This document shows, one piece after another, positions 1 to 64,000 of a stretch of 64,000 nucleotides of DNA (within the stretch, counting starts at the first letter, position 1; the number at the start of each line of letters is the position of its first letter). The translations under genes and the position numbers were made by a program. The stretch comes from Candidatus Eiseniibacteriota bacterium. GTDB taxonomy: Bacteria; Eisenbacteria; RBG-16-71-46. Below the pieces are notes generated by a model. It searched no databases, was not told the origin of the DNA, and saw only the letters and a program-made list of their open reading frames with translations. Location of the stretch: contig OY970342.1 in NCBI GenBank assembly GCA_963717505.1, positions 1,088,001-1,152,000 on the forward strand. The letters run 5' to 3'.

Positions 1-92
1 CCCTGCGGGTTGTCGCGAGAACGCGGCCTCGCCCGCCGGGGGCTAGTGCCCCTCGCGGTTCAACTCGGCGGGGCGGTCCTGACCCTCGGCGG

Positions 93-1310
93 TCACAACC
101 GGAACCAGACGCGCTTGGCGCTCTCGCGGGCGCGCGCCGCGACCTCGCGTTCGTCGACCGTGACCAGAATGCCGTTGTCCATCACGATCTCGCCGGCGAC
201 CAGCACGCTCGACACCGGTGCGCGCAGCAGCCCGGCCCAGATGTGCTCGGGCAGCGTGCGCGCCGTGAACTCGGTCGAGGGGCGATAGTCGACCAGGATC
301 AAGTCCGCGGGCGCTCCCGGGGTGATCGTACCGAGACCGACGCCGAAGAAACGCGAAGCCCAGCGCGGTCCGTTCACGAACAGTCGGTGGTAGTGCGCAT
401 CGGAACGCGCGCCGAGCGCCCAGCCGTGCAGGATGTCGGGCAGCGGCGGCGCGTTGACCGAAGCGTCGCTGCCCCATCCGACTTCAGCCTCGCGCACCAG
501 TGCGGCGACTGAACCGAAGCCCACGGCACTCAACAGATCGCCGCGCTCGCGGGCGGCGCTGACCAATCCGCGCGGCGCGACCTCGGCATGGGCCCACAAC
601 GCCGTCGGCATCGACTCGCCGGTGCTGCCCAATCGCCCCGAGCGCTCGGCTGGGGTCAGGTCGAGCGCGAGATCCACGTGCATCGGCAGGTCGCCGCCGG
701 CGACGTCGAGCGCGTCCGCGACCATGTCGTGAACTCCACCGAGCGTCGTCGGCTGCACGCCGAGCATGGCGCGCAGCCGGCCGTCCTGGCGGCGACCGAC
801 TTCGGCGCCGAAGCCGCCGGATTCGCGGGCATGGAGCCGGCGCTCGCCTGGTGGATCCGCTTCCGAGACGCCGTAGCAGGTCGCGACGCGCACACCGACG
901 CTCGAGGCTGCCGCCGCGACCTCGTGGAGCGACACGTCGACGCCGGCGCCCGAACGGTGGAAGTCGCAAACGCTGGTGACCCCGTGGCGCACGCCCTCGA
1001 CCAGTGCCGCGGCCACCGCGCAGTAGACGTCGTCGGGCGCCAGTGCGTCTTCATAGGCCTTCCACTCCTGCGGCGTCCGCAGCGGCAGCCCGCGCGCCAG
1101 ATGTCGCGCCAGATGCGCGTGCGTGTTGACGAACCCGGGCATGAGCACGCGGTGGCGTGCCGGCCACAGCATGTCGTCGGGGTAGGCGCGGGCAATCGCC
1201 CCCGCCGGCCCGACGTGCGAGATGTGGGCGCCGAGCACGCGCACGGCGGCGTCCTCGAGCACGGCCGGGTGCTCGCCGCCGGTGACCACCGTGCAGGGAC
1301 CGATGATCAC
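93..1310 (-). CDS. Amidohydrolase family protein (SsnA/MtaD-like)
   Basis: MPGFVNTHAH metal motif and C-terminal GAPADLILVD; GTG start at 1310 overlaps the upstream gene's TGA (GTGA). Confidence 0.8.
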   Translation of the reverse strand: MIIGPCTVVTGGEHPAVLEDAAVRVLGAHISHVGPAGAIARAYPDDMLWPARHRVLMPGFVNTHAHLARHLARGLPLRTPQEWKAYEDALAPDDVYCAVAAALVEGVRHGVTSVCDFHRSGAGVDVSLHEVAAAASSVGVRVATCYGVSEADPPGERRLHARESGGFGAEVGRRQDGRLRAMLGVQPTTLGGVHDMVADALDVAGGDLPMHVDLALDLTPAERSGRLGSTGESMPTALWAHAEVAPRGLVSAARERGDLLSAVGFGSVAALVREAEVGWGSDASVNAPPLPDILHGWALGARSDAHYHRLFVNGPRWASRFFGVGLGTITPGAPADLILVDYRPSTEFTARTLPEHIWAGLLRAPVSSVLVAGEIVMDNGILVTVDEREVAARARESAKRVWFRL

Positions 1311-2677
1311 GCGGCTTCGGCGCGGCGCATCAACCCGCGCGCCTCCATGCGGGCGTCGGCAACCACCCGGCCCGGGTCGAGCGTGGTCCATGCGCCGTCG
1401 CGATAGAGCACGCGCCCCGCAACCATGGTCAGGCGCACATCGCTCGGCCGCGAGGCCTCGGCCAGGGCCACGTAGGGGTCGTGCTCGGCCCAGGGCGCGA
1501 CGTGCGCGCCGGTCGCGTCGATCACGATCAGGTCGGCTTGTTTGCCGGCTTCGATCGACCCGATGTCGTCGGACCAGCCGAGTGCGGCCGCGCCGTCGCA
1601 GGTCGCGAGCGCCACCAGGTCGCGGGCGGCCAGTGGATCGGCCGCGTCCACCACCCGCGAGATTCCCGACGCCAGGCTCATCTCGTGGAAGGTGTCGAGC
1701 CGGTTGTTGCACGCGGCGCCGTCGGAGCCGATTCCGCAACGAATTCCCGCTCGGCGCCACGCGCGAACCCGCGCGAGCCCCGAACCCAGCTTGAGATTGG
1801 AACCCGGGCAATGCACCAGCGCCGCGTCGGCGCTGCGCACCGATCGGCATTCCTGGTCGTCGAGCCAGACCCCGTGCGCGGCGACGAACCGCGGTCCGAG
1901 CATGCCGCGCGCATCGAAGTAGCGCGCTGCGGTCGAACCGACCGCCGCCTCGACCGCCCGCCCCTCGCCCGGGCTTTCGGCCAGATGGGTGTGGACGATG
2001 AGCCGCTCACGCTCGGAGGCGGCGCGCACGCCCTGCCACAGCTCGTCGCTGCACGAGAGAATGAAGCGCGGCGCGAGCGACACGCGCAGGCGGTCTCCGG
2101 CGGCGCGATGAAACCGGCGCACCAGCGCGAGCCCATCGTCGAGCGCTCGGGCAGTAGGCTCCACGAAATCCCGGGGTGCGCCTTCGCCGCGGTCCATCAG
2201 AGCCTTTCCGAACACCGCCCGCAGTCCGCACTCCTCGAGCACCATGCCCGTCGCCTCGGTGTGGCGCACGGTTCCCATGTCGTTCACGCAGGTCACGCCG
2301 CCGGCGATCAGCTCGAGCGCTCCCAGGCGGGCCGAGGCCGCGATCGAGGACTCGGTGTGCGCGGCCTCGAACGGCCAGATCGCCTCGCGCAGCCAGCGCA
2401 GGAGATCCGTGTGCTCGGCGCGTGCGCGGAACAGCGTCTGGCACAGGTGCACGTGGCCCTGGACGAATCCGGGAAGCACGAAACAGCCCCCCGCGTCGAC
2501 GACGGTGTCGGCGCGGCCGCCGGGCAGGCCGGCGAGTCGTGCGGCGGTGTCGGCGCCGACCGCGGCGATGCGCGTGTCCTCGACCAGAACGTCCCCGACC
2601 GCGAGCGTCGCGGCGGCGTCCATGCACACGAGGGTGCCGGACCGAATCAACGTGGTGCTCAGAGTGCCTCCCTGCAC
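1307..2677 (-). CDS. Amidohydrolase, 5'-deoxyadenosine/MTA/SAH deaminase-like
   Basis: LPGFVQGHVH, HTHLAE, AAHGVW, HCPGSNLKLGSG, GSDG, GSIEAGKQADL motifs; start uncertain. Confidence 0.85.
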   Translation of the reverse strand: MQGGTLSTTLIRSGTLVCMDAAATLAVGDVLVEDTRIAAVGADTAARLAGLPGGRADTVVDAGGCFVLPGFVQGHVHLCQTLFRARAEHTDLLRWLREAIWPFEAAHTESSIAASARLGALELIAGGVTCVNDMGTVRHTEATGMVLEECGLRAVFGKALMDRGEGAPRDFVEPTARALDDGLALVRRFHRAAGDRLRVSLAPRFILSCSDELWQGVRAASERERLIVHTHLAESPGEGRAVEAAVGSTAARYFDARGMLGPRFVAAHGVWLDDQECRSVRSADAALVHCPGSNLKLGSGLARVRAWRRAGIRCGIGSDGAACNNRLDTFHEMSLASGISRVVDAADPLAARDLVALATCDGAAALGWSDDIGSIEAGKQADLIVIDATGAHVAPWAEHDPYVALAEASRPSDVRLTMVAGRVLYRDGAWTTLDPGRVVADARMEARGLMRRAEAA

Positions 2678-2753
2678 GCGGAGCGCGGCGTCCCTGCCGC
2701 ATGCCGACCGAAGTTACGCCGAGGTGATCCGGGGTACAACCTCGCCTCGCCGA

Positions 2754-2782
2754 TTGACCGTCCCGGGGCGCGCTCCTACCCT
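2754..2782 (+). promoter_or_regulatory. sigma70-type promoter of pabB (probably leaderless)
   Basis: TTGACC-N17-TACCCT with GTG start 6 nt downstream. Confidence 0.55.
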
Positions 2783-2788
2783 TTCCAC

Positions 2789-4219
2789 GTGTATTCCGAT
2801 CGCGCCCGACTCCTGACGCTCGACGTCGAGGTCCAAAGCCCGCTCGCGGCTTTTTCGGCGATGGGCGACCTGGCCCATCCTTTCCTCCTTCATTCCGCGC
2901 TCCCCGACCCGCGGTCGCGCTGGTCCTTCTTCGGCGCCGATCCCTTCGTGGTGTTCCGCGGCGGAGATTTCGCGGACGTTCGCACATCCTGGGAGCGCAT
3001 GGCGGCGCGCGTGGGCGCGACCGACGGGGATGGCGACGAAGACGCTCCACCCTTCCGCGGCGGCCTGGTCGGATACTGGAGCTACGACTTCGGGCGTCGG
3101 CTCGAGCGGTTGCCGTCGATCGCGCGGGACGACCTGGGGCTTCCGGATTTCGTGCTCGGCGGCTACGACGTGGTCGGGGCTCACGACCATGTCACCGGTC
3201 GCACGCGGTTGTTCTCCTCGGGGCTGCCCCATGGTCGTGCGCATGCCCGGGAACGGCTGGCGTCGTTCGCTGAACGACTGCGTGCGGCTCGCGAACCCAG
3301 GCTCGAATGGAACCCTTCCCCCACCGGAACCCCCGCATTCCATTCGACGTTTACTCCCGACGAGTACCGTCGTGCGGTCGAACAGGTCCGCGACCACATC
3401 CGGCGCGGCGACATCTTCCAGGCCAACCTGTCGCAGCGTTGGAGCTTCGAGCGTTCTCCCGTGCTCGACCTGGGTTTCAGCAGCCTGGTTCAGCAGATCG
3501 CCTTCGTGTCCGAGGAGTTCACTCCCGCTCCATTCGCCGCCTACCTCGATCTCGGCGACCACGCGATCGTTTCCGCGAGCCCGGAGCGTTTCTTCCAGGT
3601 CCGTGGCCGACGCGTGGAAGCCCGTCCGATCAAAGGCACGCGTCCGCGCGGGGGCACGCCGGCGGAGGACGCAGCCCTCTCGGCCGCGCTCCTGGCCAGC
3701 ACCAAGGATCGCGCGGAAAACGTGATGATCGTCGATGTGCTGCGCAACGACCTCGGCCGAGTATGCGAGACGGGTTCGGTGATCGTGCCCGAGCTTTGCG
3801 CGCTCGAGAGCTTCCCGCAGGTTCATCACTTGACGTCGACGATCACCGGTCGGCTGCGACCGGGTTTCGGCGCCTTCGACCTGTTCACCGCTGCGTTCCC
3901 CGGTGGCTCGATCACGGGTGCGCCGAAGATCCGCGCGATGGAAGTGATCGAGTCGATCGAGCCGGTGCGCCGCCATGTGTACACCGGGGCGATCGGCTAC
4001 GTGGACTGGAGTGGCGATGCCGATTGGAGCATCGCGATCCGCACGGCACTCCTGACACCCGATGCCATTCACTTCGCCGCTGGGGGCGGCATCACCGCCG
4101 ACTCGGATCCCGACGCCGAGTTCGAGGAAACGCTGCACAAGGCCGAGGGTGTTCGGGCCGCGTTGTCGGCCGCGCTTGGACCGGTCGAGTTGGTCTCGGA
4201 CGGAGTCGCTGCGCGTTGA
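2789..4219 (+). CDS. pabB: Aminodeoxychorismate synthase component I
   Basis: GGLVGYWSYD, GDIFQANLS, SPERFF, PIKGTRPR, AENVMIVDVLRNDLG, FPGGSITGAPK motifs; PIKGT is PabB-type; start inferred. Confidence 0.85.
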   Translation: MYSDRARLLTLDVEVQSPLAAFSAMGDLAHPFLLHSALPDPRSRWSFFGADPFVVFRGGDFADVRTSWERMAARVGATDGDGDEDAPPFRGGLVGYWSYDFGRRLERLPSIARDDLGLPDFVLGGYDVVGAHDHVTGRTRLFSSGLPHGRAHARERLASFAERLRAAREPRLEWNPSPTGTPAFHSTFTPDEYRRAVEQVRDHIRRGDIFQANLSQRWSFERSPVLDLGFSSLVQQIAFVSEEFTPAPFAAYLDLGDHAIVSASPERFFQVRGRRVEARPIKGTRPRGGTPAEDAALSAALLASTKDRAENVMIVDVLRNDLGRVCETGSVIVPELCALESFPQVHHLTSTITGRLRPGFGAFDLFTAAFPGGSITGAPKIRAMEVIESIEPVRRHVYTGAIGYVDWSGDADWSIAIRTALLTPDAIHFAAGGGITADSDPDAEFEETLHKAEGVRAALSAALGPVELVSDGVAAR

Positions 4220-5061
4220 CCGCCCCCGACCGCGCGCTGTGGATCAACGGACGCATCGCGCGCGGATCCGATGCCGTCCTCTCGCTGAGCGACCGGGGTG
4301 CGCGCGACGGTGAAGGCCTGTTCGAGACCCTGCGGGTCGAAGCCGGGCGCCCGCAGCATTGGCGCCACCATCTCGAGCGCCTGGTGGTCTCGGCGGCCGA
4401 ACTCGGCTTTCCCGTGCCGCCGTCACCGACTGAGCTGGCCACGGCGCTCGAAGCGGTGCTCGCCGCCAACGGCCTCGTCGATGCCGCAGCTCGGATCACG
4501 GTGACCCGCGGCACTCCCGGCGGGCGGCCGACCCGCACCGGTTGCTGGATCGAGGCGGAACCGCTCGCGGCCCGATTGTGGCGCGGCAGCCGAACGGGAC
4601 AGGCCAGTGCGGTGTTCTCGCGCCAGCCGTTCACGCCGGGCGCGCTCGCGCGCCACAAGACCACGAGCCGGCTCGCCTATCAGCTCGCGCGCGAGGAAGC
4701 CCGCGCGGCCGGCGCCGACGAGACCTTGCTCGCCGATGTCGTGGGGCACGCCCTCGAAGGCTCGACCAGCAACGTTTTCGTGGTGGTCGGTGGCGAGGTC
4801 GTCACGCCGCCGGTCGCGATGGGCATCCTGCCCGGAATCGTTCGTGCACACGTGCTCGATCTCTGTATTCGCCTGGGGATTCCCACCCGCGAACGCGCCA
4901 TTCTCCGCGCGGAGTTCTCCGCGGCGGACGAGGTGTTCCTGACCAATTCGATCCAGCAGATCGTTCCTCTGGTCGCAGTGGACGGCGTTGCCGTGCCCAG
5001 TCGAACGCTGGGGGCCCGGCTGCGCGAGATCTACCGAGAACACGGAGTTCGAAGCGCTTGA
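4216..5061 (+). CDS. pabC: Aminotransferase class IV / 4-amino-4-deoxychorismate lyase
   Basis: GEGLFETL, HLERL, HKTT, EGSTSNVF, ILPGIVR, DEVFLTNS; TTG start overlaps pabB stop. Confidence 0.8.
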   Translation: MTAPDRALWINGRIARGSDAVLSLSDRGARDGEGLFETLRVEAGRPQHWRHHLERLVVSAAELGFPVPPSPTELATALEAVLAANGLVDAAARITVTRGTPGGRPTRTGCWIEAEPLAARLWRGSRTGQASAVFSRQPFTPGALARHKTTSRLAYQLAREEARAAGADETLLADVVGHALEGSTSNVFVVVGGEVVTPPVAMGILPGIVRAHVLDLCIRLGIPTRERAILRAEFSAADEVFLTNSIQQIVPLVAVDGVAVPSRTLGARLREIYREHGVRSA

Positions 5062-5123
5062 GCGCAATCCGCGTCTTCTCCCTGCCCGTCGACCCCGATC
5101 CGGCCGATGCCAGAGCAGAAGGA

Positions 5124-5139
5124 CGGCACGGGTTCTGCA
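5124..5139 (+). promoter_or_regulatory. Candidate sigma54 -24/-12 promoter
   Basis: CGGCAC-N5-CTGCA (GG-N10-GC) ~60 nt upstream of ATG 5201. Confidence 0.4.
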
Positions 5140-5200
5140 TTGCATGCATCGTAAGGACAGGGTATTGGCGGCGCCGCGAAGCCTCTCGGAGCGACCGGAC

Positions 5201-6670
5201 ATGAGCACCTTCAAGGCACCTCGCGACGAATACGATCCGGATCGGGACGGCGACCGCGTCGACTCGACGGTACGCACCGGCCGGCTGGACGTCCTGGTGC
5301 CGCACCTGATTCGTGGTCAGCTCCTGCGTCCCGGCTTCGTCCGCATGAGCCTGGCACTCGGCGCCGCGCGTCAGATGCCGGCGTGGGCCAAGCTGCAGTT
5401 CACCAATGCCGGCGTCGACCCGGCCGACCTCGAACGGGTCCTCGGACGGATCACGAGTCTCGAGGCCTGGGCGGACGAGTGGGAGCGCATGGCGCAGGAG
5501 CACCACCGGATCGGGCAGCAGGAGCTCGAACAGGGCCGGCGTTCCGAGGCGGCGGCGCAATTCCTGCGCGCATCGGCCGCCTACAACTTTTCGCAGTACG
5601 TGATCTTCATGGACATCAATCGCAAGCGCGTGTTGCACGAGGCGTGCGTGCGCAGCTACACGGCCGCGGCCCCGCTGTTCGACCCGCCGGCCGAGCGCAT
5701 CGAGATCCTGTTCCGCCGCCGCCCGATGATCGGCTGGTTCCGGCGACCACGCAGCCCCGCGCGCACGACCCCGGTCGCGGTGATGTTCAACGGCACGAAT
5801 GCGGTCAAGGAAGAACTCCACTGGTGGTCGGAGGCCATGCTCGAGCGCGGCATCGCGACCATCGCGTTCGACGGTCCGGGCATGGGCCAGACATTCCACC
5901 GCTTGTCCATGGTCGCCGAGCCGCGGCCGATCGGCGTCGCGATCCTCAACTACATCGAGGCGCGCCCGGAGCTGAACCCGGGGGCGGTGGCGTTCATGGG
6001 CATGAGCCTCGGCGGCTACTGCGCGATCCGCATGGCGTCGCACGATCCGAGGATCCGCGCGGTCGCAGCGGTCAGTCCGCCGTTTTCGGCCGACGTCTAT
6101 TGGCGCGTGACGCTGGCCGGAATGCGTCGCGAGCTGGCGGCGCTCTACGGAATCGACGAGGCCGAGATGGAATCGGCGATCGACCGCATCACGCTGGCGA
6201 ACGACCTGCCCAATCTCGCGTGTCCGCTGCTGGTTTCGGGCGGTGGCCAGGATCACATCACCCCCGGCACCGAGGCCTGGCGGATCTTCGAGACCGCGCG
6301 TTGCGATCGCGAGCTGATCTTCTACCCGCGCGGCGCCCACGACTGCTTCAACGTCATGTCCGATCTGCGCCCGCGCATCGTGTCGTGGATGGTGCGCCAG
6401 CTCGGGCCCGGCGTCGCCGACCGCCGCCGTTCGTCTCGCGATGGCGATGGTCCGGAGCCCGCCTGGGGCGCCGCCGATGCGGTGGATCCCGACTTCGCGG
6501 AAGCCCTGCGCGGGGACGCGCCGACTCGCCAATGGCACGAGGAGCGGGACCAGGGCGTTCCGGTCCGCTGGCAATGGCCATGGGCCCATGGCTCACCGGG
6601 TCGCGTCGAGGTCGTGCACAAGACGGCCCCGGCGCAGCGGCCGTCGTCGCCGTGGATCGTTTCGGGTTAG
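5201..6670 (+). CDS. Alpha/beta hydrolase (FrsA/dihydroxypseudooxynicotine hydrolase-like)
   Basis: FDGPGMG, nucleophile elbow GMSLGG, GGQD and GAH triad positions. Confidence 0.8.
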   Translation: MSTFKAPRDEYDPDRDGDRVDSTVRTGRLDVLVPHLIRGQLLRPGFVRMSLALGAARQMPAWAKLQFTNAGVDPADLERVLGRITSLEAWADEWERMAQEHHRIGQQELEQGRRSEAAAQFLRASAAYNFSQYVIFMDINRKRVLHEACVRSYTAAAPLFDPPAERIEILFRRRPMIGWFRRPRSPARTTPVAVMFNGTNAVKEELHWWSEAMLERGIATIAFDGPGMGQTFHRLSMVAEPRPIGVAILNYIEARPELNPGAVAFMGMSLGGYCAIRMASHDPRIRAVAAVSPPFSADVYWRVTLAGMRRELAALYGIDEAEMESAIDRITLANDLPNLACPLLVSGGGQDHITPGTEAWRIFETARCDRELIFYPRGAHDCFNVMSDLRPRIVSWMVRQLGPGVADRRRSSRDGDGPEPAWGAADAVDPDFAEALRGDAPTRQWHEERDQGVPVRWQWPWAHGSPGRVEVVHKTAPAQRPSSPWIVSG

Positions 6671-7374
6671 GCCGAGCGCTCCAGCGGTCGTTTGGCGCGG
6701 TACATCCGCCGGTCTGCTTCATCGAGCAGTTGCTGCGCCCGCGTTTGCCCGTCCCACAACACGATCCCAGCACTCAGGCTCGAACCGTGCGGCGATCGAT
6801 CGTGGAACGCGCGCGACAAGCGTGACGCCAGGGCCTCGGCCCCGGTGCGGTCGGCGGCCAGCACCATGACGAACTCGTCGCCACCGACGCGGAAGCCCGA
6901 GTCGATTCCGGTGCGCGTCTCCGAGCGCAGCACGGCGCCCAGGCAGCGCAGGGTTTCGTCGCCGGCATGGTGCCCGTGCTGGTCGTTCAGGCGCTTGAGT
7001 CCGTTCACGTCCATGTAGAGCAGCGCGATCGGCCCGGTGGTCCGCCGCGCCCGATGGAGCGCCAGACGCAGGTCGCGCTCGAACGCCCGCCGGTTGCCGA
7101 GTCCGGTCAGCGGATCGGTGAGCGACAGCGCCTCGAGCTGGTGCATGTGCCGCCGGGTCAGCCGCTGCTCGCGGCGGAGCATGTGCAGGATCCAGAGCCC
7201 GAGGAGCACGGTGATCAGGGAATCGAGCAGGCCGCGGACCGACGCGATCCCCGAGTTCGGGAACTCGCGCTCGAGCAGGTCGAGCACCCAGGGGACGGCG
7301 GCGAGCACGCCGAGCAGGGCGGCAGTGAGCAGGAAGAATCGGCGGTGCGGGGCCGGTCCGACGAACCTGCGCAT
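6667..7374 (-). CDS. Membrane-anchored GGDEF diguanylate cyclase
   Basis: Two N-terminal hydrophobic helices, TDPLTGLGNRR, FRVGGDEF. Confidence 0.9.
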   Translation of the reverse strand: MRRFVGPAPHRRFFLLTAALLGVLAAVPWVLDLLEREFPNSGIASVRGLLDSLITVLLGLWILHMLRREQRLTRRHMHQLEALSLTDPLTGLGNRRAFERDLRLALHRARRTTGPIALLYMDVNGLKRLNDQHGHHAGDETLRCLGAVLRSETRTGIDSGFRVGGDEFVMVLAADRTGAEALASRLSRAFHDRSPHGSSLSAGIVLWDGQTRAQQLLDEADRRMYRAKRPLERSA

Positions 7375-7611
7375 GAGGGGCGCCTCTCCATGGTCGTGGC
7401 CGGCGCTTCGCTTCGAACCACTGCGGAGAACCGCCGCCGCCGAGCCAGCCTACGGGGGGTCCCGGATGCGGTCAACGGACCGGCGTCGTGCGACGACCCT
7501 GCCCGAGACGCCGCGTCGCCGCGGGCGGCGGGCGGCCTCGCGCGTGCCCCGCGCGCGTGGACCTGATAACCTTTCAGGCCGTTTCCAACCGCCTCGAGGC
7601 CAGGAGTCCCC

Positions 7612-8079
7612 ATGCCCGACGTCACGTCGAAAGTTCGCGTGCGACCGCTCGACGAGCTCGACATCGGAAGCATCGTCCGGATCGACGAACGGATCACGAA
7701 GCGCCACCGTCCCGATTTCTGGGAGCAGCGCGTCATGTACTACCTGCGGCGGGACCCCGAGTCCTCGCAGGTGGCCGAGATTGACGGCAAGGTGGTCGGG
7801 TTCATGCTGGGTGACGTCCGGGGCGGGGAGTTCGGGATCGAAGAGCCGAGCGGCTGGATCGAGCGCTTCGGCATCGACCCCGACCACCGCGGACGCGACC
7901 TGGGCCGGCAGATGTACGACGCGATCGTCCGCCACTTTCGCGAGGCCGGCATCACCGTGGTTCGCACGATGGTCGATCAGAAAGACGAAGCGGTCGCAGG
8001 ATTCTTGAAGGCCATGGGGTTCGCATCCTCGCCACTCCAGGCGCTCGAGATGCGCGTAGGCCGGGATGGAGCAGCCTGA
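7612..8079 (+). CDS. GNAT-family N-acetyltransferase
   Basis: VAEIDGKVVGF, GIDPDHRGRDLG acetyl-CoA motif, FLKAMGF; AGGAG RBS. Confidence 0.85.
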   Translation: MPDVTSKVRVRPLDELDIGSIVRIDERITKRHRPDFWEQRVMYYLRRDPESSQVAEIDGKVVGFMLGDVRGGEFGIEEPSGWIERFGIDPDHRGRDLGRQMYDAIVRHFREAGITVVRTMVDQKDEAVAGFLKAMGFASSPLQALEMRVGRDGAA

Positions 8080-9416
8080 TGAAGGTCGAGACCGTCACCC
8101 TCGAAAAGAAGTACCACGACGCGGTCGAGCATTGGCGGCGCCACTGGATGCCGGACTACGACTCGCTGCTCGCCAACTGGGACAAGTACTTCCCCAAGGA
8201 TGAGCCGTTTTGCCTGTGCGCCAAGATGGAGGTCGGCACCTCCGACGTCGTCCAGATCGGCGAACACCAGGGCGAGAAGAAGCGGCTGCAGCCGGACCAG
8301 CTGACCGAGGACGAGGCCAAGCACCTGCTCGCGATCATTCGCGCCCAGGCCTCGACCGAGTTCGGCTCGATCCAGCAGCACGCCGGCACGCTCCATCGCG
8401 CCGACAACGAAGAGGACCGCCACTGGGTGATGCGGGTGATGGCCGAGGAGCTGCGCCACGGCTATCAGATGTTCCACCTCCTGCTGTCCAACGACTGGAC
8501 CCACGTGTCGGGCGGGGTCAAGGGCCGTGACATGGTCGAGGAGATCCTGTCGATGCAGACCGGATCGCACGTGCTCGACGCCTTCAACCTCGAGTACGAC
8601 TCGTTCATCGACAACATCTGTTTTGCCGCGGTCATCGACCGGGTCGGCAAGTACCAGCTCACCATGCAGAAGGTGTGCGCGTACAAGCCGATGGCCGACT
8701 CGATGCCGCCGATGCTGCGCGAAGAGGCGTTCCACCTCGCGGCCGGGGTCATCCCGCTGCGCCGTTGGGCCCAGCGCGCGGCGGCGGGTGATCCGTTGGT
8801 CACCATGCAGGTCATTCAGCGGTCGTTCAACAAGTGGTTCCCGCGCGGCCTCGAGATGTTCGGCGACGAGCGCGGCGGCGACACCAACGTCAAGTACGGC
8901 TTCAAGGACATGAAGAATCGCGAAGCGCAGGACATGTACATCGAGGAAGTGAAACGCATGGCGCGCGACATCAACGCGCGCTTCCTGCGCGCGCGCTTCC
9001 CGGACTACACGCTCGAGCGCATCGATCAGGTGCTGGACGAGCTCGAGCGATCGCGTGACTCGCATCGCGGCGTATCGTTCGACGAGCTGCTGCGCGTGCC
9101 CGACCGGCGCTTCTTCCGCCGGAAGGGCGAGCCGGCGTTCACCATGATCGGGGTCGAGGGCGAAACGTTCGACGACGTCGATACCTACCTCAGGTATCTG
9201 ACGAAGCACTTGTCCGAGGCCTACCTGACCACGCGAGACATGCGTGGCTACGCCGACATGCTGCGCAAGGTGGCGGCCGGCGAAGTGACGCGCGAGGACG
9301 CGGTCAAGCGCATGCCGCGGCTCAAGCGGGTCGGGGGCAATTGTCCGTGCTCGCGCGCCGTGCGCTGGGTCATGGACGACGCGGCCGCTCCCGCGCCCGC
9401 AACCAACGGACACTGA
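8079..9416 (+). CDS. Ferritin-like di-iron protein, BoxB/PaaA aryl-CoA epoxidase family
   Basis: STEFGSIQQ, AEELRH, IDRVGKYQL, REEAFH di-iron motifs; coupled to the GNAT by TGATG. Confidence 0.75.
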   Translation: MKVETVTLEKKYHDAVEHWRRHWMPDYDSLLANWDKYFPKDEPFCLCAKMEVGTSDVVQIGEHQGEKKRLQPDQLTEDEAKHLLAIIRAQASTEFGSIQQHAGTLHRADNEEDRHWVMRVMAEELRHGYQMFHLLLSNDWTHVSGGVKGRDMVEEILSMQTGSHVLDAFNLEYDSFIDNICFAAVIDRVGKYQLTMQKVCAYKPMADSMPPMLREEAFHLAAGVIPLRRWAQRAAAGDPLVTMQVIQRSFNKWFPRGLEMFGDERGGDTNVKYGFKDMKNREAQDMYIEEVKRMARDINARFLRARFPDYTLERIDQVLDELERSRDSHRGVSFDELLRVPDRRFFRRKGEPAFTMIGVEGETFDDVDTYLRYLTKHLSEAYLTTRDMRGYADMLRKVAAGEVTREDAVKRMPRLKRVGGNCPCSRAVRWVMDDAAAPAPATNGH

Positions 9417-9534
9417 TCCAACAACTTTTTCTCCCCACGAATTCGCGATCGGCGTCTGTTAGGAGTTTCCCCTCCTTGATCGTCGTTCGCTCCTTGCTGA
9501 CGATCTCCTCCGCGCTCGCCGGTTCTTGTTGATC

Positions 9535-9561
9535 CCCTGACCATTCCCTGAGCGTTCCCTG
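9535..9561 (+). promoter_or_regulatory. Three CCCTG direct repeats at 11-bp spacing (candidate regulator box)
   Basis: CCCTG at 9535, 9546 and 9557, upstream of the beta-barrel gene. Confidence 0.35.
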
Positions 9562-9673
9562 TAGAACTCGCGGCCGCCCCTGCATCTCAAGCCGCCGTTG
9601 CCCCCCGTACGTCTCGCTCCCCCGGAATGCCCGGCGGGTCGTGCGTCGGGAAACGTCGCATGGAGGTCGATTC

Positions 9674-10201
9674 ATGAAGCGTGCATTTGCGCTGATGTCG
9701 CTGCTCGCGGTCGTGATTCCGGCGTCTGCATTCGCCAAAGACATGAAGGGCCTGTGGGGCCCTGGCTATTTCCGCGCTGAAGCTCCGGTCGGTGTTCGCG
9801 TCTGGATGTCGCCGACGCTGGGTATGGATCTCGGACTCGGATTCTCGTCGGGCGATGCCGGCGGTGAGAGCCTGACCGACTTCACGGTCGACCTGGGTCT
9901 GCCGATCGTCATGGCCAGTGCCGGTGATGCCAACTTCTTCGTGCGCCCCGGCGTGCTCTACACCTCGGACGAGGAGGATTTCGGTCCGCCGACCGGCGTC
10001 GACGCGACCACCACGTTTGCGATTTCGGGCAGTCTCGGCGTCGAGTACTTCTTCACCGAGCGCTTCAGCGTGCAGGCCGCCCACGGCATCTTCTGGGCGT
10101 CCTCCGAGCCTCCGGTCGGTGATTCCGTGTCGCAGTTCGCCACCGAGGACTTTGGCATCTCGAACATCGGCTTCCACTACTACTTCGGCGGCACGCAGTA
10201 A
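9674..10201 (+). CDS. Outer-membrane beta-barrel protein
   Basis: GGAGG RBS, signal peptide ending AFA, alternating strands, C-terminal GFHYYF. Confidence 0.75.
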   Translation: MKRAFALMSLLAVVIPASAFAKDMKGLWGPGYFRAEAPVGVRVWMSPTLGMDLGLGFSSGDAGGESLTDFTVDLGLPIVMASAGDANFFVRPGVLYTSDEEDFGPPTGVDATTTFAISGSLGVEYFFTERFSVQAAHGIFWASSEPPVGDSVSQFATEDFGISNIGFHYYFGGTQ

Positions 10202-10219
10202 CCCAAACGAGCATCCTGC

Positions 10220-10250
10220 GGGGCGGGCCTTCGGGCCCGCCCCTTTTTTT
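10220..10250 (+). terminator. Rho-independent terminator
   Basis: GGGGCGGGCC-TTCG-GGCCCGCCCC followed by T7. Confidence 0.9.
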
Positions 10251-10299
10251 GTAGTATGTCCCGCTTGCCCCGTCCCCGCGGAGACCCCGAGAACCCCGG

Positions 10300-11928
10300 A
10301 TGAACGCCGTTCCCCACGTCGCCTACATGTGCATGGAATACGGACTCGACGAGTCGTTCCCGATCTATTCGGGCGGGCTCGGGGTCCTGGCCGGCGACTA
10401 CATGAAGTCGGCCCGCGATCTCCATCTGCCGGTGATCGGGATCGGGCTGCGCTGGGAGCGCGGCTACTGCGTCCAGAGGATCGGGTCGGACGGCGAGCCC
10501 TACGAGGAGTATCCGTCGTACGACGCGCCCTGGCTGCAGGAGGCGCGGGTCCGCGTCCGCGTCCGGGTGCGCGGCGAGGAGATCCCGTGCATGGTCTGGT
10601 ACACGGACCACTTCGGGAATGCGCCCCTCTATCTGCTCGAGCCCTTCCGCGGCAAGGACCGCTGGATCACCCATCGGCTCTACGAGGCGGGCACCGACGT
10701 CCGGATCGCCCAGGAGCAGTTGCTCGGCATCGGCGGCATGCGCGTCCTCAACTGGCTGGGAATCCCGATTTCGACCTTCCATTTCAACGAGGGGCACGCG
10801 GTGTTCGCCGGGATCGAGATGATCTGCGGCCTGATGGAGACCGGCATGCCGTTCCAGGACGCCTGGCGCGAGATCCGCAAGCGGATCGTGTTCACCACCC
10901 ACACGCCGGTACGTGCCGGCAACGAAGAGCATTCGCTCGCCGACCTGCGCCGCATGGGCGCCTGTCTCGAGTTGTCCGACGCCGAGATGCGCGCTATCGG
11001 CGGCGACCCGTTCAACATGACGGTCGCCGGCCTCCGTCTCTCGCGCGCTGCCAACGCGGTGTCGCAGCTCCACGGCGAGACCGCGCGGGCGATGTGGGAG
11101 CACGTTACCGACGCATCGCCGATCACCTCGATCACCAACGGCGTGCACGCCCGCACCTGGCAGTCGCCGCTCATCCGCGACGCTCGTGAGGACGAAGACC
11201 TGCGTCGGGCCCGACGCGCGCTCAAGGACGAGCTGCTGGCGCTGATCCGTGCGCGCACCGGCGTCGTGCTGGATCCGAGCGCCTTGTTGGTCGGCTTCGC
11301 CCGGCGCGCGGCTGCCTACAAGCGCAGCGACTTGATCCTGCGCGACCCCGAGCGGCTCGGGCAGCTATTCGCCCAGCATCCGATCGCACTCGTCTTCTCG
11401 GGCAAGTCCCACCCCCAGGACCGCGGCGGCAAGGCGATCGTCAAGCGGCTGGCGCAGGCGATGCGCGAGTACCCGGGCCGCATCGTGTTCCTCGAGAACT
11501 ACGACATGGAGGTGGGTCGCGCGATGGTGCGCGGCTGCGACGTGTGGTTGAACAACCCCGTGCGCCCGCTCGAGGCCAGCGGCACCTCGGGTATGAAGGC
11601 GGCCATGAACGGCGCTCTCAACCTGAGCATTCTCGACGGCTGGTGGGCCGAAGCCTGCGAGCATGGCGTCAACGGCTGGGCGATCGGCGACACCGAGGCT
11701 GGAGAAGACGAGCCCGACCTGGCAGCACTCTATGGCGTGCTCGAGAACGAAGTCGTCCCCGCCTGGAAGCAGCCGGAAACCTGGACGCGCATGATGCGCG
11801 CCAGCATCACCATGGCGGTCGAGAAGTTCTCATCCGACCGGATGATCCGCGACTACTTCGCCAAGGCTTACACCGGTCCCGAAGTGGTTCCGTCTCCGAC
11901 CGGGGTCACCGCCAGCCGCGTCACGTAA
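10300..11928 (+). CDS. glgP: Alpha-glucan (glycogen/starch) phosphorylase, compact form
   Basis: YSGGLGVLAGD, HFNEGH, FTTHTP, ITNGVH, ARRAAAYKR, EASGTSGMK PLP motif. Confidence 0.92.
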   Translation: MNAVPHVAYMCMEYGLDESFPIYSGGLGVLAGDYMKSARDLHLPVIGIGLRWERGYCVQRIGSDGEPYEEYPSYDAPWLQEARVRVRVRVRGEEIPCMVWYTDHFGNAPLYLLEPFRGKDRWITHRLYEAGTDVRIAQEQLLGIGGMRVLNWLGIPISTFHFNEGHAVFAGIEMICGLMETGMPFQDAWREIRKRIVFTTHTPVRAGNEEHSLADLRRMGACLELSDAEMRAIGGDPFNMTVAGLRLSRAANAVSQLHGETARAMWEHVTDASPITSITNGVHARTWQSPLIRDAREDEDLRRARRALKDELLALIRARTGVVLDPSALLVGFARRAAAYKRSDLILRDPERLGQLFAQHPIALVFSGKSHPQDRGGKAIVKRLAQAMREYPGRIVFLENYDMEVGRAMVRGCDVWLNNPVRPLEASGTSGMKAAMNGALNLSILDGWWAEACEHGVNGWAIGDTEAGEDEPDLAALYGVLENEVVPAWKQPETWTRMMRASITMAVEKFSSDRMIRDYFAKAYTGPEVVPSPTGVTASRVT

Positions 11929-12365
11929 TCCTCGGGTAGCTGGAATGCGCGGGCCCCGGCGATGATCGATTCCAGGTAGCGACGTGACGGCGGCTGCGGA
12001 TTCGAGGGCCGCGCGAAGTAGATCCAGGCGCGCACGCGGCGCGGGACCGAGCCGTCGTCGCAGCGCACCAGCTCGACGAACTCCTGTTGGCGTTCGTATT
12101 CGTTGTGCGGGTCCCCCGTGGCGCGAAAGCCCTCGTAGGCGTCCAGGCGTCCGAGGTCGTGCTCCGTCACCTGGAACAACATGCCCCACAGCTCCTCGCC
12201 GTGCGCGAGCTGAGGCCCGGCCACACCGCCGTCCCAGAGCTGCGAGTACCGGGGAAACGCCATCCGGTAGTCGCGCAGCACCGCGAGGCCCACCCGTCGA
12301 TGACTGGGGGCGCGTTCCCGCATCTGGTCGGGATTCAGATTCGAGGCGTAGGCGAACAAGAACAC
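11868..12365 (-). CDS. Gamma-glutamylcyclotransferase family protein
   Basis: FAYASNL N-terminal motif, LDAYEG, PPSRRYL; start inferred. Confidence 0.75.
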   Translation of the reverse strand: MFLFAYASNLNPDQMRERAPSHRRVGLAVLRDYRMAFPRYSQLWDGGVAGPQLAHGEELWGMLFQVTEHDLGRLDAYEGFRATGDPHNEYERQQEFVELVRCDDGSVPRRVRAWIYFARPSNPQPPSRRYLESIIAGARAFQLPEDYVTRLAVTPVGDGTTSGPV

Positions 12366-12540
12366 GCGAAGAGTCTCCCTTCGGCCGCCGTTCCGCGGCC
12401 GCGCCGTCAGCATAGCCCCGAGGCCGACCCGCGCGCGACTTCGCTTCGGGCCGGGTGCGCGTCGCGCGCGCCGGGTCGCCGCACTCTGGCTGCCGGTCCG
12501 TTTGTTGTGGGTGGGCGGCCAGCGTAGGATGCCCCGCCTC

Positions 12541-13269
12541 ATGCCCGTGGATCTCCTCGCCTTCGGCCCTCATCCCGACGATGCCGACATCGGCTGCGGC
12601 GGCATGCTGCGCAAGATGAAGGCGCTCGGGCACACGACCGGCATCATCGACATGACGACCGGCGACATGGGCTGGGGCTCGCCCGAGCTCCGAGTCAAAG
12701 AAAACGCCGAGGCGGCGCGCATCCTCCAGCTCGACGTGCGCGAGAATCTCGATCTGGGCGACTGCCGGATCGAGGACACGTTCGAGAACCGTTGCACGGT
12801 CGCTGCGGTCATCCGCCGGCATCGCCCGCAGATCGTGTTCGCCCCGTACTACAACCTGCCGATCGGACGCGGGCTCGGGCACAACGACCACTACAAGACC
12901 GGCCAGATCGTCGCCAACGCGTTCAACCTCGCGCATCTGCGCAAGGCGCCGATCACGGGCGAGCCGCACCAGGCGCGCGCGATCTACTTCTTCTTCCTGC
13001 CGCCGGGCACGCTCGCGACCTTCGTGGTCGACATCACCGACTACTTCGACGATTGGGTCGCGGCACTCGACGCGCACCAGAGCCAGTTCCACAACGCCGA
13101 CCGCCCGCGCCCCGGCGGCGCGCCCTCGGTGCGCGAGGTGTTCGAATCCTACGCCCGCTACTGGGGCTGGCAGATCGGCGTGAAGTACGGGCAGGCCTAC
13201 CTGTCCACCGGCCCGCTCCACGTGGGCGATCCGATGATGCTGGTGAAGGACATCGTTCCGCGCGCGTGA
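12541..13269 (+). CDS. PIG-L family deacetylase (BshB1-like)
   Basis: FGPHPDDAD, R..E...A motif, HNDH, AHQSQF. Confidence 0.85.
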   Translation: MPVDLLAFGPHPDDADIGCGGMLRKMKALGHTTGIIDMTTGDMGWGSPELRVKENAEAARILQLDVRENLDLGDCRIEDTFENRCTVAAVIRRHRPQIVFAPYYNLPIGRGLGHNDHYKTGQIVANAFNLAHLRKAPITGEPHQARAIYFFFLPPGTLATFVVDITDYFDDWVAALDAHQSQFHNADRPRPGGAPSVREVFESYARYWGWQIGVKYGQAYLSTGPLHVGDPMMLVKDIVPRA

Positions 13270-13311
13270 CCCCGCCAGGCCCCGTCGCAACCCTCTGCGA
13301 CGGGCGTCGGA

Positions 13312-13340
13312 TTGACCCGTCCACGCCAGCCGCCTAAAGT
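13312..13340 (+). promoter_or_regulatory. sigma70-type promoter
   Basis: TTGACC-N17-TAAAGT upstream of the S11 peptidase; preceded by hairpin 13281-13304. Confidence 0.6.
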
Positions 13341-13403
13341 GTGCGGTTTGCAGAGCCGATCCACGGACGGATTGGCCGGTGCGTTACATGACTGGGAGGT
13401 CCC

Positions 13404-14334
13404 ATGGTTTTCCGCCCCCGCGGGGTGTTGGGCGTTTTCGCCCTCGCGACCCTGCTCGCGGCTTCGGTTTCGCCGGCCAGCAGCTCCAATTCCCCACCTG
13501 CAAGCGGTTCCTCCGGCCCCAGCCTCAAGGTTGCGGCGGCCCCGACCGCGTCCACCGCGCGCAAGCGGCGCGTGCGCCGCGGGCCTCCGGGCGGCGTGGT
13601 CTATTCGCGCAACGCGGTGGTGATCGACCCGCTGACCAATGAAGTGCTGTTCGAGAAGAACGCGGGCCGGTCGGTGCCGATCGCCAGCATCACCAAATTG
13701 ATGACCGCGATCGTCTTCGTCGGCCTGAACGTCGACCTGTCACGGCAGGTCGAGGTCCGTCGCGACGACCTGATCGGCGGCGGCAAGACTCAGTTGCGGA
13801 GCCGCGAACGCGTGGCCCTCGGCGACCTGCTGCACATGAGCCTGATGTGCTCGGACAACGTCGCGACCCGGGTCATGGTCCGGGAGTCCGGCATTCCGCG
13901 GCAGGAGTATCTGTCGCGCATGAATCGCAAAGCCCTCGAGCTGGGCCTGACCGAAACCCGGTTCGTCGAGTTCACCGGGCTGGATCCGGCCAACGTCTCG
14001 TCGGCGACCGACGTCGCCCGGATGCTGCGCGCTGCGTCCGACCACGACATGATCCGCTCGATCAGCACGACGCGGACCTACGAGTTCCGCAGCTCGCGGC
14101 GGCCGCACTTCGTCGCCAACACCAACCGCATGCTTGTACGGCCGCTACGAAATCCTGGGCGGCAAGACCGGCTTCATCAGCTCGGCCGGCTACTGCCTCG
14201 TCACCTGGGTGCGTGCCGGCGGCCGCGACCTGATCGCGGTGGCCCTCGGCGCACCGACCAACGCGACCCGTTTCGCCGACGTCGTGCGCATGGTGCAGAA
14301 GACCACGGCTCCTCGGCCCGCGACCCGCAGCTAG
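13404..14334 (+). CDS. D-alanyl-D-alanine endo/carboxypeptidase (peptidase S11, PbpG-like), apparent frameshift at ~14134
   Basis: SITK and SDN in the first frame, KTG in the shifted frame 14134-14334; one extra T in ATGCTTGTAC. Confidence 0.8.
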
Positions 14335-14392
14335 TGCTCCTGCGGGCCGACTGCCGCGGGCGGACCGCGCGCCCGACCGACCCGAAACCCTG

Positions 14393-15154
14393 ATGCGTCG
14401 ACTCGCCGGCATCCTTCCCGGCCTCGCGGCCGGAGTCGCCGGCGGCTTCTTCGGAGTCGGCGGCGGGACCGTGCTGGTCCCGATCCTCACCGGGATCTAT
14501 CGGCTGACCCAACATCAGGCGCATGGCACCTCGCTCGCGATCGTCGGGGCGACCTCCCTGGTCTCGGTCGTGATCTATGCGTTGCACGGGAACGTGTCCT
14601 GGTGGCTCGCAGCGATCACCGGACTCGCCAGCGTCCTCACGGCTCGCTGGGGAGCCCGCCTGGCCACGAAGACTCCCGCGCACCGCCTGGCGCGCGCCTT
14701 CGCAGTGCTGCTGATCGTGGTCGCGATTCGCATGGTTTGGGCAGTACCTGCCGGTGCGATCCCCGTGACGCTGGGGAGCTCGACCGTCGCGATTGCAGTC
14801 GTGACCGGCGCCCTCGCCGGCCTGCTCTCTGGCTACATGGGAGTCGGTGGCGGCACTGTGGTCGTCCCGATGTTCACGATGCTGCTCGGCATGTCGCAGC
14901 AGAGCGCACAGGGAACGTCACTGGCCGTGATCCTGGTCACGGCACCGGCCGGCGCGATCGAGCATCATCGCCATGGCAACGTCGTTCTCAGGCTGGTGCC
15001 GCCGCTCGCGGTCGGCGCGGCGATCGGCGGCCCCTTGGCCTCCCTCGTGGTTCAGCCTCTTCCCCAGATCCTCCTGGCGCGGGCGTTCGCGGTCTTCCTG
15101 GCCGCCAGTGCTGTGCACCTGTGGTGGCGGGCGGGTCGGACTCGTGCGCAATGA
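14393..15154 (+). CDS. TauE/SafE (TSUP) family permease
   Basis: Duplicated GVGGG..VP and A.GTSL motifs; highly hydrophobic. Confidence 0.88.
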   Translation: MRRLAGILPGLAAGVAGGFFGVGGGTVLVPILTGIYRLTQHQAHGTSLAIVGATSLVSVVIYALHGNVSWWLAAITGLASVLTARWGARLATKTPAHRLARAFAVLLIVVAIRMVWAVPAGAIPVTLGSSTVAIAVVTGALAGLLSGYMGVGGGTVVVPMFTMLLGMSQQSAQGTSLAVILVTAPAGAIEHHRHGNVVLRLVPPLAVGAAIGGPLASLVVQPLPQILLARAFAVFLAASAVHLWWRAGRTRAQ

Positions 15155-15534
15155 CCGCGCCCCGTCTGCCGTGCCTTCCGAGGCCGGCGGAACTCCCAAT
15201 GTGCGCGAAACTCACCACCTTGGGGGCCATTGACCCGGCGTTTTGCTCGATCTTGACGCATTCTGCATAGCCCCGAACCCGGGCCCTCAATCTCGGGAAC
15301 CCAACTTGGCCAGTATTGGCGGGGGCGATCTCCGATGCGTTCCGGAAACTCCTTTGAATCGGAATGGCTGTCGCGTAATTCGCTGTGGCACATGATGCTA
15401 AGGAGTCTTTTCGGCGGTCACGGAAGCGCGAAAAACCGCGGCCACGACCTTGCTTATCCAAATTGGGGCCTGACGTCCCCGCAGCGACCGGCAACCCAAC
15501 CCAGGAACTCACCAGACCGCCCGGGGAACACCCC

Positions 15535-17298
15535 ATGGACCGTCGTCCCAAGGCACCGCGCTCGCGAGGCAGGCGCCCGATGCGTGCGTCTGCGGGCCGC
15601 CTTCCCGAGAACGACCTGCCGGCTGAAGCCGCAAGTCTGCCGGCCGATATCGCCCGCCAATCGCAGCGCGAGATGGACCGCCTGCGCCGGTTGCCGCAGG
15701 GTTCGATCGAAGCCGGCCTGGTGCGCTCGTACCTGCAATGGCTGTGGTCGCTGCCCTGGAGCCGAACCGCCGCCGAGGACGCCGATCTCAAGTCGGCGAA
15801 GCGCGTCCTCGACCGCGAACACCTCGGGCTCGACAAAGCCAAGCAGCGAATCATCGAGTACCTGGCCGTGCGCATGCTCAAGCCGGATCTGCCGGGACCG
15901 GCCCTGTGCCTCGTGGGCCCGCCGGGCACCGGCAAGTCGTCGCTCGGCGCCGCGGTCGCACACGCGCTGCGCCGCCCCTCGGTGCGCATCAGCGTCTCGG
16001 GGACGACCAACGCCAACGAGCTGCGCGGCGAGAGCCGCCGCATTCCGGGGGCGCAGCCGGGCAAGATCGTGCGCGCGCTGCGCGACGCGGGCGTCAACAA
16101 TCCCGTGCTGGTGATCGATGGCATCGACCGGCTGATCGGCGAGGCCGGTCTCGAGGTGATCGAAGTGCTGGCCGAGCTGCTCGATCCCGAGAGCAGTGCT
16201 CAATTCACCGACCACTACCTGGGGATCCCGTTCGACCTGTCGCACGCGGTGGTGATCCTGTGCGCCAACGATCTGGACCTGGTCCCCGACGCGCTGCGCG
16301 AGCGCATGGATGTCCTCGAAGTGCCGGGCTACAGCGAAGAGGAGAAGCTCGAAATCGCGCGGCGCTTCCTGGTGCCGCGGCAGCTGCGCGATCACGGGCT
16401 CACGGCACGCGACCTGGCGCTCTCGACCATGCTGCTGCGCGCGATGATCCGCGACTACACGCTCGAAGCCGGCGTGCGCGGCCTGGCGCGCCAGATCGCG
16501 ACCGTGTGCCGCAAGATCGCGCACTCGCGCGCCACCGGTCACCGGCGGCGCGTGGCCCCGGTGCCGGCCGATCTCGAGAGCTTCCTCGGACACCGGATCT
16601 ACACCCACGAGCAGCTGGGCAAGACCGACGAGGTCGGGATCGCGCTGGGCCTGGCGTGGACCGCGGCCGGCGGCGAGATCTTGGTGGTCGAAGCGCTCAA
16701 GATGCCCGGCCAGGGCCGCGTGGTCACCACCGGCCAGCTCGGCGAAGTCATGAAGGAGTCGGTCCAGGCGGCGCACTCGTACGTGCGCTCGCGCGCCGAC
16801 CTGCTCGAGATCGATCCCGAGTCGTTCGCGAACTACGACATCCACATTCACTTTCCGGCGGCGGGCGTGCCCAAGGATGGCCCCTCGGCCGGCATCACGG
16901 TCGGACTGGTGATCGCCTCGGTGCTCAGCGACCGGCCGATTCGCCACGACGTCGCGATGACCGGCGAAGTCAGCCTGCGCGGCCGCGTGCTGCTGGTCGG
17001 CGGCTTGCGCGAGAAGGCGCTGGCCGCGTATCGGGCGGGCCTCGGCACCATGCTGTTCCCGGCGGCCAACGTGAAGGATCTCGACGAAGTCCCCGCGGAC
17101 GTCCGCGAGGGCCTGGAGCTGATTCCGGTCGAGACCATGGACGACGTGTTCTCGATCGCGCTCCATCGCGTGATCGTGCCGCAGCGGATCGCCGGCAACT
17201 ACGTCATCGAGGTCGAGGACGACGACGAGATCCCCGGCCACGAAGTCGGCGAGCAACCGCCGGCGCAGGCGACCCGCCGGGGACGCGCGCGCCGCTAG
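15535..17298 (+). CDS. lon: Lon-family protease lacking the N-domain, with a degenerate AAA+ module
   Basis: GPPGTGKS, EAGVRGL, GLAWT, PKDGPSAG, GGLREK; Walker B reads VIDGID; start uncertain. Confidence 0.85.
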   Translation: MDRRPKAPRSRGRRPMRASAGRLPENDLPAEAASLPADIARQSQREMDRLRRLPQGSIEAGLVRSYLQWLWSLPWSRTAAEDADLKSAKRVLDREHLGLDKAKQRIIEYLAVRMLKPDLPGPALCLVGPPGTGKSSLGAAVAHALRRPSVRISVSGTTNANELRGESRRIPGAQPGKIVRALRDAGVNNPVLVIDGIDRLIGEAGLEVIEVLAELLDPESSAQFTDHYLGIPFDLSHAVVILCANDLDLVPDALRERMDVLEVPGYSEEEKLEIARRFLVPRQLRDHGLTARDLALSTMLLRAMIRDYTLEAGVRGLARQIATVCRKIAHSRATGHRRRVAPVPADLESFLGHRIYTHEQLGKTDEVGIALGLAWTAAGGEILVVEALKMPGQGRVVTTGQLGEVMKESVQAAHSYVRSRADLLEIDPESFANYDIHIHFPAAGVPKDGPSAGITVGLVIASVLSDRPIRHDVAMTGEVSLRGRVLLVGGLREKALAAYRAGLGTMLFPAANVKDLDEVPADVREGLELIPVETMDDVFSIALHRVIVPQRIAGNYVIEVEDDDEIPGHEVGEQPPAQATRRGRARR

Positions 17299-17675
17299 AC
17301 CGGCTCGGCGCCCTCGACGTCTTCGTCGCGCACGGCACCGCCGCGTTCGAGTGCCGCGAGGTAGTCGGCGATCAAAGCCCGGGCCTCGGCTTCCACGGCT
17401 CCGGCCACCAGGATCTCGCCCCAGGCACTGGTGCCCCAGTCACGCCGCACGCCGCCATAGCCGGGCAGGGTCGCGCTGCGCAGCACCGCGTGGATTCCCT
17501 GGCTCTCGAGCACGCCGCACAGCAGGGCACCGGCCGCGGCATCGGGAACCTTGTGGACCACCACCGGAGCGGCGGGATCGCGCGACGGCGGCTCGGCGAC
17601 CAGCACCGCACGGCAATCGGGACACGCTGCGATCGCATCGTCGTACGCGGTGCCACACTCCGGGCAGTACTTCAT
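17295..17675 (-). CDS. Zinc-ribbon plus DUF2007-like small protein
   Basis: CPEC...CPDC followed by A.LL.GVLESQGI and EILV...EA pattern. Confidence 0.75.
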   Translation of the reverse strand: MKYCPECGTAYDDAIAACPDCRAVLVAEPPSRDPAAPVVVHKVPDAAAGALLCGVLESQGIHAVLRSATLPGYGGVRRDWGTSAWGEILVAGAVEAEARALIADYLAALERGGAVRDEDVEGAEPV

Positions 17676-17684
17676 CGCTCGGCG

Positions 17685-18894
17685 CTAGCGTCGCGCTCCG
17701 GCCGGGACACTCACGCGCTCGCGGATCCGGCGCGCGGCCTCCTCGATGTCCTCGCGTCGCGTGGCCAGCGACATGCGCACCCGCGTCGTGTACTCCGGTC
17801 CGAATGCCGTGCCCGGCAGACACCGCCACGCCCATGCCCAGCCACTCGTCGGCCAGCGCCCACAAGTCGCCCGACATGGCGCCCGAGACGTCGGGGTACG
17901 CGTAAAACGCGCCCTTGGGCACCGGAACGGTGACCACGGCCTGCCCCGCGAGCCCGCTCAGCAGCAGGTCGCGGCGTTCCTGGTAGGCGGCGCGCATGCG
18001 CTCGGCTTCGTCCTGAGGTCCGGTGACCGCGGCGAGTGCGGCGCTCTGGACCGACGGGAACACCCCGTGGGTCGAATAGAACGACAGGATCGGCCCGGCG
18101 ATCGAGCGCAGCGCCGGCGGCGACACCAGGTAGCCGATGCGCCAGCCGGTCATGGAATAGGTCTTCGAGAACGTGTAGGCGCTGAGCGTGCGCTCGGCCA
18201 TGCCGGGGAGCGAAGCCATGCTGATGTGCTGGGTGCCATCGAACAGGATGTGCTCGTAGGCCTCGTCGCTGACCACCCAGAGGTCGCGCTCGATCGCCAC
18301 CGCCGCCAGCGCCGCCAGGTGCTCGCGCGACAGGACGAGGCCGGTGGGATTGTTGGGCGAGTTCAGGTAGATGCCGCGGGTTTCCGGGCGCAGCGCGTCA
18401 CGAACCCGCGCCGCGAACTCCTCGGGGGTCCAGCGCCCTTCGAGAATCTCGAGGTAGGCGGGCATCGTCCGCATGCGGGCGCCGTCGATGAAGCCGACCA
18501 GCTTCGGGATCGCCATCCAGTGCGGGGACAGCACCAGCAGCTCGTCACCGGCGCCGAGCAGCGCCTGGAACGCGATGAACAACGCGTGGGTACCGCCGAG
18601 TGTGATCACGACGTCGTCCGGCTCGCACGTGATGCGGTTCTCGCGCGCGAGCTTGGCGACCAGCGCTTCGCGCAGCGGCAGCGAGCCGCGGGCGTCGGGG
18701 TAGTGGGTCTCGCCGTTGCGCGCCGCTCGGGCCAGGGCTTCCACGATGTGCGCCGGAGTGTCGAAGTCGGGCTCGCCGCGCTCGAGATGGATCACGCGCT
18801 CGCCGGCGGCTTCGCGCACACGCGCCGCGGCCATGATCCGGCCGAGCTCGGAGGTCATGCGCAGAAGGGATCGGTCGGCGACGAGGCGTGGCAT
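17685..18894 (-). CDS. PLP-dependent class I/II (aspartate-type) aminotransferase, apparent frameshift at ~17820
   Basis: GEPDFDTP, NSPNNPTG, SDEAYE, FSKTYSMTGWRIG; C-terminus LPGTAFG..RVRMS continues in another frame to TAG at 17685. Confidence 0.85.
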
Positions 18895-18962
18895 GGCGGA
18901 CTCCCGGGTGGACTGCGTCGGAACCGGACTCGGACGAGGCATGCAGATTAGCATGCCCGTCA

Positions 18963-18977
18963 CGGCATGCTGCTTGC
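18963..18977 (+). promoter_or_regulatory. Candidate sigma54 -24/-12 promoter
   Basis: CGGCAT-N5-TTGC, 50 nt upstream of ATG 19027. Confidence 0.45.
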
Positions 18978-19026
18978 CCTGACCGGCCTGGGAAGCTGGA
19001 AGGCCGCAGTCAGGGAGGATTAGGCC

Positions 19027-20421
19027 ATGTCGAAATTCGATCTGCGCGACGTCTCGGAACGGCTGGCCCGATCGCGGGATACCGAGACGGTCATCCACGA
19101 GTTCTTGAGCTATCTACAGTCGATGCGCCCGGATTGGCGGGCCACCCTGGCCTTCTACGAGGTCAGCCAGGACTCCTTCGTCTCGGTCTACGAGGTGGCG
19201 CCCCAGGGTCTGATGCGGCGCGACGTCCGCATCCCGATGAACCAGCTTCCCCCTCGACTCGTGCGAAAATTCTTTCACCCCAGTGCATTTTTCAATCAGG
19301 CCGAACGCCGCTCGATGCTCAACCAGCTCCTGCAGACCTCCCCGGCCTACGAGCCCGACAGCCTCGAAGCGCCGCAGATGCGGTCCCTGGTTTCGCTGCC
19401 CTACTGGCAATCGTGCATGTGTCTGGCCATGTCCGACCACGACGACATCTTTGGCGTCCTGGTGATCGCGAGCGAGAAGAAGAACGCGTTCGGCAGCCGA
19501 GTGGTCGGCGAGGTCATCCCGATTCGCAGCATGGCGTCGCTGGCGATCGCGCAGCACCTGCACCGCTCGCGCACGGTGACCCCGCCCAGCACCGAGTCGA
19601 CCACGCGCGCGGTCGCCGCCGAGTTTCAGGAGCGCGTGCGCACGCTCGCCCAGCAGACCGCGGAACTCCAGGCCGACAACCGCAAGAAGGCCGCCGACCT
19701 CGAGCGCATCAACGCCGAGCGTGGCGCGCTCGAGAAGAGTTCGACGGATTACCGCGACGAGCTGGAGCGGACGAAGAGCTCGCTGCTGGCGCTCGAAGAG
19801 CAGACCGCCGCCGCGACCATCCACCTGAACGACGCCTACGTTCAGCTCACCGAGTCGGAGAGCAAGGTGGGCGGACTCGAGCAGACGGTGGAGTTCCTGC
19901 ACCAGACCTTCCAGGTCCTGGCGCAGGAGCACGACCCCGAGGCGCTGGCCCCGACCCTGGTCGAGTGGTTCTGCGAGCACTTCGAGCTGGAGCGCTGCAG
20001 CCTGATGCGTCTGGCGCCCGACAACGAAACCCTTTGGATCGCCGCGCAGTGCGGAATGGACCCCTCGATCGTGAACCGCGTCCGCGTGCGCATCGGTCAG
20101 GGCGTGGCCGGGTGGGTCGCCCACCACGGCAAGCCTCTGCTGGTGCGAACCAAAGAGGCGGCGACCGCGATGCACACGGGTAAGGACACCTACAACTCCG
20201 ACTCCTTCATTTCGGTGCCGATCGTCTACTCGAATCGCGTGTTCGGCGTGCTCAACCTGAGCAACAAGCGCGATGGCGAGCCGTTCGACGACCAGGACCT
20301 GGATCGCGCGTTGATGATGTCCACCCTGATCGCGATGAACTTCGCGTTGAGCGAGTCCGGCCGGGGGATGTCGGTGGAAGAGCTGGCGACGCAGCTACGG
20401 TCGGCGGGCGACTCTTCCTAG
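19027..20421 (+). CDS. GAF - coiled coil - GAF protein with no output domain
   Basis: C-terminal GAF (IGQGVAGWVA, SFISVPI, GVLNLSNK, FDDQD); central heptad region; N-terminal GAF-like region; GGAGG RBS. Confidence 0.8.
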   Translation: MSKFDLRDVSERLARSRDTETVIHEFLSYLQSMRPDWRATLAFYEVSQDSFVSVYEVAPQGLMRRDVRIPMNQLPPRLVRKFFHPSAFFNQAERRSMLNQLLQTSPAYEPDSLEAPQMRSLVSLPYWQSCMCLAMSDHDDIFGVLVIASEKKNAFGSRVVGEVIPIRSMASLAIAQHLHRSRTVTPPSTESTTRAVAAEFQERVRTLAQQTAELQADNRKKAADLERINAERGALEKSSTDYRDELERTKSSLLALEEQTAAATIHLNDAYVQLTESESKVGGLEQTVEFLHQTFQVLAQEHDPEALAPTLVEWFCEHFELERCSLMRLAPDNETLWIAAQCGMDPSIVNRVRVRIGQGVAGWVAHHGKPLLVRTKEAATAMHTGKDTYNSDSFISVPIVYSNRVFGVLNLSNKRDGEPFDDQDLDRALMMSTLIAMNFALSESGRGMSVEELATQLRSAGDSS

Positions 20422-20963
20422 TTTCGGCCGCGGCGGCCGGCCGTGGGTCGGCGCGCCCCGGGGACGCGATAGAACTCCGCCAGCGCCTGCGTGTGCGAAC
20501 GAAACGCCAGGGGCGCGGGCAAGCGGCCGGGGTCGAAATAGCCGGCCTCGATCGCGTCGTCTCCGGGCTTGAGTCGTCCGGCTTCCCGTTCGGCGCGGAA
20601 CAGAATCAGGATCGAGCGCGTGCGCGGGTCGTCGGTGCCGGCGTAGACGCCGAACAAGCCGGTCAGCTTGCCGCGGATGCCGGTCTCCTCGTGCAGCTCA
20701 CGCAGCGCGCACGCTTCGGGCGTCTCGCCGAATTCCATGAATCCCGCGGGCAGGCACCAGGCGCCGGCGCGCGGATCGAAGCGGCGGCGAACCAGCAGCA
20801 TGGCCCCGCGCCACTCGAGCAGGACGCCGGCCGCGGGAACCGGGTTTCGATAATGGATGTATCCGCACGCGGCACAGGTCGGCCTGAGGGTGCCGTGTTC
20901 ATCCTGTAGGGAGAGCTCGGTCGCGCAGTAGGGGCAGAAGCGAACGGCGGAGCGCGGAGACAT
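20418..20963 (-). CDS. NUDIX hydrolase with N-terminal zinc ribbon
   Basis: FCPYC..CAAC, Nudix box GFMEFGETPEACALRELHEETG. Confidence 0.9.
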   Translation of the reverse strand: MSPRSAVRFCPYCATELSLQDEHGTLRPTCAACGYIHYRNPVPAAGVLLEWRGAMLLVRRRFDPRAGAWCLPAGFMEFGETPEACALRELHEETGIRGKLTGLFGVYAGTDDPRTRSILILFRAEREAGRLKPGDDAIEAGYFDPGRLPAPLAFRSHTQALAEFYRVPGARRPTAGRRGRN

Positions 20964-21139
20964 AGGGGCGCGACGCTACGCAAGCGCGAACGCGCCTGCA
21001 AGAACAGGGCAGGGCCCGGAAGGGAGCGCCGCGCTGCACCAAGCCGCCGTTTGCTGCGATATCGCCCCTTGCGTGCACCTTGCGGTGCCGGCGACTCGGA
21101 TCGACGCTCCCTCTCGGACCTGCTGCCTACCTTTACCCG

Positions 21140-22123
21140 CTAGTTCCCCCGGAGTTCCTGAAGTTCCTGACGGAGACGGTCCAATTCCCGACGAAGATTC
21201 TGGAGCTCCCGCTGGAGGTCCTCGTCGTTGCCCCGAATCCGGACGACCGGGCCGTCGTCGTCGAAGGCGAACGACCGGTAGCCGCGGTGCGTGCGGGCCG
21301 CCCGCGGCTCGTCCAGCTCCGCGGTGAGTGTCTGCCGCGCCCCGCGGCGCAGCACCTCGAACGCCACCTTGCCCTCACGCTCACGGATCTCGCGCATCAG
21401 GTCGTCGCTGTTCGCGATCGCGTCGTCGCCGACCTTCACGACCACGTCGCCCGAGCGGAATCCCGCCTTTTCGGCGGCCGAGCCTTCGACCACCTCGAGC
21501 ACCAGGGCGCCCTTTCCCTCCGGGGCCTTGAAGTACTCCGCGAGATCCTTGTTCATGTCCTGGACGCGCACGCCGAGCCGGCCGTGCCCGAGCGAGAACT
21601 CGAACCCGGAGAGATCACCGAGATCGCGGGTCATGCGCCGGATCTTGTGCTCGTCGGGGATGACGACATGGAACGAACCGCTGTCGCCCTCGTCGTCATC
21701 GTCGTCGCCTTCATCACTCCATTCGGAGCGCGATCCCAGCTTGACCGAGAGCGTCTGGCGACTGCCGTCGCGCAGGACGCGGATCGCGACCGTGTCGCCG
21801 GCCTTGCGCGCGCGGATGATCTCGGTGAACGCGTCGCTGGTCTCGACCGCGCGGTCGTTGACCGTGAGGATCACGTCACCCTTGCGCAGCCCTGAGCGAT
21901 CCGCCGGGCTGTCGTCGATCACCTGGCTGACGAGCACGCCGTTCGCCTGAACGCCGAGGGCTTCGCGCAGGTCGTCGGTCAGTTCCTGCGTGTAGACCCC
22001 GAGCCAGCCGGGTTCCGCGCTCGGCGTGCTCTGCTCGCGGGTCCCCTGGGCGAACGCCACGCCCACGATTGCCACTGAAGCGAGCATCGCGCCCGCCCAT
22101 TTCCACGCTGCCGTTCGTCGCAT
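21140..22123 (-). CDS. Exported double-PDZ protein without a protease domain
   Basis: Signal peptide; two PDZ units (GWLGV..DSPA..GL.KGDVI and GRLGV..GSAAEKAG..GDVV); C-terminal coiled coil. Confidence 0.82.
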   Translation of the reverse strand: MRRTAAWKWAGAMLASVAIVGVAFAQGTREQSTPSAEPGWLGVYTQELTDDLREALGVQANGVLVSQVIDDSPADRSGLRKGDVILTVNDRAVETSDAFTEIIRARKAGDTVAIRVLRDGSRQTLSVKLGSRSEWSDEGDDDDDEGDSGSFHVVIPDEHKIRRMTRDLGDLSGFEFSLGHGRLGVRVQDMNKDLAEYFKAPEGKGALVLEVVEGSAAEKAGFRSGDVVVKVGDDAIANSDDLMREIREREGKVAFEVLRRGARQTLTAELDEPRAARTHRGYRSFAFDDDGPVVRIRGNDEDLQRELQNLRRELDRLRQELQELRGN

Positions 22124-22249
22124 TGGATCAACCCCCTGTGCTAGCGTCCAGCGCCTTCCGGCCAGCCGTGCCATCTTCAGACCACCAGGCCCGTGCCCCG
22201 GTTCCAGGAACTTCCCGCGCTTCGCCGATTCAGATACGGCGCCCCGCCC

Positions 22250-23650
22250 ATGAAGGTCAATGAGCTGTTAAACGTCGATGTCACCGACCTCGCGGTGGGG
22301 GGGCAGGCCATTGCCCGCCACGAGGGCCGGGTGGTTTTCGTCGACCGCGGGCTGCCCGGGGACCGCCTCGGGGTCCGCGTCCGCCGCGTGCACCGGCGCT
22401 ATGCCGAGGCCCGCCTGGTGCGGATCGAGACCGACTCCCCCCTGCGGGTCCCGGCGCCCTGCCCTCACGTTACGGTGTGCGGGGGGTGCCGGTTCCAGGA
22501 CCTCGACTACACCGAGCAGTGCCGGGTCAAGACCCGGATGGTCCGGGAGGCCCTGACTCACCTCGGAGGCTTCGCCGACCCGCCCGTCGCCGACATTGTT
22601 CCGGCCCCTTCGGTGTTCGGCTACCGGAACAAGATGGAGTTCGCCTTCCATCCGGACTCAGCGGGCGGTCCCGTCCTCGGGCTCCACGAGCGCGGCGCCT
22701 TCGACCGGGTGTTCGCGCTCGAAACCTGCCTGCTCTGCTCCGAGCTGACCCGCGACGTCGTCCGCCACACGCAGCGCTTTGCCATCGAGCAGCGTTGGCG
22801 CGCGTACCACGCGCGACACCATCAGGGCGTCGTTCGCTTCCTCACCGTGCGTCACCTGCCGCACACCGACCAATGTGCGGTCCACCTGATCGCGGCGTCG
22901 CCGGAGATCCCGGGGCTCGAGGCCTGGGCCGCGGGTGTCGCGGCGTTGTCGCCCGCGGTGCGCACCGTATCGCTCGCGCTCAATCGCTCGCGATCGAATG
23001 TCGCGTTGGGCGAAGACGAGAAGCTGCTGCACGGCGACGGCCTGGTGGTCGAGCGTCTGCTCGGGCTCGAGTTCGAAGCCGGGCTGGCGTCGTTCCTCCA
23101 GACCAACAGCACGCAGGCCGAAGCGTTGTATCACGCGGCGATCGACGCCGCGGAACTGACCGGCGCCGAAACCGTGCTCGACCTCTATTGCGGCACCGGA
23201 ACGCTGACCCTTGCGTTCGCGCAACGCGCGCGCGCCGCGGTCGGTGTCGAATCGGTCCCGCAGGCCGTGACCGGTGCGCGTCGAAACGCCGGGCGCAACC
23301 GCATCGGCAACGCATCGTTCGTCGAAGGCGAAGCGCGCGCCGTGCTGCGCCAGTGGGCCCGTGGCGAGCGTCCGGACGCGCCGCGTCCCGAGGTCGTGGT
23401 GGTGGATCCGCCGCGCGCCGGACTTCACCCGCGGGTGGTCGCGCGCGTCACCGAACTCGCGCCTCGACGCATCGTCTATGTCTCCTGCAATCCGGCGACT
23501 CTAGCCCGCGACCTGAGGGATTTCGCCCAACGCGGCTTCGTCCTGGCGGAGCTCAGGCCGTTCGACATGTTCCCGCACACGCCGCACATCGAGTCCGTGG
23601 CGCGGCTCGAACCCGGCTCGGCCACCCTTTCCGATGTGGCAACGGGCTGA
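22250..23650 (+). CDS. rlmD: 23S rRNA (uracil-C5)-methyltransferase RlmD/RumA family
   Basis: TRAM N-terminus, C..CGGC Fe-S motif, YRNKMEF, DLYCGTG, VDPPRAG, YVSCNP, DMFPHTPHIE. Confidence 0.92.
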   Translation: MKVNELLNVDVTDLAVGGQAIARHEGRVVFVDRGLPGDRLGVRVRRVHRRYAEARLVRIETDSPLRVPAPCPHVTVCGGCRFQDLDYTEQCRVKTRMVREALTHLGGFADPPVADIVPAPSVFGYRNKMEFAFHPDSAGGPVLGLHERGAFDRVFALETCLLCSELTRDVVRHTQRFAIEQRWRAYHARHHQGVVRFLTVRHLPHTDQCAVHLIAASPEIPGLEAWAAGVAALSPAVRTVSLALNRSRSNVALGEDEKLLHGDGLVVERLLGLEFEAGLASFLQTNSTQAEALYHAAIDAAELTGAETVLDLYCGTGTLTLAFAQRARAAVGVESVPQAVTGARRNAGRNRIGNASFVEGEARAVLRQWARGERPDAPRPEVVVVDPPRAGLHPRVVARVTELAPRRIVYVSCNPATLARDLRDFAQRGFVLAELRPFDMFPHTPHIESVARLEPGSATLSDVATG

Positions 23651-23687
23651 CATGCCGGGGCGCCGGCGATGCTACTTTGGTAGGTCG

Positions 23688-24467
23688 ATGAGGCCATCTC
23701 CGCTTCAGATCCGACGCGCCGGTCACGGGTCGAGGGCGTTCCTTCGCTCTGCCTTCGCCGTGGCCGCGCTCGTTTCGGGAACGGCCGGCCTGGTATCCAG
23801 TGCCGAAGTCGACTACGGCTCGTATGCGGTTTCGATCAAGGGCACGGCCGTCGGCATCGAGGAATTCGTGTTCGACGTCTACCGCGACACGATCATGATC
23901 ACCGGCGCCTCGCGAACCCTGGTTCAGACGCAGAACGGCCCCGACACCCTCAAGAAGTCCGTGTCCGTCATGCTGAGCTCGTTCGACATGGCGCTGCTCA
24001 GCTACCAGTCCAACGAAGCCATCGCCGGCAACCTCCGGACCCGCGGGCTGGTCATGGCCGACACCCAGTACACCGCCTTCTGGGAGTACAACAAGGTCGG
24101 CGACGCCGTAGTTTTCGACCGCCCCCCGGGGCGACTCTACGTCCATGATCCCGGAGTCTATGTGCTGTTCGACCTGATCGTGCGCGACCTGAACGCGAAG
24201 GAGTTCTCGTCGCGCCCGATCCAGCTCATGGTCCTCGGCCGCCGCGACACCACGATCGAAGCGCAGGTCACTCGCCTGCCGGCGGAGCGAATCCGCTGGG
24301 GACACAAGCCGGTCGAAGCCCGGAAGTACTCGATCAACGACGGCCAGAACGAGCTGATGCTGTGGGTCGACCAGCAGGGTCGACTGCTGCGGCTCGAGCA
24401 GCCGGCCAGCGGTCTGCGAGTCGAGCGCAAAGCGCCCCCGATCAAGACTCCGTCCTCGGGCGGCTAA
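23688..24467 (+). CDS. Hypothetical exported beta-rich protein
   Basis: Clean ORF with signal-like N-terminus and genome-typical codon use. Confidence 0.65.
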   Translation: MRPSPLQIRRAGHGSRAFLRSAFAVAALVSGTAGLVSSAEVDYGSYAVSIKGTAVGIEEFVFDVYRDTIMITGASRTLVQTQNGPDTLKKSVSVMLSSFDMALLSYQSNEAIAGNLRTRGLVMADTQYTAFWEYNKVGDAVVFDRPPGRLYVHDPGVYVLFDLIVRDLNAKEFSSRPIQLMVLGRRDTTIEAQVTRLPAERIRWGHKPVEARKYSINDGQNELMLWVDQQGRLLRLEQPASGLRVERKAPPIKTPSSGG

Positions 24468-26001
24468 CCGCCACCGCGCGCCGGCGCCGCTGAACGCGAC
24501 TCCGACCGCGATCGGAGCCACTCGAGCAGCAGCCGAACCCCGAAGCCGGTCGGGCCCCGCGGCTCGAGCGGTTGATCGGTGAATGCCCACGCGGTGCTCG
24601 CGATGTCGAGGTGGGCCCAACGCAGGCCACGCGCGAAGTGCGCGAGGAACGCGGCCGCGATGCAGGCTCCGCCTTCGCGCGACCCGGAATTCTCGAGGTC
24701 CGCGATGCCGCGGCGCAGCTCGTCGGCGTACGACTCCCAGAGCGGCATGCGCCACAGCCGCTCGCCGGCGTGCTCTCCGGCCGCGGCCAGCTCGGCGGCG
24801 AGTTGGTCGTCGGCCGTGAATAGCCCCGCCGCGGCCCGGCCGAGCGCGATGCTGATCGATCCGGTCAGCGTCGCGAGATCGACCACCACTTCGGGCTGAT
24901 AGCGTTTCGCGAAACACAGGGCGTCGGCGAGCAGCAGTCGGCCTTCGGCGTCGGTGTTGACGACGTCGATGGTCGTGCCATCCATCGCGCGCACGATGTC
25001 GCCGGGCTTGAGCGCCCCACCGCCCGGCATGTTCTCGGCGCTGGGGACGAGCCCGACCACGCGAAACGGCGGATCGAGCGTAGGCAGCGCCGCGAACACG
25101 GCGAGCACGGCGGACGCACCCGCCATGTCGTACTTCATGCGGCCCATGCCTTCATTCGGTTTGAGGCTGATGCCACCGGTGTCGAACGTGACCCCCTTGC
25201 CGATGAGCACGACGGTGGGGGTCTTCGCCGAGCGCGGAGTTCTCGTTCGCCCCGGCGTCCCGCGACCGCGCCGCGGATCGCGCTCGAGCACGATGAAGCG
25301 CGGCGGGTGAACACTGCCACGGCCCACCGCGAGCACCGCTCCCATTCCGAGTCGTCGCAACTCGGGCACTCCCAGCACGCGGATGCGCGCCCCGCTGCGA
25401 CGCGCGACCTCCCTCGCGCGCGCGGCCAGCGTTTCGGGGGGCAGGTCCTGACCCGGGGTCGCCACCAGGTCGCGTGCGAAGGTGACGGCGGCGGCGTGCC
25501 GGCGCCGCGTCGAGCCGCGGCGTCCCACTCGGAACGAACCCGGACCGAGCCGGGCGCCACGATTTCGAGCCGGCGCGCGGCCGGTGGCCCGGGGGTACTG
25601 CGGTAGGCAGTGAACCGATAGCCCCCGAGGCAGGCGCCTTCGACTGCGACCTCGACCGCTGTCGCCGCGGGTTCGCCGTGGATCTCGGGAACCTCGAGCG
25701 CGATCGAGGTGGCGCCCAGCTCACGCGCGCGTCGCGCCGCCTGGCCGGCCCACAATCGCACCCGCTGCGCCGTGAGCTCCCGGCGTCGTCCCGCGCCGAC
25801 GACGATGATCCGCCGAGTCGGACGGCGGCCGACCGGCAGTACGGCGACCTCGAGGAAGCGTCCGGAGAAGTCGCCCGAGCGCTCGAGGGCCGCGAGGGCG
25901 GGTCCGGCGCCGGATCGCCGCGGCCGGGGGCCGCTTCGATCCTCGAACCCGGGAACCACACGCGTATCGGCGGTCGACCCCGAGCCGACTCGAATTTTCA
26001 T
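24464..26001 (-). CDS. pepA: Leucyl aminopeptidase (M17), apparent frameshift at ~25500
   Basis: GKGVTFDTGG, MKYDMAG, NTDAEGRL, ATLTG, HLDIA in 24464-25528; N-terminal M17 domain in the frame starting at 26001. Confidence 0.85.
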
Positions 26002-26236
26002 CCGTCGGACCTCCACCGCAAGTGACAGTAAAGTCGGAGCTTGGTTCCGGCCGATAACTGCGCGTGCCCGCATGGACCGGCGGGACGTTACCGTATCGTC
26101 AAGCGAGAACGAATCCGGTCTTGATCCGGATGCGCTACCACGGGCATGCTGCGCATCGACGAGCTGCTGCGACGGGACACGGAGGTCCTCTCGATCGTGG
26201 GACTCGCGGTCCCCCACACCCCATGGAGGTTGTCTT

Positions 26237-27022
26237 ATGCGTCGTGCCCTTCCCACGCTTGGCTTCTTGCTTCTGGTCGCTGCCCTCGGCACCGGGTGCG
26301 CGAAGCAGGACAGCGCCACGAGTGAAACCACTACGGATAGCTTGCTGGCCACCAATCCCATCGAGCAGCCGCAGGGTGATCTGACACCGCAGGAGGATTA
26401 CAAGCCGGTCGAGGAAGCTCCGCCGGTCGTGACCCCGCCTGCAGCCAAGCCGGCACCGAGCAAGCCGGCACCGAGCAAGCCCACGCCGCCGCCGGCCCCC
26501 AAGGGCGTGACGATCGCCGCGGGAACGCCGATTCAGGTCGAAGTCATGACTGCGCTGACCACTGAAACCGCGCAAGTCGGCGACACCTGGTCGGGTACGG
26601 TCCAGGAGAACATCATCGTCGGCAACGTCGTCGTGATCCCGGCCGGAAGCGTGGTTCACGGCGTGGTCAACGTTTCGAGGGAGGCCGGCGCGGCTAAGAA
26701 GGAAGGCGCCAAGGCGCTGCTCGGCCTGCAGGTCCGGAGCATCGTCGCGAACGGCGAGCAGCACGAGATGAATGCGACCCTCGAGCCGGTCGAAGCCGGC
26801 TCGCCGCGCGCTCGCAACATTGGAGCGGTGGCGGGTGGCGCTGCAGCCGGTGCATTGATCGGCAAGGCGGCGGGCGGCGGCAAGGGCGCTCTGATCGGTG
26901 GCCTGATCGGTGGCGCGGCAGCCGCAACTGGTGTCGCGGCGTCGAAGGGCTACCAGGTCGTGATCAAGGAAGGCACCTCGATCACCTTCACCGTGGACGA
27001 GGACAAGTTCGTCAAGTCCTGA
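26237..27022 (+). CDS. Lipoprotein with Pro/Lys linker and glycine-zipper segment
   Basis: GGAGG RBS, lipobox LGTGC, KPAPS repeats, GAVAGGAAAGALIG..GALIGGLIGG. Confidence 0.78.
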   Translation: MRRALPTLGFLLLVAALGTGCAKQDSATSETTTDSLLATNPIEQPQGDLTPQEDYKPVEEAPPVVTPPAAKPAPSKPAPSKPTPPPAPKGVTIAAGTPIQVEVMTALTTETAQVGDTWSGTVQENIIVGNVVVIPAGSVVHGVVNVSREAGAAKKEGAKALLGLQVRSIVANGEQHEMNATLEPVEAGSPRARNIGAVAGGAAAGALIGKAAGGGKGALIGGLIGGAAAATGVAASKGYQVVIKEGTSITFTVDEDKFVKS

Positions 27023-27045
27023 TCGACTGACGGACTGGAACTCAA

Positions 27046-27085
27046 GCGCGGGCGTCCCCTCGGGGGCGCCCGCGTTGCTGTTTGC
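27046..27085 (+). terminator. Probable terminator hairpin
   Basis: GCGCGGGCGTCCCC pairing with GGGGCGCCCGCGT, followed by TGCTGTTT. Confidence 0.6.
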
Positions 27086-27196
27086 GCTGACCCAGGACGT
27101 GCTCGCCGTGGACCGAAGTGTCCTGAACGGTACGGCAGAGACCGGGTCTCCCTCGCGCGGCCATTGCGCCCCAACGGCTTGCCGCGACCCGCTCGG

Positions 27197-27212
27197 TGGC
27201 ATGTGCGGTGCA
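27197..27212 (+). promoter_or_regulatory. Candidate sigma54 -24/-12 promoter
   Basis: TGGCAT-N5-GTGCA, 55 nt upstream of ATG 27268. Confidence 0.35.
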
Positions 27213-27267
27213 GATCAGGCGGAGAGGAAGCTCCCGCCCTGGAGTGTTCGCACCCGTGGAGGACATC

Positions 27268-28215
27268 ATGCACCGACCCCAACACCAACCCGCCCTGGCG
27301 TGGCTCGTCGTCGCGCTGGCACTGGCCGGTTGTAGCCGAAGCGAGACGCCGGTCAGCGGCGGCGGCGGCTGGAATCAGGATTCGGGCGAGATCAGCGGCA
27401 CGATGGCCAGTCAGCCCGACCTGGTCGACGACGGCGAGATGGAGCATTCCGACGAGACGATGATCGAGAACGCTCCGGAAGGCGCGCTGGCCGCGATCCG
27501 GCCGCTGCGCTTCTGGCGTCACATCTCTCGCGTCGATCGCAGGTTCGAGTTCGCGTTCGCGGACAGCGATTCGACCGGACGGCCGACCACCGCGATCGTG
27601 ACCGTGCACAAGGTGTTCCACGGCACGTTCAACATCGCGACATCTTCGACCTCCGACGATTCGTCCACGCTCGCGCGACGCATCGTTCGCAAGCCGTTCG
27701 TCGATCACTGGGTGCGCCGCGTGATGCTGGCACGGGTTCCGGACCCCGGTGCGGTCGACCTGGCGTCGCGTCGTCCGAGGTGGCGGATCGCGGCCACCAC
27801 CGGCGTGCGCGTCCAGTCCGAGCGTCCGCCCGTGGACCGACACGTGAACATCCTCAGTCTGCGACTCCAGTCGGGCGACCTCGACACGACGATCACGTCG
27901 CCGCGCGAGTTCTTCCGCCTGCGCCAAATCCTCAAGCTCGAACCGGGCGCTCACGTGGCAGTCACCGTCACCACCGAGCGGCCGGACGACGTAGTGGTCC
28001 TGCTGCGCACGGGCCTGCGCACGCGGCTACACGCCAACGGCGACAACACGTACTCGGGCCGGTTCCTGGTTCCGTTCGACCGGGGTGTGCGGCACTTCGG
28101 CGTGAACGCGCTCGACCACGAGACGCTCTACGACGACGCGGCTCCGTACAACTCGCAGGCGTGGATCTTCCCGTACGCGATCGTGTCGGAGCTGCTGGCG
28201 GAGTACCGCCCGTAA
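27268..28215 (+). CDS. Hypothetical lipoprotein
   Basis: GGAGG RBS and lipobox LAGC. Confidence 0.72.
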   Translation: MHRPQHQPALAWLVVALALAGCSRSETPVSGGGGWNQDSGEISGTMASQPDLVDDGEMEHSDETMIENAPEGALAAIRPLRFWRHISRVDRRFEFAFADSDSTGRPTTAIVTVHKVFHGTFNIATSSTSDDSSTLARRIVRKPFVDHWVRRVMLARVPDPGAVDLASRRPRWRIAATTGVRVQSERPPVDRHVNILSLRLQSGDLDTTITSPREFFRLRQILKLEPGAHVAVTVTTERPDDVVVLLRTGLRTRLHANGDNTYSGRFLVPFDRGVRHFGVNALDHETLYDDAAPYNSQAWIFPYAIVSELLAEYRP

Positions 28216-28225
28216 GGCATCGGGT

Positions 28226-28375
28226 TTGCGGGATGTCGGGGTGAGGGTGAGGGGGCCCTTAGGCCGCTCGCTCCGCCTCCTGCGTCGCTCGCTGAGACTG
28301 AGTCGCGCTCCCGCCGTCCCTGGCTCCGCGCGACTCAGACTCGCCTTTGGGCCCCCTCACCACCGACACCCGCAA
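28226..28375. repeat. Nested inverted-repeat element (REP/MITE-like) between convergent genes
   Basis: 13-bp perfect IR 28246-28258/28349-28361; outer IR 28226-28239/28363-28375; inner 11-bp IR 28298-28308/28328-28338. Confidence 0.7.
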
Positions 28376-28408
28376 CATGCGGGAACCCACCAGTGACACC
28401 CGACCGGG

Positions 28409-28912
28409 CTATTCTTCCGGTTCTTCCTTGATCAGCCCGCGACGCTTGAAGATCTCCGCCCACTCCTCGATTTCGCGCTTCGACAGATTCACCGGCTTCT
28501 CGGGCGTCTCCTCCGAGTGCGGACCCAGGGCGCTCGCCAGGAACAGATCGGAGAGGGAAATGTCGGCGCCCATCGCGCGCGCGTGGCGCGCGACCTCGAG
28601 GTCGGACGTCACGACCGTCACGCGTCGGTCGTTGTCCACCTCGCGCTCGACCAAACGGCGGATCACGTCGTCGGCCTTTTCCGGCGGACGCGAGTAGCGG
28701 ACCTCGACGCGACCTTGCGGAGCATCCTCGCCGCCGCCGGTCGCGCCGTCGAACACGACCACGAAGCGCGCATCACCGGGGCCGAAGGTCCAGGCGAGCA
28801 GGTTCTGCAGCTTGTCCCGCGCCTGTTCCAGCGTCCGCTCCGGCCCGGGCCTGAGCTCCGCCGAGCGGAGAATGACGTTGTAGCCGTCGACGATGATCAG
28901 GTGATCGCTCAT
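28409..28912 (-). CDS. NYN-domain (YacP/Rae1-like) ribonuclease
   Basis: IIVDGYNVI, VVFDG, ADDVI, VVTSD acidic motifs. Confidence 0.85.
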   Translation of the reverse strand: MSDHLIIVDGYNVILRSAELRPGPERTLEQARDKLQNLLAWTFGPGDARFVVVFDGATGGGEDAPQGRVEVRYSRPPEKADDVIRRLVEREVDNDRRVTVVTSDLEVARHARAMGADISLSDLFLASALGPHSEETPEKPVNLSKREIEEWAEIFKRRGLIKEEPEE

Positions 28913-28987
28913 GACGTTCCTGGGCCAAAATGAGATCGGGCGCGCTCCCCTGGGAAGCGCGCCCGCCTCGAGCCCTGGCGTGTCGTC

Positions 28988-30235
28988 CTAGGGATTGCCG
29001 CCGCTGACCGTGTGCACGATCGTGCCGTTGTCTCCCACGGCCCAACCGCGGAACTGGTCGACGAAGAATACATCCCGGAGCCGGCTCGAGGTATTCGGCG
29101 ACTGCGCCGTCCAGCTGGCGCCGCCGTTGTCGGTCCGCAGGACCGCGCCCCCCACGTTCAACCCGACCGCCCAGCCGGTGCTGGCGTCGACAAAGCAGGC
29201 GTCCTCGAGCGAGTACCCGGATCCGGCGTTCACCAGCTCCCAGTTGGTGGAGTCGGGCCCGGCGATCGTGCGCGGCGCCGCACCCGCGTTGCCGACCGCG
29301 TTGGCGCGCGACTCGGACTCTCGCCACACGCCCGACAGCACGAGGCCGGTGACCGCCGGCTGCACCACGAACCACGTGGCTCCGGCGTTGTGCGTGCCGA
29401 GGATCACACCGTTGTTGCCGACGGCCCAGCCGTCACGGGTCCCGGCAAACGCGACTCCGTTCAGATCCGAGACCGCCATGCCAATACGCTCCCAGGTGTC
29501 GCCGCCATCGGTCGTCCGCAGCAGAACTCCCGAAGCACCTACCACCCAGCCGGTGTCGGCGTCGGCGAACGTGATGTCGTGCAGGTTTTCCGCGGCGGGC
29601 ACGGTGAGCAGTCGCGTCCAGGATGTGCCGCTGTTCGTGGTCCTCAGAATCATGCCGCCGGCGCCGGCGGCGAAGCCCATGCTCGCGTTGGCGAACCAGA
29701 CGGCATTGATCCGCGCCGTGGTCGGCGTGTTCTGTAGCGCCCAGGTGGAGCCGGCGTTGGTCGTACGCACCATGCGCCCGCCATCGCCGCACGCCCAGCC
29801 GTTGCGGCCGTCAGGTTGGAAGAAGATGCCGTTCAGGCGCGATCCGGAGACGTTGCTCGTCTGCGCGGTCCAGCCGCCGGTTCCCGGCGTCACCACCACG
29901 ACCCCGCTGTCGGTCACCGCGCCCGAAGTCGCGAACACCTGCGTGATGCCTTCGGTGACTCCGACCACCTGGCCGCTGGCGCTGACCAGGCAGATGCCGG
30001 TGTCGGCGCTGGTCCAGGTGACCGGGGCGACGATCTCGACTCCCGAGCTGTCGTAGAGAGTGACCAGGAAGTTCGCAACCGACTCGATGGTCACGACCAC
30101 GGTGTCGGGGCTGACCACGATCGAGTCCGCGGTGCCCATCGGAGGGCCGGTCGGGCTCGAGCTGTCGCAGCCGGCGAGTGCAACCAGACCCGCGACCAGG
30201 AGTGTCGGCAACCAACATTTCGAGTTCATGCGCAT
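28988..30235 (-). CDS. Lipoprotein with Ig-like domain and YCF48-like beta-propeller
   Basis: Lipobox LAGC, Big_2-like VTWTS segment, repeated GWAVG..G.ILRT.NGG.TW. Confidence 0.82.
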   Translation of the reverse strand: MRMNSKCWLPTLLVAGLVALAGCDSSSPTGPPMGTADSIVVSPDTVVVTIESVANFLVTLYDSSGVEIVAPVTWTSADTGICLVSASGQVVGVTEGITQVFATSGAVTDSGVVVVTPGTGGWTAQTSNVSGSRLNGIFFQPDGRNGWACGDGGRMVRTTNAGSTWALQNTPTTARINAVWFANASMGFAAGAGGMILRTTNSGTSWTRLLTVPAAENLHDITFADADTGWVVGASGVLLRTTDGGDTWERIGMAVSDLNGVAFAGTRDGWAVGNNGVILGTHNAGATWFVVQPAVTGLVLSGVWRESESRANAVGNAGAAPRTIAGPDSTNWELVNAGSGYSLEDACFVDASTGWAVGLNVGGAVLRTDNGGASWTAQSPNTSSRLRDVFFVDQFRGWAVGDNGTIVHTVSGGNP

Positions 30236-30489
30236 TTCCTGTTCTAGCTCCCTGGAGTGCCCCGGCGGGGGTCCATTCCTCGGCCATCCGGATCGACGTT
30301 GACGCATTTCGGGCGCCTTGGGAATCCCGGCGCTTCGGGTCCGGTCTCGGGGTTGGAACGACGCGCGCGAAGCGGGGAGCCGGCCCCGATGGATTATCGG
30401 CCGGCAAGGGCCTACTCTCCGGCGACTTTTCTTGGGGTGCCTGGCGTCGTCCGACGTCGGCCCCCACCCCTCTGGGAGCGCTCTGCCGA

Positions 30490-31430
<941 letters not shown>

Positions 31431-31434
<4 letters not shown>

Positions 31435-32720
31435 GCTTTTCCCTGCGGATCCCGTTGATCGTGGCACGCCGCGAGTACCTGAGCACCGTTCGGCGCAAGG
31501 CCTTCGTGTTCACCGCGCTGGGCACACCCGCCTACTTCGCGCTCGTCATGTTCCTCTCGATCGGGCCCTCGGCGCAGGAGCGTCTCTCGGTGATCAAGGA
31601 GTTGAAGACCCTGGGCGTGGTGGACTCCTCGGGGCTCTTTCAGAACGCGCCGCGCGAGATCGCGACCGACCTCGCTCAGGAGCAGGTGCAAATCGGTGCA
31701 CAGATTCCCTCGCAGATCGTCCGCACCGAGATCCGCGAGTTCGCGGATTTCGGCGCCGCGGAGCGTGCTATGAGGAGCGGCGAGATCAGCCAGGTGCTGG
31801 TCATTCCTGCCGACTACCTGGAGCACGGCCGGCTCCGGCGCTACGCGCGCTCGTTCAACCTGTTCTCCTCCGCCGACCGCCGGCCGATTTCGGCGTGGCT
31901 GGTGCGCGGACTGGCAGGTGGCCACCTCGATGCCGCCCAGCTCGAGCGCGTTGCGCGGCCCACCGCGGGCATGGACCTCTATGCGATCAACAAGCAGGGC
32001 GCGTTCGAACTCAAGGACGACAAACGAGAGCTGCTCGACTTCATGCTGCCGTTCGCCTTCGCGATGCTGCTCGGGCTGAGCATCACCGTCGGCGGCCAAT
32101 ACTTGCTGCAGGGCGTGAGCGAGGAGAAGGAGTCGAGGATCCTGGAATCGCTCCTGTGCAACGTGTCGCCGGGCGAACTGCTGACCGGCAAGCTGATCGG
32201 TCTGGGTTCGGCCGGGCTCACCCTGGTGGCGATCTGGCTCGGCTTTGCTGTGCCGGTGTTGAGCACCGGGATCCTGGCGGCCGGGGTGTCGATTCCCCCG
32301 GGGATCCTGCTCGCGGCGATCGCGTACTTCCTGCTCGGCTATCTGTTCTACGGCAGCATCATGACCGGCATCGGGTCGATGGCGTCGAACATGCGCGAGG
32401 CGCAGCAATTCGCGGTGTGGCTGTCCTTCCTCAACTTCGTGCCGTTCGTGACCATGACCATCATTCTCGGCAAGCCCGACGGCCCGGTGGCGACCGCCAT
32501 GTCGCTGATCCCGCCGACCGCGCCGGTGGCGATGATGCTGCGGCTGATGGCGCCGACCAGCTCGGTGCCGCTCTGGCAGGTCGCCCTTTCGCTCGGGCTG
32601 TTGCTCGGGGCCGCGTGGCTGGCGCTGGTCGCCTCGTCGCGGGTGTTCCGCATCGGGCTCCTGCTCTACGGCAAGACGCCGAGCCTCCCCGAGATCCTTC
32701 GCTGGGCAAGGCAGGGGTAG
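31431..32720 (+). CDS. ABC-2 type permease (YhaP/NatB-like)
   Basis: IVARREYL, VSEEKESRILE, GKLIG, multiple TM helices; ATGA overlap. Confidence 0.88.
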
Positions 32721-32781
32721 TCGCGACCGGGCGTTGTCGAGTCTCGGCACTGAGCGCTGAGCGCCCCCTGTTCGCAACGCG

Positions 32782-33582
32782 CTATCGCCCGGCCCGATTC
32801 CGCGCCACCCGACGCTTCATCGCCGGGCTCATCAGCCCGCGCAGCGCATCCTTCCCCACCCAGCGCGGCGTCGCCTCCGGTGAGTCCGCCAGCTTGCGGG
32901 CGAGCTTCACCGACGCCGCGTGCAATGCGGGGCTTCGCCCTCCGATCGCACGCAATGCCCAGTTCACGGCTTTCTTGACGAAGTTCCTCTCGTCACCGGC
33001 GCCGCGCTCGATCAGTCGCAAGTAGCGAACGAACACGGGGTCGGCGGCCCCCTTGTCGTGGAGCGCCAGGCACGCTATCAGTGCGAAGCCCGCGCGTTTC
33101 TCGAACTCGTTTCGCCGTTCGACCCACTGCTCCACCTTCTTCCATGCGTGCGTCGTGCGATCGAACAGGCCGAAGCACGCCGTGTCGCAGATGGCCCAGC
33201 TGTCGAAGTCCCGACACCAGCGATCCATCTGCGCCGGGGTGATCTCTGCTGGCTCCTCGACGAATGTCGCCAGCATGCGCGCCTCGTACCAGCCGGTGTC
33301 CCACAGGGCGGCGGCCAGGTCGTGGTTCCGCCCCAGGCGCTTGGCGTGCTGCCGTAGCGCGCCGACCGAGATGCCAAGGGCCTTGTCAGAAGGAATCGCG
33401 TAGCGCGCCATGCCTTCGCGGTTGCGCTGGGTGCCGGTGCGCTCGAGCCACGCGACCACGGCGGCGACTTCTTGTTTCGTCGAACCCGAACCACTCGAAG
33501 AGCCGGTTTTCGATACCGCCAGACTACGTGTGGTCTTCTTTGCTGCCTTCTTCTTCGAAGCGCGCTTCACCGGGGTCGGCAC
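32782..33582 (-). CDS. DNA alkylation repair protein (AlkD-like HEAT glycosylase)
   Basis: LWDTGWYEAR, DSWAICD, DERNFVKKAVNWALR; AGGAGG RBS. Confidence 0.85.
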   Translation of the reverse strand: MPTPVKRASKKKAAKKTTRSLAVSKTGSSSGSGSTKQEVAAVVAWLERTGTQRNREGMARYAIPSDKALGISVGALRQHAKRLGRNHDLAAALWDTGWYEARMLATFVEEPAEITPAQMDRWCRDFDSWAICDTACFGLFDRTTHAWKKVEQWVERRNEFEKRAGFALIACLALHDKGAADPVFVRYLRLIERGAGDERNFVKKAVNWALRAIGGRSPALHAASVKLARKLADSPEATPRWVGKDALRGLMSPAMKRRVARNRAGR

Positions 33583-33598
33583 TACGGTTCCTCCTGAA

Positions 33599-34003
33599 CT
33601 AGACCACCGGTGCTCGGCGCTGCCGAGCGCCGGCACCCAGCCAGCCGCCGATCCACGCGCACGGAATCGGCATCGCGGCGACGGTCAGCGCATACCACTT
33701 GGGACCGAAGCCCGGGCCCTGATTCCACGTGGCCAGCGCGCCGGCGAGTCCGATCGCAATGCCGATCCCACCCAGGATCCACGCGTGGCGCATGGGCTGG
33801 CTCGGGGCGAGTCGGGCCGCCAGATAGCAGCCGACGATTCCGAAGACGAACCGGTACGCAATCGCCAGCCACCAGCGCGAATCCGCCATCGGCTCGCCCG
33901 CCGGCGGGAAGACTCCGGTCGAGTGCATCACCAGGTCGGCAGCGATCGACAGGACGAAGATGGCGAGCAATCCGGCGAACACGGCTCCAATGCTGCGCAG
34001 CAT
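33599..34003 (-). CDS. Small four-TM membrane protein
   Basis: Hydrophobic ORF with GGAGG RBS inside the ArsR operon. Confidence 0.72.
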   Translation of the reverse strand: MLRSIGAVFAGLLAIFVLSIAADLVMHSTGVFPPAGEPMADSRWWLAIAYRFVFGIVGCYLAARLAPSQPMRHAWILGGIGIAIGLAGALATWNQGPGFGPKWYALTVAAMPIPCAWIGGWLGAGARQRRAPVV

Positions 34004-34023
34004 GACGGCCTCCTTCTCTCGAG

Positions 34024-34509
34024 CTAGCGGGAGCCCGACGCCAGCAGATCGTCGAGTCGGTCGTAGCTGAACGCCACGCCCTCTTCCATCGGCGACTTGA
34101 GGACGCCGTCGCGCGCTTCGCGGGTATCGTAGAGAAGGGTCTGGGTCAGGGTGGTCCTGCCGCCCTTCTCGGTCAGAACGATCGTGCCGATGCACTCGCC
34201 CACGTACCACGGGTCGTCGAACTTCTCGTTGCTGACCAGTCGCTCGGGCGCCGCGATCTCGCGGAAGATCCCGCCCATGCCCATCTCGGGCCCGTTCTCC
34301 TTGCGCCACACGTAGCGATAGGCGCCGCCCACTCGCAGGTCCACGTCGCACACCACCATCGACCAGCCTGGAGGTCCGAGCAGCCAGCGCCGGATCAGTT
34401 CCGGCTTGGTGTGCGCGTCGAAGACCAACGTCCGCGGCGCATTGAAGTCTCGGGTCATGACGATCTCCCGGTCGCCCTTTGCCGTGATGCTCAGCGTTCC
34501 CGTGCTCAT
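34024..34509 (-). CDS. SRPBCC/AHSA1 family protein
   Basis: TRDFNAPRTLVFDA, DLRVGGAYRY, PERLV. Confidence 0.9.
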   Translation of the reverse strand: MSTGTLSITAKGDREIVMTRDFNAPRTLVFDAHTKPELIRRWLLGPPGWSMVVCDVDLRVGGAYRYVWRKENGPEMGMGGIFREIAAPERLVSNEKFDDPWYVGECIGTIVLTEKGGRTTLTQTLLYDTREARDGVLKSPMEEGVAFSYDRLDDLLASGSR

Positions 34510-34521
34510 GATGTCTCTCCT

Positions 34522-34902
34522 CTAGGGATTGGGGTCTTCGGGTTCATGGTCCTGGGTCTTCATCTCGTCCAGCAGGGAATCGAGGCGCCGGTAGGTTTCC
34601 TCCCAATACTGCCGGTACGCCTCCAGCCATCCGCTGGCGGCCCCGAGGGGCCGCGCCTTGAGCCGGCAGGGCCGGCGCTGCGCATCGCGTCGGCGGGTGA
34701 TCAGCCCGGCGCGCTCGAGGACCTTCAGGTGCTTGGAAATCGCCGGCTGGCTCATCGAGAAGGGCTCGGCCAGCTCAGTCACCGACGCCTCACCAGCCGC
34801 CAGCCGGGCCAGGATCGCGCGGCGCGTGGGATCGGCGAGGGCCGCGAAGGTGGCGTCAAGGTCGGGCTCCTTTGTCTCATAACCAATCGCTTTAGTAACC
34901 AT
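34522..34902 (-). CDS. ArsR/SmtB family transcriptional regulator
   Basis: FAALADPTRRAIL, SQPAISKHLKVLERAGLI. Confidence 0.92.
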   Translation of the reverse strand: MVTKAIGYETKEPDLDATFAALADPTRRAILARLAAGEASVTELAEPFSMSQPAISKHLKVLERAGLITRRRDAQRRPCRLKARPLGAASGWLEAYRQYWEETYRRLDSLLDEMKTQDHEPEDPNP

Positions 34903-34937
34903 ACGGTTATGTTAGTGTGGGCCCGCACGCACGTCAA
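34896..34937 (-). promoter_or_regulatory. Leaderless sigma70 promoter with palindromic operator over the ArsR start
   Basis: Minus strand TTGACG-N17-TAACAT-N6-ATG; palindrome TAACC-N4-GGTTA at 34896-34909. Confidence 0.65.
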
Positions 34938-35091
34938 CGGATATTTCAAGGCGTGGCCTCTCTAGACCTGCTCAACTCCCTCTCGTTCGGCCAGGCAGCT
35001 CGTGCAAGACGCTGCAAGCGACACGCTGCTGCGTGGCAAATCGCTGCCTTTCAGCCGCTTGAGAGGCCGGCATCGGCCGGAAATTTTCCAC

Positions 35092-35120
35092 TGGCATAGG
35101 CCCCGGCACGCTGCGACAAT
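35092..35120 (+). promoter_or_regulatory. Promoter for the candidate ncRNA
   Basis: TGGCAT-N17-GACAAT with extended -10 TG. Confidence 0.5.
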
Positions 35121-35124
35121 CACT

Positions 35125-35305
35125 TGGCGCTTCGGCGTACGGGGACCGCCTCCGGGAACAGGACTTGCGAAAGTCCAACCGGAAGGTGGCCGGCGAGACC
35201 GGCCCCCCGAGATCAAGAGCCGTCGGAGGCTCAGTAAAGAGAGGGTCCCGCGAGACCCCTGACCACCGGCGGGATGGAAGGCGAACGATCGGGCACCAAG
35301 CGCCA
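35125..35305 (+). ncRNA. Candidate structured non-coding RNA, family unassigned
   Basis: Closing stem TGGCGCTT/AAGCGCCA and at least four internal hairpins; promoter upstream and terminator downstream. Confidence 0.55.
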
Positions 35306-35358
35306 CGGGTTCGCTTCTCCCTCTTGAACGCGGACGTGCTCGTCCGCGGCAACGGGAT

Positions 35359-35389
35359 CGCCCGGTCCAACGGCCGGGCGCTTTCGTTT
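35359..35389 (+). terminator. Rho-independent terminator
   Basis: CGCCCGGT/GCCGGGCG stem followed by CTTTCGTTT. Confidence 0.65.
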
Positions 35390-35466
35390 GTCCTTCGATC
35401 GCCAACGACTGGAGCCTGAACGGCGGAGCTTGCGCCGCGCGCGCGGCCTTCCGCACAATCGCCCGG

Positions 35467-37248
35467 ATGCGACAGCTCAGGCTGGGTCTCGCCCAGCTCA
35501 ACCCGACGGTCGGCGACCTCGACGGCAACTTCGACCTCGCGGTGGCGACGCTGGACCGCGCCCGCACCCTCGGCGTCGACCTGATCGCGTTCCCGGAGAT
35601 GTTCATCACCGGCTATCCGCCCGAGGACCTGCTGCTCAAGCCCTCGTTCATCGAACGCGCGATCGAACGGACCCGCGATCTGCTGCCGCACACGCGTGGC
35701 CTCACCTGCATGATCGGAACCGTCGAACGCGACTTCGATCTCTACAACGCCGCCGCCGTCCTGCACGACGGCCAGTGGGCCGGCACCTATCGCAAGCGCT
35801 ACCTGCCCAATTACGGCGTGTTCGACGAGAACCGCTATTTCATGCCGGGCACGCGGAATCCGGTGTTCGTCCGCGGCGGCACCGCGATCGGCGTCAACAT
35901 TTGCGAGGACATCTGGTACCCGGGCGGCCCGGTCGAGGACCAGGTGCTGCGCGGCGGCGCCGAGATCGTCCTCAATCTGTCGGCGTCGCCCTATCACGCG
36001 GGCAAGGCTCAGCAGCGCCGGCGCATGTTGTGCACCCGCGCCGCCGACAACCTGGCGATCGTCTGCTATGTGAACCTGGTCGGCGCGCAGGACGAGATCG
36101 TCTACGACGGTTGCAGCCTGGTGGTCGACGAGCAAGGCCAGGTGCTGGCCGAGGGCCTGATGTTCGAGGACGATCTGGTGCTCGCCGACGTCGACCTCGA
36201 GGCGGTGTTCGGCGCGCGGCTCCACGATCCGCGCCTGCGCAAGGGCCGAGCACTCGAGTCCGGCGAGCAGGTGCCGAGGATCGATCTACCGCCGCTGGCC
36301 GCGGCGGGAGCCACCGCCCGGGTGGAAACCGGCGCCGGCGGCGTGGCGACTGCGGTGCAGAGCCTGCCCGCCGTCGAGCGGCGTACCGCGGTGGCCCTCG
36401 ATCCGCTGACCGAAGTCTATCGCGCCCTGGTGCTCGGCACCGGGGACTACGTGCGCAAGAACGGCTTCGACAAGGTGGTGCTCGGCCTCTCGGGAGGCAT
36501 CGACTCGTCCTTGTGCGCGTGTATCGCCGTCGACGCGATCGGCGCGGACCGGGTGGTCGGCGCGTTCATGCCGTCCCGCTACACGTCCGAGGCCTCGGCC
36601 GAGGACGCCGGTCTGCTGGCGCGCGCGCTCGGGGTGACCTACGACGTCATTCCGATCGAGCAGGTCTTCGAGACCTATTGCACGACCCTCGATCCGCACT
36701 TCAAGGGTCGGCCTCCGGACATCACCGAAGAAAATCTCCAGGCGCGCATTCGCGGCAATTATCTGATGGCCCTGTCGAACAAGTTCGGCTGGCTGGTGCT
36801 GACCACCGGCAACAAGAGCGAGGTCTCGGTCGGCTACACCACGCTCTATGGCGACAGCGCCGGCGGCTTCGCGGTGCTCAAGGACGTCTACAAGACCATG
36901 GTGTTCGAGCTGTCACGCTGGCGGAACGCGCGCGGCGGCCCTCCGCCGATCCCCGAACGCGTGCTGACCCGGCCGCCGACCGCGGAGCTGCGGGCCGGCC
37001 AGACCGACCAGGACACGCTGCCCGCCTACGATGTACTCGATCCGATCCTGCGCTTCTACGTCGAGGAGGACCGCTCGGTCGCCGAGATCACCGAGATGGG
37101 TTACGACGAAGCCTTGGTGCGCCGGGTGTTCCACATGGTCGACCAGGCCGAGTACAAGCGGCGCCAGAGCCCGCCCGGGGTCAAGATCACGCCGCGAGCG
37201 TTCGGCAAGGATCGCAGGCTGCCGATCACCAATCGCTGGCACGCGTAG
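35467..37248 (+). CDS. nadE: Glutamine-dependent NAD+ synthetase
   Basis: Nitrilase-fold N-domain (FPE, K, ICED) plus SGGIDS, ENLQARIRG, TGNKSE, TLYGD, EYKRRQ. Confidence 0.95.
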   Translation: MRQLRLGLAQLNPTVGDLDGNFDLAVATLDRARTLGVDLIAFPEMFITGYPPEDLLLKPSFIERAIERTRDLLPHTRGLTCMIGTVERDFDLYNAAAVLHDGQWAGTYRKRYLPNYGVFDENRYFMPGTRNPVFVRGGTAIGVNICEDIWYPGGPVEDQVLRGGAEIVLNLSASPYHAGKAQQRRRMLCTRAADNLAIVCYVNLVGAQDEIVYDGCSLVVDEQGQVLAEGLMFEDDLVLADVDLEAVFGARLHDPRLRKGRALESGEQVPRIDLPPLAAAGATARVETGAGGVATAVQSLPAVERRTAVALDPLTEVYRALVLGTGDYVRKNGFDKVVLGLSGGIDSSLCACIAVDAIGADRVVGAFMPSRYTSEASAEDAGLLARALGVTYDVIPIEQVFETYCTTLDPHFKGRPPDITEENLQARIRGNYLMALSNKFGWLVLTTGNKSEVSVGYTTLYGDSAGGFAVLKDVYKTMVFELSRWRNARGGPPPIPERVLTRPPTAELRAGQTDQDTLPAYDVLDPILRFYVEEDRSVAEITEMGYDEALVRRVFHMVDQAEYKRRQSPPGVKITPRAFGKDRRLPITNRWHA

Positions 37249-37314
37249 TTCGGCACAAAGAAAACGAGCGGAGCGCCGGAGCGCCCCGCCCGTCGTCGGA
37301 TCCTGAAACGACGG

Positions 37315-37884
37315 CTACATGCCGCCCGAAAGCACCAGGATGATCCCGCCGTCGTCGACACGGAACGACTGGGCCGCGGCGCCGCCGGTCGTGTAGACGT
37401 AGGCGGTGAAGATGCCGTCGCCCTTGATCTCCTGGATCAGGAGGTCCTTGCCCGCCTTGGTGAAGAGGGCAGCGGACTCGTCCCACGTGATGGTGACCGC
37501 GTCGGGATTGGGACCAATGCTCTTCGGTCCCCACAGCTTCACCGCCCCGCCGGTAGTCGGATCGGTGAGGTTGGTGTCGTCGGCGGTGATCCACACCTCC
37601 ATGGTCCCGCCGGTGTTGGTCGGCCCGAGCGGGGTCACGTTGGTGAAGGTCCCGACGACCGCCAGGTCGGATAGCCCCTCCAGATCCTCTTTGTTGTCCG
37701 CGTAGTCGTCGATCGTGTTGAGATCCACGAGTTCGCGGTGGACCGGGTTCTCGGGAGGCGGGCCGATCGTAAACGGATTCGACAATTCGAAAAACGCCAT
37801 GATCTGAGCCTGGGTGATGAAGCAGCCGGTGAGCGTGACCGCGCCCAGCGCCAGGCTCAGCAGAACCGTTCTGAGTCCACGCAT
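37315..37884 (-). CDS. Hypothetical lipoprotein
   Basis: GAGGAGG RBS and lipobox LTGC. Confidence 0.72.
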   Translation of the reverse strand: MRGLRTVLLSLALGAVTLTGCFITQAQIMAFFELSNPFTIGPPPENPVHRELVDLNTIDDYADNKEDLEGLSDLAVVGTFTNVTPLGPTNTGGTMEVWITADDTNLTDPTTGGAVKLWGPKSIGPNPDAVTITWDESAALFTKAGKDLLIQEIKGDGIFTAYVYTTGGAAAQSFRVDDGGIILVLSGGM

Positions 37885-37895
37885 GTCGGGCCTCC

Positions 37896-38438
37896 TCACT
37901 TGCTGAACAGTTTGTAGGTGGCGCCCAGGGTCACATTGCCCCAGTTGCGCGCGGTATCGGAGTTGTCCTCGTCGAGCACGCTCGTGTATTCGCCGCGGAC
38001 GTCGATGGCCAGTGGGATGGCAAACGGCGTGAAGCCGATGCCGAGCCCGAAACCGTACTGGGTGGAGGTCTGATCCAGCCCCTCCCGCTCGGATGCGGTC
38101 GAGCCGATGCCCGCGAACGGGAACATCTGGAATCCGGTGCCGAACGTGAGCATGACGTTGGCGCCGTAGCTCGAGAGGTCGATGCCGCTTCGGGTCAAAT
38201 TGAAGGCGCCGACCGTTTCCTCGACATCGCCGCCGGTGGTCCAGGAAGCGTAGGGCTCCACCGTGATCAGCTTGCCGAGCCCGACCGGGGCACGGATGCC
38301 ATAGATCGTGCCTTGGCCGTTGTCGTCCTGAGCCACGGGGATGCTCCATCCGCCGAACGCGCCGCCGCCGATGGTGATGGCGGATGCCGGCCCGGCGGTG
38401 AGCGCCAGGACCAGGGCGCACGCTGCGAGTCTCTTCAT
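37896..38438 (-). CDS. Outer-membrane beta-barrel protein
   Basis: GGAGG RBS, signal peptide ending ASA, amphipathic strands, terminal LGATYKLF. Confidence 0.75.
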   Translation of the reverse strand: MKRLAACALVLALTAGPASAITIGGGAFGGWSIPVAQDDNGQGTIYGIRAPVGLGKLITVEPYASWTTGGDVEETVGAFNLTRSGIDLSSYGANVMLTFGTGFQMFPFAGIGSTASEREGLDQTSTQYGFGLGIGFTPFAIPLAIDVRGEYTSVLDEDNSDTARNWGNVTLGATYKLFSK

Positions 38439-38574
38439 GGTCTCCTCCAGAAGTCGGCTCGCAGGTAGTGCGGGAGCCCCGCGGCCGTGGGTTGGGAACT
38501 CGCTGTGAATGTAGGAGGCACACGGGAGGCGGGTCAAGCCCGGCGACAGCGTAACCCGCGGCCGATGTTCGCTG

Positions 38575-39261
38575 CTACTGAACGACTCTCACCCCGACGA
38601 TCTTCGCCGAGCAGTAACGCGTCAGCCGATCGGCGAGGTGTTCGAGCGCTACCGATAGGTGTTTCGCCGATCGATCCACGGGACAGAACAGGACCACCAC
38701 CAGGTGGGTGGTTTCGGGGGTCACGGCGGTTCGCGCCGAGTCCGAAGTGGGTGCCCCGAAGGCGCCTTCGTCGTCGGCGAGCAGGAGCCGGCCCTCGAGA
38801 CCCACGCGCTGCTTGCGGATCCCGGGATAGCCCTCGCCCTCGCGGCCGACGCGGACCACCACGACGCCGCGGACCGCGTCACGGTCGTAGAGTCCGAGTG
38901 GAATCTGGTGTTCGAGCGAGCACAGGTTGCACACATCGACCGCAGCACTCACGCTCGGCAGTCCCTTGCCCTGCAGGACGCGCCTGAGCAGCGCTTCGCT
39001 GCTCGGGCGATGCTTGGTCGGGTCGAGGTCGAGCTGGTGAAAGAGCGCGCGGGTCTCGGCAACGCCGGGAATGTCCGCCGGCTGCTTGCCCGAGTAGAGC
39101 CCGACCAGCCGTTCCGCCAGCCGGTCTCGTTCCGCGACGAACTCCGCGGGCAGCGCTCCCTGGCGTGCCTCCGAGGCCTCGATCATCCCGATCGAGATCA
39201 CGCCTCGCAGCGCATCGTGTACGTCGAGGCGCATGCTGTTGGTGTGTGCCTGAAGGGACAT
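38575..39261 (-). CDS. B3/4 domain protein (PheRS-beta editing-domain-like)
   Basis: DPTKHRPSSEALLRR, VDVCNLCSL, GLYD, LLLADDEGAFG. Confidence 0.85.
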   Translation of the reverse strand: MSLQAHTNSMRLDVHDALRGVISIGMIEASEARQGALPAEFVAERDRLAERLVGLYSGKQPADIPGVAETRALFHQLDLDPTKHRPSSEALLRRVLQGKGLPSVSAAVDVCNLCSLEHQIPLGLYDRDAVRGVVVVRVGREGEGYPGIRKQRVGLEGRLLLADDEGAFGAPTSDSARTAVTPETTHLVVVLFCPVDRSAKHLSVALEHLADRLTRYCSAKIVGVRVVQ

Positions 39262-39269
39262 GGTGCCAC

Positions 39270-39491
39270 TCGTCGGCGCAGCGGGTGCCTGCAGGCACCC
39301 GCTTCACCCATCCGAATGTCGGATGGGCGGCGGGAAATCCCTTTCCACCCAAAAGCGGGCGACCGAAGCCACCCTGTTTATCGGCCAAATCCTAGGTCTA
39401 CGCCGCCCACCCGACACCGCGGTGACTCGATTTCGGTCCGCGAGTTCCCGCGCGCACGATGCGCCGCGGGAAGGTGAGACAGCGCCGACGA
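39270..39491 (-). promoter_or_regulatory. Long structured 5' leader (candidate cis-regulatory RNA)
   Basis: 10-bp closing IR, 24-bp palindrome, mutually exclusive stems and a UUCG hairpin; -10-like TATGGT at 39522-39527 on the minus strand. Confidence 0.5.
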
Positions 39492-39636
39492 ATGAAATTT
39501 GCAAGGAACGTCGCGGGCGGCACCATAGCGTGAAGCTCCTCCGCGACAAAGTCATTTTTTCGTGAGGAACGAAACGCGCGGCGATGATTCGCTGTTAGAA
39601 ACAGCGTGTCACGGAAGATCGCCTGTATTCGGCGCA

Positions 39637-42354
39637 TCAATCCGCGTCTTGCGCCTCTTCGGCGGGCGGCGAGTGCTCGGGGAGTTTCCGTTCGACCGAC
39701 ACGATGCGGTAGCGGCGGGTCTGACCGGGTTCGCCGATCTCGACGTTGTCGCCGATCGTGCGGCCGACCAGTGCGCGACCGACCGGCGCCTGGAACGACA
39801 CGACGTGTTCGCCCAAATGGTGCTCGTCTTCGCCGAGGATCCAGTACGTCGCGACATCGGTCTCGCCTTCGAGCACGACCTCGGTGCCCAGACCCACGAC
39901 GCCGTCCTTGGAGTCGACGTCTTCGACGAAGCGCGCGCGCGCGAGGCGCTTCTGGAGAGAGGCCACGAGTTTGCTGACGTTGGCCTGCTTGAGCTTCGCG
40001 GAATGGAACTCCGCGTTCTCGCGCAGGTCGCCCAGCTCGCGCGCCTTGCGGATGGTCTGCGGAATGGTCGTGCGCAGTTCGCGCTCGAGTCGGTCCAGCT
40101 CGCCGCGCAGCCGGTCGAACGTGGCGCGGGTCATGACCACCAGGTCGGTGGTCTCGGCAATCTGGCCGACGCCTTCGAACAGGCGCGCCGAGCGTTGATC
40201 GCGGGCGGTGCGCACAGTGTCGGCTTCCTCGACAAGTCCCAGTCGTTCAACGAGTTCTAGCGCCGGAAACAGGAAACGGTCGCTCGACCGCCACTGGCGG
40301 AGCAACACGCGCACGCGCAACCGATGGTCCTCATCGGGCGGGTGGTCCTTCAGGATGCGCTCGAAGGCACCGCCGGGCTCGAGCCAGCGCAGGACCTTTT
40401 CGGCCACCGAAGCCTTGGGCCGCTCTTCGATCAGCCCGAGTGCCGCATTCAACAATCGCCAGCCTTCCATGCCCTGCGGCGTCGACTCCAATTCCTCCTC
40501 GATGCGCCGGAGCGCCGCCCCGGGGTAGCGGACGGCATGCGCGATCAGCGTCGCACGCAGCGCGTCGCGGCCTCGGTCGTCGAGGCGCTCGAGCAACTCA
40601 CCGGCTTCGGCGCGGACCGAGGCGAAGCGCGAGTCGAGTGCCGAGAGAATCGCATCCGACTCGACGCCCGCAGCGTGCGACGAGCGCAGCAACGCCATCT
40701 GTTCGTCTTCTCCGCTCAGATCGGCGACCGAGAGTCCGCGCTCCCACAACTCGCGCAATACGCTGCCCCATTCCTCGAGTCGCTCCGGATACCAGCGCGC
40801 CACGTGCAGCCCGGCTCGCGCACGATCCATCAGCTCGGCGTCGGAATCATGCATCAGCCGCGCCAGGTAGCGGCCGAACCGCTGCGCGAGTGCCGAGTCG
40901 GCGCCCGGATGCTGGGCCAGGAACTTCTTGAGCGTCGCCAGATTGGTGCGCGCCGGCTTGCGCGCCTCGAGCCCGGGCAGCGGTCCGCTGACATCGGCGG
41001 CCGCGCCCTCGGGAGCCAGCCGATAGCGTTGCTCGAAGGCGCGGGAGGCATCGACCCGCGGGTCCTTCTCCAGCGCCGCCCGTCCCCGCCGCCAGAAAGA
41101 CGTCCAGTCCTTGACCGGAATGATCTGCGAGCCAACCAGGAACACTTTGAGACGCGTGGCGTCCCCGTCGCCGCCCAGGGCGCGCAGCGCACGCACCAGG
41201 ATCTCCGCGGGCTGGCTGGTCGCGAGCTTGACGATCGCGCCCGGATCCGACGCGGCCACCAGCCGCAAGTCCTCCTCGTCGATCGCGGCCAGCGTGCGGC
41301 GCGCGGCCGCGATCGGCATCGCGTGCCCGCGCGAATGGGCGAAGTCCACGCGCACCGTGTCGGCGTCATTGGCGACCACGCGGCCGGCGCCGAACGACGA
41401 GTGGTGCACCGCGCGCCCCGGCGGCAACGACGCGATCGCGTCGAATCGCTCGAGCGACGGCAGGAAGGGTCGTGCTGGGTCGGCGACCCCGGAGGCTGCA
41501 AGGACCGCTTCCGCGTCGGGCAGGTCGCGGGCCGGCCCTTGTCTCAGCCCTTCGACCACCAGGCTCCTCAGGCGATCGGCGGCGCCCGGGCCCAGGCGCT
41601 CGGAGATCTGCGCCACCACCGAGCGCAGGGCAGGCAGGGTTTCACCGGCTCGCCCGGAGAGCTTGATCGGACCAAAGGCGATGTCGAGCAACTGATTGAG
41701 TTCGCCGGTCGCGCCCTGCTCGACCAGAACCGGGAGTGTGGCTACGAGCCGAAGCAGTCCGTCGACATCCTGGTGCTCGGAGAACTCGAGGGCGGCTTCC
41801 TCGAGGCCGGCGTACCGCTTTTCCTCGGCGAAGCGCGGCATCAACTCGGCCAGCAGGGTGCGGCGTTCTCCGGCCCGCCCCGCGGCTCCCAGCCTCACCG
41901 CGAGCTGCAGACCGATTTCGAGATCCTCGGGAATCATGGCCCAGGCGCGCTGCAAAGCTTCGGTGTGCTCGGGTTCGCGGGCCAGGTGCTCGTACGCCGT
42001 CACCAGGAGTCGGACGGCGGCCTGGGTTTCCTCTACGGCGAGTGCCCGCTCGGCGATCAACGACAGGGCTTCCCAGTCAGCGGCGCGAGCCAGTCCGTCG
42101 CCGAGCGCGAGCAGGGTCTGGTGGGCGCGTTCGATCTCGCCGTTCCGGCGGCAGACTTCGGCGAGCAGGAAAGCGACGCCGGCGCTCGGATGGGGCTGGC
42201 GCATGCGCGCCGCGCACTCGTCGCGGACGAAAACCAGCATGCGCTCGCCATCGGCGCGTTCAGCCAACGCGTCGAGATCAGAGACCGCCGAAGCGGTGAG
42301 CGTGGCGGCCTGTTCGCCGCGTAGTACGGGGGGAAGGGCTTCGCGAATGGACAT
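39637..42354 (-). CDS. greA: Large GreA/GreB-family elongation factor with ~750-aa N-terminal extension
   Basis: C-terminal ARELGDLRENAEFHSAK, VGLGTEV, ILGEDE, SFQAPVGRALVG. Confidence 0.82.
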   Translation of the reverse strand: MSIREALPPVLRGEQAATLTASAVSDLDALAERADGERMLVFVRDECAARMRQPHPSAGVAFLLAEVCRRNGEIERAHQTLLALGDGLARAADWEALSLIAERALAVEETQAAVRLLVTAYEHLAREPEHTEALQRAWAMIPEDLEIGLQLAVRLGAAGRAGERRTLLAELMPRFAEEKRYAGLEEAALEFSEHQDVDGLLRLVATLPVLVEQGATGELNQLLDIAFGPIKLSGRAGETLPALRSVVAQISERLGPGAADRLRSLVVEGLRQGPARDLPDAEAVLAASGVADPARPFLPSLERFDAIASLPPGRAVHHSSFGAGRVVANDADTVRVDFAHSRGHAMPIAAARRTLAAIDEEDLRLVAASDPGAIVKLATSQPAEILVRALRALGGDGDATRLKVFLVGSQIIPVKDWTSFWRRGRAALEKDPRVDASRAFEQRYRLAPEGAAADVSGPLPGLEARKPARTNLATLKKFLAQHPGADSALAQRFGRYLARLMHDSDAELMDRARAGLHVARWYPERLEEWGSVLRELWERGLSVADLSGEDEQMALLRSSHAAGVESDAILSALDSRFASVRAEAGELLERLDDRGRDALRATLIAHAVRYPGAALRRIEEELESTPQGMEGWRLLNAALGLIEERPKASVAEKVLRWLEPGGAFERILKDHPPDEDHRLRVRVLLRQWRSSDRFLFPALELVERLGLVEEADTVRTARDQRSARLFEGVGQIAETTDLVVMTRATFDRLRGELDRLERELRTTIPQTIRKARELGDLRENAEFHSAKLKQANVSKLVASLQKRLARARFVEDVDSKDGVVGLGTEVVLEGETDVATYWILGEDEHHLGEHVVSFQAPVGRALVGRTIGDNVEIGEPGQTRRYRIVSVERKLPEHSPPAEEAQDAD

Positions 42355-42401
42355 TCAGCGCTACAGGGTGAGAATGGTCTGCGATGATACACTGGCCGGC
42401 C

Positions 42402-42974
42402 GTGAAGATCTACACGCGCACAGGGGACGATGGCAGCACCGGACTCCTCGGTCCCGAGCGAGTGCCTAAGAGCGATCCCCGGATCGAGGCCTGCGGGGCG
42501 GTGGACGAGCTGAATGCCGCCCTGGGAGTGACCGGGACCCTGGACGATCGCGGTTGGTTCACCGACGAGTTCCGGGGATTCCAGCCGGCGTTGTTCGAAA
42601 TCGGGGCCGCACTCGCGGCCGCCGGACCCCGGGCCCCGGTTGCGCGCGGCGTGACCGACGACGATGTCGCCAAACTCGAGGCCACGATCGACGCGCTCGA
42701 GTCCGCGCTTCCGGCGTTGACGCGCTTCATCCTGCCAGGAGGCACGCCACTGGCCGCACAGCTCCACGTGGCGCGCACCGTGTGCCGGCGCGCCGAGCGC
42801 CGCGTAGTCGCACTGGGCGTCGAGGGTGAGGCCCGGGCGCGCATCGTGCGCTACCTGAACCGGCTCGGCGACCTGCTGTTCGTCATGGCGCGCACCAGCA
42901 ACCGCCGCGCAGGAACCGCGGAAATCGAGTGGCTGCCGGAGCCGCCGGGTGCCGAGGCCGGCGGCACGCGCTGA
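42402..42974 (+). CDS. PduO-type cob(I)alamin adenosyltransferase
   Basis: KIYTRTGDDG, GAVDELN, FILPGG, RTVCRRAER, YLNRLGDLLF. Confidence 0.92.
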   Translation: MKIYTRTGDDGSTGLLGPERVPKSDPRIEACGAVDELNAALGVTGTLDDRGWFTDEFRGFQPALFEIGAALAAAGPRAPVARGVTDDDVAKLEATIDALESALPALTRFILPGGTPLAAQLHVARTVCRRAERRVVALGVEGEARARIVRYLNRLGDLLFVMARTSNRRAGTAEIEWLPEPPGAEAGGTR

Positions 42975-42984
42975 AAGGGCGGGC

Positions 42985-43013
42985 TGGACAAGCGCAATCC
43001 CCGCAGGGATAAT
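42985..43013 (+). promoter_or_regulatory. sigma70-type promoter of rho
   Basis: TGGACA-N17-GATAAT. Confidence 0.6.
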
Positions 43014-43226
43014 GCGCCATACCTCACCGCTTCGCTTTTCGGCCGCACGAGTCCTGCGCGGCCACACTGAGGTTGCCGCGCCGTAGATCGCGGTGATGCG
43101 CCAGGTGGACCCGGCCCCCGAACGTGCGCGGCCTGACCACCTCATTTCGGACGCCGCCTGCCGTTGCGGTCACCCGAGGTCCCAAGTGCACCGGTCCTCA
43201 CGAACCCCGTGGAGAAACCCAACTCG

Positions 43227-44417
43227 ATGAGATCGCGCCGTCGTCGTCCTCGCGGTCCGCGCCCAGTCAATCCTGGCGTCGGCCCCGAACCCGGTAGTTT
43301 CTCCTCGCCGACCGGCGCGCCCCCGCAACGACGTCGACGCCGGCCGCGTGGCGTCGGCCGTCCGGTCGACAACAGCGCACCGCAACCCTATCCCGACAAC
43401 CGGCCGCGCCCGATGGGCCCGCCGCGGCAGGGTGGTGGTGGTGGTGGTGGTGGCGGCAGCATGCGCCGCCGGAATCGCGGTCGTGGTAATGGCGGTCCGC
43501 CGCGACGTCGCGGCCTGGAAGTTCTCCGTGACGTGCAGCAGGTTGGCGTCGCGCTCGATCCCACCGAGCGCCTGGTCCTCGAGCTACCGCCCGGCAAGGG
43601 CGATCCCCCCTATGGAGATCGCATCACGGGGCGGGCCATCGATCTGATCGCGCCCATAGGTCGCGGACAGCGTTGCGTGATCGTCTCGCCGCCCAAAGCC
43701 GGCAAGACCCGCATCCTGCAGGCGATCGCGTCCTCGATCGCGCACAACCATCCCGAGGTCCTGATCTACGCGCTGCTGGTCGACGAGCGGCCCGAGGAGG
43801 TCACCGACTTCCGCCGCAACACGCCGGCGAACGTCATCGCCGCTTCGAGCGACATGACCATCCGCCAGCACATCGAGACCGCCGAACACGCGATGGAGGT
43901 GGTCGCCGGCCACGTGCTCGAGGGCAAGGATGTCGTCCTGCTGCTCGACTCGATCACGCGCCTGGCACGCGCCTACAACAACAACGCCGACGGCAGCGGT
44001 CGCACGATGTCGGGCGGTCTCGACACCAACGCCATGCAGTCGCCGCGGCAGATCTTCGGCGCCGCGCGCAAGATCGAGGGCGGCGGCTCGCTGACCATCA
44101 TCGGCACGGCGCTGGTCGACACCGGCTCGCGCATGGATCAGATCATCTTCGAGGAGTTCAAGGGCACCGGGAACAGCGAGATCTACCTGTCGCGCGAACT
44201 GGCGGAGCGCCGCATCTATCCGGCGATCGACATCCAGAAGAGCGGCACGCGCAAGGAAGAGAAGCTCTATCCGCCCGACATCGTGCCGAAGATCCACCTG
44301 CTGCGGCGCGGTCTGGCCGGGCTGCAGCCGGTCGAGGCGATGACCAAGCTGCTGGAGCTGCTCCAGCGCTGGAAGAGCAACGAGGAGATTTTCAACCTGC
44401 TGCGCAGCAGCGAGTAG
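43227..44417 (+). CDS. rho: Transcription termination factor Rho lacking the canonical N-terminal RNA-binding domain
   Basis: APIGRGQR, SPPKAGKT, DERPEEVTD, LLDSITRLARAYN, FEEFKGTGN, SGTRKEE; start could be 43164-43227. Confidence 0.88.
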   Translation: MRSRRRRPRGPRPVNPGVGPEPGSFSSPTGAPPQRRRRRPRGVGRPVDNSAPQPYPDNRPRPMGPPRQGGGGGGGGGSMRRRNRGRGNGGPPRRRGLEVLRDVQQVGVALDPTERLVLELPPGKGDPPYGDRITGRAIDLIAPIGRGQRCVIVSPPKAGKTRILQAIASSIAHNHPEVLIYALLVDERPEEVTDFRRNTPANVIAASSDMTIRQHIETAEHAMEVVAGHVLEGKDVVLLLDSITRLARAYNNNADGSGRTMSGGLDTNAMQSPRQIFGAARKIEGGGSLTIIGTALVDTGSRMDQIIFEEFKGTGNSEIYLSRELAERRIYPAIDIQKSGTRKEEKLYPPDIVPKIHLLRRGLAGLQPVEAMTKLLELLQRWKSNEEIFNLLRSSE

Positions 44418-44423
44418 GCACGC

Positions 44424-44981
44424 TCACACCCGCTCGACGAACTCCCCGGTGCGGGTGTCGATCTTCACGCGGTTCCCGATCTCGATGTAGGGCGGGACTT
44501 TGATCTCGAGGCCGGTCTCGAGGGTCGCCGGCTTCGAGGTGTTCTGCACCGCGGCGCCCTTGATGTTGGGCGTGGTCTCGCGGACCTCGAGTTCCACGAA
44601 CATCGGCACCTCGATCCCGACCACGCGACCTTCGAAGTACATCGCCTCGAGAGCCATCCCCTCGATCATGTAGCCGACCGCGTCGCCCAGGACGTCCTTG
44701 CCGAGGGCCACCATTTCGTAGCTCTCGGTATTCATGAAGTGGAATTCGTCACCGGCGCGGTAGCTGAACTGCAGAGTAGTGCTGCTCGAGGTTGGCCTTC
44801 TCGACCTTGTCCTCGGAGCGGAACCGGTGTTCGGTGTTGCTGCCGGTCTCGATGTTGACCAGCGGGTCTGGACCATGCCGCGCCAGTTGCCCGGGGTGAC
44901 GTGAACCACGTTCGTCACCCGGTGCGGCTTGCCGTTGTGCATGATGACGTTGCCGACCTTGATCTGGGTGGCGGCGATCAC
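44424..44981 (-). CDS. efp: Elongation factor P with two compensating indels (~44864 and ~44778)
   Basis: HVTPGNWRG, FMNTESYE, KPATLETG, VPPYI, IDTRTGEFVER; segment LVNIETG..RFRSEDKVE lies in another frame. Confidence 0.9.
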   Translation of the reverse strand: MIAATQIKVGNVIMHNGKPHRVTNVVHVTPGNWRGMVQTRWSTSRPAATPNTGSAPRTRSRRPTSSSTTLQFSYRAGDEFHFMNTESYEMVALGKDVLGDAVGYMIEGMALEAMYFEGRVVGIEVPMFVELEVRETTPNIKGAAVQNTSKPATLETGLEIKVPPYIEIGNRVKIDTRTGEFVERV

Positions 44982-45081
44982 GGGAGCACTCCTGGGTTTG
45001 CAGGTGGGAATACGAAGGGGGGAAACACACCCTCCAGGGGCCTCCCCACGACAGCGGCCGATGATTCTGGCGGAAACCAGA

Positions 45082-45107
45082 GGGGCGGCGCAACCGCGCG
45101 CCGCCCC
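45082..45107 (-). terminator. Hairpin downstream of the metalloprotease
   Basis: GGGGCGGCG/CGCCGCCCC stem with weak T tail on the minus strand. Confidence 0.45.
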
Positions 45108-45131
45108 CGTCGACTTCGTGGCTTGCTTCCC

Positions 45132-47834
45132 CTAATCGGCCTTGACCTCCATCTGCGCCGCCAACGCGGTGCCGATGCGCGCGTCGGTCTCCTGCAGGTG
45201 GGCGCGAGTGGTGGTTTCCAACGCGGTGCCGGCCGCCAGCTTCGTGCGGATCTTCCGCTGGATCCGCTCCATCGAGTAACGCGCCAGCGTGGTCGCGTCC
45301 TCGGGATACTTCATTCCCGGCGTGGTCGCGAGGAATCCGGTGGCGGCACCCGGCTGGCGGGTCGCGATGCGCACCAGGTGCCGCAGGTGCTCGCGCTGGA
45401 CGTTGCGCCGCAGGCTCGAGATCTCGCGACCGGCGCCGTCGAGCTCGGACCAGATCGACGTGTTGAGATCGCCGAACAGGTCCGCCATGCGGAACACCGG
45501 CGCGCCGGCGGCAAACCGCAGCTCGTTGTCCTGGATCCGCGCCAGCGTCACCGGGTGCAGCAGCCGACCCAGCACCAACGCCTGGACGTTCAGCACGCTC
45601 TGGTGCCAGGGGAAGTCGAGTCGCTGGTTCTGGAAGTAGGCCGGGTTCAGGCCGTAGTTGCGGTCGATCGCGAGCTTGTTGTTCACCGACGGCGGGAGCG
45701 GGAACGCCTTCGGCCCGAAGCAGTGCTCGGACAGCAGCGCCAGCGCTTCCTTCTGCTTCGCGGCCGCCACCGGCTCGAACGGCACGCGGCCGTTCGGGTC
45801 GCCGACGTGATCGCGCCGGTGGTAGACACCGCCCACGAACTTGGAGGAGGTCAGCATCGAGCGGAAGTTGTCCGCCAGGCCGCGCAGCATGGCGCGCCGC
45901 AGGATCTGGTAGCCGTCTCCGGGCTCGGCCAGCTTGGCGTCCATCGTCGACCACAGCTCGTTCACCAGCCCGACGCGTTCACGGAAGTACGCGAGCGGGT
46001 CGGTGGCCTGGTCGTACTGGTTCGCCAGAGGATCGATCGACCACGGCGAGTAGGTGCCGATCGCATCTTCGTCGGTCGAGTACGGCAGCATCGGGTCGGC
46101 GCAGCGCGACGCAATCGCCGCGAGCCCGGCCGCCTCGTCTCCCGAGATCGGCTTGTATGCGTATTCGATCGCCCAGTAGTCGTAAGGGCCGAGCGTCACC
46201 GGGACGAAGTGCCCCTGCGTGCGCCCCTTGCCGGCGACGATCACCGGGTTGTAGTCCATAACCGAACTCGACTGGGAAAGCTCGGTCGTCCGCTGGACGT
46301 TGTACAGGTCCTCCACCGGCAGGATCGAGCTCGCGCGGAAATTGTGGCGGAGTCCTAGCGTGTGGCCGACTTCGTGGGCCGTCAGCTCGAGGATGTACTC
46401 GTGCATCAGCTTCTTTTCCATCTCCGGCGACAGCCCGCCGCGCGCCTCGAGCACGGCGACTGCGAACGACGCCTGCTCCGCGAGCCCGCTGGCGTAGCCG
46501 CACTGGCCGCGCGGATCCTTGGCCCACGCCGTCGCGGGCGATGCCATCCCCTCGTGCGCCGGACTCGCCGGCGCCACGTATTCCTCGCCCACCCGGCGCG
46601 CGTTGCGGATGATGCCTTCGCTCATGCCGATGTCGGCGTCATAGATCTCGCCGGTCAACGGATTCGCGCGGGACGGGCCGATGGCGAAGGTGGCGTCGAC
46701 GCCGGCGAACCAGCGAATCACGTTGTAGCGCACGTCGGCCGGATCCCAGTCTGCGTCGTCCGGCATCTGCTTGACGACCACCGCGTCCTTGAACCCGATC
46801 TTCTCGAACGCCTGGTTCCACAGCAGCGTGCCCTCGCGCATCGCGTCGCGGTACTCGACCGGGATCGTGTTCTCGAGCCAGAACACGATCGGCTGCTTGG
46901 GGGGCGACACCGCGGCCGCCGGATCCTGCTTCTCCAGGTTCCAGCGGGTGATGTAGCGCCGGTAGGGCGACTGCGGAACGTCCGAGGAGAAGTCCTGTTG
47001 GACCACCAGGAAGTGTCCGACCCGGTCGTCGGCCAGCCGCGGGCGGTAGCTGCTCTGCGGAATCGCCGACAGGCTGTACTTGACCAGCGCCGGGATGCTG
47101 CGGCCGTCGGCGAGCGTGATCGACGGCACCTTGAGCTCGTCGGTCGTGTAGTGGAGGAACACGTCGATCAAGACGTTCTCGGGGAAGCCGTGCACTCCGC
47201 GGACGCCGCTGCGTTCCTTGTCGAACCCGAACTTGGTCGGCTCGTACGCCTGGGACAAGCCGACGGCGAACCCGGGAAGGTCGCGCGAGCCGAACAGCTC
47301 CTGCGCATCGACCAGCACGCTCTTGCGTTCCGGATGCGGCTGGGACTGGATCTTGGCCGAGCTCATGATCGCGTCGGGGAACGAGCGCTGGATCGCGCGC
47401 AACTGGGCCGTTCCGGGGTCCGAGGTGAACGAGGTGTTCTTGCGAACCCAGTTGATGGTCTTGCCGACACGCTTGAACTCGCAGCCGAAGTCGGCCAACT
47501 GCTGCGCGGCATAGAACCCACGCTCGCCGGCGGCCTGATCCAGGCTGGCCGCGAACAGAACCATCGTGTCGAGCTGCGCCGGCAGGATCTCCATGAAGAC
47601 TTTGCCGTCGTCCGCGCGGCGGTAGAACGTGAACAGGCCGGGAACGACCTCGAAGTCCTTGATCACCGTGTCGAACGGTTTCTCGTCGCCGGACTTGGCC
47701 TCGGCGGTGGCTTCCTTCTTGGCGTCTTTCTTCTCCTTCTTGGCCGCGAGCGCGGGCGAAGGCCCGAGCGCCGGCACGATGCCGATCGCGAGCGCGACCA
47801 GCACGAGAAGGACGGGGAGTCGGGTGCGAGTCAT
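45132..47834 (-). CDS. Exported zinc metalloprotease (metzincin; DUF5117/DUF4953-type architecture)
   Basis: Signal peptide, RLADDRVG, HEVGHTLGLRHNF, Met-turn SVMDY, GPYDYWAIEYAY. Confidence 0.88.
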   Translation of the reverse strand: MTRTRLPVLLVLVALAIGIVPALGPSPALAAKKEKKDAKKEATAEAKSGDEKPFDTVIKDFEVVPGLFTFYRRADDGKVFMEILPAQLDTMVLFAASLDQAAGERGFYAAQQLADFGCEFKRVGKTINWVRKNTSFTSDPGTAQLRAIQRSFPDAIMSSAKIQSQPHPERKSVLVDAQELFGSRDLPGFAVGLSQAYEPTKFGFDKERSGVRGVHGFPENVLIDVFLHYTTDELKVPSITLADGRSIPALVKYSLSAIPQSSYRPRLADDRVGHFLVVQQDFSSDVPQSPYRRYITRWNLEKQDPAAAVSPPKQPIVFWLENTIPVEYRDAMREGTLLWNQAFEKIGFKDAVVVKQMPDDADWDPADVRYNVIRWFAGVDATFAIGPSRANPLTGEIYDADIGMSEGIIRNARRVGEEYVAPASPAHEGMASPATAWAKDPRGQCGYASGLAEQASFAVAVLEARGGLSPEMEKKLMHEYILELTAHEVGHTLGLRHNFRASSILPVEDLYNVQRTTELSQSSSVMDYNPVIVAGKGRTQGHFVPVTLGPYDYWAIEYAYKPISGDEAAGLAAIASRCADPMLPYSTDEDAIGTYSPWSIDPLANQYDQATDPLAYFRERVGLVNELWSTMDAKLAEPGDGYQILRRAMLRGLADNFRSMLTSSKFVGGVYHRRDHVGDPNGRVPFEPVAAAKQKEALALLSEHCFGPKAFPLPPSVNNKLAIDRNYGLNPAYFQNQRLDFPWHQSVLNVQALVLGRLLHPVTLARIQDNELRFAAGAPVFRMADLFGDLNTSIWSELDGAGREISSLRRNVQREHLRHLVRIATRQPGAATGFLATTPGMKYPEDATTLARYSMERIQRKIRTKLAAGTALETTTRAHLQETDARIGTALAAQMEVKAD

Positions 47835-47900
47835 GGGAACCTCCGATTCAGGACGTGTCGACTGCAACGAACCAAGGCAGGGTAGCACCGCTCATGAGAA

Positions 47901-47926
47901 CGGGGGCGGCATGGTGGCCGCCCCCG
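47901..47926. terminator. Hairpin between the two metalloprotease genes
   Basis: CGGGGGCGGC/GCCGCCCCCG 10-bp stem. Confidence 0.5.
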
Positions 47927-47954
47927 CTCGATCCCACATGTTTCTTCTCAGGCC

Positions 47955-50681
47955 TCACTCCGGCTGCGCGGCCGGGCCTCCCGGTCCGCGTGCAGGCGCC
48001 GACTCGCGCTCCGCCGTGAACGCCTGTTCGATGCGCGCCCGCGTCTCGAGCAGGTGCGCCCGGGTGTTGTCACCAAGCGGCGCCGCACCCTCCAGCGCCC
48101 GACGCGCCCGCGAGTCGATGCGGGTCAGCTGGAGACGGGCCAGGGCGCGCGCGTCGTCGGGACTTCCTGGCGCCGGGTTCAGCATCAAGGTCGCCATCCG
48201 GTCGACGTAGTCGCGCTGCAGCTCGCGCCGCGTTCCCGGACGCTCCAGAGCCTTCATGCCCGGACCGGCCTCGGCGCCAACCTCGCCCCACAGGGACTTG
48301 GTCATGCGGTCGAAGTGCTCGGACATGCGATAGGGATCGGTGGTGCGGGACTCGGCCTCGGAAAGCCGCGCGAGCAGCTTGGGCGCGGTCAGAACCTGGA
48401 TCAGCTGGTTCTGAATGGCGAGCACCTTGCTGTTGTAGTCGTAGTCGAGGCGCGCGCCACCACCGCCCCAGGCGTTGGCCATGCCCCAGTGATTCCAGCG
48501 TTCCGGCGCCAGCCGGTTGAGCAGCGCCGGCGACACGTTGAACGCGTTCGACGCGAAGCCGAACTCGGTGACGAACTCCAGCGCCTCGCGCTGGCGCGCG
48601 ACGGGCACCGGCTCGAGCGGACTCGATGGCGCTCCGGCCTGGCCGCGATGCGCGCGCGAGTGGTACTGCCCGCCGACCCACTTGACCCCCATGCCGAGCG
48701 CGATCGCGTACTGCGACAGCAGGTCGTCCATGGCGCTGCGCAGCGTCGGGTACGAACCATCGGGGCCGAGCATGCGCGCCTCGAAGTTCGGATTTGCCCA
48801 CAGACCCGCGACCCACTGGGCCCGGGTCTGGCCGAACTTCAGGGGATCGTCTCCCAGGTCCCAGATGTTGGTGCGGGGATCCAGGGCGTCGGCCGGGTAG
48901 GTGTCGGCGTCGTTGGAGTAAACGTGGCCTGGCTTCGTCGACTCGTCGGCGATCTTCTTGGCGAAGTCGTAATCGGCATCGACGGTGGTCGCGCCCGACG
49001 GCGTGTAGCCGTAGCGGATCATCCACAGGTCGTAGTCACCGGCGGTGACGCCGTAGTAATCGCCTTGCTGCGACTTGGTCGGCGCGATGTTCGGCGTCGC
49101 GTAGTCCATCACCGACGCCGCCAGACCGTGCTCGTTGGTCCACGCGCGGTCGTGCAGCTTGTCGACCGGGGTCGCGGTGCTGGCGCGGAAGTTGTGGGTC
49201 AGGCCGAGCGTGTGCCCGACCTCGTGCAGCGTGACGTGGACCAGCATCTCGCCGATGAACTCCTCGGGCAGTGGGCCGCCGGGCGGAAGGTTGCCGTCCA
49301 TCAGCATGCCGATGTGGGCGAGCTGGGCGCCCTCGGAAATCCCGATCGGTGCGTCACAGCGCATGCTCGGATCCAGGAACGACGGCCACGAGCCCAATTG
49401 CGGCTGGATGCCGGCCGCGATCGCGTCCGGGCCGATGCGCCGGAACACCTGCAGGCGGCGCTGGACGATCGAGCCTTCGAACAGGATGTCGGCATCCAGG
49501 ATCTCGCCGGTGCGCGGATCGGTGCGCGAGGGCCCGATCGCGCCGAACGACGGCTGCGACGAAACGATCCAGCGGATCGTGCTGTAGCGCACGTCGGCCG
49601 GATCCCAGTTCGGGTCGTCGGGCGGATCCTTGGCCTGGATCGCGTTCTTGAAGCCGGCGGCCTCGAACGCCTTGTTCCACGCCTCGACGCCCTTCTTGAT
49701 GTGCGGCCGGTACTTCTCGGGCACGGTGCTGTCGATGTAGAACACGATCGGCTTGACCGGCTCGGACAACGCCGCCGCTGGGTCCTTCTTCTCCAGGCGC
49801 CAGCGCTCGACGTAGCGGCGCCAGTAGTCGTCCTCGGTGTCGCGGGTGAAATCCTTGACCGCGGTCAGGAAATAGCCGGTGCGGTCGTCCGCGAGCCGCG
49901 GCATCATCGGCTTCTCGGGAAGCTTCGAGAACGAGTAGTGCACGGTGATCGGGACAAAGCGATCGTCCGGCACCGTGGCCAGGCCGTAGTTCGTCCGGTC
50001 GTTGGGCGAATAGGTGAGCAGGGCCTCGACCTCGGTATTCTCGGGGAAGTTCTTGACCGAGCCGAGTGCGGAGCGCTCCTTGTCGAAGCGCATGCCCTTG
50101 CCGACCGCCTCGCGCAGGCCTTCCGCCAGATCGGTCAGATCGCTGACCAGGAACGGCGCCAGGTCGACCAGGATCGCCTTCGAGGAATCGTGGATGCTCT
50201 CGATCTTGAGCGACGCCAGCACCGAGTGCCCGTACGACAGCTCGCGCGCCTTGTCGAAGGCGGCGTCGCCCTCGGTGACGAACCGCGTGTTCTTCTCGAG
50301 GACGATGATGCGGTCGCCGGCGCGCTGGAACTCGAGCAGGTGATCGCCGAGCGGCAGACCACCGAGCACGAAGTTCGATCCGATGCCGCGCGCGAAGCTG
50401 AAGATGCCGAGCACCGGCACGTTGAGCTGCTCGGGCTTGAGCTCGAGGTAGAGGTTGTCGCGCTTCTTGTGCAGCGTCAGGTAGCCGGGGATCGTCTCGG
50501 CGTCCTTGGTGGCTTTCTTCCAGTCGGTGTACGGCTTGTCGGCGGCGCCCGCGGCGGCCGCGTCGGCACCCTTGGCCGGTTCCTTCTTCTTCTTGGCCGC
50601 GAAGGCCGGGTCGGCGGTCGCGATCGCCAAGGCGGCGATGGCGAGTACCGCGGCAACGGGGAACGCTCGGTGCATCCTCAT
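47955..50681 (-). CDS. Exported zinc metalloprotease, paralog of the adjacent gene
   Basis: Signal peptide, RLADDRTG, HEVGHTLGLTHNF, SVMDY; GAGGAG RBS. Confidence 0.88.
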   Translation of the reverse strand: MRMHRAFPVAAVLAIAALAIATADPAFAAKKKKEPAKGADAAAAGAADKPYTDWKKATKDAETIPGYLTLHKKRDNLYLELKPEQLNVPVLGIFSFARGIGSNFVLGGLPLGDHLLEFQRAGDRIIVLEKNTRFVTEGDAAFDKARELSYGHSVLASLKIESIHDSSKAILVDLAPFLVSDLTDLAEGLREAVGKGMRFDKERSALGSVKNFPENTEVEALLTYSPNDRTNYGLATVPDDRFVPITVHYSFSKLPEKPMMPRLADDRTGYFLTAVKDFTRDTEDDYWRRYVERWRLEKKDPAAALSEPVKPIVFYIDSTVPEKYRPHIKKGVEAWNKAFEAAGFKNAIQAKDPPDDPNWDPADVRYSTIRWIVSSQPSFGAIGPSRTDPRTGEILDADILFEGSIVQRRLQVFRRIGPDAIAAGIQPQLGSWPSFLDPSMRCDAPIGISEGAQLAHIGMLMDGNLPPGGPLPEEFIGEMLVHVTLHEVGHTLGLTHNFRASTATPVDKLHDRAWTNEHGLAASVMDYATPNIAPTKSQQGDYYGVTAGDYDLWMIRYGYTPSGATTVDADYDFAKKIADESTKPGHVYSNDADTYPADALDPRTNIWDLGDDPLKFGQTRAQWVAGLWANPNFEARMLGPDGSYPTLRSAMDDLLSQYAIALGMGVKWVGGQYHSRAHRGQAGAPSSPLEPVPVARQREALEFVTEFGFASNAFNVSPALLNRLAPERWNHWGMANAWGGGGARLDYDYNSKVLAIQNQLIQVLTAPKLLARLSEAESRTTDPYRMSEHFDRMTKSLWGEVGAEAGPGMKALERPGTRRELQRDYVDRMATLMLNPAPGSPDDARALARLQLTRIDSRARRALEGAAPLGDNTRAHLLETRARIEQAFTAERESAPARGPGGPAAQPE

Positions 50682-50869
50682 GGACGGGGACTCCTCAGTG
50701 TGGGCCAGTGACGGCTCCGGCGACGAACGAGGCCCCCGGGTGGGGGCAGCGGGGCACTATAGGGAAACAGGCCGGCGCGTGCGCCCTTGCCCGCGACCGG
50801 CGCGGCATAAAGTTCGACGGGTGATCGGTGTCGAGGGTTGAAAGGCGGGACCCCGCCAGGGTCCAGGCC

Positions 50870-51322
50870 GTGGGGCGGTCGTGGCCCCGGTGACCCCTCG
50901 GGGGAGCCGACTCGCCAAACTTCTTCATCAGGCGGTCACGCGGATCGGCTCCAGCGCGTCGTCCCGGGCATCCGGAGATCCAAGCATTCATTCGGATCGA
51001 GATGTGGATCGATGTGCTGGAACCAACATCCATCGATCTCCGCAGAAGGACGCAGGCGAGCGAAATAGTCGAGCACTGTCTTCGAGAACCGGTCTCGCAC
51101 GGTTGCGGGAACGTCACCGCAGAGCCCCTGGTCGTGGTTGCCCCAGACGCCGGTCCCGGGCAGGGAGTCCAGACAAGCAACCGTTTCCTCTACCCGTTCA
51201 CCGTATTCGAGCACGTCCCCAAGGACCACAAATGCATCGACGCGGCGCGCCCTCAGCTCCCTCACCGCCGCGGCGAGCGGCTCGACGGCTTCGTGGATGT
51301 CGGCCAGCAGGCCGAGACGCAC
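50870..51322 (-). pseudogene. Truncated/degraded metallophosphoesterase
   Basis: ADIH, LGD and GNHD motifs, then stop at 50936; only a degenerate GH-containing remnant in another frame. Confidence 0.55.
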
Positions 51323-51323
51323 G

Positions 51324-51707
51324 CTATCCCTCGGGACAGCCGCCTTGCCGTCCGGCAAGTGCTGCGATCGCCTTCTCCTCGGTGTCGTGGTGGTCGAACA
51401 AGAAGCTCAGCTTCGTCACGATGAAGATGTTGTTGACCTTGGCATCGAGATGGCAGAGGGCGATCTCGCCCTGTCGGTTCCGGTAGCTCGCGTTGGCCTG
51501 GGCAAAGACCCCGAGAGCAATCGAGGTGATGAACCCCACGTCCTGGAAGTTCACGACCAGGCAGCGATTGCCCGCTTCGGCCAGATCGTTCAGCAGGAGG
51601 CGTAGCTCTTCGGTCTCGTCCCCTCCGACCAGGTTCCCCTTGGGGGTCACGACGGCAACGCCCCCGACCTTCTTCATGCGAATGTGCTTCAGCGCGACTT
51701 CTCTCAC
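51324..51707 (-). CDS. STAS-domain anti-sigma factor antagonist
   Basis: VVNFQDVGFITSIALG phospho-Ser region; GGAGG RBS before GTG. Confidence 0.82.
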   Translation of the reverse strand: MREVALKHIRMKKVGGVAVVTPKGNLVGGDETEELRLLLNDLAEAGNRCLVVNFQDVGFITSIALGVFAQANASYRNRQGEIALCHLDAKVNNIFIVTKLSFLFDHHDTEEKAIAALAGRQGGCPEG

Positions 51708-51934
51708 GGCAACCTCCACTCTCGCGGCCCAGACTTCCCGAGCCGGCGACGGCCTGACTCCGGGGTCGGTCCCCCGGCTGATCGCAATACAATTCCGGGC
51801 GTTGTTTGACGGCAAGAAAAATTCCGGGCGCAGCCGCCGGGGCCGGCCGGCGCCTAGCAGCTCCCCAAGGCAAACGGCCCCGGGATCTCTCCCGGGGCCG
51901 TCCGTGATTCGCGCTGCTATTCCTGCTTCGGGGA

Positions 51935-53608
<1,674 letters not shown>

Positions 53609-53656
53609 TCAGTCCGCCCTAGCCGTTGCGCTGGGCGGAACGGGAATTCGATCGCG

Positions 53657-53953
53657 CTACTTCTGCTGGGCGAGGACGCCCAACACGTCGTCTTCGCGAA
53701 GGATGACGTACTCGACGCCGTCGAGCTTGACGTCGGTGCCGCTGTACTTGCCGATCAGCACGCGGTCGCCCTTCTTGAGGTCGACCGGCACCAGCTTGCC
53801 CTCTTCGGTCTTGCGACCGGGGCCGACGGCGACGACTTCGCCCTCCTGCGGCTTCTCTTTGGCGGTGTCGGGGATGATGATGCCGCCGCGAATCGACTCC
53901 TTCTCCTCGATGCGCCGGATCAGGATCCGGTCAGCGAGAGGCCGGACGTTCAT
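53657..53953 (-). CDS. groS: Co-chaperonin GroES
   Basis: [31 protein letters not shown]; GAGGAGG RBS. Confidence 0.97.
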
Positions 53954-54245
53954 GACAACCTCCTCGGGTATTGGTTTGGACATGGACACGGGCGCCGGAT
54001 TCCGGTGCGGCTCTTTTCCGCCACTCGGACGCATTCCAAGGCGCTGCGACCTGCGGGCCCTCGGGCGCGCGCACCCGATGATCAAGGCGCTGCGCGGAGC
54101 CCGGTTGCGCCAGACAACCTAGTTGCGCACCGGGAGCCTTTGCCCAAATGGCACGAGACGATTGGCAGCCTATCCGACTGGTGCCAGGGAAGCAAGTGGG
54201 GGGCGAGCGTCCCAGAGCCCCGGTCGACCCGGGCCCGCGAGGGGG

Positions 54246-55274
54246 CTAGTTCAGCCTGGTTTCAAAGACCGCCGGCCGGGGGCGGCCGTCGAGGTATCCC
54301 GTGCTCACGGTTCCCAGGACCCGGACCTTCTGCTTCTCGGCGGGGGTGCGCACCCGGGTGAAGACCACGATCGTGTCGCGTCCCTGATGGAGGTAGAACG
54401 AGTATCCGTCACCCATAGGGAACCACTGCCCGATCACCCCGCGAATCCGGACTTCCTTGCCGTCGAGCGAGGCCGCGTCGCGAATCACGTCGCGCAACGG
54501 GGTCACGTGTTCCTTCGGCATCGCGATGTTGAGCGCGATGATCAACAGCACGACGCAGCCGGACAGGATCGCGAGCGAACGTCCGTGGTCGCGCAACACC
54601 GGTTCGACCGCGTTCCACACGGCGCCGAGCGGGCCGGCGAGTGCCGGGGGCACCGGGATCGGGAGCGTCGCTTCCGGCGGTGCCGGAGGTCTTCGCACCG
54701 ACGCGGTCCGCGGTACGGCGGGTTTCGCTTCTTCTTCCGGCGCTTCCCACTCCTCTTCGTCGGTGACCACCACGACTTCCTGCTCTTCGGCCGTCTCCTC
54801 GACGCGCAGCGTCGGGATGCTGCTGGTCACCGCCGCCCAGGTCGGCACCGCGGGCCCCTCGGCGGGTGGCGGCTCTCCCGGAGTCGGGCGCGGGGGCAGC
54901 GGCACCGCGCGACCCCGCGCATGCATTCCCATTTGATCCGCGCGATCGGGCAACAGGGTCCGCGGGGACCCCGCCGGAAGCTCTGGGCCCACGAGGCCAT
55001 CGAGCCGCTCGGCGTCCGCAGGAGAGGGGATATGGGGGTTCGGCACGATGCGGGGACGCGGCGCTCCCGGCGAGGGTGGCACGACCGCCCCCGCACCCGG
55101 ACGCTTGAGCACCGGGCCCGAAGCGGGGGAGTCCTCATCAGGCTGAAACGCCTCGACCGGATGCTCGGCCGAGAGCAGCCAATCCGGCTTCTGCTCTTCC
55201 GCGAATTCCTCGGGCTCTTCCCCGGGAAGTCGAAGGTCGCCTGATTCATCCTCGTATTTGTGGTGTTGAGCCAT
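54246..55274 (-). CDS. Hypothetical protein: acidic/Pro-rich region, one TM helix, C-terminal OB-fold-like domain
   Basis: Low-complexity N-terminus, hydrophobic span, DGKEVRIRG..YLHQG..KVRVLG pattern. Confidence 0.65.
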   Translation of the reverse strand: MAQHHKYEDESGDLRLPGEEPEEFAEEQKPDWLLSAEHPVEAFQPDEDSPASGPVLKRPGAGAVVPPSPGAPRPRIVPNPHIPSPADAERLDGLVGPELPAGSPRTLLPDRADQMGMHARGRAVPLPPRPTPGEPPPAEGPAVPTWAAVTSSIPTLRVEETAEEQEVVVVTDEEEWEAPEEEAKPAVPRTASVRRPPAPPEATLPIPVPPALAGPLGAVWNAVEPVLRDHGRSLAILSGCVVLLIIALNIAMPKEHVTPLRDVIRDAASLDGKEVRIRGVIGQWFPMGDGYSFYLHQGRDTIVVFTRVRTPAEKQKVRVLGTVSTGYLDGRPRPAVFETRLN

Positions 55275-55353
55275 GGGTCTCTCGGGACTGGGGTGGGTAC
55301 CGGAGAAATATCGACCCCTGACCCGCTGCGCTTGACGTCGAACCCGGCCCCGC

Positions 55354-56703
55354 CTAACCCAGACGCCGATATTGCTGGATTTTCCGGTAAAGCGTGCGCA
55401 GCCCAATTCCGAGAATCGCGGCGGCGCGGGGCTTGTCGTCCCCGGTCTCGGCCAGGGTGGCCTCGATCAGCCGGCGCTCGGCATCATCCACGGTCATGCC
55501 GACGGCGATGTCGAGCGGTGCCGCCGTCGGCCCGGCGTCGCGCAACGCCGGCGGCAGGTCCGCGGGCTCGAGCGCGCGTCGTCCCTCGGCGAAGGCAACC
55601 ATGCCTTCGACCGTGTTCCGGAGCTCCCGAACGTTGCCCGGCCAGTCGTGCCGCACCAGCCGGTCGAGCGCGCCACGCGTGATTCCGGTCACCTTGCGTT
55701 GATGCTCGCGATTGAATTCGCGCAGGAAGGCCTCGACCAGAAGCGGGATGTCCTCGCGGCGTTCCCGCAGCGGCGGCATCGCGATGCGCACGCCGCCCAG
55801 GCGGTCGAGCAGATCTTCGCGAAACCGTCCGCCGCGAACTTCGGCGGTCAGATCGCGGTCGGTGGCCGCGACCAGCCGGGCATCGACTCGCAGTGTCTCG
55901 GCGCCGCCGACGCGCTCGAAGTCGCGGTCGCGCAGGAAGCGCAGCAGCCGCACCTGGACGGCCGCCGGTGCGGCGCCAATGCCATCGAGGTAGAGCGTGC
56001 CGCCGTCGGCGGCCTCCAGGCGGCCCGGTCGCGGGACGCCGCCACTCTCGATCCCGAACAGCTCGACTTCGACCATCGGCTCGGCCAGGGCCCCGAGATC
56101 GACTGCGATCATCGGGCCCTCGCGGCGCGCGCTTTGCCGGTGGATCGCCTGCGCGACCAGCCCCTTGCCGGTGCCCGACTCGCCTTCGATCAGGACCGTG
56201 GCGCGCGTGTTCGCGATGCTGCGCACCTGGTCCATGACCCGATGGATCGAGCGCGAGCTGCCGGTCAGCCGATCGAGCGCGAGTCGTTCGTCGAGCTGGC
56301 CCTCGATCTCGGCGACCCTCGCCGCCAGCGCCTGATGCGACAGGCCGCGACGCAACACTGCCAGCAGTTTTTCCAGATGCAGGGGTTTGACCTGGAAGTC
56401 GTAGGCGCCCTGACGCATCGACTCGACCGCCTTCTCGACCTCGGCCTGCCCGGTGATCACCACCGCACAGACTTCGGGGTTCCGCTGGATCGCGCGGGCC
56501 AGCAGGGCGCTGCCATCGATGCCCGTGGCGTGCAGCTCGGTGACCAGGCAGTGGATGCGGCGGGCGTCGAGCGCGTTGAAGGCGGTTTCGCCGTCGCGCG
56601 CCCAGACGACCTCGAGCCCGTTCTGGCGGAGGAAGGCTGTGAGCCGGCGCGTGGCTTCACTGTCGCGGTCGACGACCAGAACGGTAGGGGGCGGAGCCTT
56701 CAT
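55354..56703 (-). CDS. Atypical NtrC-family regulator (REC-AAA+-Fis HTH) lacking GAFTGA
   Basis: GESGTGK, FREDL, PPLRERREDI, WPGNVREL, AAAILGIGLRTLYRK. Confidence 0.88.
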   Translation of the reverse strand: MKAPPPTVLVVDRDSEATRRLTAFLRQNGLEVVWARDGETAFNALDARRIHCLVTELHATGIDGSALLARAIQRNPEVCAVVITGQAEVEKAVESMRQGAYDFQVKPLHLEKLLAVLRRGLSHQALAARVAEIEGQLDERLALDRLTGSSRSIHRVMDQVRSIANTRATVLIEGESGTGKGLVAQAIHRQSARREGPMIAVDLGALAEPMVEVELFGIESGGVPRPGRLEAADGGTLYLDGIGAAPAAVQVRLLRFLRDRDFERVGGAETLRVDARLVAATDRDLTAEVRGGRFREDLLDRLGGVRIAMPPLRERREDIPLLVEAFLREFNREHQRKVTGITRGALDRLVRHDWPGNVRELRNTVEGMVAFAEGRRALEPADLPPALRDAGPTAAPLDIAVGMTVDDAERRLIEATLAETGDDKPRAAAILGIGLRTLYRKIQQYRRLG

Positions 56704-56736
56704 CGGGCGTCATCGGGCGTCATCGGGGCGTCATCG
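56701..56736. repeat. Short tandem repeat CATCGGGCGT, ~3.5 copies, at the regulator start codon
   Basis: catcgggcgt catcgggcgt catcggggcgt catcg. Confidence 0.8.
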
Positions 56737-56767
56737 CGCGCCATGGGCGTCCCGCGGGTCGATCGAG

Positions 56768-57235
56768 TCAGCGATCCGGTTCGAGCGCATCGAGCGCGCG
56801 TTGGTGGCTGGGCATCTGTGGCGACTCCGCGGGCGCCAGCGTGACTTCCTTGAACCGCACGCGACCCTGTTTGTCGATCAGGAACAGCGCGCGCCGACTG
56901 TAGCCACGTTCTGCATTGAGCACGCCGTACGCGCTACTGGTTTCCCGATCGAAATCCGAGAGCAGCGGGAACTCGAGGCCGTTGGCCCGCGCGAACCGGT
57001 CGTTGGCGTAGTGATTGTCCACGCTGATCCCGAGGACGACGACCTCGAGCGCGTCGAGCCGGTTCGAGTCCTCCTGGATCGCAGGCAGTTGCACCGAGCA
57101 GGTGGGCGAGAACGCCATCGGGAAGAAGACCAGCAGCACGTTCTTCTTGCCGCGGTACTCCGAGAGAGTCACCGGCTGGCCTTCGGGCCCGCGCAGCGAA
57201 AAGTCTGGCGCCAGGTCGCCCACCTCTACCGACAT
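56768..57235 (-). CDS. Peroxiredoxin (AhpE/AhpC-TSA family, single Cys)
   Basis: GDLAPDF, FFPMAFSPTC, GISVD, FPLLSDF, RALFLIDKQG. Confidence 0.88.
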   Translation of the reverse strand: MSVEVGDLAPDFSLRGPEGQPVTLSEYRGKKNVLLVFFPMAFSPTCSVQLPAIQEDSNRLDALEVVVLGISVDNHYANDRFARANGLEFPLLSDFDRETSSAYGVLNAERGYSRRALFLIDKQGRVRFKEVTLAPAESPQMPSHQRALDALEPDR

Positions 57236-57273
57236 CGCCGAGCCCTCCTCGCGTGTCGCGGACTGCGTCCCGA

Positions 57274-57924
57274 TCAGGACGGGGTGAATGCCCCGCCGTC
57301 GGACGGCCGTTTCGACGTCGCGCGAATCACATCCTGACTCGCCGCGGCCAGTTCCGCCAGCGATCGGGTGCCGCGCTCCCGCTCCCAGCGCGGCACCAGG
57401 GCGACCAGCAACCGCGCCGTGGTGCGCGCGTCCGGGAGCGCTCGATGGCGAACCGGCTCTCCGACCCCGAGCGTCTCCCCCAGCGTCTCCAAGTCGTTCG
57501 AACCGCTGCCGAACAAACCGCGCGCCAGTCCGAGCGTGTCGATCACCGGGTGGTCGAGCGCCGGCAGCCGAGCCTGGGCGACCAGCGCCTGGAGGAATGG
57601 CAGGTCGAACCCGGCGTTGTGGAAGACCAGCGGCGAGCGACCGCAAGCCGCGACGAACACCGGGGCGACCGCGTCGGGCAGCGGGGCATCGCTCAACTGC
57701 GCGTCGTCGATGCCGTGGACGATCCGGGCGCCGGGCTCGACCGGGATCCGGGGTCGAACCAGGCTCGACCATTCCGCTCGGGGCTGGCCCTCCTCGACGG
57801 TGACGCACGCGATTTCGATGACGCTGTGCCCGGCCGCTAGGCTCCAGCCGCTGGTCTCGGTATCGACCACCACGAGCCGCTGACCCGCGAGCAGCGATCC
57901 CGGACGGGCCGCTGCCTCGGTCAC
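57274..57924 (-). CDS. DEDDh 3'-5' exonuclease (DnaQ-like)
   Basis: VVDTETSG, HNAGFD, DTL, HRALPDA. Confidence 0.88.
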   Translation of the reverse strand: MTEAAARPGSLLAGQRLVVVDTETSGWSLAAGHSVIEIACVTVEEGQPRAEWSSLVRPRIPVEPGARIVHGIDDAQLSDAPLPDAVAPVFVAACGRSPLVFHNAGFDLPFLQALVAQARLPALDHPVIDTLGLARGLFGSGSNDLETLGETLGVGEPVRHRALPDARTTARLLVALVPRWERERGTRSLAELAAASQDVIRATSKRPSDGGAFTPS

Positions 57925-58430
57925 TTCGCTTTGCGTACGAAGTCTTCGAACGACGTCCCGCGTTCGAAGTGGCCGTCACCGATGTAGCTCAGAACCTGGA
58001 GGAAGCGATCCGGCGGCAGGAATCCTGGCGCATTCACCAGGTGCTTGCCGTCCGACGCGAGGAAGACGGTGGTCGGATAGCCGCTGACCTTGAACTTGGC
58101 CGCGATGCCCCGCTCGGTCAGCTTCTGGGACTGGTAGGTCGCCGCACCCTTGGACTCGGCGTTGAGCTTGATCGGCACGAAGCTTCGGGCGAGGGCTGCG
58201 CGGACGTCGGCGCGCGCATAGACCTCGCGGTCCATGCGCTTACACCAACCGCACCAGTCGGTGTAGACGTCGACCAGGATCGGCCGGCCGGTCTCCGCAG
58301 CGTGTTTGAGGCCGGCGTCCCAGGTCTGCCATGGGATCTCCTCGGCGGCGGACGCGAATCGCGGCAACGCCGTCAGGCCGAGCAGCAGGCAGGCCATCGG
58401 GAACAGTCCGGCACGCAGGTGTCGAGTCAT
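57921..58430 (-). CDS. Exported thioredoxin-fold protein (SoxW/DUF255-like)
   Basis: Signal peptide, WCGWCK, cis-Pro GYPT. Confidence 0.85.
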   Translation of the reverse strand: MTRHLRAGLFPMACLLLGLTALPRFASAAEEIPWQTWDAGLKHAAETGRPILVDVYTDWCGWCKRMDREVYARADVRAALARSFVPIKLNAESKGAATYQSQKLTERGIAAKFKVSGYPTTVFLASDGKHLVNAPGFLPPDRFLQVLSYIGDGHFERGTSFEDFVRKAK

Positions 58431-58552
58431 GACGAGGTCCGGGGAGAGAGTGGGGAGAGCGCCGCGAGGCTACCACGCGATTCCGGGGTCTCCAACCATT
58501 TGCATGGGGTCATCGGCGCGTCCCTGCGCACGATCCAGCGGTTCCCGAAGGC

Positions 58553-59383
58553 TCATCCCGACACCGTATGGCGGAGGGTCTCGCCGGGTCGCCCCGGATC
58601 GAACCACACCCCGCACAGGCGCGAAGTACCGAACTGCCCGGGATTCACGACCACGGTGCGGCCGATGCGGTCCTGGTAGGAGCCGGACACCCGCGCGGAT
58701 TCGTGAATGTGGCCGCAGAGCACGAGCGGCGGTTGATGGCGCTCGATGAACGCCTTCAACGCCCGCGATCCGACGTGGACGCGAGTGGAGATGAGGTCGC
58801 ATTTCGTATCGCGTGGCGGCGAATGCATGACGAACACGGCCTCGCTCGTCGGGACCGCGGCGGCCAGCCCGTCGAGCGCGCCGGCAATGGTCGGGCTCCG
58901 CCGCTCAGGATCGAACCGGTGCGGCACGACTTCGCCGTCGCGGCTGGTCCAGCCGTCGAGGCGCACCGGGGTCTCGCTGCCGCCGTCTTCCCATCGCTCC
59001 CAGTCCTTGATCGCGAACGGCGTGATCGGAACCCACGAAAGTCCGGCGACCGGGACGCCGGCCACCTCGACCGCGCGTTCATGGACCACCTGCCAGAGCT
59101 CGCCATGACGCCGCTCGAGGCAGTCCAGATTCGCGCGCCAGTCGTCGTTGCCCATGAGGAGCGCCAGCTCGGTGTTCGGACTGGCTTCGCGCAGCCGGCG
59201 GGCGAACTCGACCAGGAATCCTTCGAGGAACAGACGCTGGCGGCGCACGCCCTCGACGCCCGCCGCATGGGGCGACAGGTCGCCGCCGAGCAGAACCGCG
59301 TCCGCGGGGTGGGCGGCGATCAGGGCGAGCACCTGCTCGTAGAGCGCCCCCTGACCGTGCAGATCCGACGTGAAGAACCACAT
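58553..59383 (-). CDS. Metallophosphoesterase (Icc-like)
   Basis: SDLHG, GGDL, GNDD, HSPP, CGHIHE, NPG. Confidence 0.88.
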   Translation of the reverse strand: MWFFTSDLHGQGALYEQVLALIAAHPADAVLLGGDLSPHAAGVEGVRRQRLFLEGFLVEFARRLREASPNTELALLMGNDDWRANLDCLERRHGELWQVVHERAVEVAGVPVAGLSWVPITPFAIKDWERWEDGGSETPVRLDGWTSRDGEVVPHRFDPERRSPTIAGALDGLAAAVPTSEAVFVMHSPPRDTKCDLISTRVHVGSRALKAFIERHQPPLVLCGHIHESARVSGSYQDRIGRTVVVNPGQFGTSRLCGVWFDPGRPGETLRHTVSG

Positions 59384-59496
59384 CCTGGGTTGCCACCGTC
59401 CAGTGGTCGTGAATTGGCGCCGTTCGGTGAACGGCGGTCGAGAAGGCGCTTGACGCCGCGTCGCCGTGATGTCGATACTCTTCGCCCCATCCTGTC

Positions 59497-60717
59497 ATGT
59501 CTAATCCCCGTTCACGACCGTCCGCCCGCTCCATATCCCGCCGTTCGCGGCGCGCCTGGGCCGTGGCCTGCGCGTTGGCCGCGCTCGCGGTTCATCCGGG
59601 CCGACCCGAGGCGGCGGACAACCTCCTTCGAAATCCGGGCTTCGAAGCCGAACTCGAAGGGCACGCCTGGATGCCGGCCGCCTGGGACACGTCCGACACC
59701 GGGCTGCCCACCGCTTTCTTCGGCCGCGACACGCTGATCGCGCGCGAGGGCCGCTATTCGGTGAACGTCGCCAACGTCAGCACGTACATCCCGATGGCGT
59801 TCAACTGGAGCCAGCGGGTGTTGGTCAAACCCGAGCATTGGAACCGCGACGCGGTGTTCTCGGTCTGGACCCGCAGCAACGGCGTCGAGGGTCGCGCCTA
59901 CGTCCTGCTCCAGGCCTACCGCGACACGATCTCGCGCATGGCCGCCGAATGGAACGTGTCTCGCGACGAAGCGATGGATCGGCTCCGGATGACGCGGGTC
60001 GACGATCCGATCACCGACTACGGCTGGCGCCGGCAATTCTTCTCGGACAACACCACCGACTGGGTTCGGCGTGAGGTGCGGGTCTTTCTGCACCCCGGCA
60101 CCAATGTGTTATTCGTACGTTGCGGTCTGTTCGGCACCGGGCAGGTGATTCTCGACGACGCTCAACTGGCCGTTGCGCCGGCCGAGCCTCCGCGTGAGCT
60201 GAAGGTCGGCGTCAACCTGCTCGCCGATCCCGGGTTCGAGGGAGACGGCAACGATTGGGAGTATTCGATGCCGCCCTATCGCGGCCTGCGCGTCGAGGCC
60301 GACACGTCCCTGGCGCGCACCGGACGCGCATCGCTGCTGATCAGCGGCACCTCGGGAATGATGCCGGCGCGCTCTGGGGTCGGCCAGGTGATCGGCGACC
60401 GTTCGATCGCCGGCAAGCGCATTCGCGTCTCGGCGTGGGGCCGTCCCGACAGTCTCAAGACCAACGCCTCGATCAAGATCTTCTTCAATACACCGCGCGG
60501 CGTGGAAGCCGCATTGATCGGGCCACCGCTTCACGAGACCAGCCCCTGGTCGCAGCTCAAGGACGATCTCGACGTCCCCGCCGACGCGTTGGCGGTCTGG
60601 GTGTGGTTCTCGATCGACACGCCGACCGAGGGCCGCATTCATTGGGACGACACCTCGGTCCAGGTGCTTGGCCCCGCCGCAAGCACCTCTCCGACCGGAA
60701 GTTCCGGATCACGCTGA
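59497..60717 (+). CDS. Exported protein with two carbohydrate-binding-module-like repeats
   Basis: Signal peptide; repeated NLLRNPGFE/NLLADPGFE starts and G...(L/W)DD ends. Confidence 0.68.
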   Translation: MSNPRSRPSARSISRRSRRAWAVACALAALAVHPGRPEAADNLLRNPGFEAELEGHAWMPAAWDTSDTGLPTAFFGRDTLIAREGRYSVNVANVSTYIPMAFNWSQRVLVKPEHWNRDAVFSVWTRSNGVEGRAYVLLQAYRDTISRMAAEWNVSRDEAMDRLRMTRVDDPITDYGWRRQFFSDNTTDWVRREVRVFLHPGTNVLFVRCGLFGTGQVILDDAQLAVAPAEPPRELKVGVNLLADPGFEGDGNDWEYSMPPYRGLRVEADTSLARTGRASLLISGTSGMMPARSGVGQVIGDRSIAGKRIRVSAWGRPDSLKTNASIKIFFNTPRGVEAALIGPPLHETSPWSQLKDDLDVPADALAVWVWFSIDTPTEGRIHWDDTSVQVLGPAASTSPTGSSGSR

Positions 60718-60745
60718 CTCACCGATCTGGTCGCGGACAATCGTC

Positions 60746-60774
60746 TTGACTTCAGTGAATGCCGGGACCAGACT
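60746..60774 (+). promoter_or_regulatory. sigma70-type promoter with no downstream protein gene
   Basis: TTGACT-N17-CAGACT. Confidence 0.55.
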
Positions 60775-60779
60775 ATGCG

Positions 60780-60932
60780 CTGCAGCTGGGCAGAAAGAAC
60801 TCCTTGGCAGGGAGCTTTCGATCCGGACCCGAGGCGGCGCTTCGCTGCGCGCTCCTGCTGGCTCCGGGGACTGCGGCGATCTCGAGCGAGGTAAGCCGGC
60901 CCCGAAGTGGCTTCACGGGAACGGAGCTGCAG
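60780..60932 (+). ncRNA. Candidate structured small RNA between convergent genes
   Basis: Closing stem CTGCAGCT/AGCTGCAG starting at the predicted TSS, internal stems, A-rich 5' loop. Confidence 0.45.
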
Positions 60933-61049
60933 GACACGTGGATCACCCGCCCGCGGTGGTGCCCTCACGCGTGACCAAGGGACGGACCCCTCCCTCCCTT
61001 AGAAGACGAATCACGAGCCGCGCCCCAGGCTGCTCGTGCATGCTCAGCT

Positions 61050-61961
61050 TCAGCCGCGCGGCCGATGGCCCGCCAACTCCAACGCCAGCTCGCACGTCCT
61101 GACGTGGATCGCGATCGTGTCGTCGCGATCTCGTGCGTAGCCCCCGCCGAGCGTCACTGCGACCGGAATGCCGCGTTGCGTGCACCCCGCGAGCACCTGG
61201 CGATCCCGCGCCTCGAGGCCCTCGCGGGTCAGCGCCAGCCCGCCGAGCAGATCCTCGCGATACGGGTCGGCGCCCGCCTGGTAGAGCACGATTTCCGGTG
61301 CGAATCTCCAGACGTGTTCGAGTGCGTCCGACAGCCGCTCGAGGTATTCCTCGTCGCTGGTGCCGTCGGCGAGCCCGACGTCGAGGTTGCTTCGCTCCTT
61401 GGGGACTGGATAATTCGTCTCCTGATGCATCGAGAACGTGAACACCCGCCCATCTGTCGCGAAGATCGCCGCGGTGCCGTTGCCCTGGTGCACGTCACAG
61501 TCCACGACCGCGGCGCGCTCAACGACCCGGTCGCGCTGCAGCACACGAATGGCGACCGCCAGGTCGTTCAGGTAGCAGAACCCCTCGGCATGGTCGGCGT
61601 ACGCGTGGTGAAAGCCGCCCCCGAGGTGCACCCCGACCCCGGTTGCGCACGCGCCGCGGGCGGCCAGCGTCGTGCCTCCGGCGGCGAGCAGGTACGCGCG
61701 CACGATGGCGTGGTCGAGCGGCAGCTCCGACATCTGCGTGCGGCGCGTCCAGCGCAGCGCCGCGAGGTCGTCGAGGAATTCCGGGGTGTGGGCGAGCAGG
61801 AGATCCTCGCGCGACGCCGGCTGCGGCTCGACCACGCTGGCCTCGGTGACCCAGCCCGAGGCGACCAGGGCGTCTCGCACGCGACGGAACTTCTCCACCG
61901 GGAAGACATGGGGGCCGATGTCGCATTCGTAGCCCGGGCTGTAGACAACGGTCGCCGCCAT
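61050..61961 (-). CDS. Histone deacetylase family (zinc-dependent deacylase)
   Basis: GGGFHHA, GFCYLND, DCDVHQGNGT, AGAD, GGGY. Confidence 0.92.
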   Translation of the reverse strand: MAATVVYSPGYECDIGPHVFPVEKFRRVRDALVASGWVTEASVVEPQPASREDLLLAHTPEFLDDLAALRWTRRTQMSELPLDHAIVRAYLLAAGGTTLAARGACATGVGVHLGGGFHHAYADHAEGFCYLNDLAVAIRVLQRDRVVERAAVVDCDVHQGNGTAAIFATDGRVFTFSMHQETNYPVPKERSNLDVGLADGTSDEEYLERLSDALEHVWRFAPEIVLYQAGADPYREDLLGGLALTREGLEARDRQVLAGCTQRGIPVAVTLGGGYARDRDDTIAIHVRTCELALELAGHRPRG

Positions 61962-61987
61962 GAGAGACGAGAGCGTGCCACCTTACC

Positions 61988-63283
61988 GTGGGCGCCCGCA
62001 AAGCGCCTACCGGCTCTTGGAGCGCCGAGGTGACGGTGGGCGCGGCGTTCGCTCGGCTCCAGCGCGCGCTGCTCGGCCGCCTCGCATCGAGAATCGAGCC
62101 CCGCCTGCGCGTGGAACTGCTACTGCTCCTGCTCCTGACCTGGGGGTTCACGTTCTGGCGCGCGCGTATTCCGTTTCATTCGCTGGCGCACGCCGGAGGC
62201 TGGAGTTCGGCGGCGTGGGCGCTGGCGGGGTCACTCGCGTTCCTGGCGATGGTCGGCGGCGCCGCCGTGGCGTTCCATCACGACCGCCAGCTGCGCGTGC
62301 GCCCGAGCGGTCCCGCGTGGCTCGCTCTGCCGCTGCCGGCCGATGCGATTCTCGATCACGCGGCGTGGCGGGCGCGGCTGCGCGGAGCCTGGGCGGCCGC
62401 GATCGCGCCCGGAGTGTTGGCGGCGGCGTTCGGCCTGGTGCCGTGGTGGGCGATCCTGGCGCTCACCGCGGCGTTCGCAGCGACGCTGGTCGGGGCGTGT
62501 CGGCTCGCGACGCAATGGATTCAACACCGCGCGCGGGCTCGGGCCGCGCGCCCACTTCCTTCCGATCCGAACGGCGCAGGACCTTTGTCGGCGATCGACC
62601 CGGCGTGGCGGCTGTTGACCACGGTGACGCGCCCGCGGGTCACGACGCGCTTCGCGCCACCCGCCTGGCGGCGACGACCGGCTGCGCTGGCACTCGGCGC
62701 CAAGGATCTGCGACTGACGCGCCGGCCAACGCCGGCGCGCGCGCGCATGTTCCTGCCGCTGCTCCTGGCGTTCCTGTCGGCTGCGATCTGGGGGATCGCC
62801 GGCACACAATCCGAGATTCCCTCCGAGCTGATTCGATTCGTGGCATTCGGATTGGCGCTCACGGCGGCCGCCGCTGCGGCCGAGTGGTTGATCGCGCTGG
62901 CGTCGAGCGATCCCCCGGCGATCCTGCGCGTCCTCCCGCTCGGTGCCGGCGATGTCTGGCTCGGTCGCGTCGTGTTGCTGGCGACCTTCGTCGCACTGCT
63001 GGTCGCCGCGCAGGCGATTGCGGCGCGACCCCTCGCGGGCCCGGCGCTCCAGATGCACCTGGTGTGGCTCGGCGCCGCGGCACTCGCGGTCGGGCTACTC
63101 GGGATCCACTACAGCCTGACGCTGCCCGCGACCGTCGCGGCGCGCGTGCTGGTGCTGACACTTTCGATCGCGATCGCGGCGAGCATCATGATTCCGCTGG
63201 TCGGCTGGATCCTCCTGCTCACCGCGGTGATTCACTCGGCGCGCCGGGTGCCCCGCTGGTCGCGAATCGAGGAAGCGCCGTGA
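61988..63283 (+). CDS. Putative ABC transporter permease
   Basis: Many TM helices, KDLRL..R motif, GTGA overlap with the downstream ATPase; start uncertain. Confidence 0.68.
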   Translation: MGARKAPTGSWSAEVTVGAAFARLQRALLGRLASRIEPRLRVELLLLLLLTWGFTFWRARIPFHSLAHAGGWSSAAWALAGSLAFLAMVGGAAVAFHHDRQLRVRPSGPAWLALPLPADAILDHAAWRARLRGAWAAAIAPGVLAAAFGLVPWWAILALTAAFAATLVGACRLATQWIQHRARARAARPLPSDPNGAGPLSAIDPAWRLLTTVTRPRVTTRFAPPAWRRRPAALALGAKDLRLTRRPTPARARMFLPLLLAFLSAAIWGIAGTQSEIPSELIRFVAFGLALTAAAAAAEWLIALASSDPPAILRVLPLGAGDVWLGRVVLLATFVALLVAAQAIAARPLAGPALQMHLVWLGAAALAVGLLGIHYSLTLPATVAARVLVLTLSIAIAASIMIPLVGWILLLTAVIHSARRVPRWSRIEEAP

Positions 63284-64000
63284 CCGCCGCCGAGCACGAC
63301 GCGCCCACGGTCGAACGTCTCGACGTCGCCGGCGTCACCCGCCGCTACGGGACGCGTGTGGCCCTCGATCAGGTGACGCTGTCGGTTCGCGGCGGCGAGA
63401 TCGTCGGTCTCCTGGGCGCCAACGGGGCCGGCAAGAGCACGCTCCTGCGGATCGCCTGCGGTCTGCTGCTCCCCGACGCGGGTGAAATCCGGATCGCAGG
63501 CGCCACTCTGTGGCCCGACCCGGTCGTCGCCAAACGCCGGCTCGGTTATGCCGCCGAAGAGCCGGTGTTCTACGACGAGCTCTCCGCGCACGAGTACCTG
63601 ACGTTCGTCGCCGAGGTGCGCGCACTCGATCCGAACACAGCGCGCGAGCGGACCGCGGACCTGGCGCGGCGTCTGGGGCTCGCCGGGCGCATGGACGAAC
63701 CGGTCGGACAGTGGTCCCACGGCATGCGCAAGAAGCTGTCGCTGCTCGCGGCGGTGCTGCATCAACCCGACGTCCTGCTGTGCGATGAAGCGCTCGAGGG
63801 ATTCGACGCCGAGGCGGCCCTGGCGGCCAAAGAAGAACTGCGCGCTCGTGCGCGGGGCGGCGCGGGCGTCCTGTTCTCGAGCCACGTGACGGAAACCATC
63901 GAACGCTTGTGCGACCGGGTGGTCGTGCTGCACCGCGGGTGCGTGGCGCGCGTGCTCGATCGCGAGGACTGGGGAGGCGGGCGTGACCATGTCTCCCCGC
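63280..64000 (+). CDS. ABC transporter ATP-binding protein (runs off the window end)
   Basis: Own translation: GANGAGKST, WSHGMRKK, LLCDE, SSH; no stop before 64000. Confidence 0.88.
   Translation, partial: MTAAEHDAPTVERLDVAGVTRRYGTRVALDQVTLSVRGGEIVGLLGANGAGKSTLLRIACGLLLPDAGEIRIAGATLWPDPVVAKRRLGYAAEEPVFYDELSAHEYLTFVAEVRALDPNTARERTADLARRLGLAGRMDEPVGQWSHGMRKKLSLLAAVLHQPDVLLCDEALEGFDAEAALAAKEELRARARGGAGVLFSSHVTETIERLCDRVVVLHRGCVARVLDREDWGGGRDHVSP

Follow-up and report, generated by a model that had tools for sequence, protein, structure and literature searches.

A probable stand-alone structured RNA of a new family beside nadE in Candidatus Eisenbacteria

In the window analyzed here, a stretch of 64,000 nt from a Candidatus Eiseniibacteriota genome, the 564-bp spacer between an ArsR-family gene and nadE houses an RNA element, and the question is whether this element is the leader of nadE or a gene in its own right. 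A sequence-only reading had described it as an unassigned structured RNA with its own promoter and terminator, either a stand-alone noncoding RNA (a divergent 6S RNA or a new class) or a terminator-type riboswitch for NAD synthesis. Its promoter, its terminator and most of its helices stood, whereas its closing stem, its hairpin at 35217-35232 and its GCGA-loop hairpin did not. We consider it probable that positions 35126-35389 of the forward strand constitute a free-standing gene, whose product is a stable and highly structured RNA of approximately 264 nt from an undescribed family; most likely, it is neither a nadE riboswitch nor a 6S RNA.

The locus, its signals and its traces in RNA libraries

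The window's genome (G000) is one contig of 4.16 Mb and contained a single copy of the RNA (one match with the covariance model R1; no second copy by blastn). The main features of the locus are listed here, with promoters and RNA boundaries as predicted; the 5′ start of the RNA was placed from the spacing to the -10 box and a conserved TT(A/G).

34522-34902, - strand: ArsR-family gene, divergent, the upstream neighbor of the RNA
35080-35089, + strand: A/T-rich, UP-element-like tract just 5′ of the -35 box
35092-35097, + strand: predicted -35 box TGGCAT (family consensus TTGGCA; tTgg kept at the same spacing in relatives)
35115-35120, + strand: predicted -10 box GACAAT, with TG before it at 35112-35113 and a 17-nt spacer to the -35 box
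35126-35389, + strand: RNA gene of approximately 264 nt, running from its predicted start through the terminator U-tract
35351-35389, + strand: intrinsic terminator, with a hairpin at 35359-35380 and then CUUUCGUUU to 35389
35430-35459, + strand: promoter-like box of nadE, TTGCGC (35430-35), 18-nt spacer, CACAAT (35454-59), then 7 nt to the ATG
35467-37248, + strand: nadE, glutamine-dependent NAD+ synthetase (Pfam CN_hydrolase, 2.8e-34; NAD_synthase, 8.1e-75), a neighbor outside the RNA

The proposed promoter, TGGCAT-N17-(TG)-GACAAT, was present in the window and kept in relatives. Within the ACAAT core of the -10 box, A2, A4 and A5 were invariant and C3 and T6 were conserved in at least 90% of 21 sequences, and the same core appeared in the consensus of 57 upstream regions. 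When these 57 regions were aligned, the A/T tract, a TTGG-type -35 box, a (G)ACAAT -10 box and TT(A/G) at the predicted start were all conserved. The six best columns of the upstream tract had an A+T share of approximately 0.6-0.8 in DNA of roughly 65-70% G+C, and the tract may be an UP element. A simple sigma-70 consensus scan flagged neither the promoter of the RNA nor that of nadE; both are predictions, and the former was called because of its conservation in the 57 aligned upstream regions.

The intrinsic terminator that had been claimed was recovered by a terminator scan and was supported by the comparison of homologs. Its G+C stem (35359-67/35372-80) has nine pairs, eight of them G-C, and is lengthened by pairing between AACGGGA (35351-57) and UUUCGUU (35382-88). 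Paired in this way onto AACGGGA, the U-tract would complete a long, nearly blunt 3′ hairpin. Ten of the 15 terminator pairs never varied among 64 distinct sequences; such near-invariance appears to be more than a mere terminator would need, which counts against the stand-alone reading. Because 60 of the loci were gathered by a terminator-derived pattern, the apparent invariance is inflated; the model-based census of 59 genomes described below limits this bias, with a model that itself includes the terminator.

That no credible ORF overlaps the element was borne out by the indels relative to the window copy, whose length was not divisible by three in 614 of 720 runs. The element is, therefore, not coding; stop-free frames carry no information at this G+C content.

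The RNA is near-universal in one GTDB family of Candidatus Eisenbacteria, the window's own (f1). With positions 35100-35395 as query, blastn found matches in 21 of 24 f1 genomes at 68-80% identity over 80-310 nt, as well as shorter f1 matches of up to 86% identity; outside f1, it returned short weak matches only. A terminator pattern search of genome contigs gave 89 stretches, and a profile of the first alignment gave 79 full-length copies, 61 of them distinct (129 loci). In an R1 census of 150 further genomes, sampled evenly across the phylum, 57 of the 59 f1 genomes matched, and the two without a match were 83% and 92% complete. The 91 genomes from 16 other families gave one weak match (29.7 bits) to R1, which was trained on f1 alone and includes the terminator, so that distant relatives could be missed. 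Copies filed under other phyla were identical to f1 loci (for example, L103 = L002 and L054 = L141). For approximately two dozen mycobacterial and other matches of the terminator pattern, nhmmer found no homology, and these were rejected as ordinary terminators after a gene ending in ...GGMGGMDF, which we take to be the tail of GroEL; the mycobacterial matches have only a terminator design in common with the RNA.

Traces of the RNA were found in soil and estuary libraries. A run index gave 12 runs from four studies, each sharing 7-12% of the words sampled from a 1.8-kb stretch, and 10 of the 12 were on record as RNA. In the four runs that were compared in detail, the only parts of this stretch matched at 99% or more were covered by one assembled contig each.

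35147-35386: contig X1, 240 nt, 0 differences
35133-35309: contig X5, 177 nt, 0 differences
35133-35309: contig X6, 177 nt, 0 differences
35177-35387: contig X7, 211 nt, 1 difference

The contigs of X5 and X6 do not differ and may stem from a single data set, and X7 may be DNA; three or four studies are represented. All four contigs lay wholly inside the predicted RNA and none entered the ArsR-like gene or nadE. Two of them ended in the terminator U-tract, at 35386 and 35387. The only other matches in the 1.8-kb stretch were two 35-nt pieces (90-95%) inside nadE, from contigs of other organisms. The ArsR-like gene and most of nadE had no contig cover, which is not evidence of silence, and assembled contigs give neither strand, true ends nor level. 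The check by RNA-seq that had been proposed, made here through RNA-library contigs, was thus favorable: the element was matched at 0-1 differences and within its predicted bounds. The contigs show its presence in RNA libraries and fit a short abundant transcript, short of proof.

Fold and covariation

The + strand of 35120-35395 folded at -140 kcal/mol (z = -3.42; one of 200 shuffles was as good), compared with z = -1.93 for the - strand of the same region, in agreement with a structured RNA on the + strand as previously suggested. In the MFE fold, all helices were mutually compatible. The predicted architecture comprises a pair of three-way junctions, one further hairpin and the terminator, with the following parts.

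35127-35138, + strand: small 5′ hairpin GGCG-CUUC-GGCGU (MFE fold), in the window copy only and absent in most relatives
35140-35209, + strand: 5′ domain, three-way junction P1/P2/P3 (MFE fold; model R2 and alignment A7 in relatives)
35140-44/35205-09, + strand: P1, CGGGG/CCCCG (MFE fold and comparison)
35148-55/35179-87, + strand: P2, CCGCC/GGUGG plus UCCGG/CCGGA (MFE fold and comparison)
35155-35168, + strand: conserved motif at the P2 tip, GGAACAGGACUUGC in the window copy, family consensus GGAACGGGACUUGC
35188-35204, + strand: P3 hairpin with loop CGAGA, compensatory change in 5/6 pairs
35213-35327, + strand: central domain, second three-way junction (model R1, alignment A4)
35213-19/35321-27, + strand: closing helix of the central domain, UCAAGAG/CUCUUGA, compensatory change in 7/7 pairs
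35220-35272, + strand: central-domain arm 1, with bulge GUAAAG (35234-39) and a hairpin (35243-58) with a CGAGA-type loop
35276-35320, + strand: central-domain arm 2, with tip GGC-ACCAAGC-GCC and loop ACCAAGC (35295-35301)
35329-35348, + strand: hairpin CGCGGACG-UGCU-CGUCCGCG, compensatory change in 8/8 pairs

Two separate covariance models were used, R1 for the 3′ 181 positions and R2 for the 5′ 99 positions. Compensatory change was counted in three alignments; A4 and A7 were fitted to their models and so lean towards them, and the structure of A2 is that given by RNAalifold on A2 itself.

A4 (model-fitted, 64 distinct rows): 41/57 pairs with compensatory change; shuffles, 23.8±1.9; slid partners, 15-23
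A2 (plain MAFFT, full length, 60 rows): 46/70 pairs; shuffles, 27.8±2.0; slid partners, 23-33
A7 (5′ domain, model-fitted): 30/34 pairs; shuffles, 22.5±1.5; slid partners, 18-23

The collection of homologs and test of covariation that the sequence-only reading had called for came out clearly in A2, above both the shuffled and the slid controls. As read from the aligned sequences, the covariation is strong, and approximately 90 base pairs in the two predicted junction domains are supported by it.

The model R2, built on a seed of 22 similar sequences, located the 5′ domain correctly in 41 of 65 loci (E ≤ 0.01), and 14 of these recoveries were outside the seed (L056, L107, L093, L007, L078, L117, L116, L017, L091, L069, L009, L019, L010, and L011). 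The window's own copy had no R2 match at E ≤ 0.01, so its 5′ junction is taken from its own MFE fold. In a test that uses no alignment, the cognate duplexes were more stable than non-cognate ones for both P1 (-9.2 vs. -6.1 kcal/mol) and P2 (-10.5 vs. -8.4 kcal/mol), with 0 of 2000 permutations as low in either case, figures that are inflated by the relatedness of the copies.

Comparison with 60-79 homologs supported the CGGGG/CCCCG pairing of the earlier proposal, which is P1. It equally supported the CCGCC/GGTGG and TCCGG/CCGGA pairings, which form P2, and the hairpins at 35188-35204 (P3), 35243-35258 and 35329-35348, the last of which has two length variants within the family. In the window copy, the two strands of the proposed closing stem (35125-32/35298-305) pair perfectly over 8 bp, but the stem was not conserved in 60 homologs: duplexes between the 5′ end and the loop gave -7.35 kcal/mol for cognate and -7.45 kcal/mol for non-cognate partners, with 1325 of 2000 permutations as low. 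Instead of the hairpin at 35217-35232, the consensus has the covarying closing helix of the central domain. Only the window copy has the GCGA-loop hairpin (35161-35176), as a local extension, and relatives have the P2-tip consensus motif at this place. In that motif, GG and GC were invariant and CUU was at least 90% conserved (60 sequences), and the local pairing of GGAAC..CUUGC differed between subgroups.

An all-against-all scan of column pairs gave mostly G-U noise and no convincing pseudoknot. A kissing interaction (CUUG/CAAG) that would join the tip of P2 to the loop ACCAAGC was considered and is not supported, since the divergent copies L020, L043 and L110 change one side alone.

Relation to nadE and competing explanations

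The sequence-only reading had asked whether homologs always precede NAD genes, and this was true of most loci, not of all. A nadE gene was present downstream on the same strand in 51 of the 61 distinct copies, or 51 of 59 informative loci (two copies had too little sequence to tell). It was absent from the other eight, within at least 1478 nt, and where it was missing the downstream genes were TetR and LolA-like genes, a DUF3857 gene, a convergent TPR gene (L019) or a convergent chorismate-binding gene (L020). The upstream neighbor varied as well, being an MFS transporter gene at 31 loci, an ABC-2 permease gene at 20 and ArsR/AHSA1 in the window (Pfam was checked in five MFS and four ABC-2 representatives).

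When the loci were aligned at the ATG of nadE, cTTGCGc, N16-19, and CACAAT, CACACT or CAGACT at 6-10 nt before the ATG were found in 49 of 50. This box (TTGC..N16-19..NANNNT) was kept at distances of 49-818 nt between the RNA and nadE, and a Shine-Dalgarno-like motif preceded nadE in none of the 50 loci. The apparent leaderless promoter noted for nadE in the window is, thus, a family-wide arrangement, and a box of this kind with no Shine-Dalgarno motif is what marks an mRNA that has its own promoter and little or no leader. The long gaps between the RNA and nadE contained a conserved ORF on the opposite strand in L011, L049, L093 and L080/L081 and, more weakly, in L002. At least five loci have a convergent gene in this gap; the inserted ORF matched no Pfam family. 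In all loci with an inserted gene or without nadE, the RNA was intact.

Other observations tie the RNA to nadE. Across the different upstream contexts, nadE stays with the RNA more closely than synteny on its own might produce, which counts against a stand-alone gene. Second copies of the RNA were found in three MAGs, and each was again followed by nadE, or by a fragmented nadE-like gene in G102; after one second copy, the -10 box of nadE begins 5 nt past the terminator. The sister family f3 has another conserved element with a terminator, unlike the f1 RNA, 5′ of nadE in seven of 10 genomes (six of nine without G026), and it is made up of a sigma-54-like -24/-12 box, approximately 180 nt with repeated CA(C/G)GGA, a terminator, and a nadE gene led by a Shine-Dalgarno sequence. 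Homology of this element to the f1 RNA is not supported, as R1 scored at most 11 bits and MAFFT gave no convincing alignment. In family f2, nadE directly follows another ORF. These facts leave room for a functional link but do not bring back the leader model for f1.

We weighed the explanations of these data together. Were the RNA a cis-acting leader, a terminator-type riboswitch or an attenuator responsive to protein or RNA would let a signal from the NAD pathway set read-through into nadE, and the read-through would add to or interfere with the gene's own promoter. The downstream position of nadE on the same strand in at least three upstream contexts, its presence after the second copies, the order of two junction domains and a terminator (a layout similar to that of tandem aptamers), the unusually constrained terminator sequence and the terminator-bearing element of f3 all speak for such a leader. 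Against it stands the nadE box at the ATG: with this box and no Shine-Dalgarno motif, a read-through transcript would carry a leader that looks untranslatable. The RNA also stays intact where a convergent gene separates it from nadE or nadE is absent, all helices fit into one MFE fold, and the nadA riboswitch model has no match. The column-pair scan showed no conserved antiterminator, giving only short G-U-tolerant matches such as UCUUG/CGGGA, with invariant partners that make covariation uninformative. That the RNA-library contigs stop at the terminator is a further, weak point against read-through. The terminator-type NAD riboswitch of the earlier proposal is, therefore, disfavored, and we regard a cis-acting leader as unlikely. 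About equally small is the chance of a free-standing NAD sensor, that is, a riboswitch-like transcript that would bind a metabolite of the NAD pathway or NadE and would influence the nadE promoter either in trans or by the act of its own transcription. Such a sensor would explain the link between the RNA and nadE across upstream contexts and in second copies, the other terminator-bearing RNA 5′ of nadE in f3, and the frozen terminator sequence.

Two further explanations take the RNA to be a trans-acting regulator of familiar type. As a base-pairing small RNA, it would use the invariant unpaired GUAAAGA, CCAAGCGCC or GGAACGG as a seed on mRNAs, and the elaborate fold would serve mainly for stability. 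Its own promoter and terminator, its single copy, its presence in RNA libraries and its invariant unpaired motifs of 6-10 nt agree with this, but approximately 90 conserved pairs in two junction domains do not, because seed-type small RNAs usually keep far less structure; we consider this explanation quite improbable. A sponge of the CsrB/RsmZ type that sequesters CsrA/RsmA is the least probable of all. CsrA is encoded in G000 (PF02599, 91.4 bits, G000:C1:3982879-3983037) and in three of four other genomes tested, and ACGGGA and UCGGAA motifs are conserved, one of them adjoining the terminator. However, the count of GGA (median, 7 per 275 nt; range, 4-11) was about that estimated by chance for the base composition, and several of the motifs are part of conserved helices, not of hairpin loops. 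The sponge was rejected on this count and placement.

The promoter-like box of nadE and the convergent insertions make a stand-alone small RNA the most likely explanation, and the covariation, the confined RNA contigs and the negative Rfam search agree with a stand-alone RNA of a new class; the earlier reading had favored the stand-alone option on account of the apparent leaderless promoter of nadE. As such a gene, the RNA would be made independently of nadE, which would use its own leaderless-type promoter. It would be strongly expressed, fold compactly and act in trans as a folded particle, and the long 3′ hairpin with its paired U-tract might protect it from exonucleases. The conserved structure, the A-rich bulge and two GNRA-like loops suggest a defined tertiary fold with a few exposed invariant motifs, as is typical of RNAs that bind proteins or ligands and not of small RNAs of the seed type. 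The binding surface would be formed by the invariant unpaired motifs, namely GGAAC..CUUGC at the P2 tip, the GUAAAG bulge, the (A/C)CAAG loop and two YGNGA loops. If the RNA is a stand-alone one, binding of a protein as a scaffold or decoy, by analogy with 6S, Y or Csr-type RNAs, is a tentative choice that falls somewhat short of an even chance; base-pairing with mRNA and binding of a small molecule are less likely than protein binding. We infer a trans-acting mechanism, with the constant place 5′ of nadE reflecting conserved gene order and possibly shared regulation, not the relation of a leader to its mRNA.

Eisenbacteria are, to our knowledge, known only from metagenomes, and we know of nothing on their RNA biology. 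The element adds a well-defined new RNA class with clear ends, some 90 pairs supported by covariation and near-universal presence in one family; "new" here refers to a family by sequence and structure, not by function. An RNA with this much structure is usually a partner of a protein or a ligand or the catalyst of a reaction, which makes this one a concrete, culture-free target for biochemical and structural work. The tight and apparently non-leader linkage to nadE is unusual; two testable accounts of it are that gene order is conserved around the gene of a stable RNA, or that an RNA is coupled to NAD synthesis in a new way.

Comparison with known RNA families

When the whole window was searched with cmscan against Rfam 15, no match reached the gathering score, and a permissive Rfam search of 34850-35550 gave a best E-value of 1.3, on terminator-like pieces only. 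The earlier statement that the element resembles no tRNA, tmRNA, SRP RNA, RNase P RNA or common riboswitch, thus, holds against Rfam. SRP RNA, RNase P RNA and tmRNA were rejected as identities, with no match at the element and their slots filled elsewhere in G000 by matches above the cut-offs (small SRP RNA, 78 bits; RNase P RNA, 275.1 bits; tmRNA, 178.8 bits). The 6S model (RF00013) matched neither in the window at the gathering score nor in 34850-35550 at E ≤ 10. A bona fide 6S RNA is found elsewhere in G000 (66.9 bits, over the cut-off; G000:C1:3533382-3533604), which refutes the suggestion of a divergent 6S RNA. The nadA motif (NAD+-I, RF03013) had no match at the element at E ≤ 10, and its best scores in G000, 20.4 and 19 bits, were at other places and below the 37.5-bit cut-off.

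The searchable main texts of the literature gave no description of such an RNA. A search for Eisenbacteria with riboswitch found no paper, and one for Eisenbacteria with noncoding RNA found only an unrelated soil-assembly paper. In PMC5737381, nadE occurs only as one neighbor of the M23 motif. Two preprints of 2026 that deal with intergenic features make no mention of nadE as a gene or, in the one checked for it, of Eisenbacteria. By its predicted structure and its sequence, the nadE-linked RNA is a new RNA family.

Its closest parallels are of four kinds. 6S RNA is abundant and approximately 200-260 nt long, and its gene, ssrS, adjoins ygfA in many proteobacteria. Both it and the nadE-linked RNA would be stand-alone, structured RNAs with their own promoter, kept beside a particular housekeeping gene; whereas 6S RNA is a long bulged hairpin with a central bubble, the nadE-linked RNA is predicted to have two three-way junctions and two 3′ hairpins. 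The NAD+ riboswitches, of which class II is the pnuC motif, share with it a structured RNA of two domains that lies 5′ of a gene for NAD biosynthesis and has an intrinsic terminator after it. Unlike at the nadA riboswitch, the downstream nadE has its own promoter-like box at the ATG, and unlike NAD+ riboswitches the RNA persists where nadE is separated or gone. The tandem glycine riboswitch has two three-way-junction domains in series and then a terminator; in the nadE-linked RNA, the two domains are not alike, the glycine consensus and an Rfam match are absent, and the RNA is probably not the leader of nadE.

The raiA motif, OLE, and ROOL/GOLLD are orphan structured bacterial RNAs that were found by comparative genomics and have strong covariation. 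Similar to these, the nadE-linked RNA is lineage-restricted, heavily paired and single-copy, and has evidence of expression. It differs from them in having no similarity in Rfam 15 and a range of one family of one candidate phylum, and it is smaller than OLE, ROOL and GOLLD. Its general kind, the lineage-restricted orphan structured RNA, is a familiar one.

Start of nadE and its upstream neighbourhood

Sequence features near nadE, and in the window near the ArsR-family gene (34522-34902), were located as follows.

Window 34909-34937, (-) strand: sigma-70 consensus match TTGACG-N17-TAACAT, from a consensus scan
Window 35430-35469, (+) strand: nadE promoter box (TTGCGC / CACAAT-type) and start region, in the same place in 49/50 related loci
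Loci L011, L049, L093, L002 and L080/L081: opposite-strand ORF between the RNA and nadE

The match TTGACG-N17-TAACAT was the sole sigma-70 consensus match within window 34700-35700; it adjoins the 5′ side of the ArsR-family gene and is probably the promoter of that gene. The promoter box of nadE stopped 6-10 nt 5′ of the ATG (49 of the 50 related loci), and no Shine-Dalgarno sequence was found before nadE in these 50 loci of the family of the window. On this sequence pattern, nadE appears to be leaderless in that family. In some genomes, the RNA and nadE are separated by a conserved opposite-strand ORF, roughly 130-230 aa long, which had no match in Pfam.

A divergent second copy and look-alike terminators

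Two further sets of loci resembled the RNA or part of it.

L178 (G102:C5:11500-16500): divergent second RNA copy and a nadE-like gene
L037, L050, L052, L053, L055, L060, L062, L065, L068, L101 and others: mycobacterial loci with a look-alike terminator

The second copy in genome G102 scored 93.7 bits with R1, the covariance model of the 3′ 181 positions of the RNA trained on the family of the window. The nadE-like gene that follows it aligned only piecewise, in several pieces and in different frames, with 35-49% identity; only a short C-terminal piece was higher, at 88%. This locus may be a decaying duplicate, or the contig may come from another population within the bin.

The mycobacterial terminator shares the design of the RNA's terminator (ACGGGAAAGCCCGG..CCGGGCUUUUUCGU, including the back-paired U-tract) and lies directly 3′ of a gene with the C-terminus ...GGMGGMDF, which resembles the tail of GroEL. 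Homology to the RNA was rejected, the design matching by chance.

Neighbourhood of nadE in the other families, and CsrA in the window's genome

L167-L172 and L160 (genomes G028, G031, G035, G032, G034, G037 and G030): non-coding element upstream of nadE in the sister family, f3
L161:3364-3560, (-) strand: example copy of this element
L165:3369-3623, (-) strand: sub-threshold cspA thermoregulator match in G025, a genome of family f2
G000:C1:3982879-3983037, (-) strand: CsrA gene of the window's genome (91.4 bits)

In family f2, nadE lies directly 3′ of another ORF; the cspA thermoregulator match (33.5 bits, below the gathering score of 78) is approximately 2 kb from nadE. In f3, nadE is preceded by a conserved non-coding element different from the RNA of the window's family, found in 6/9 genomes without the unpublished G026 and in 7/10 counting it. 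Neither Rfam nor R1 recognised this element. It comprises a sigma-54-like box (CTGGCACG-N4-YKGC), a body of approximately 180 nt in which CA(C/G)GGA(A/U)G motifs recur and an intrinsic terminator; nadE follows 90-130 nt further on and, unlike nadE in the family of the window, carries a Shine-Dalgarno sequence. The f3 element might act as a sponge of the CsrA type or as a leader under nitrogen control.
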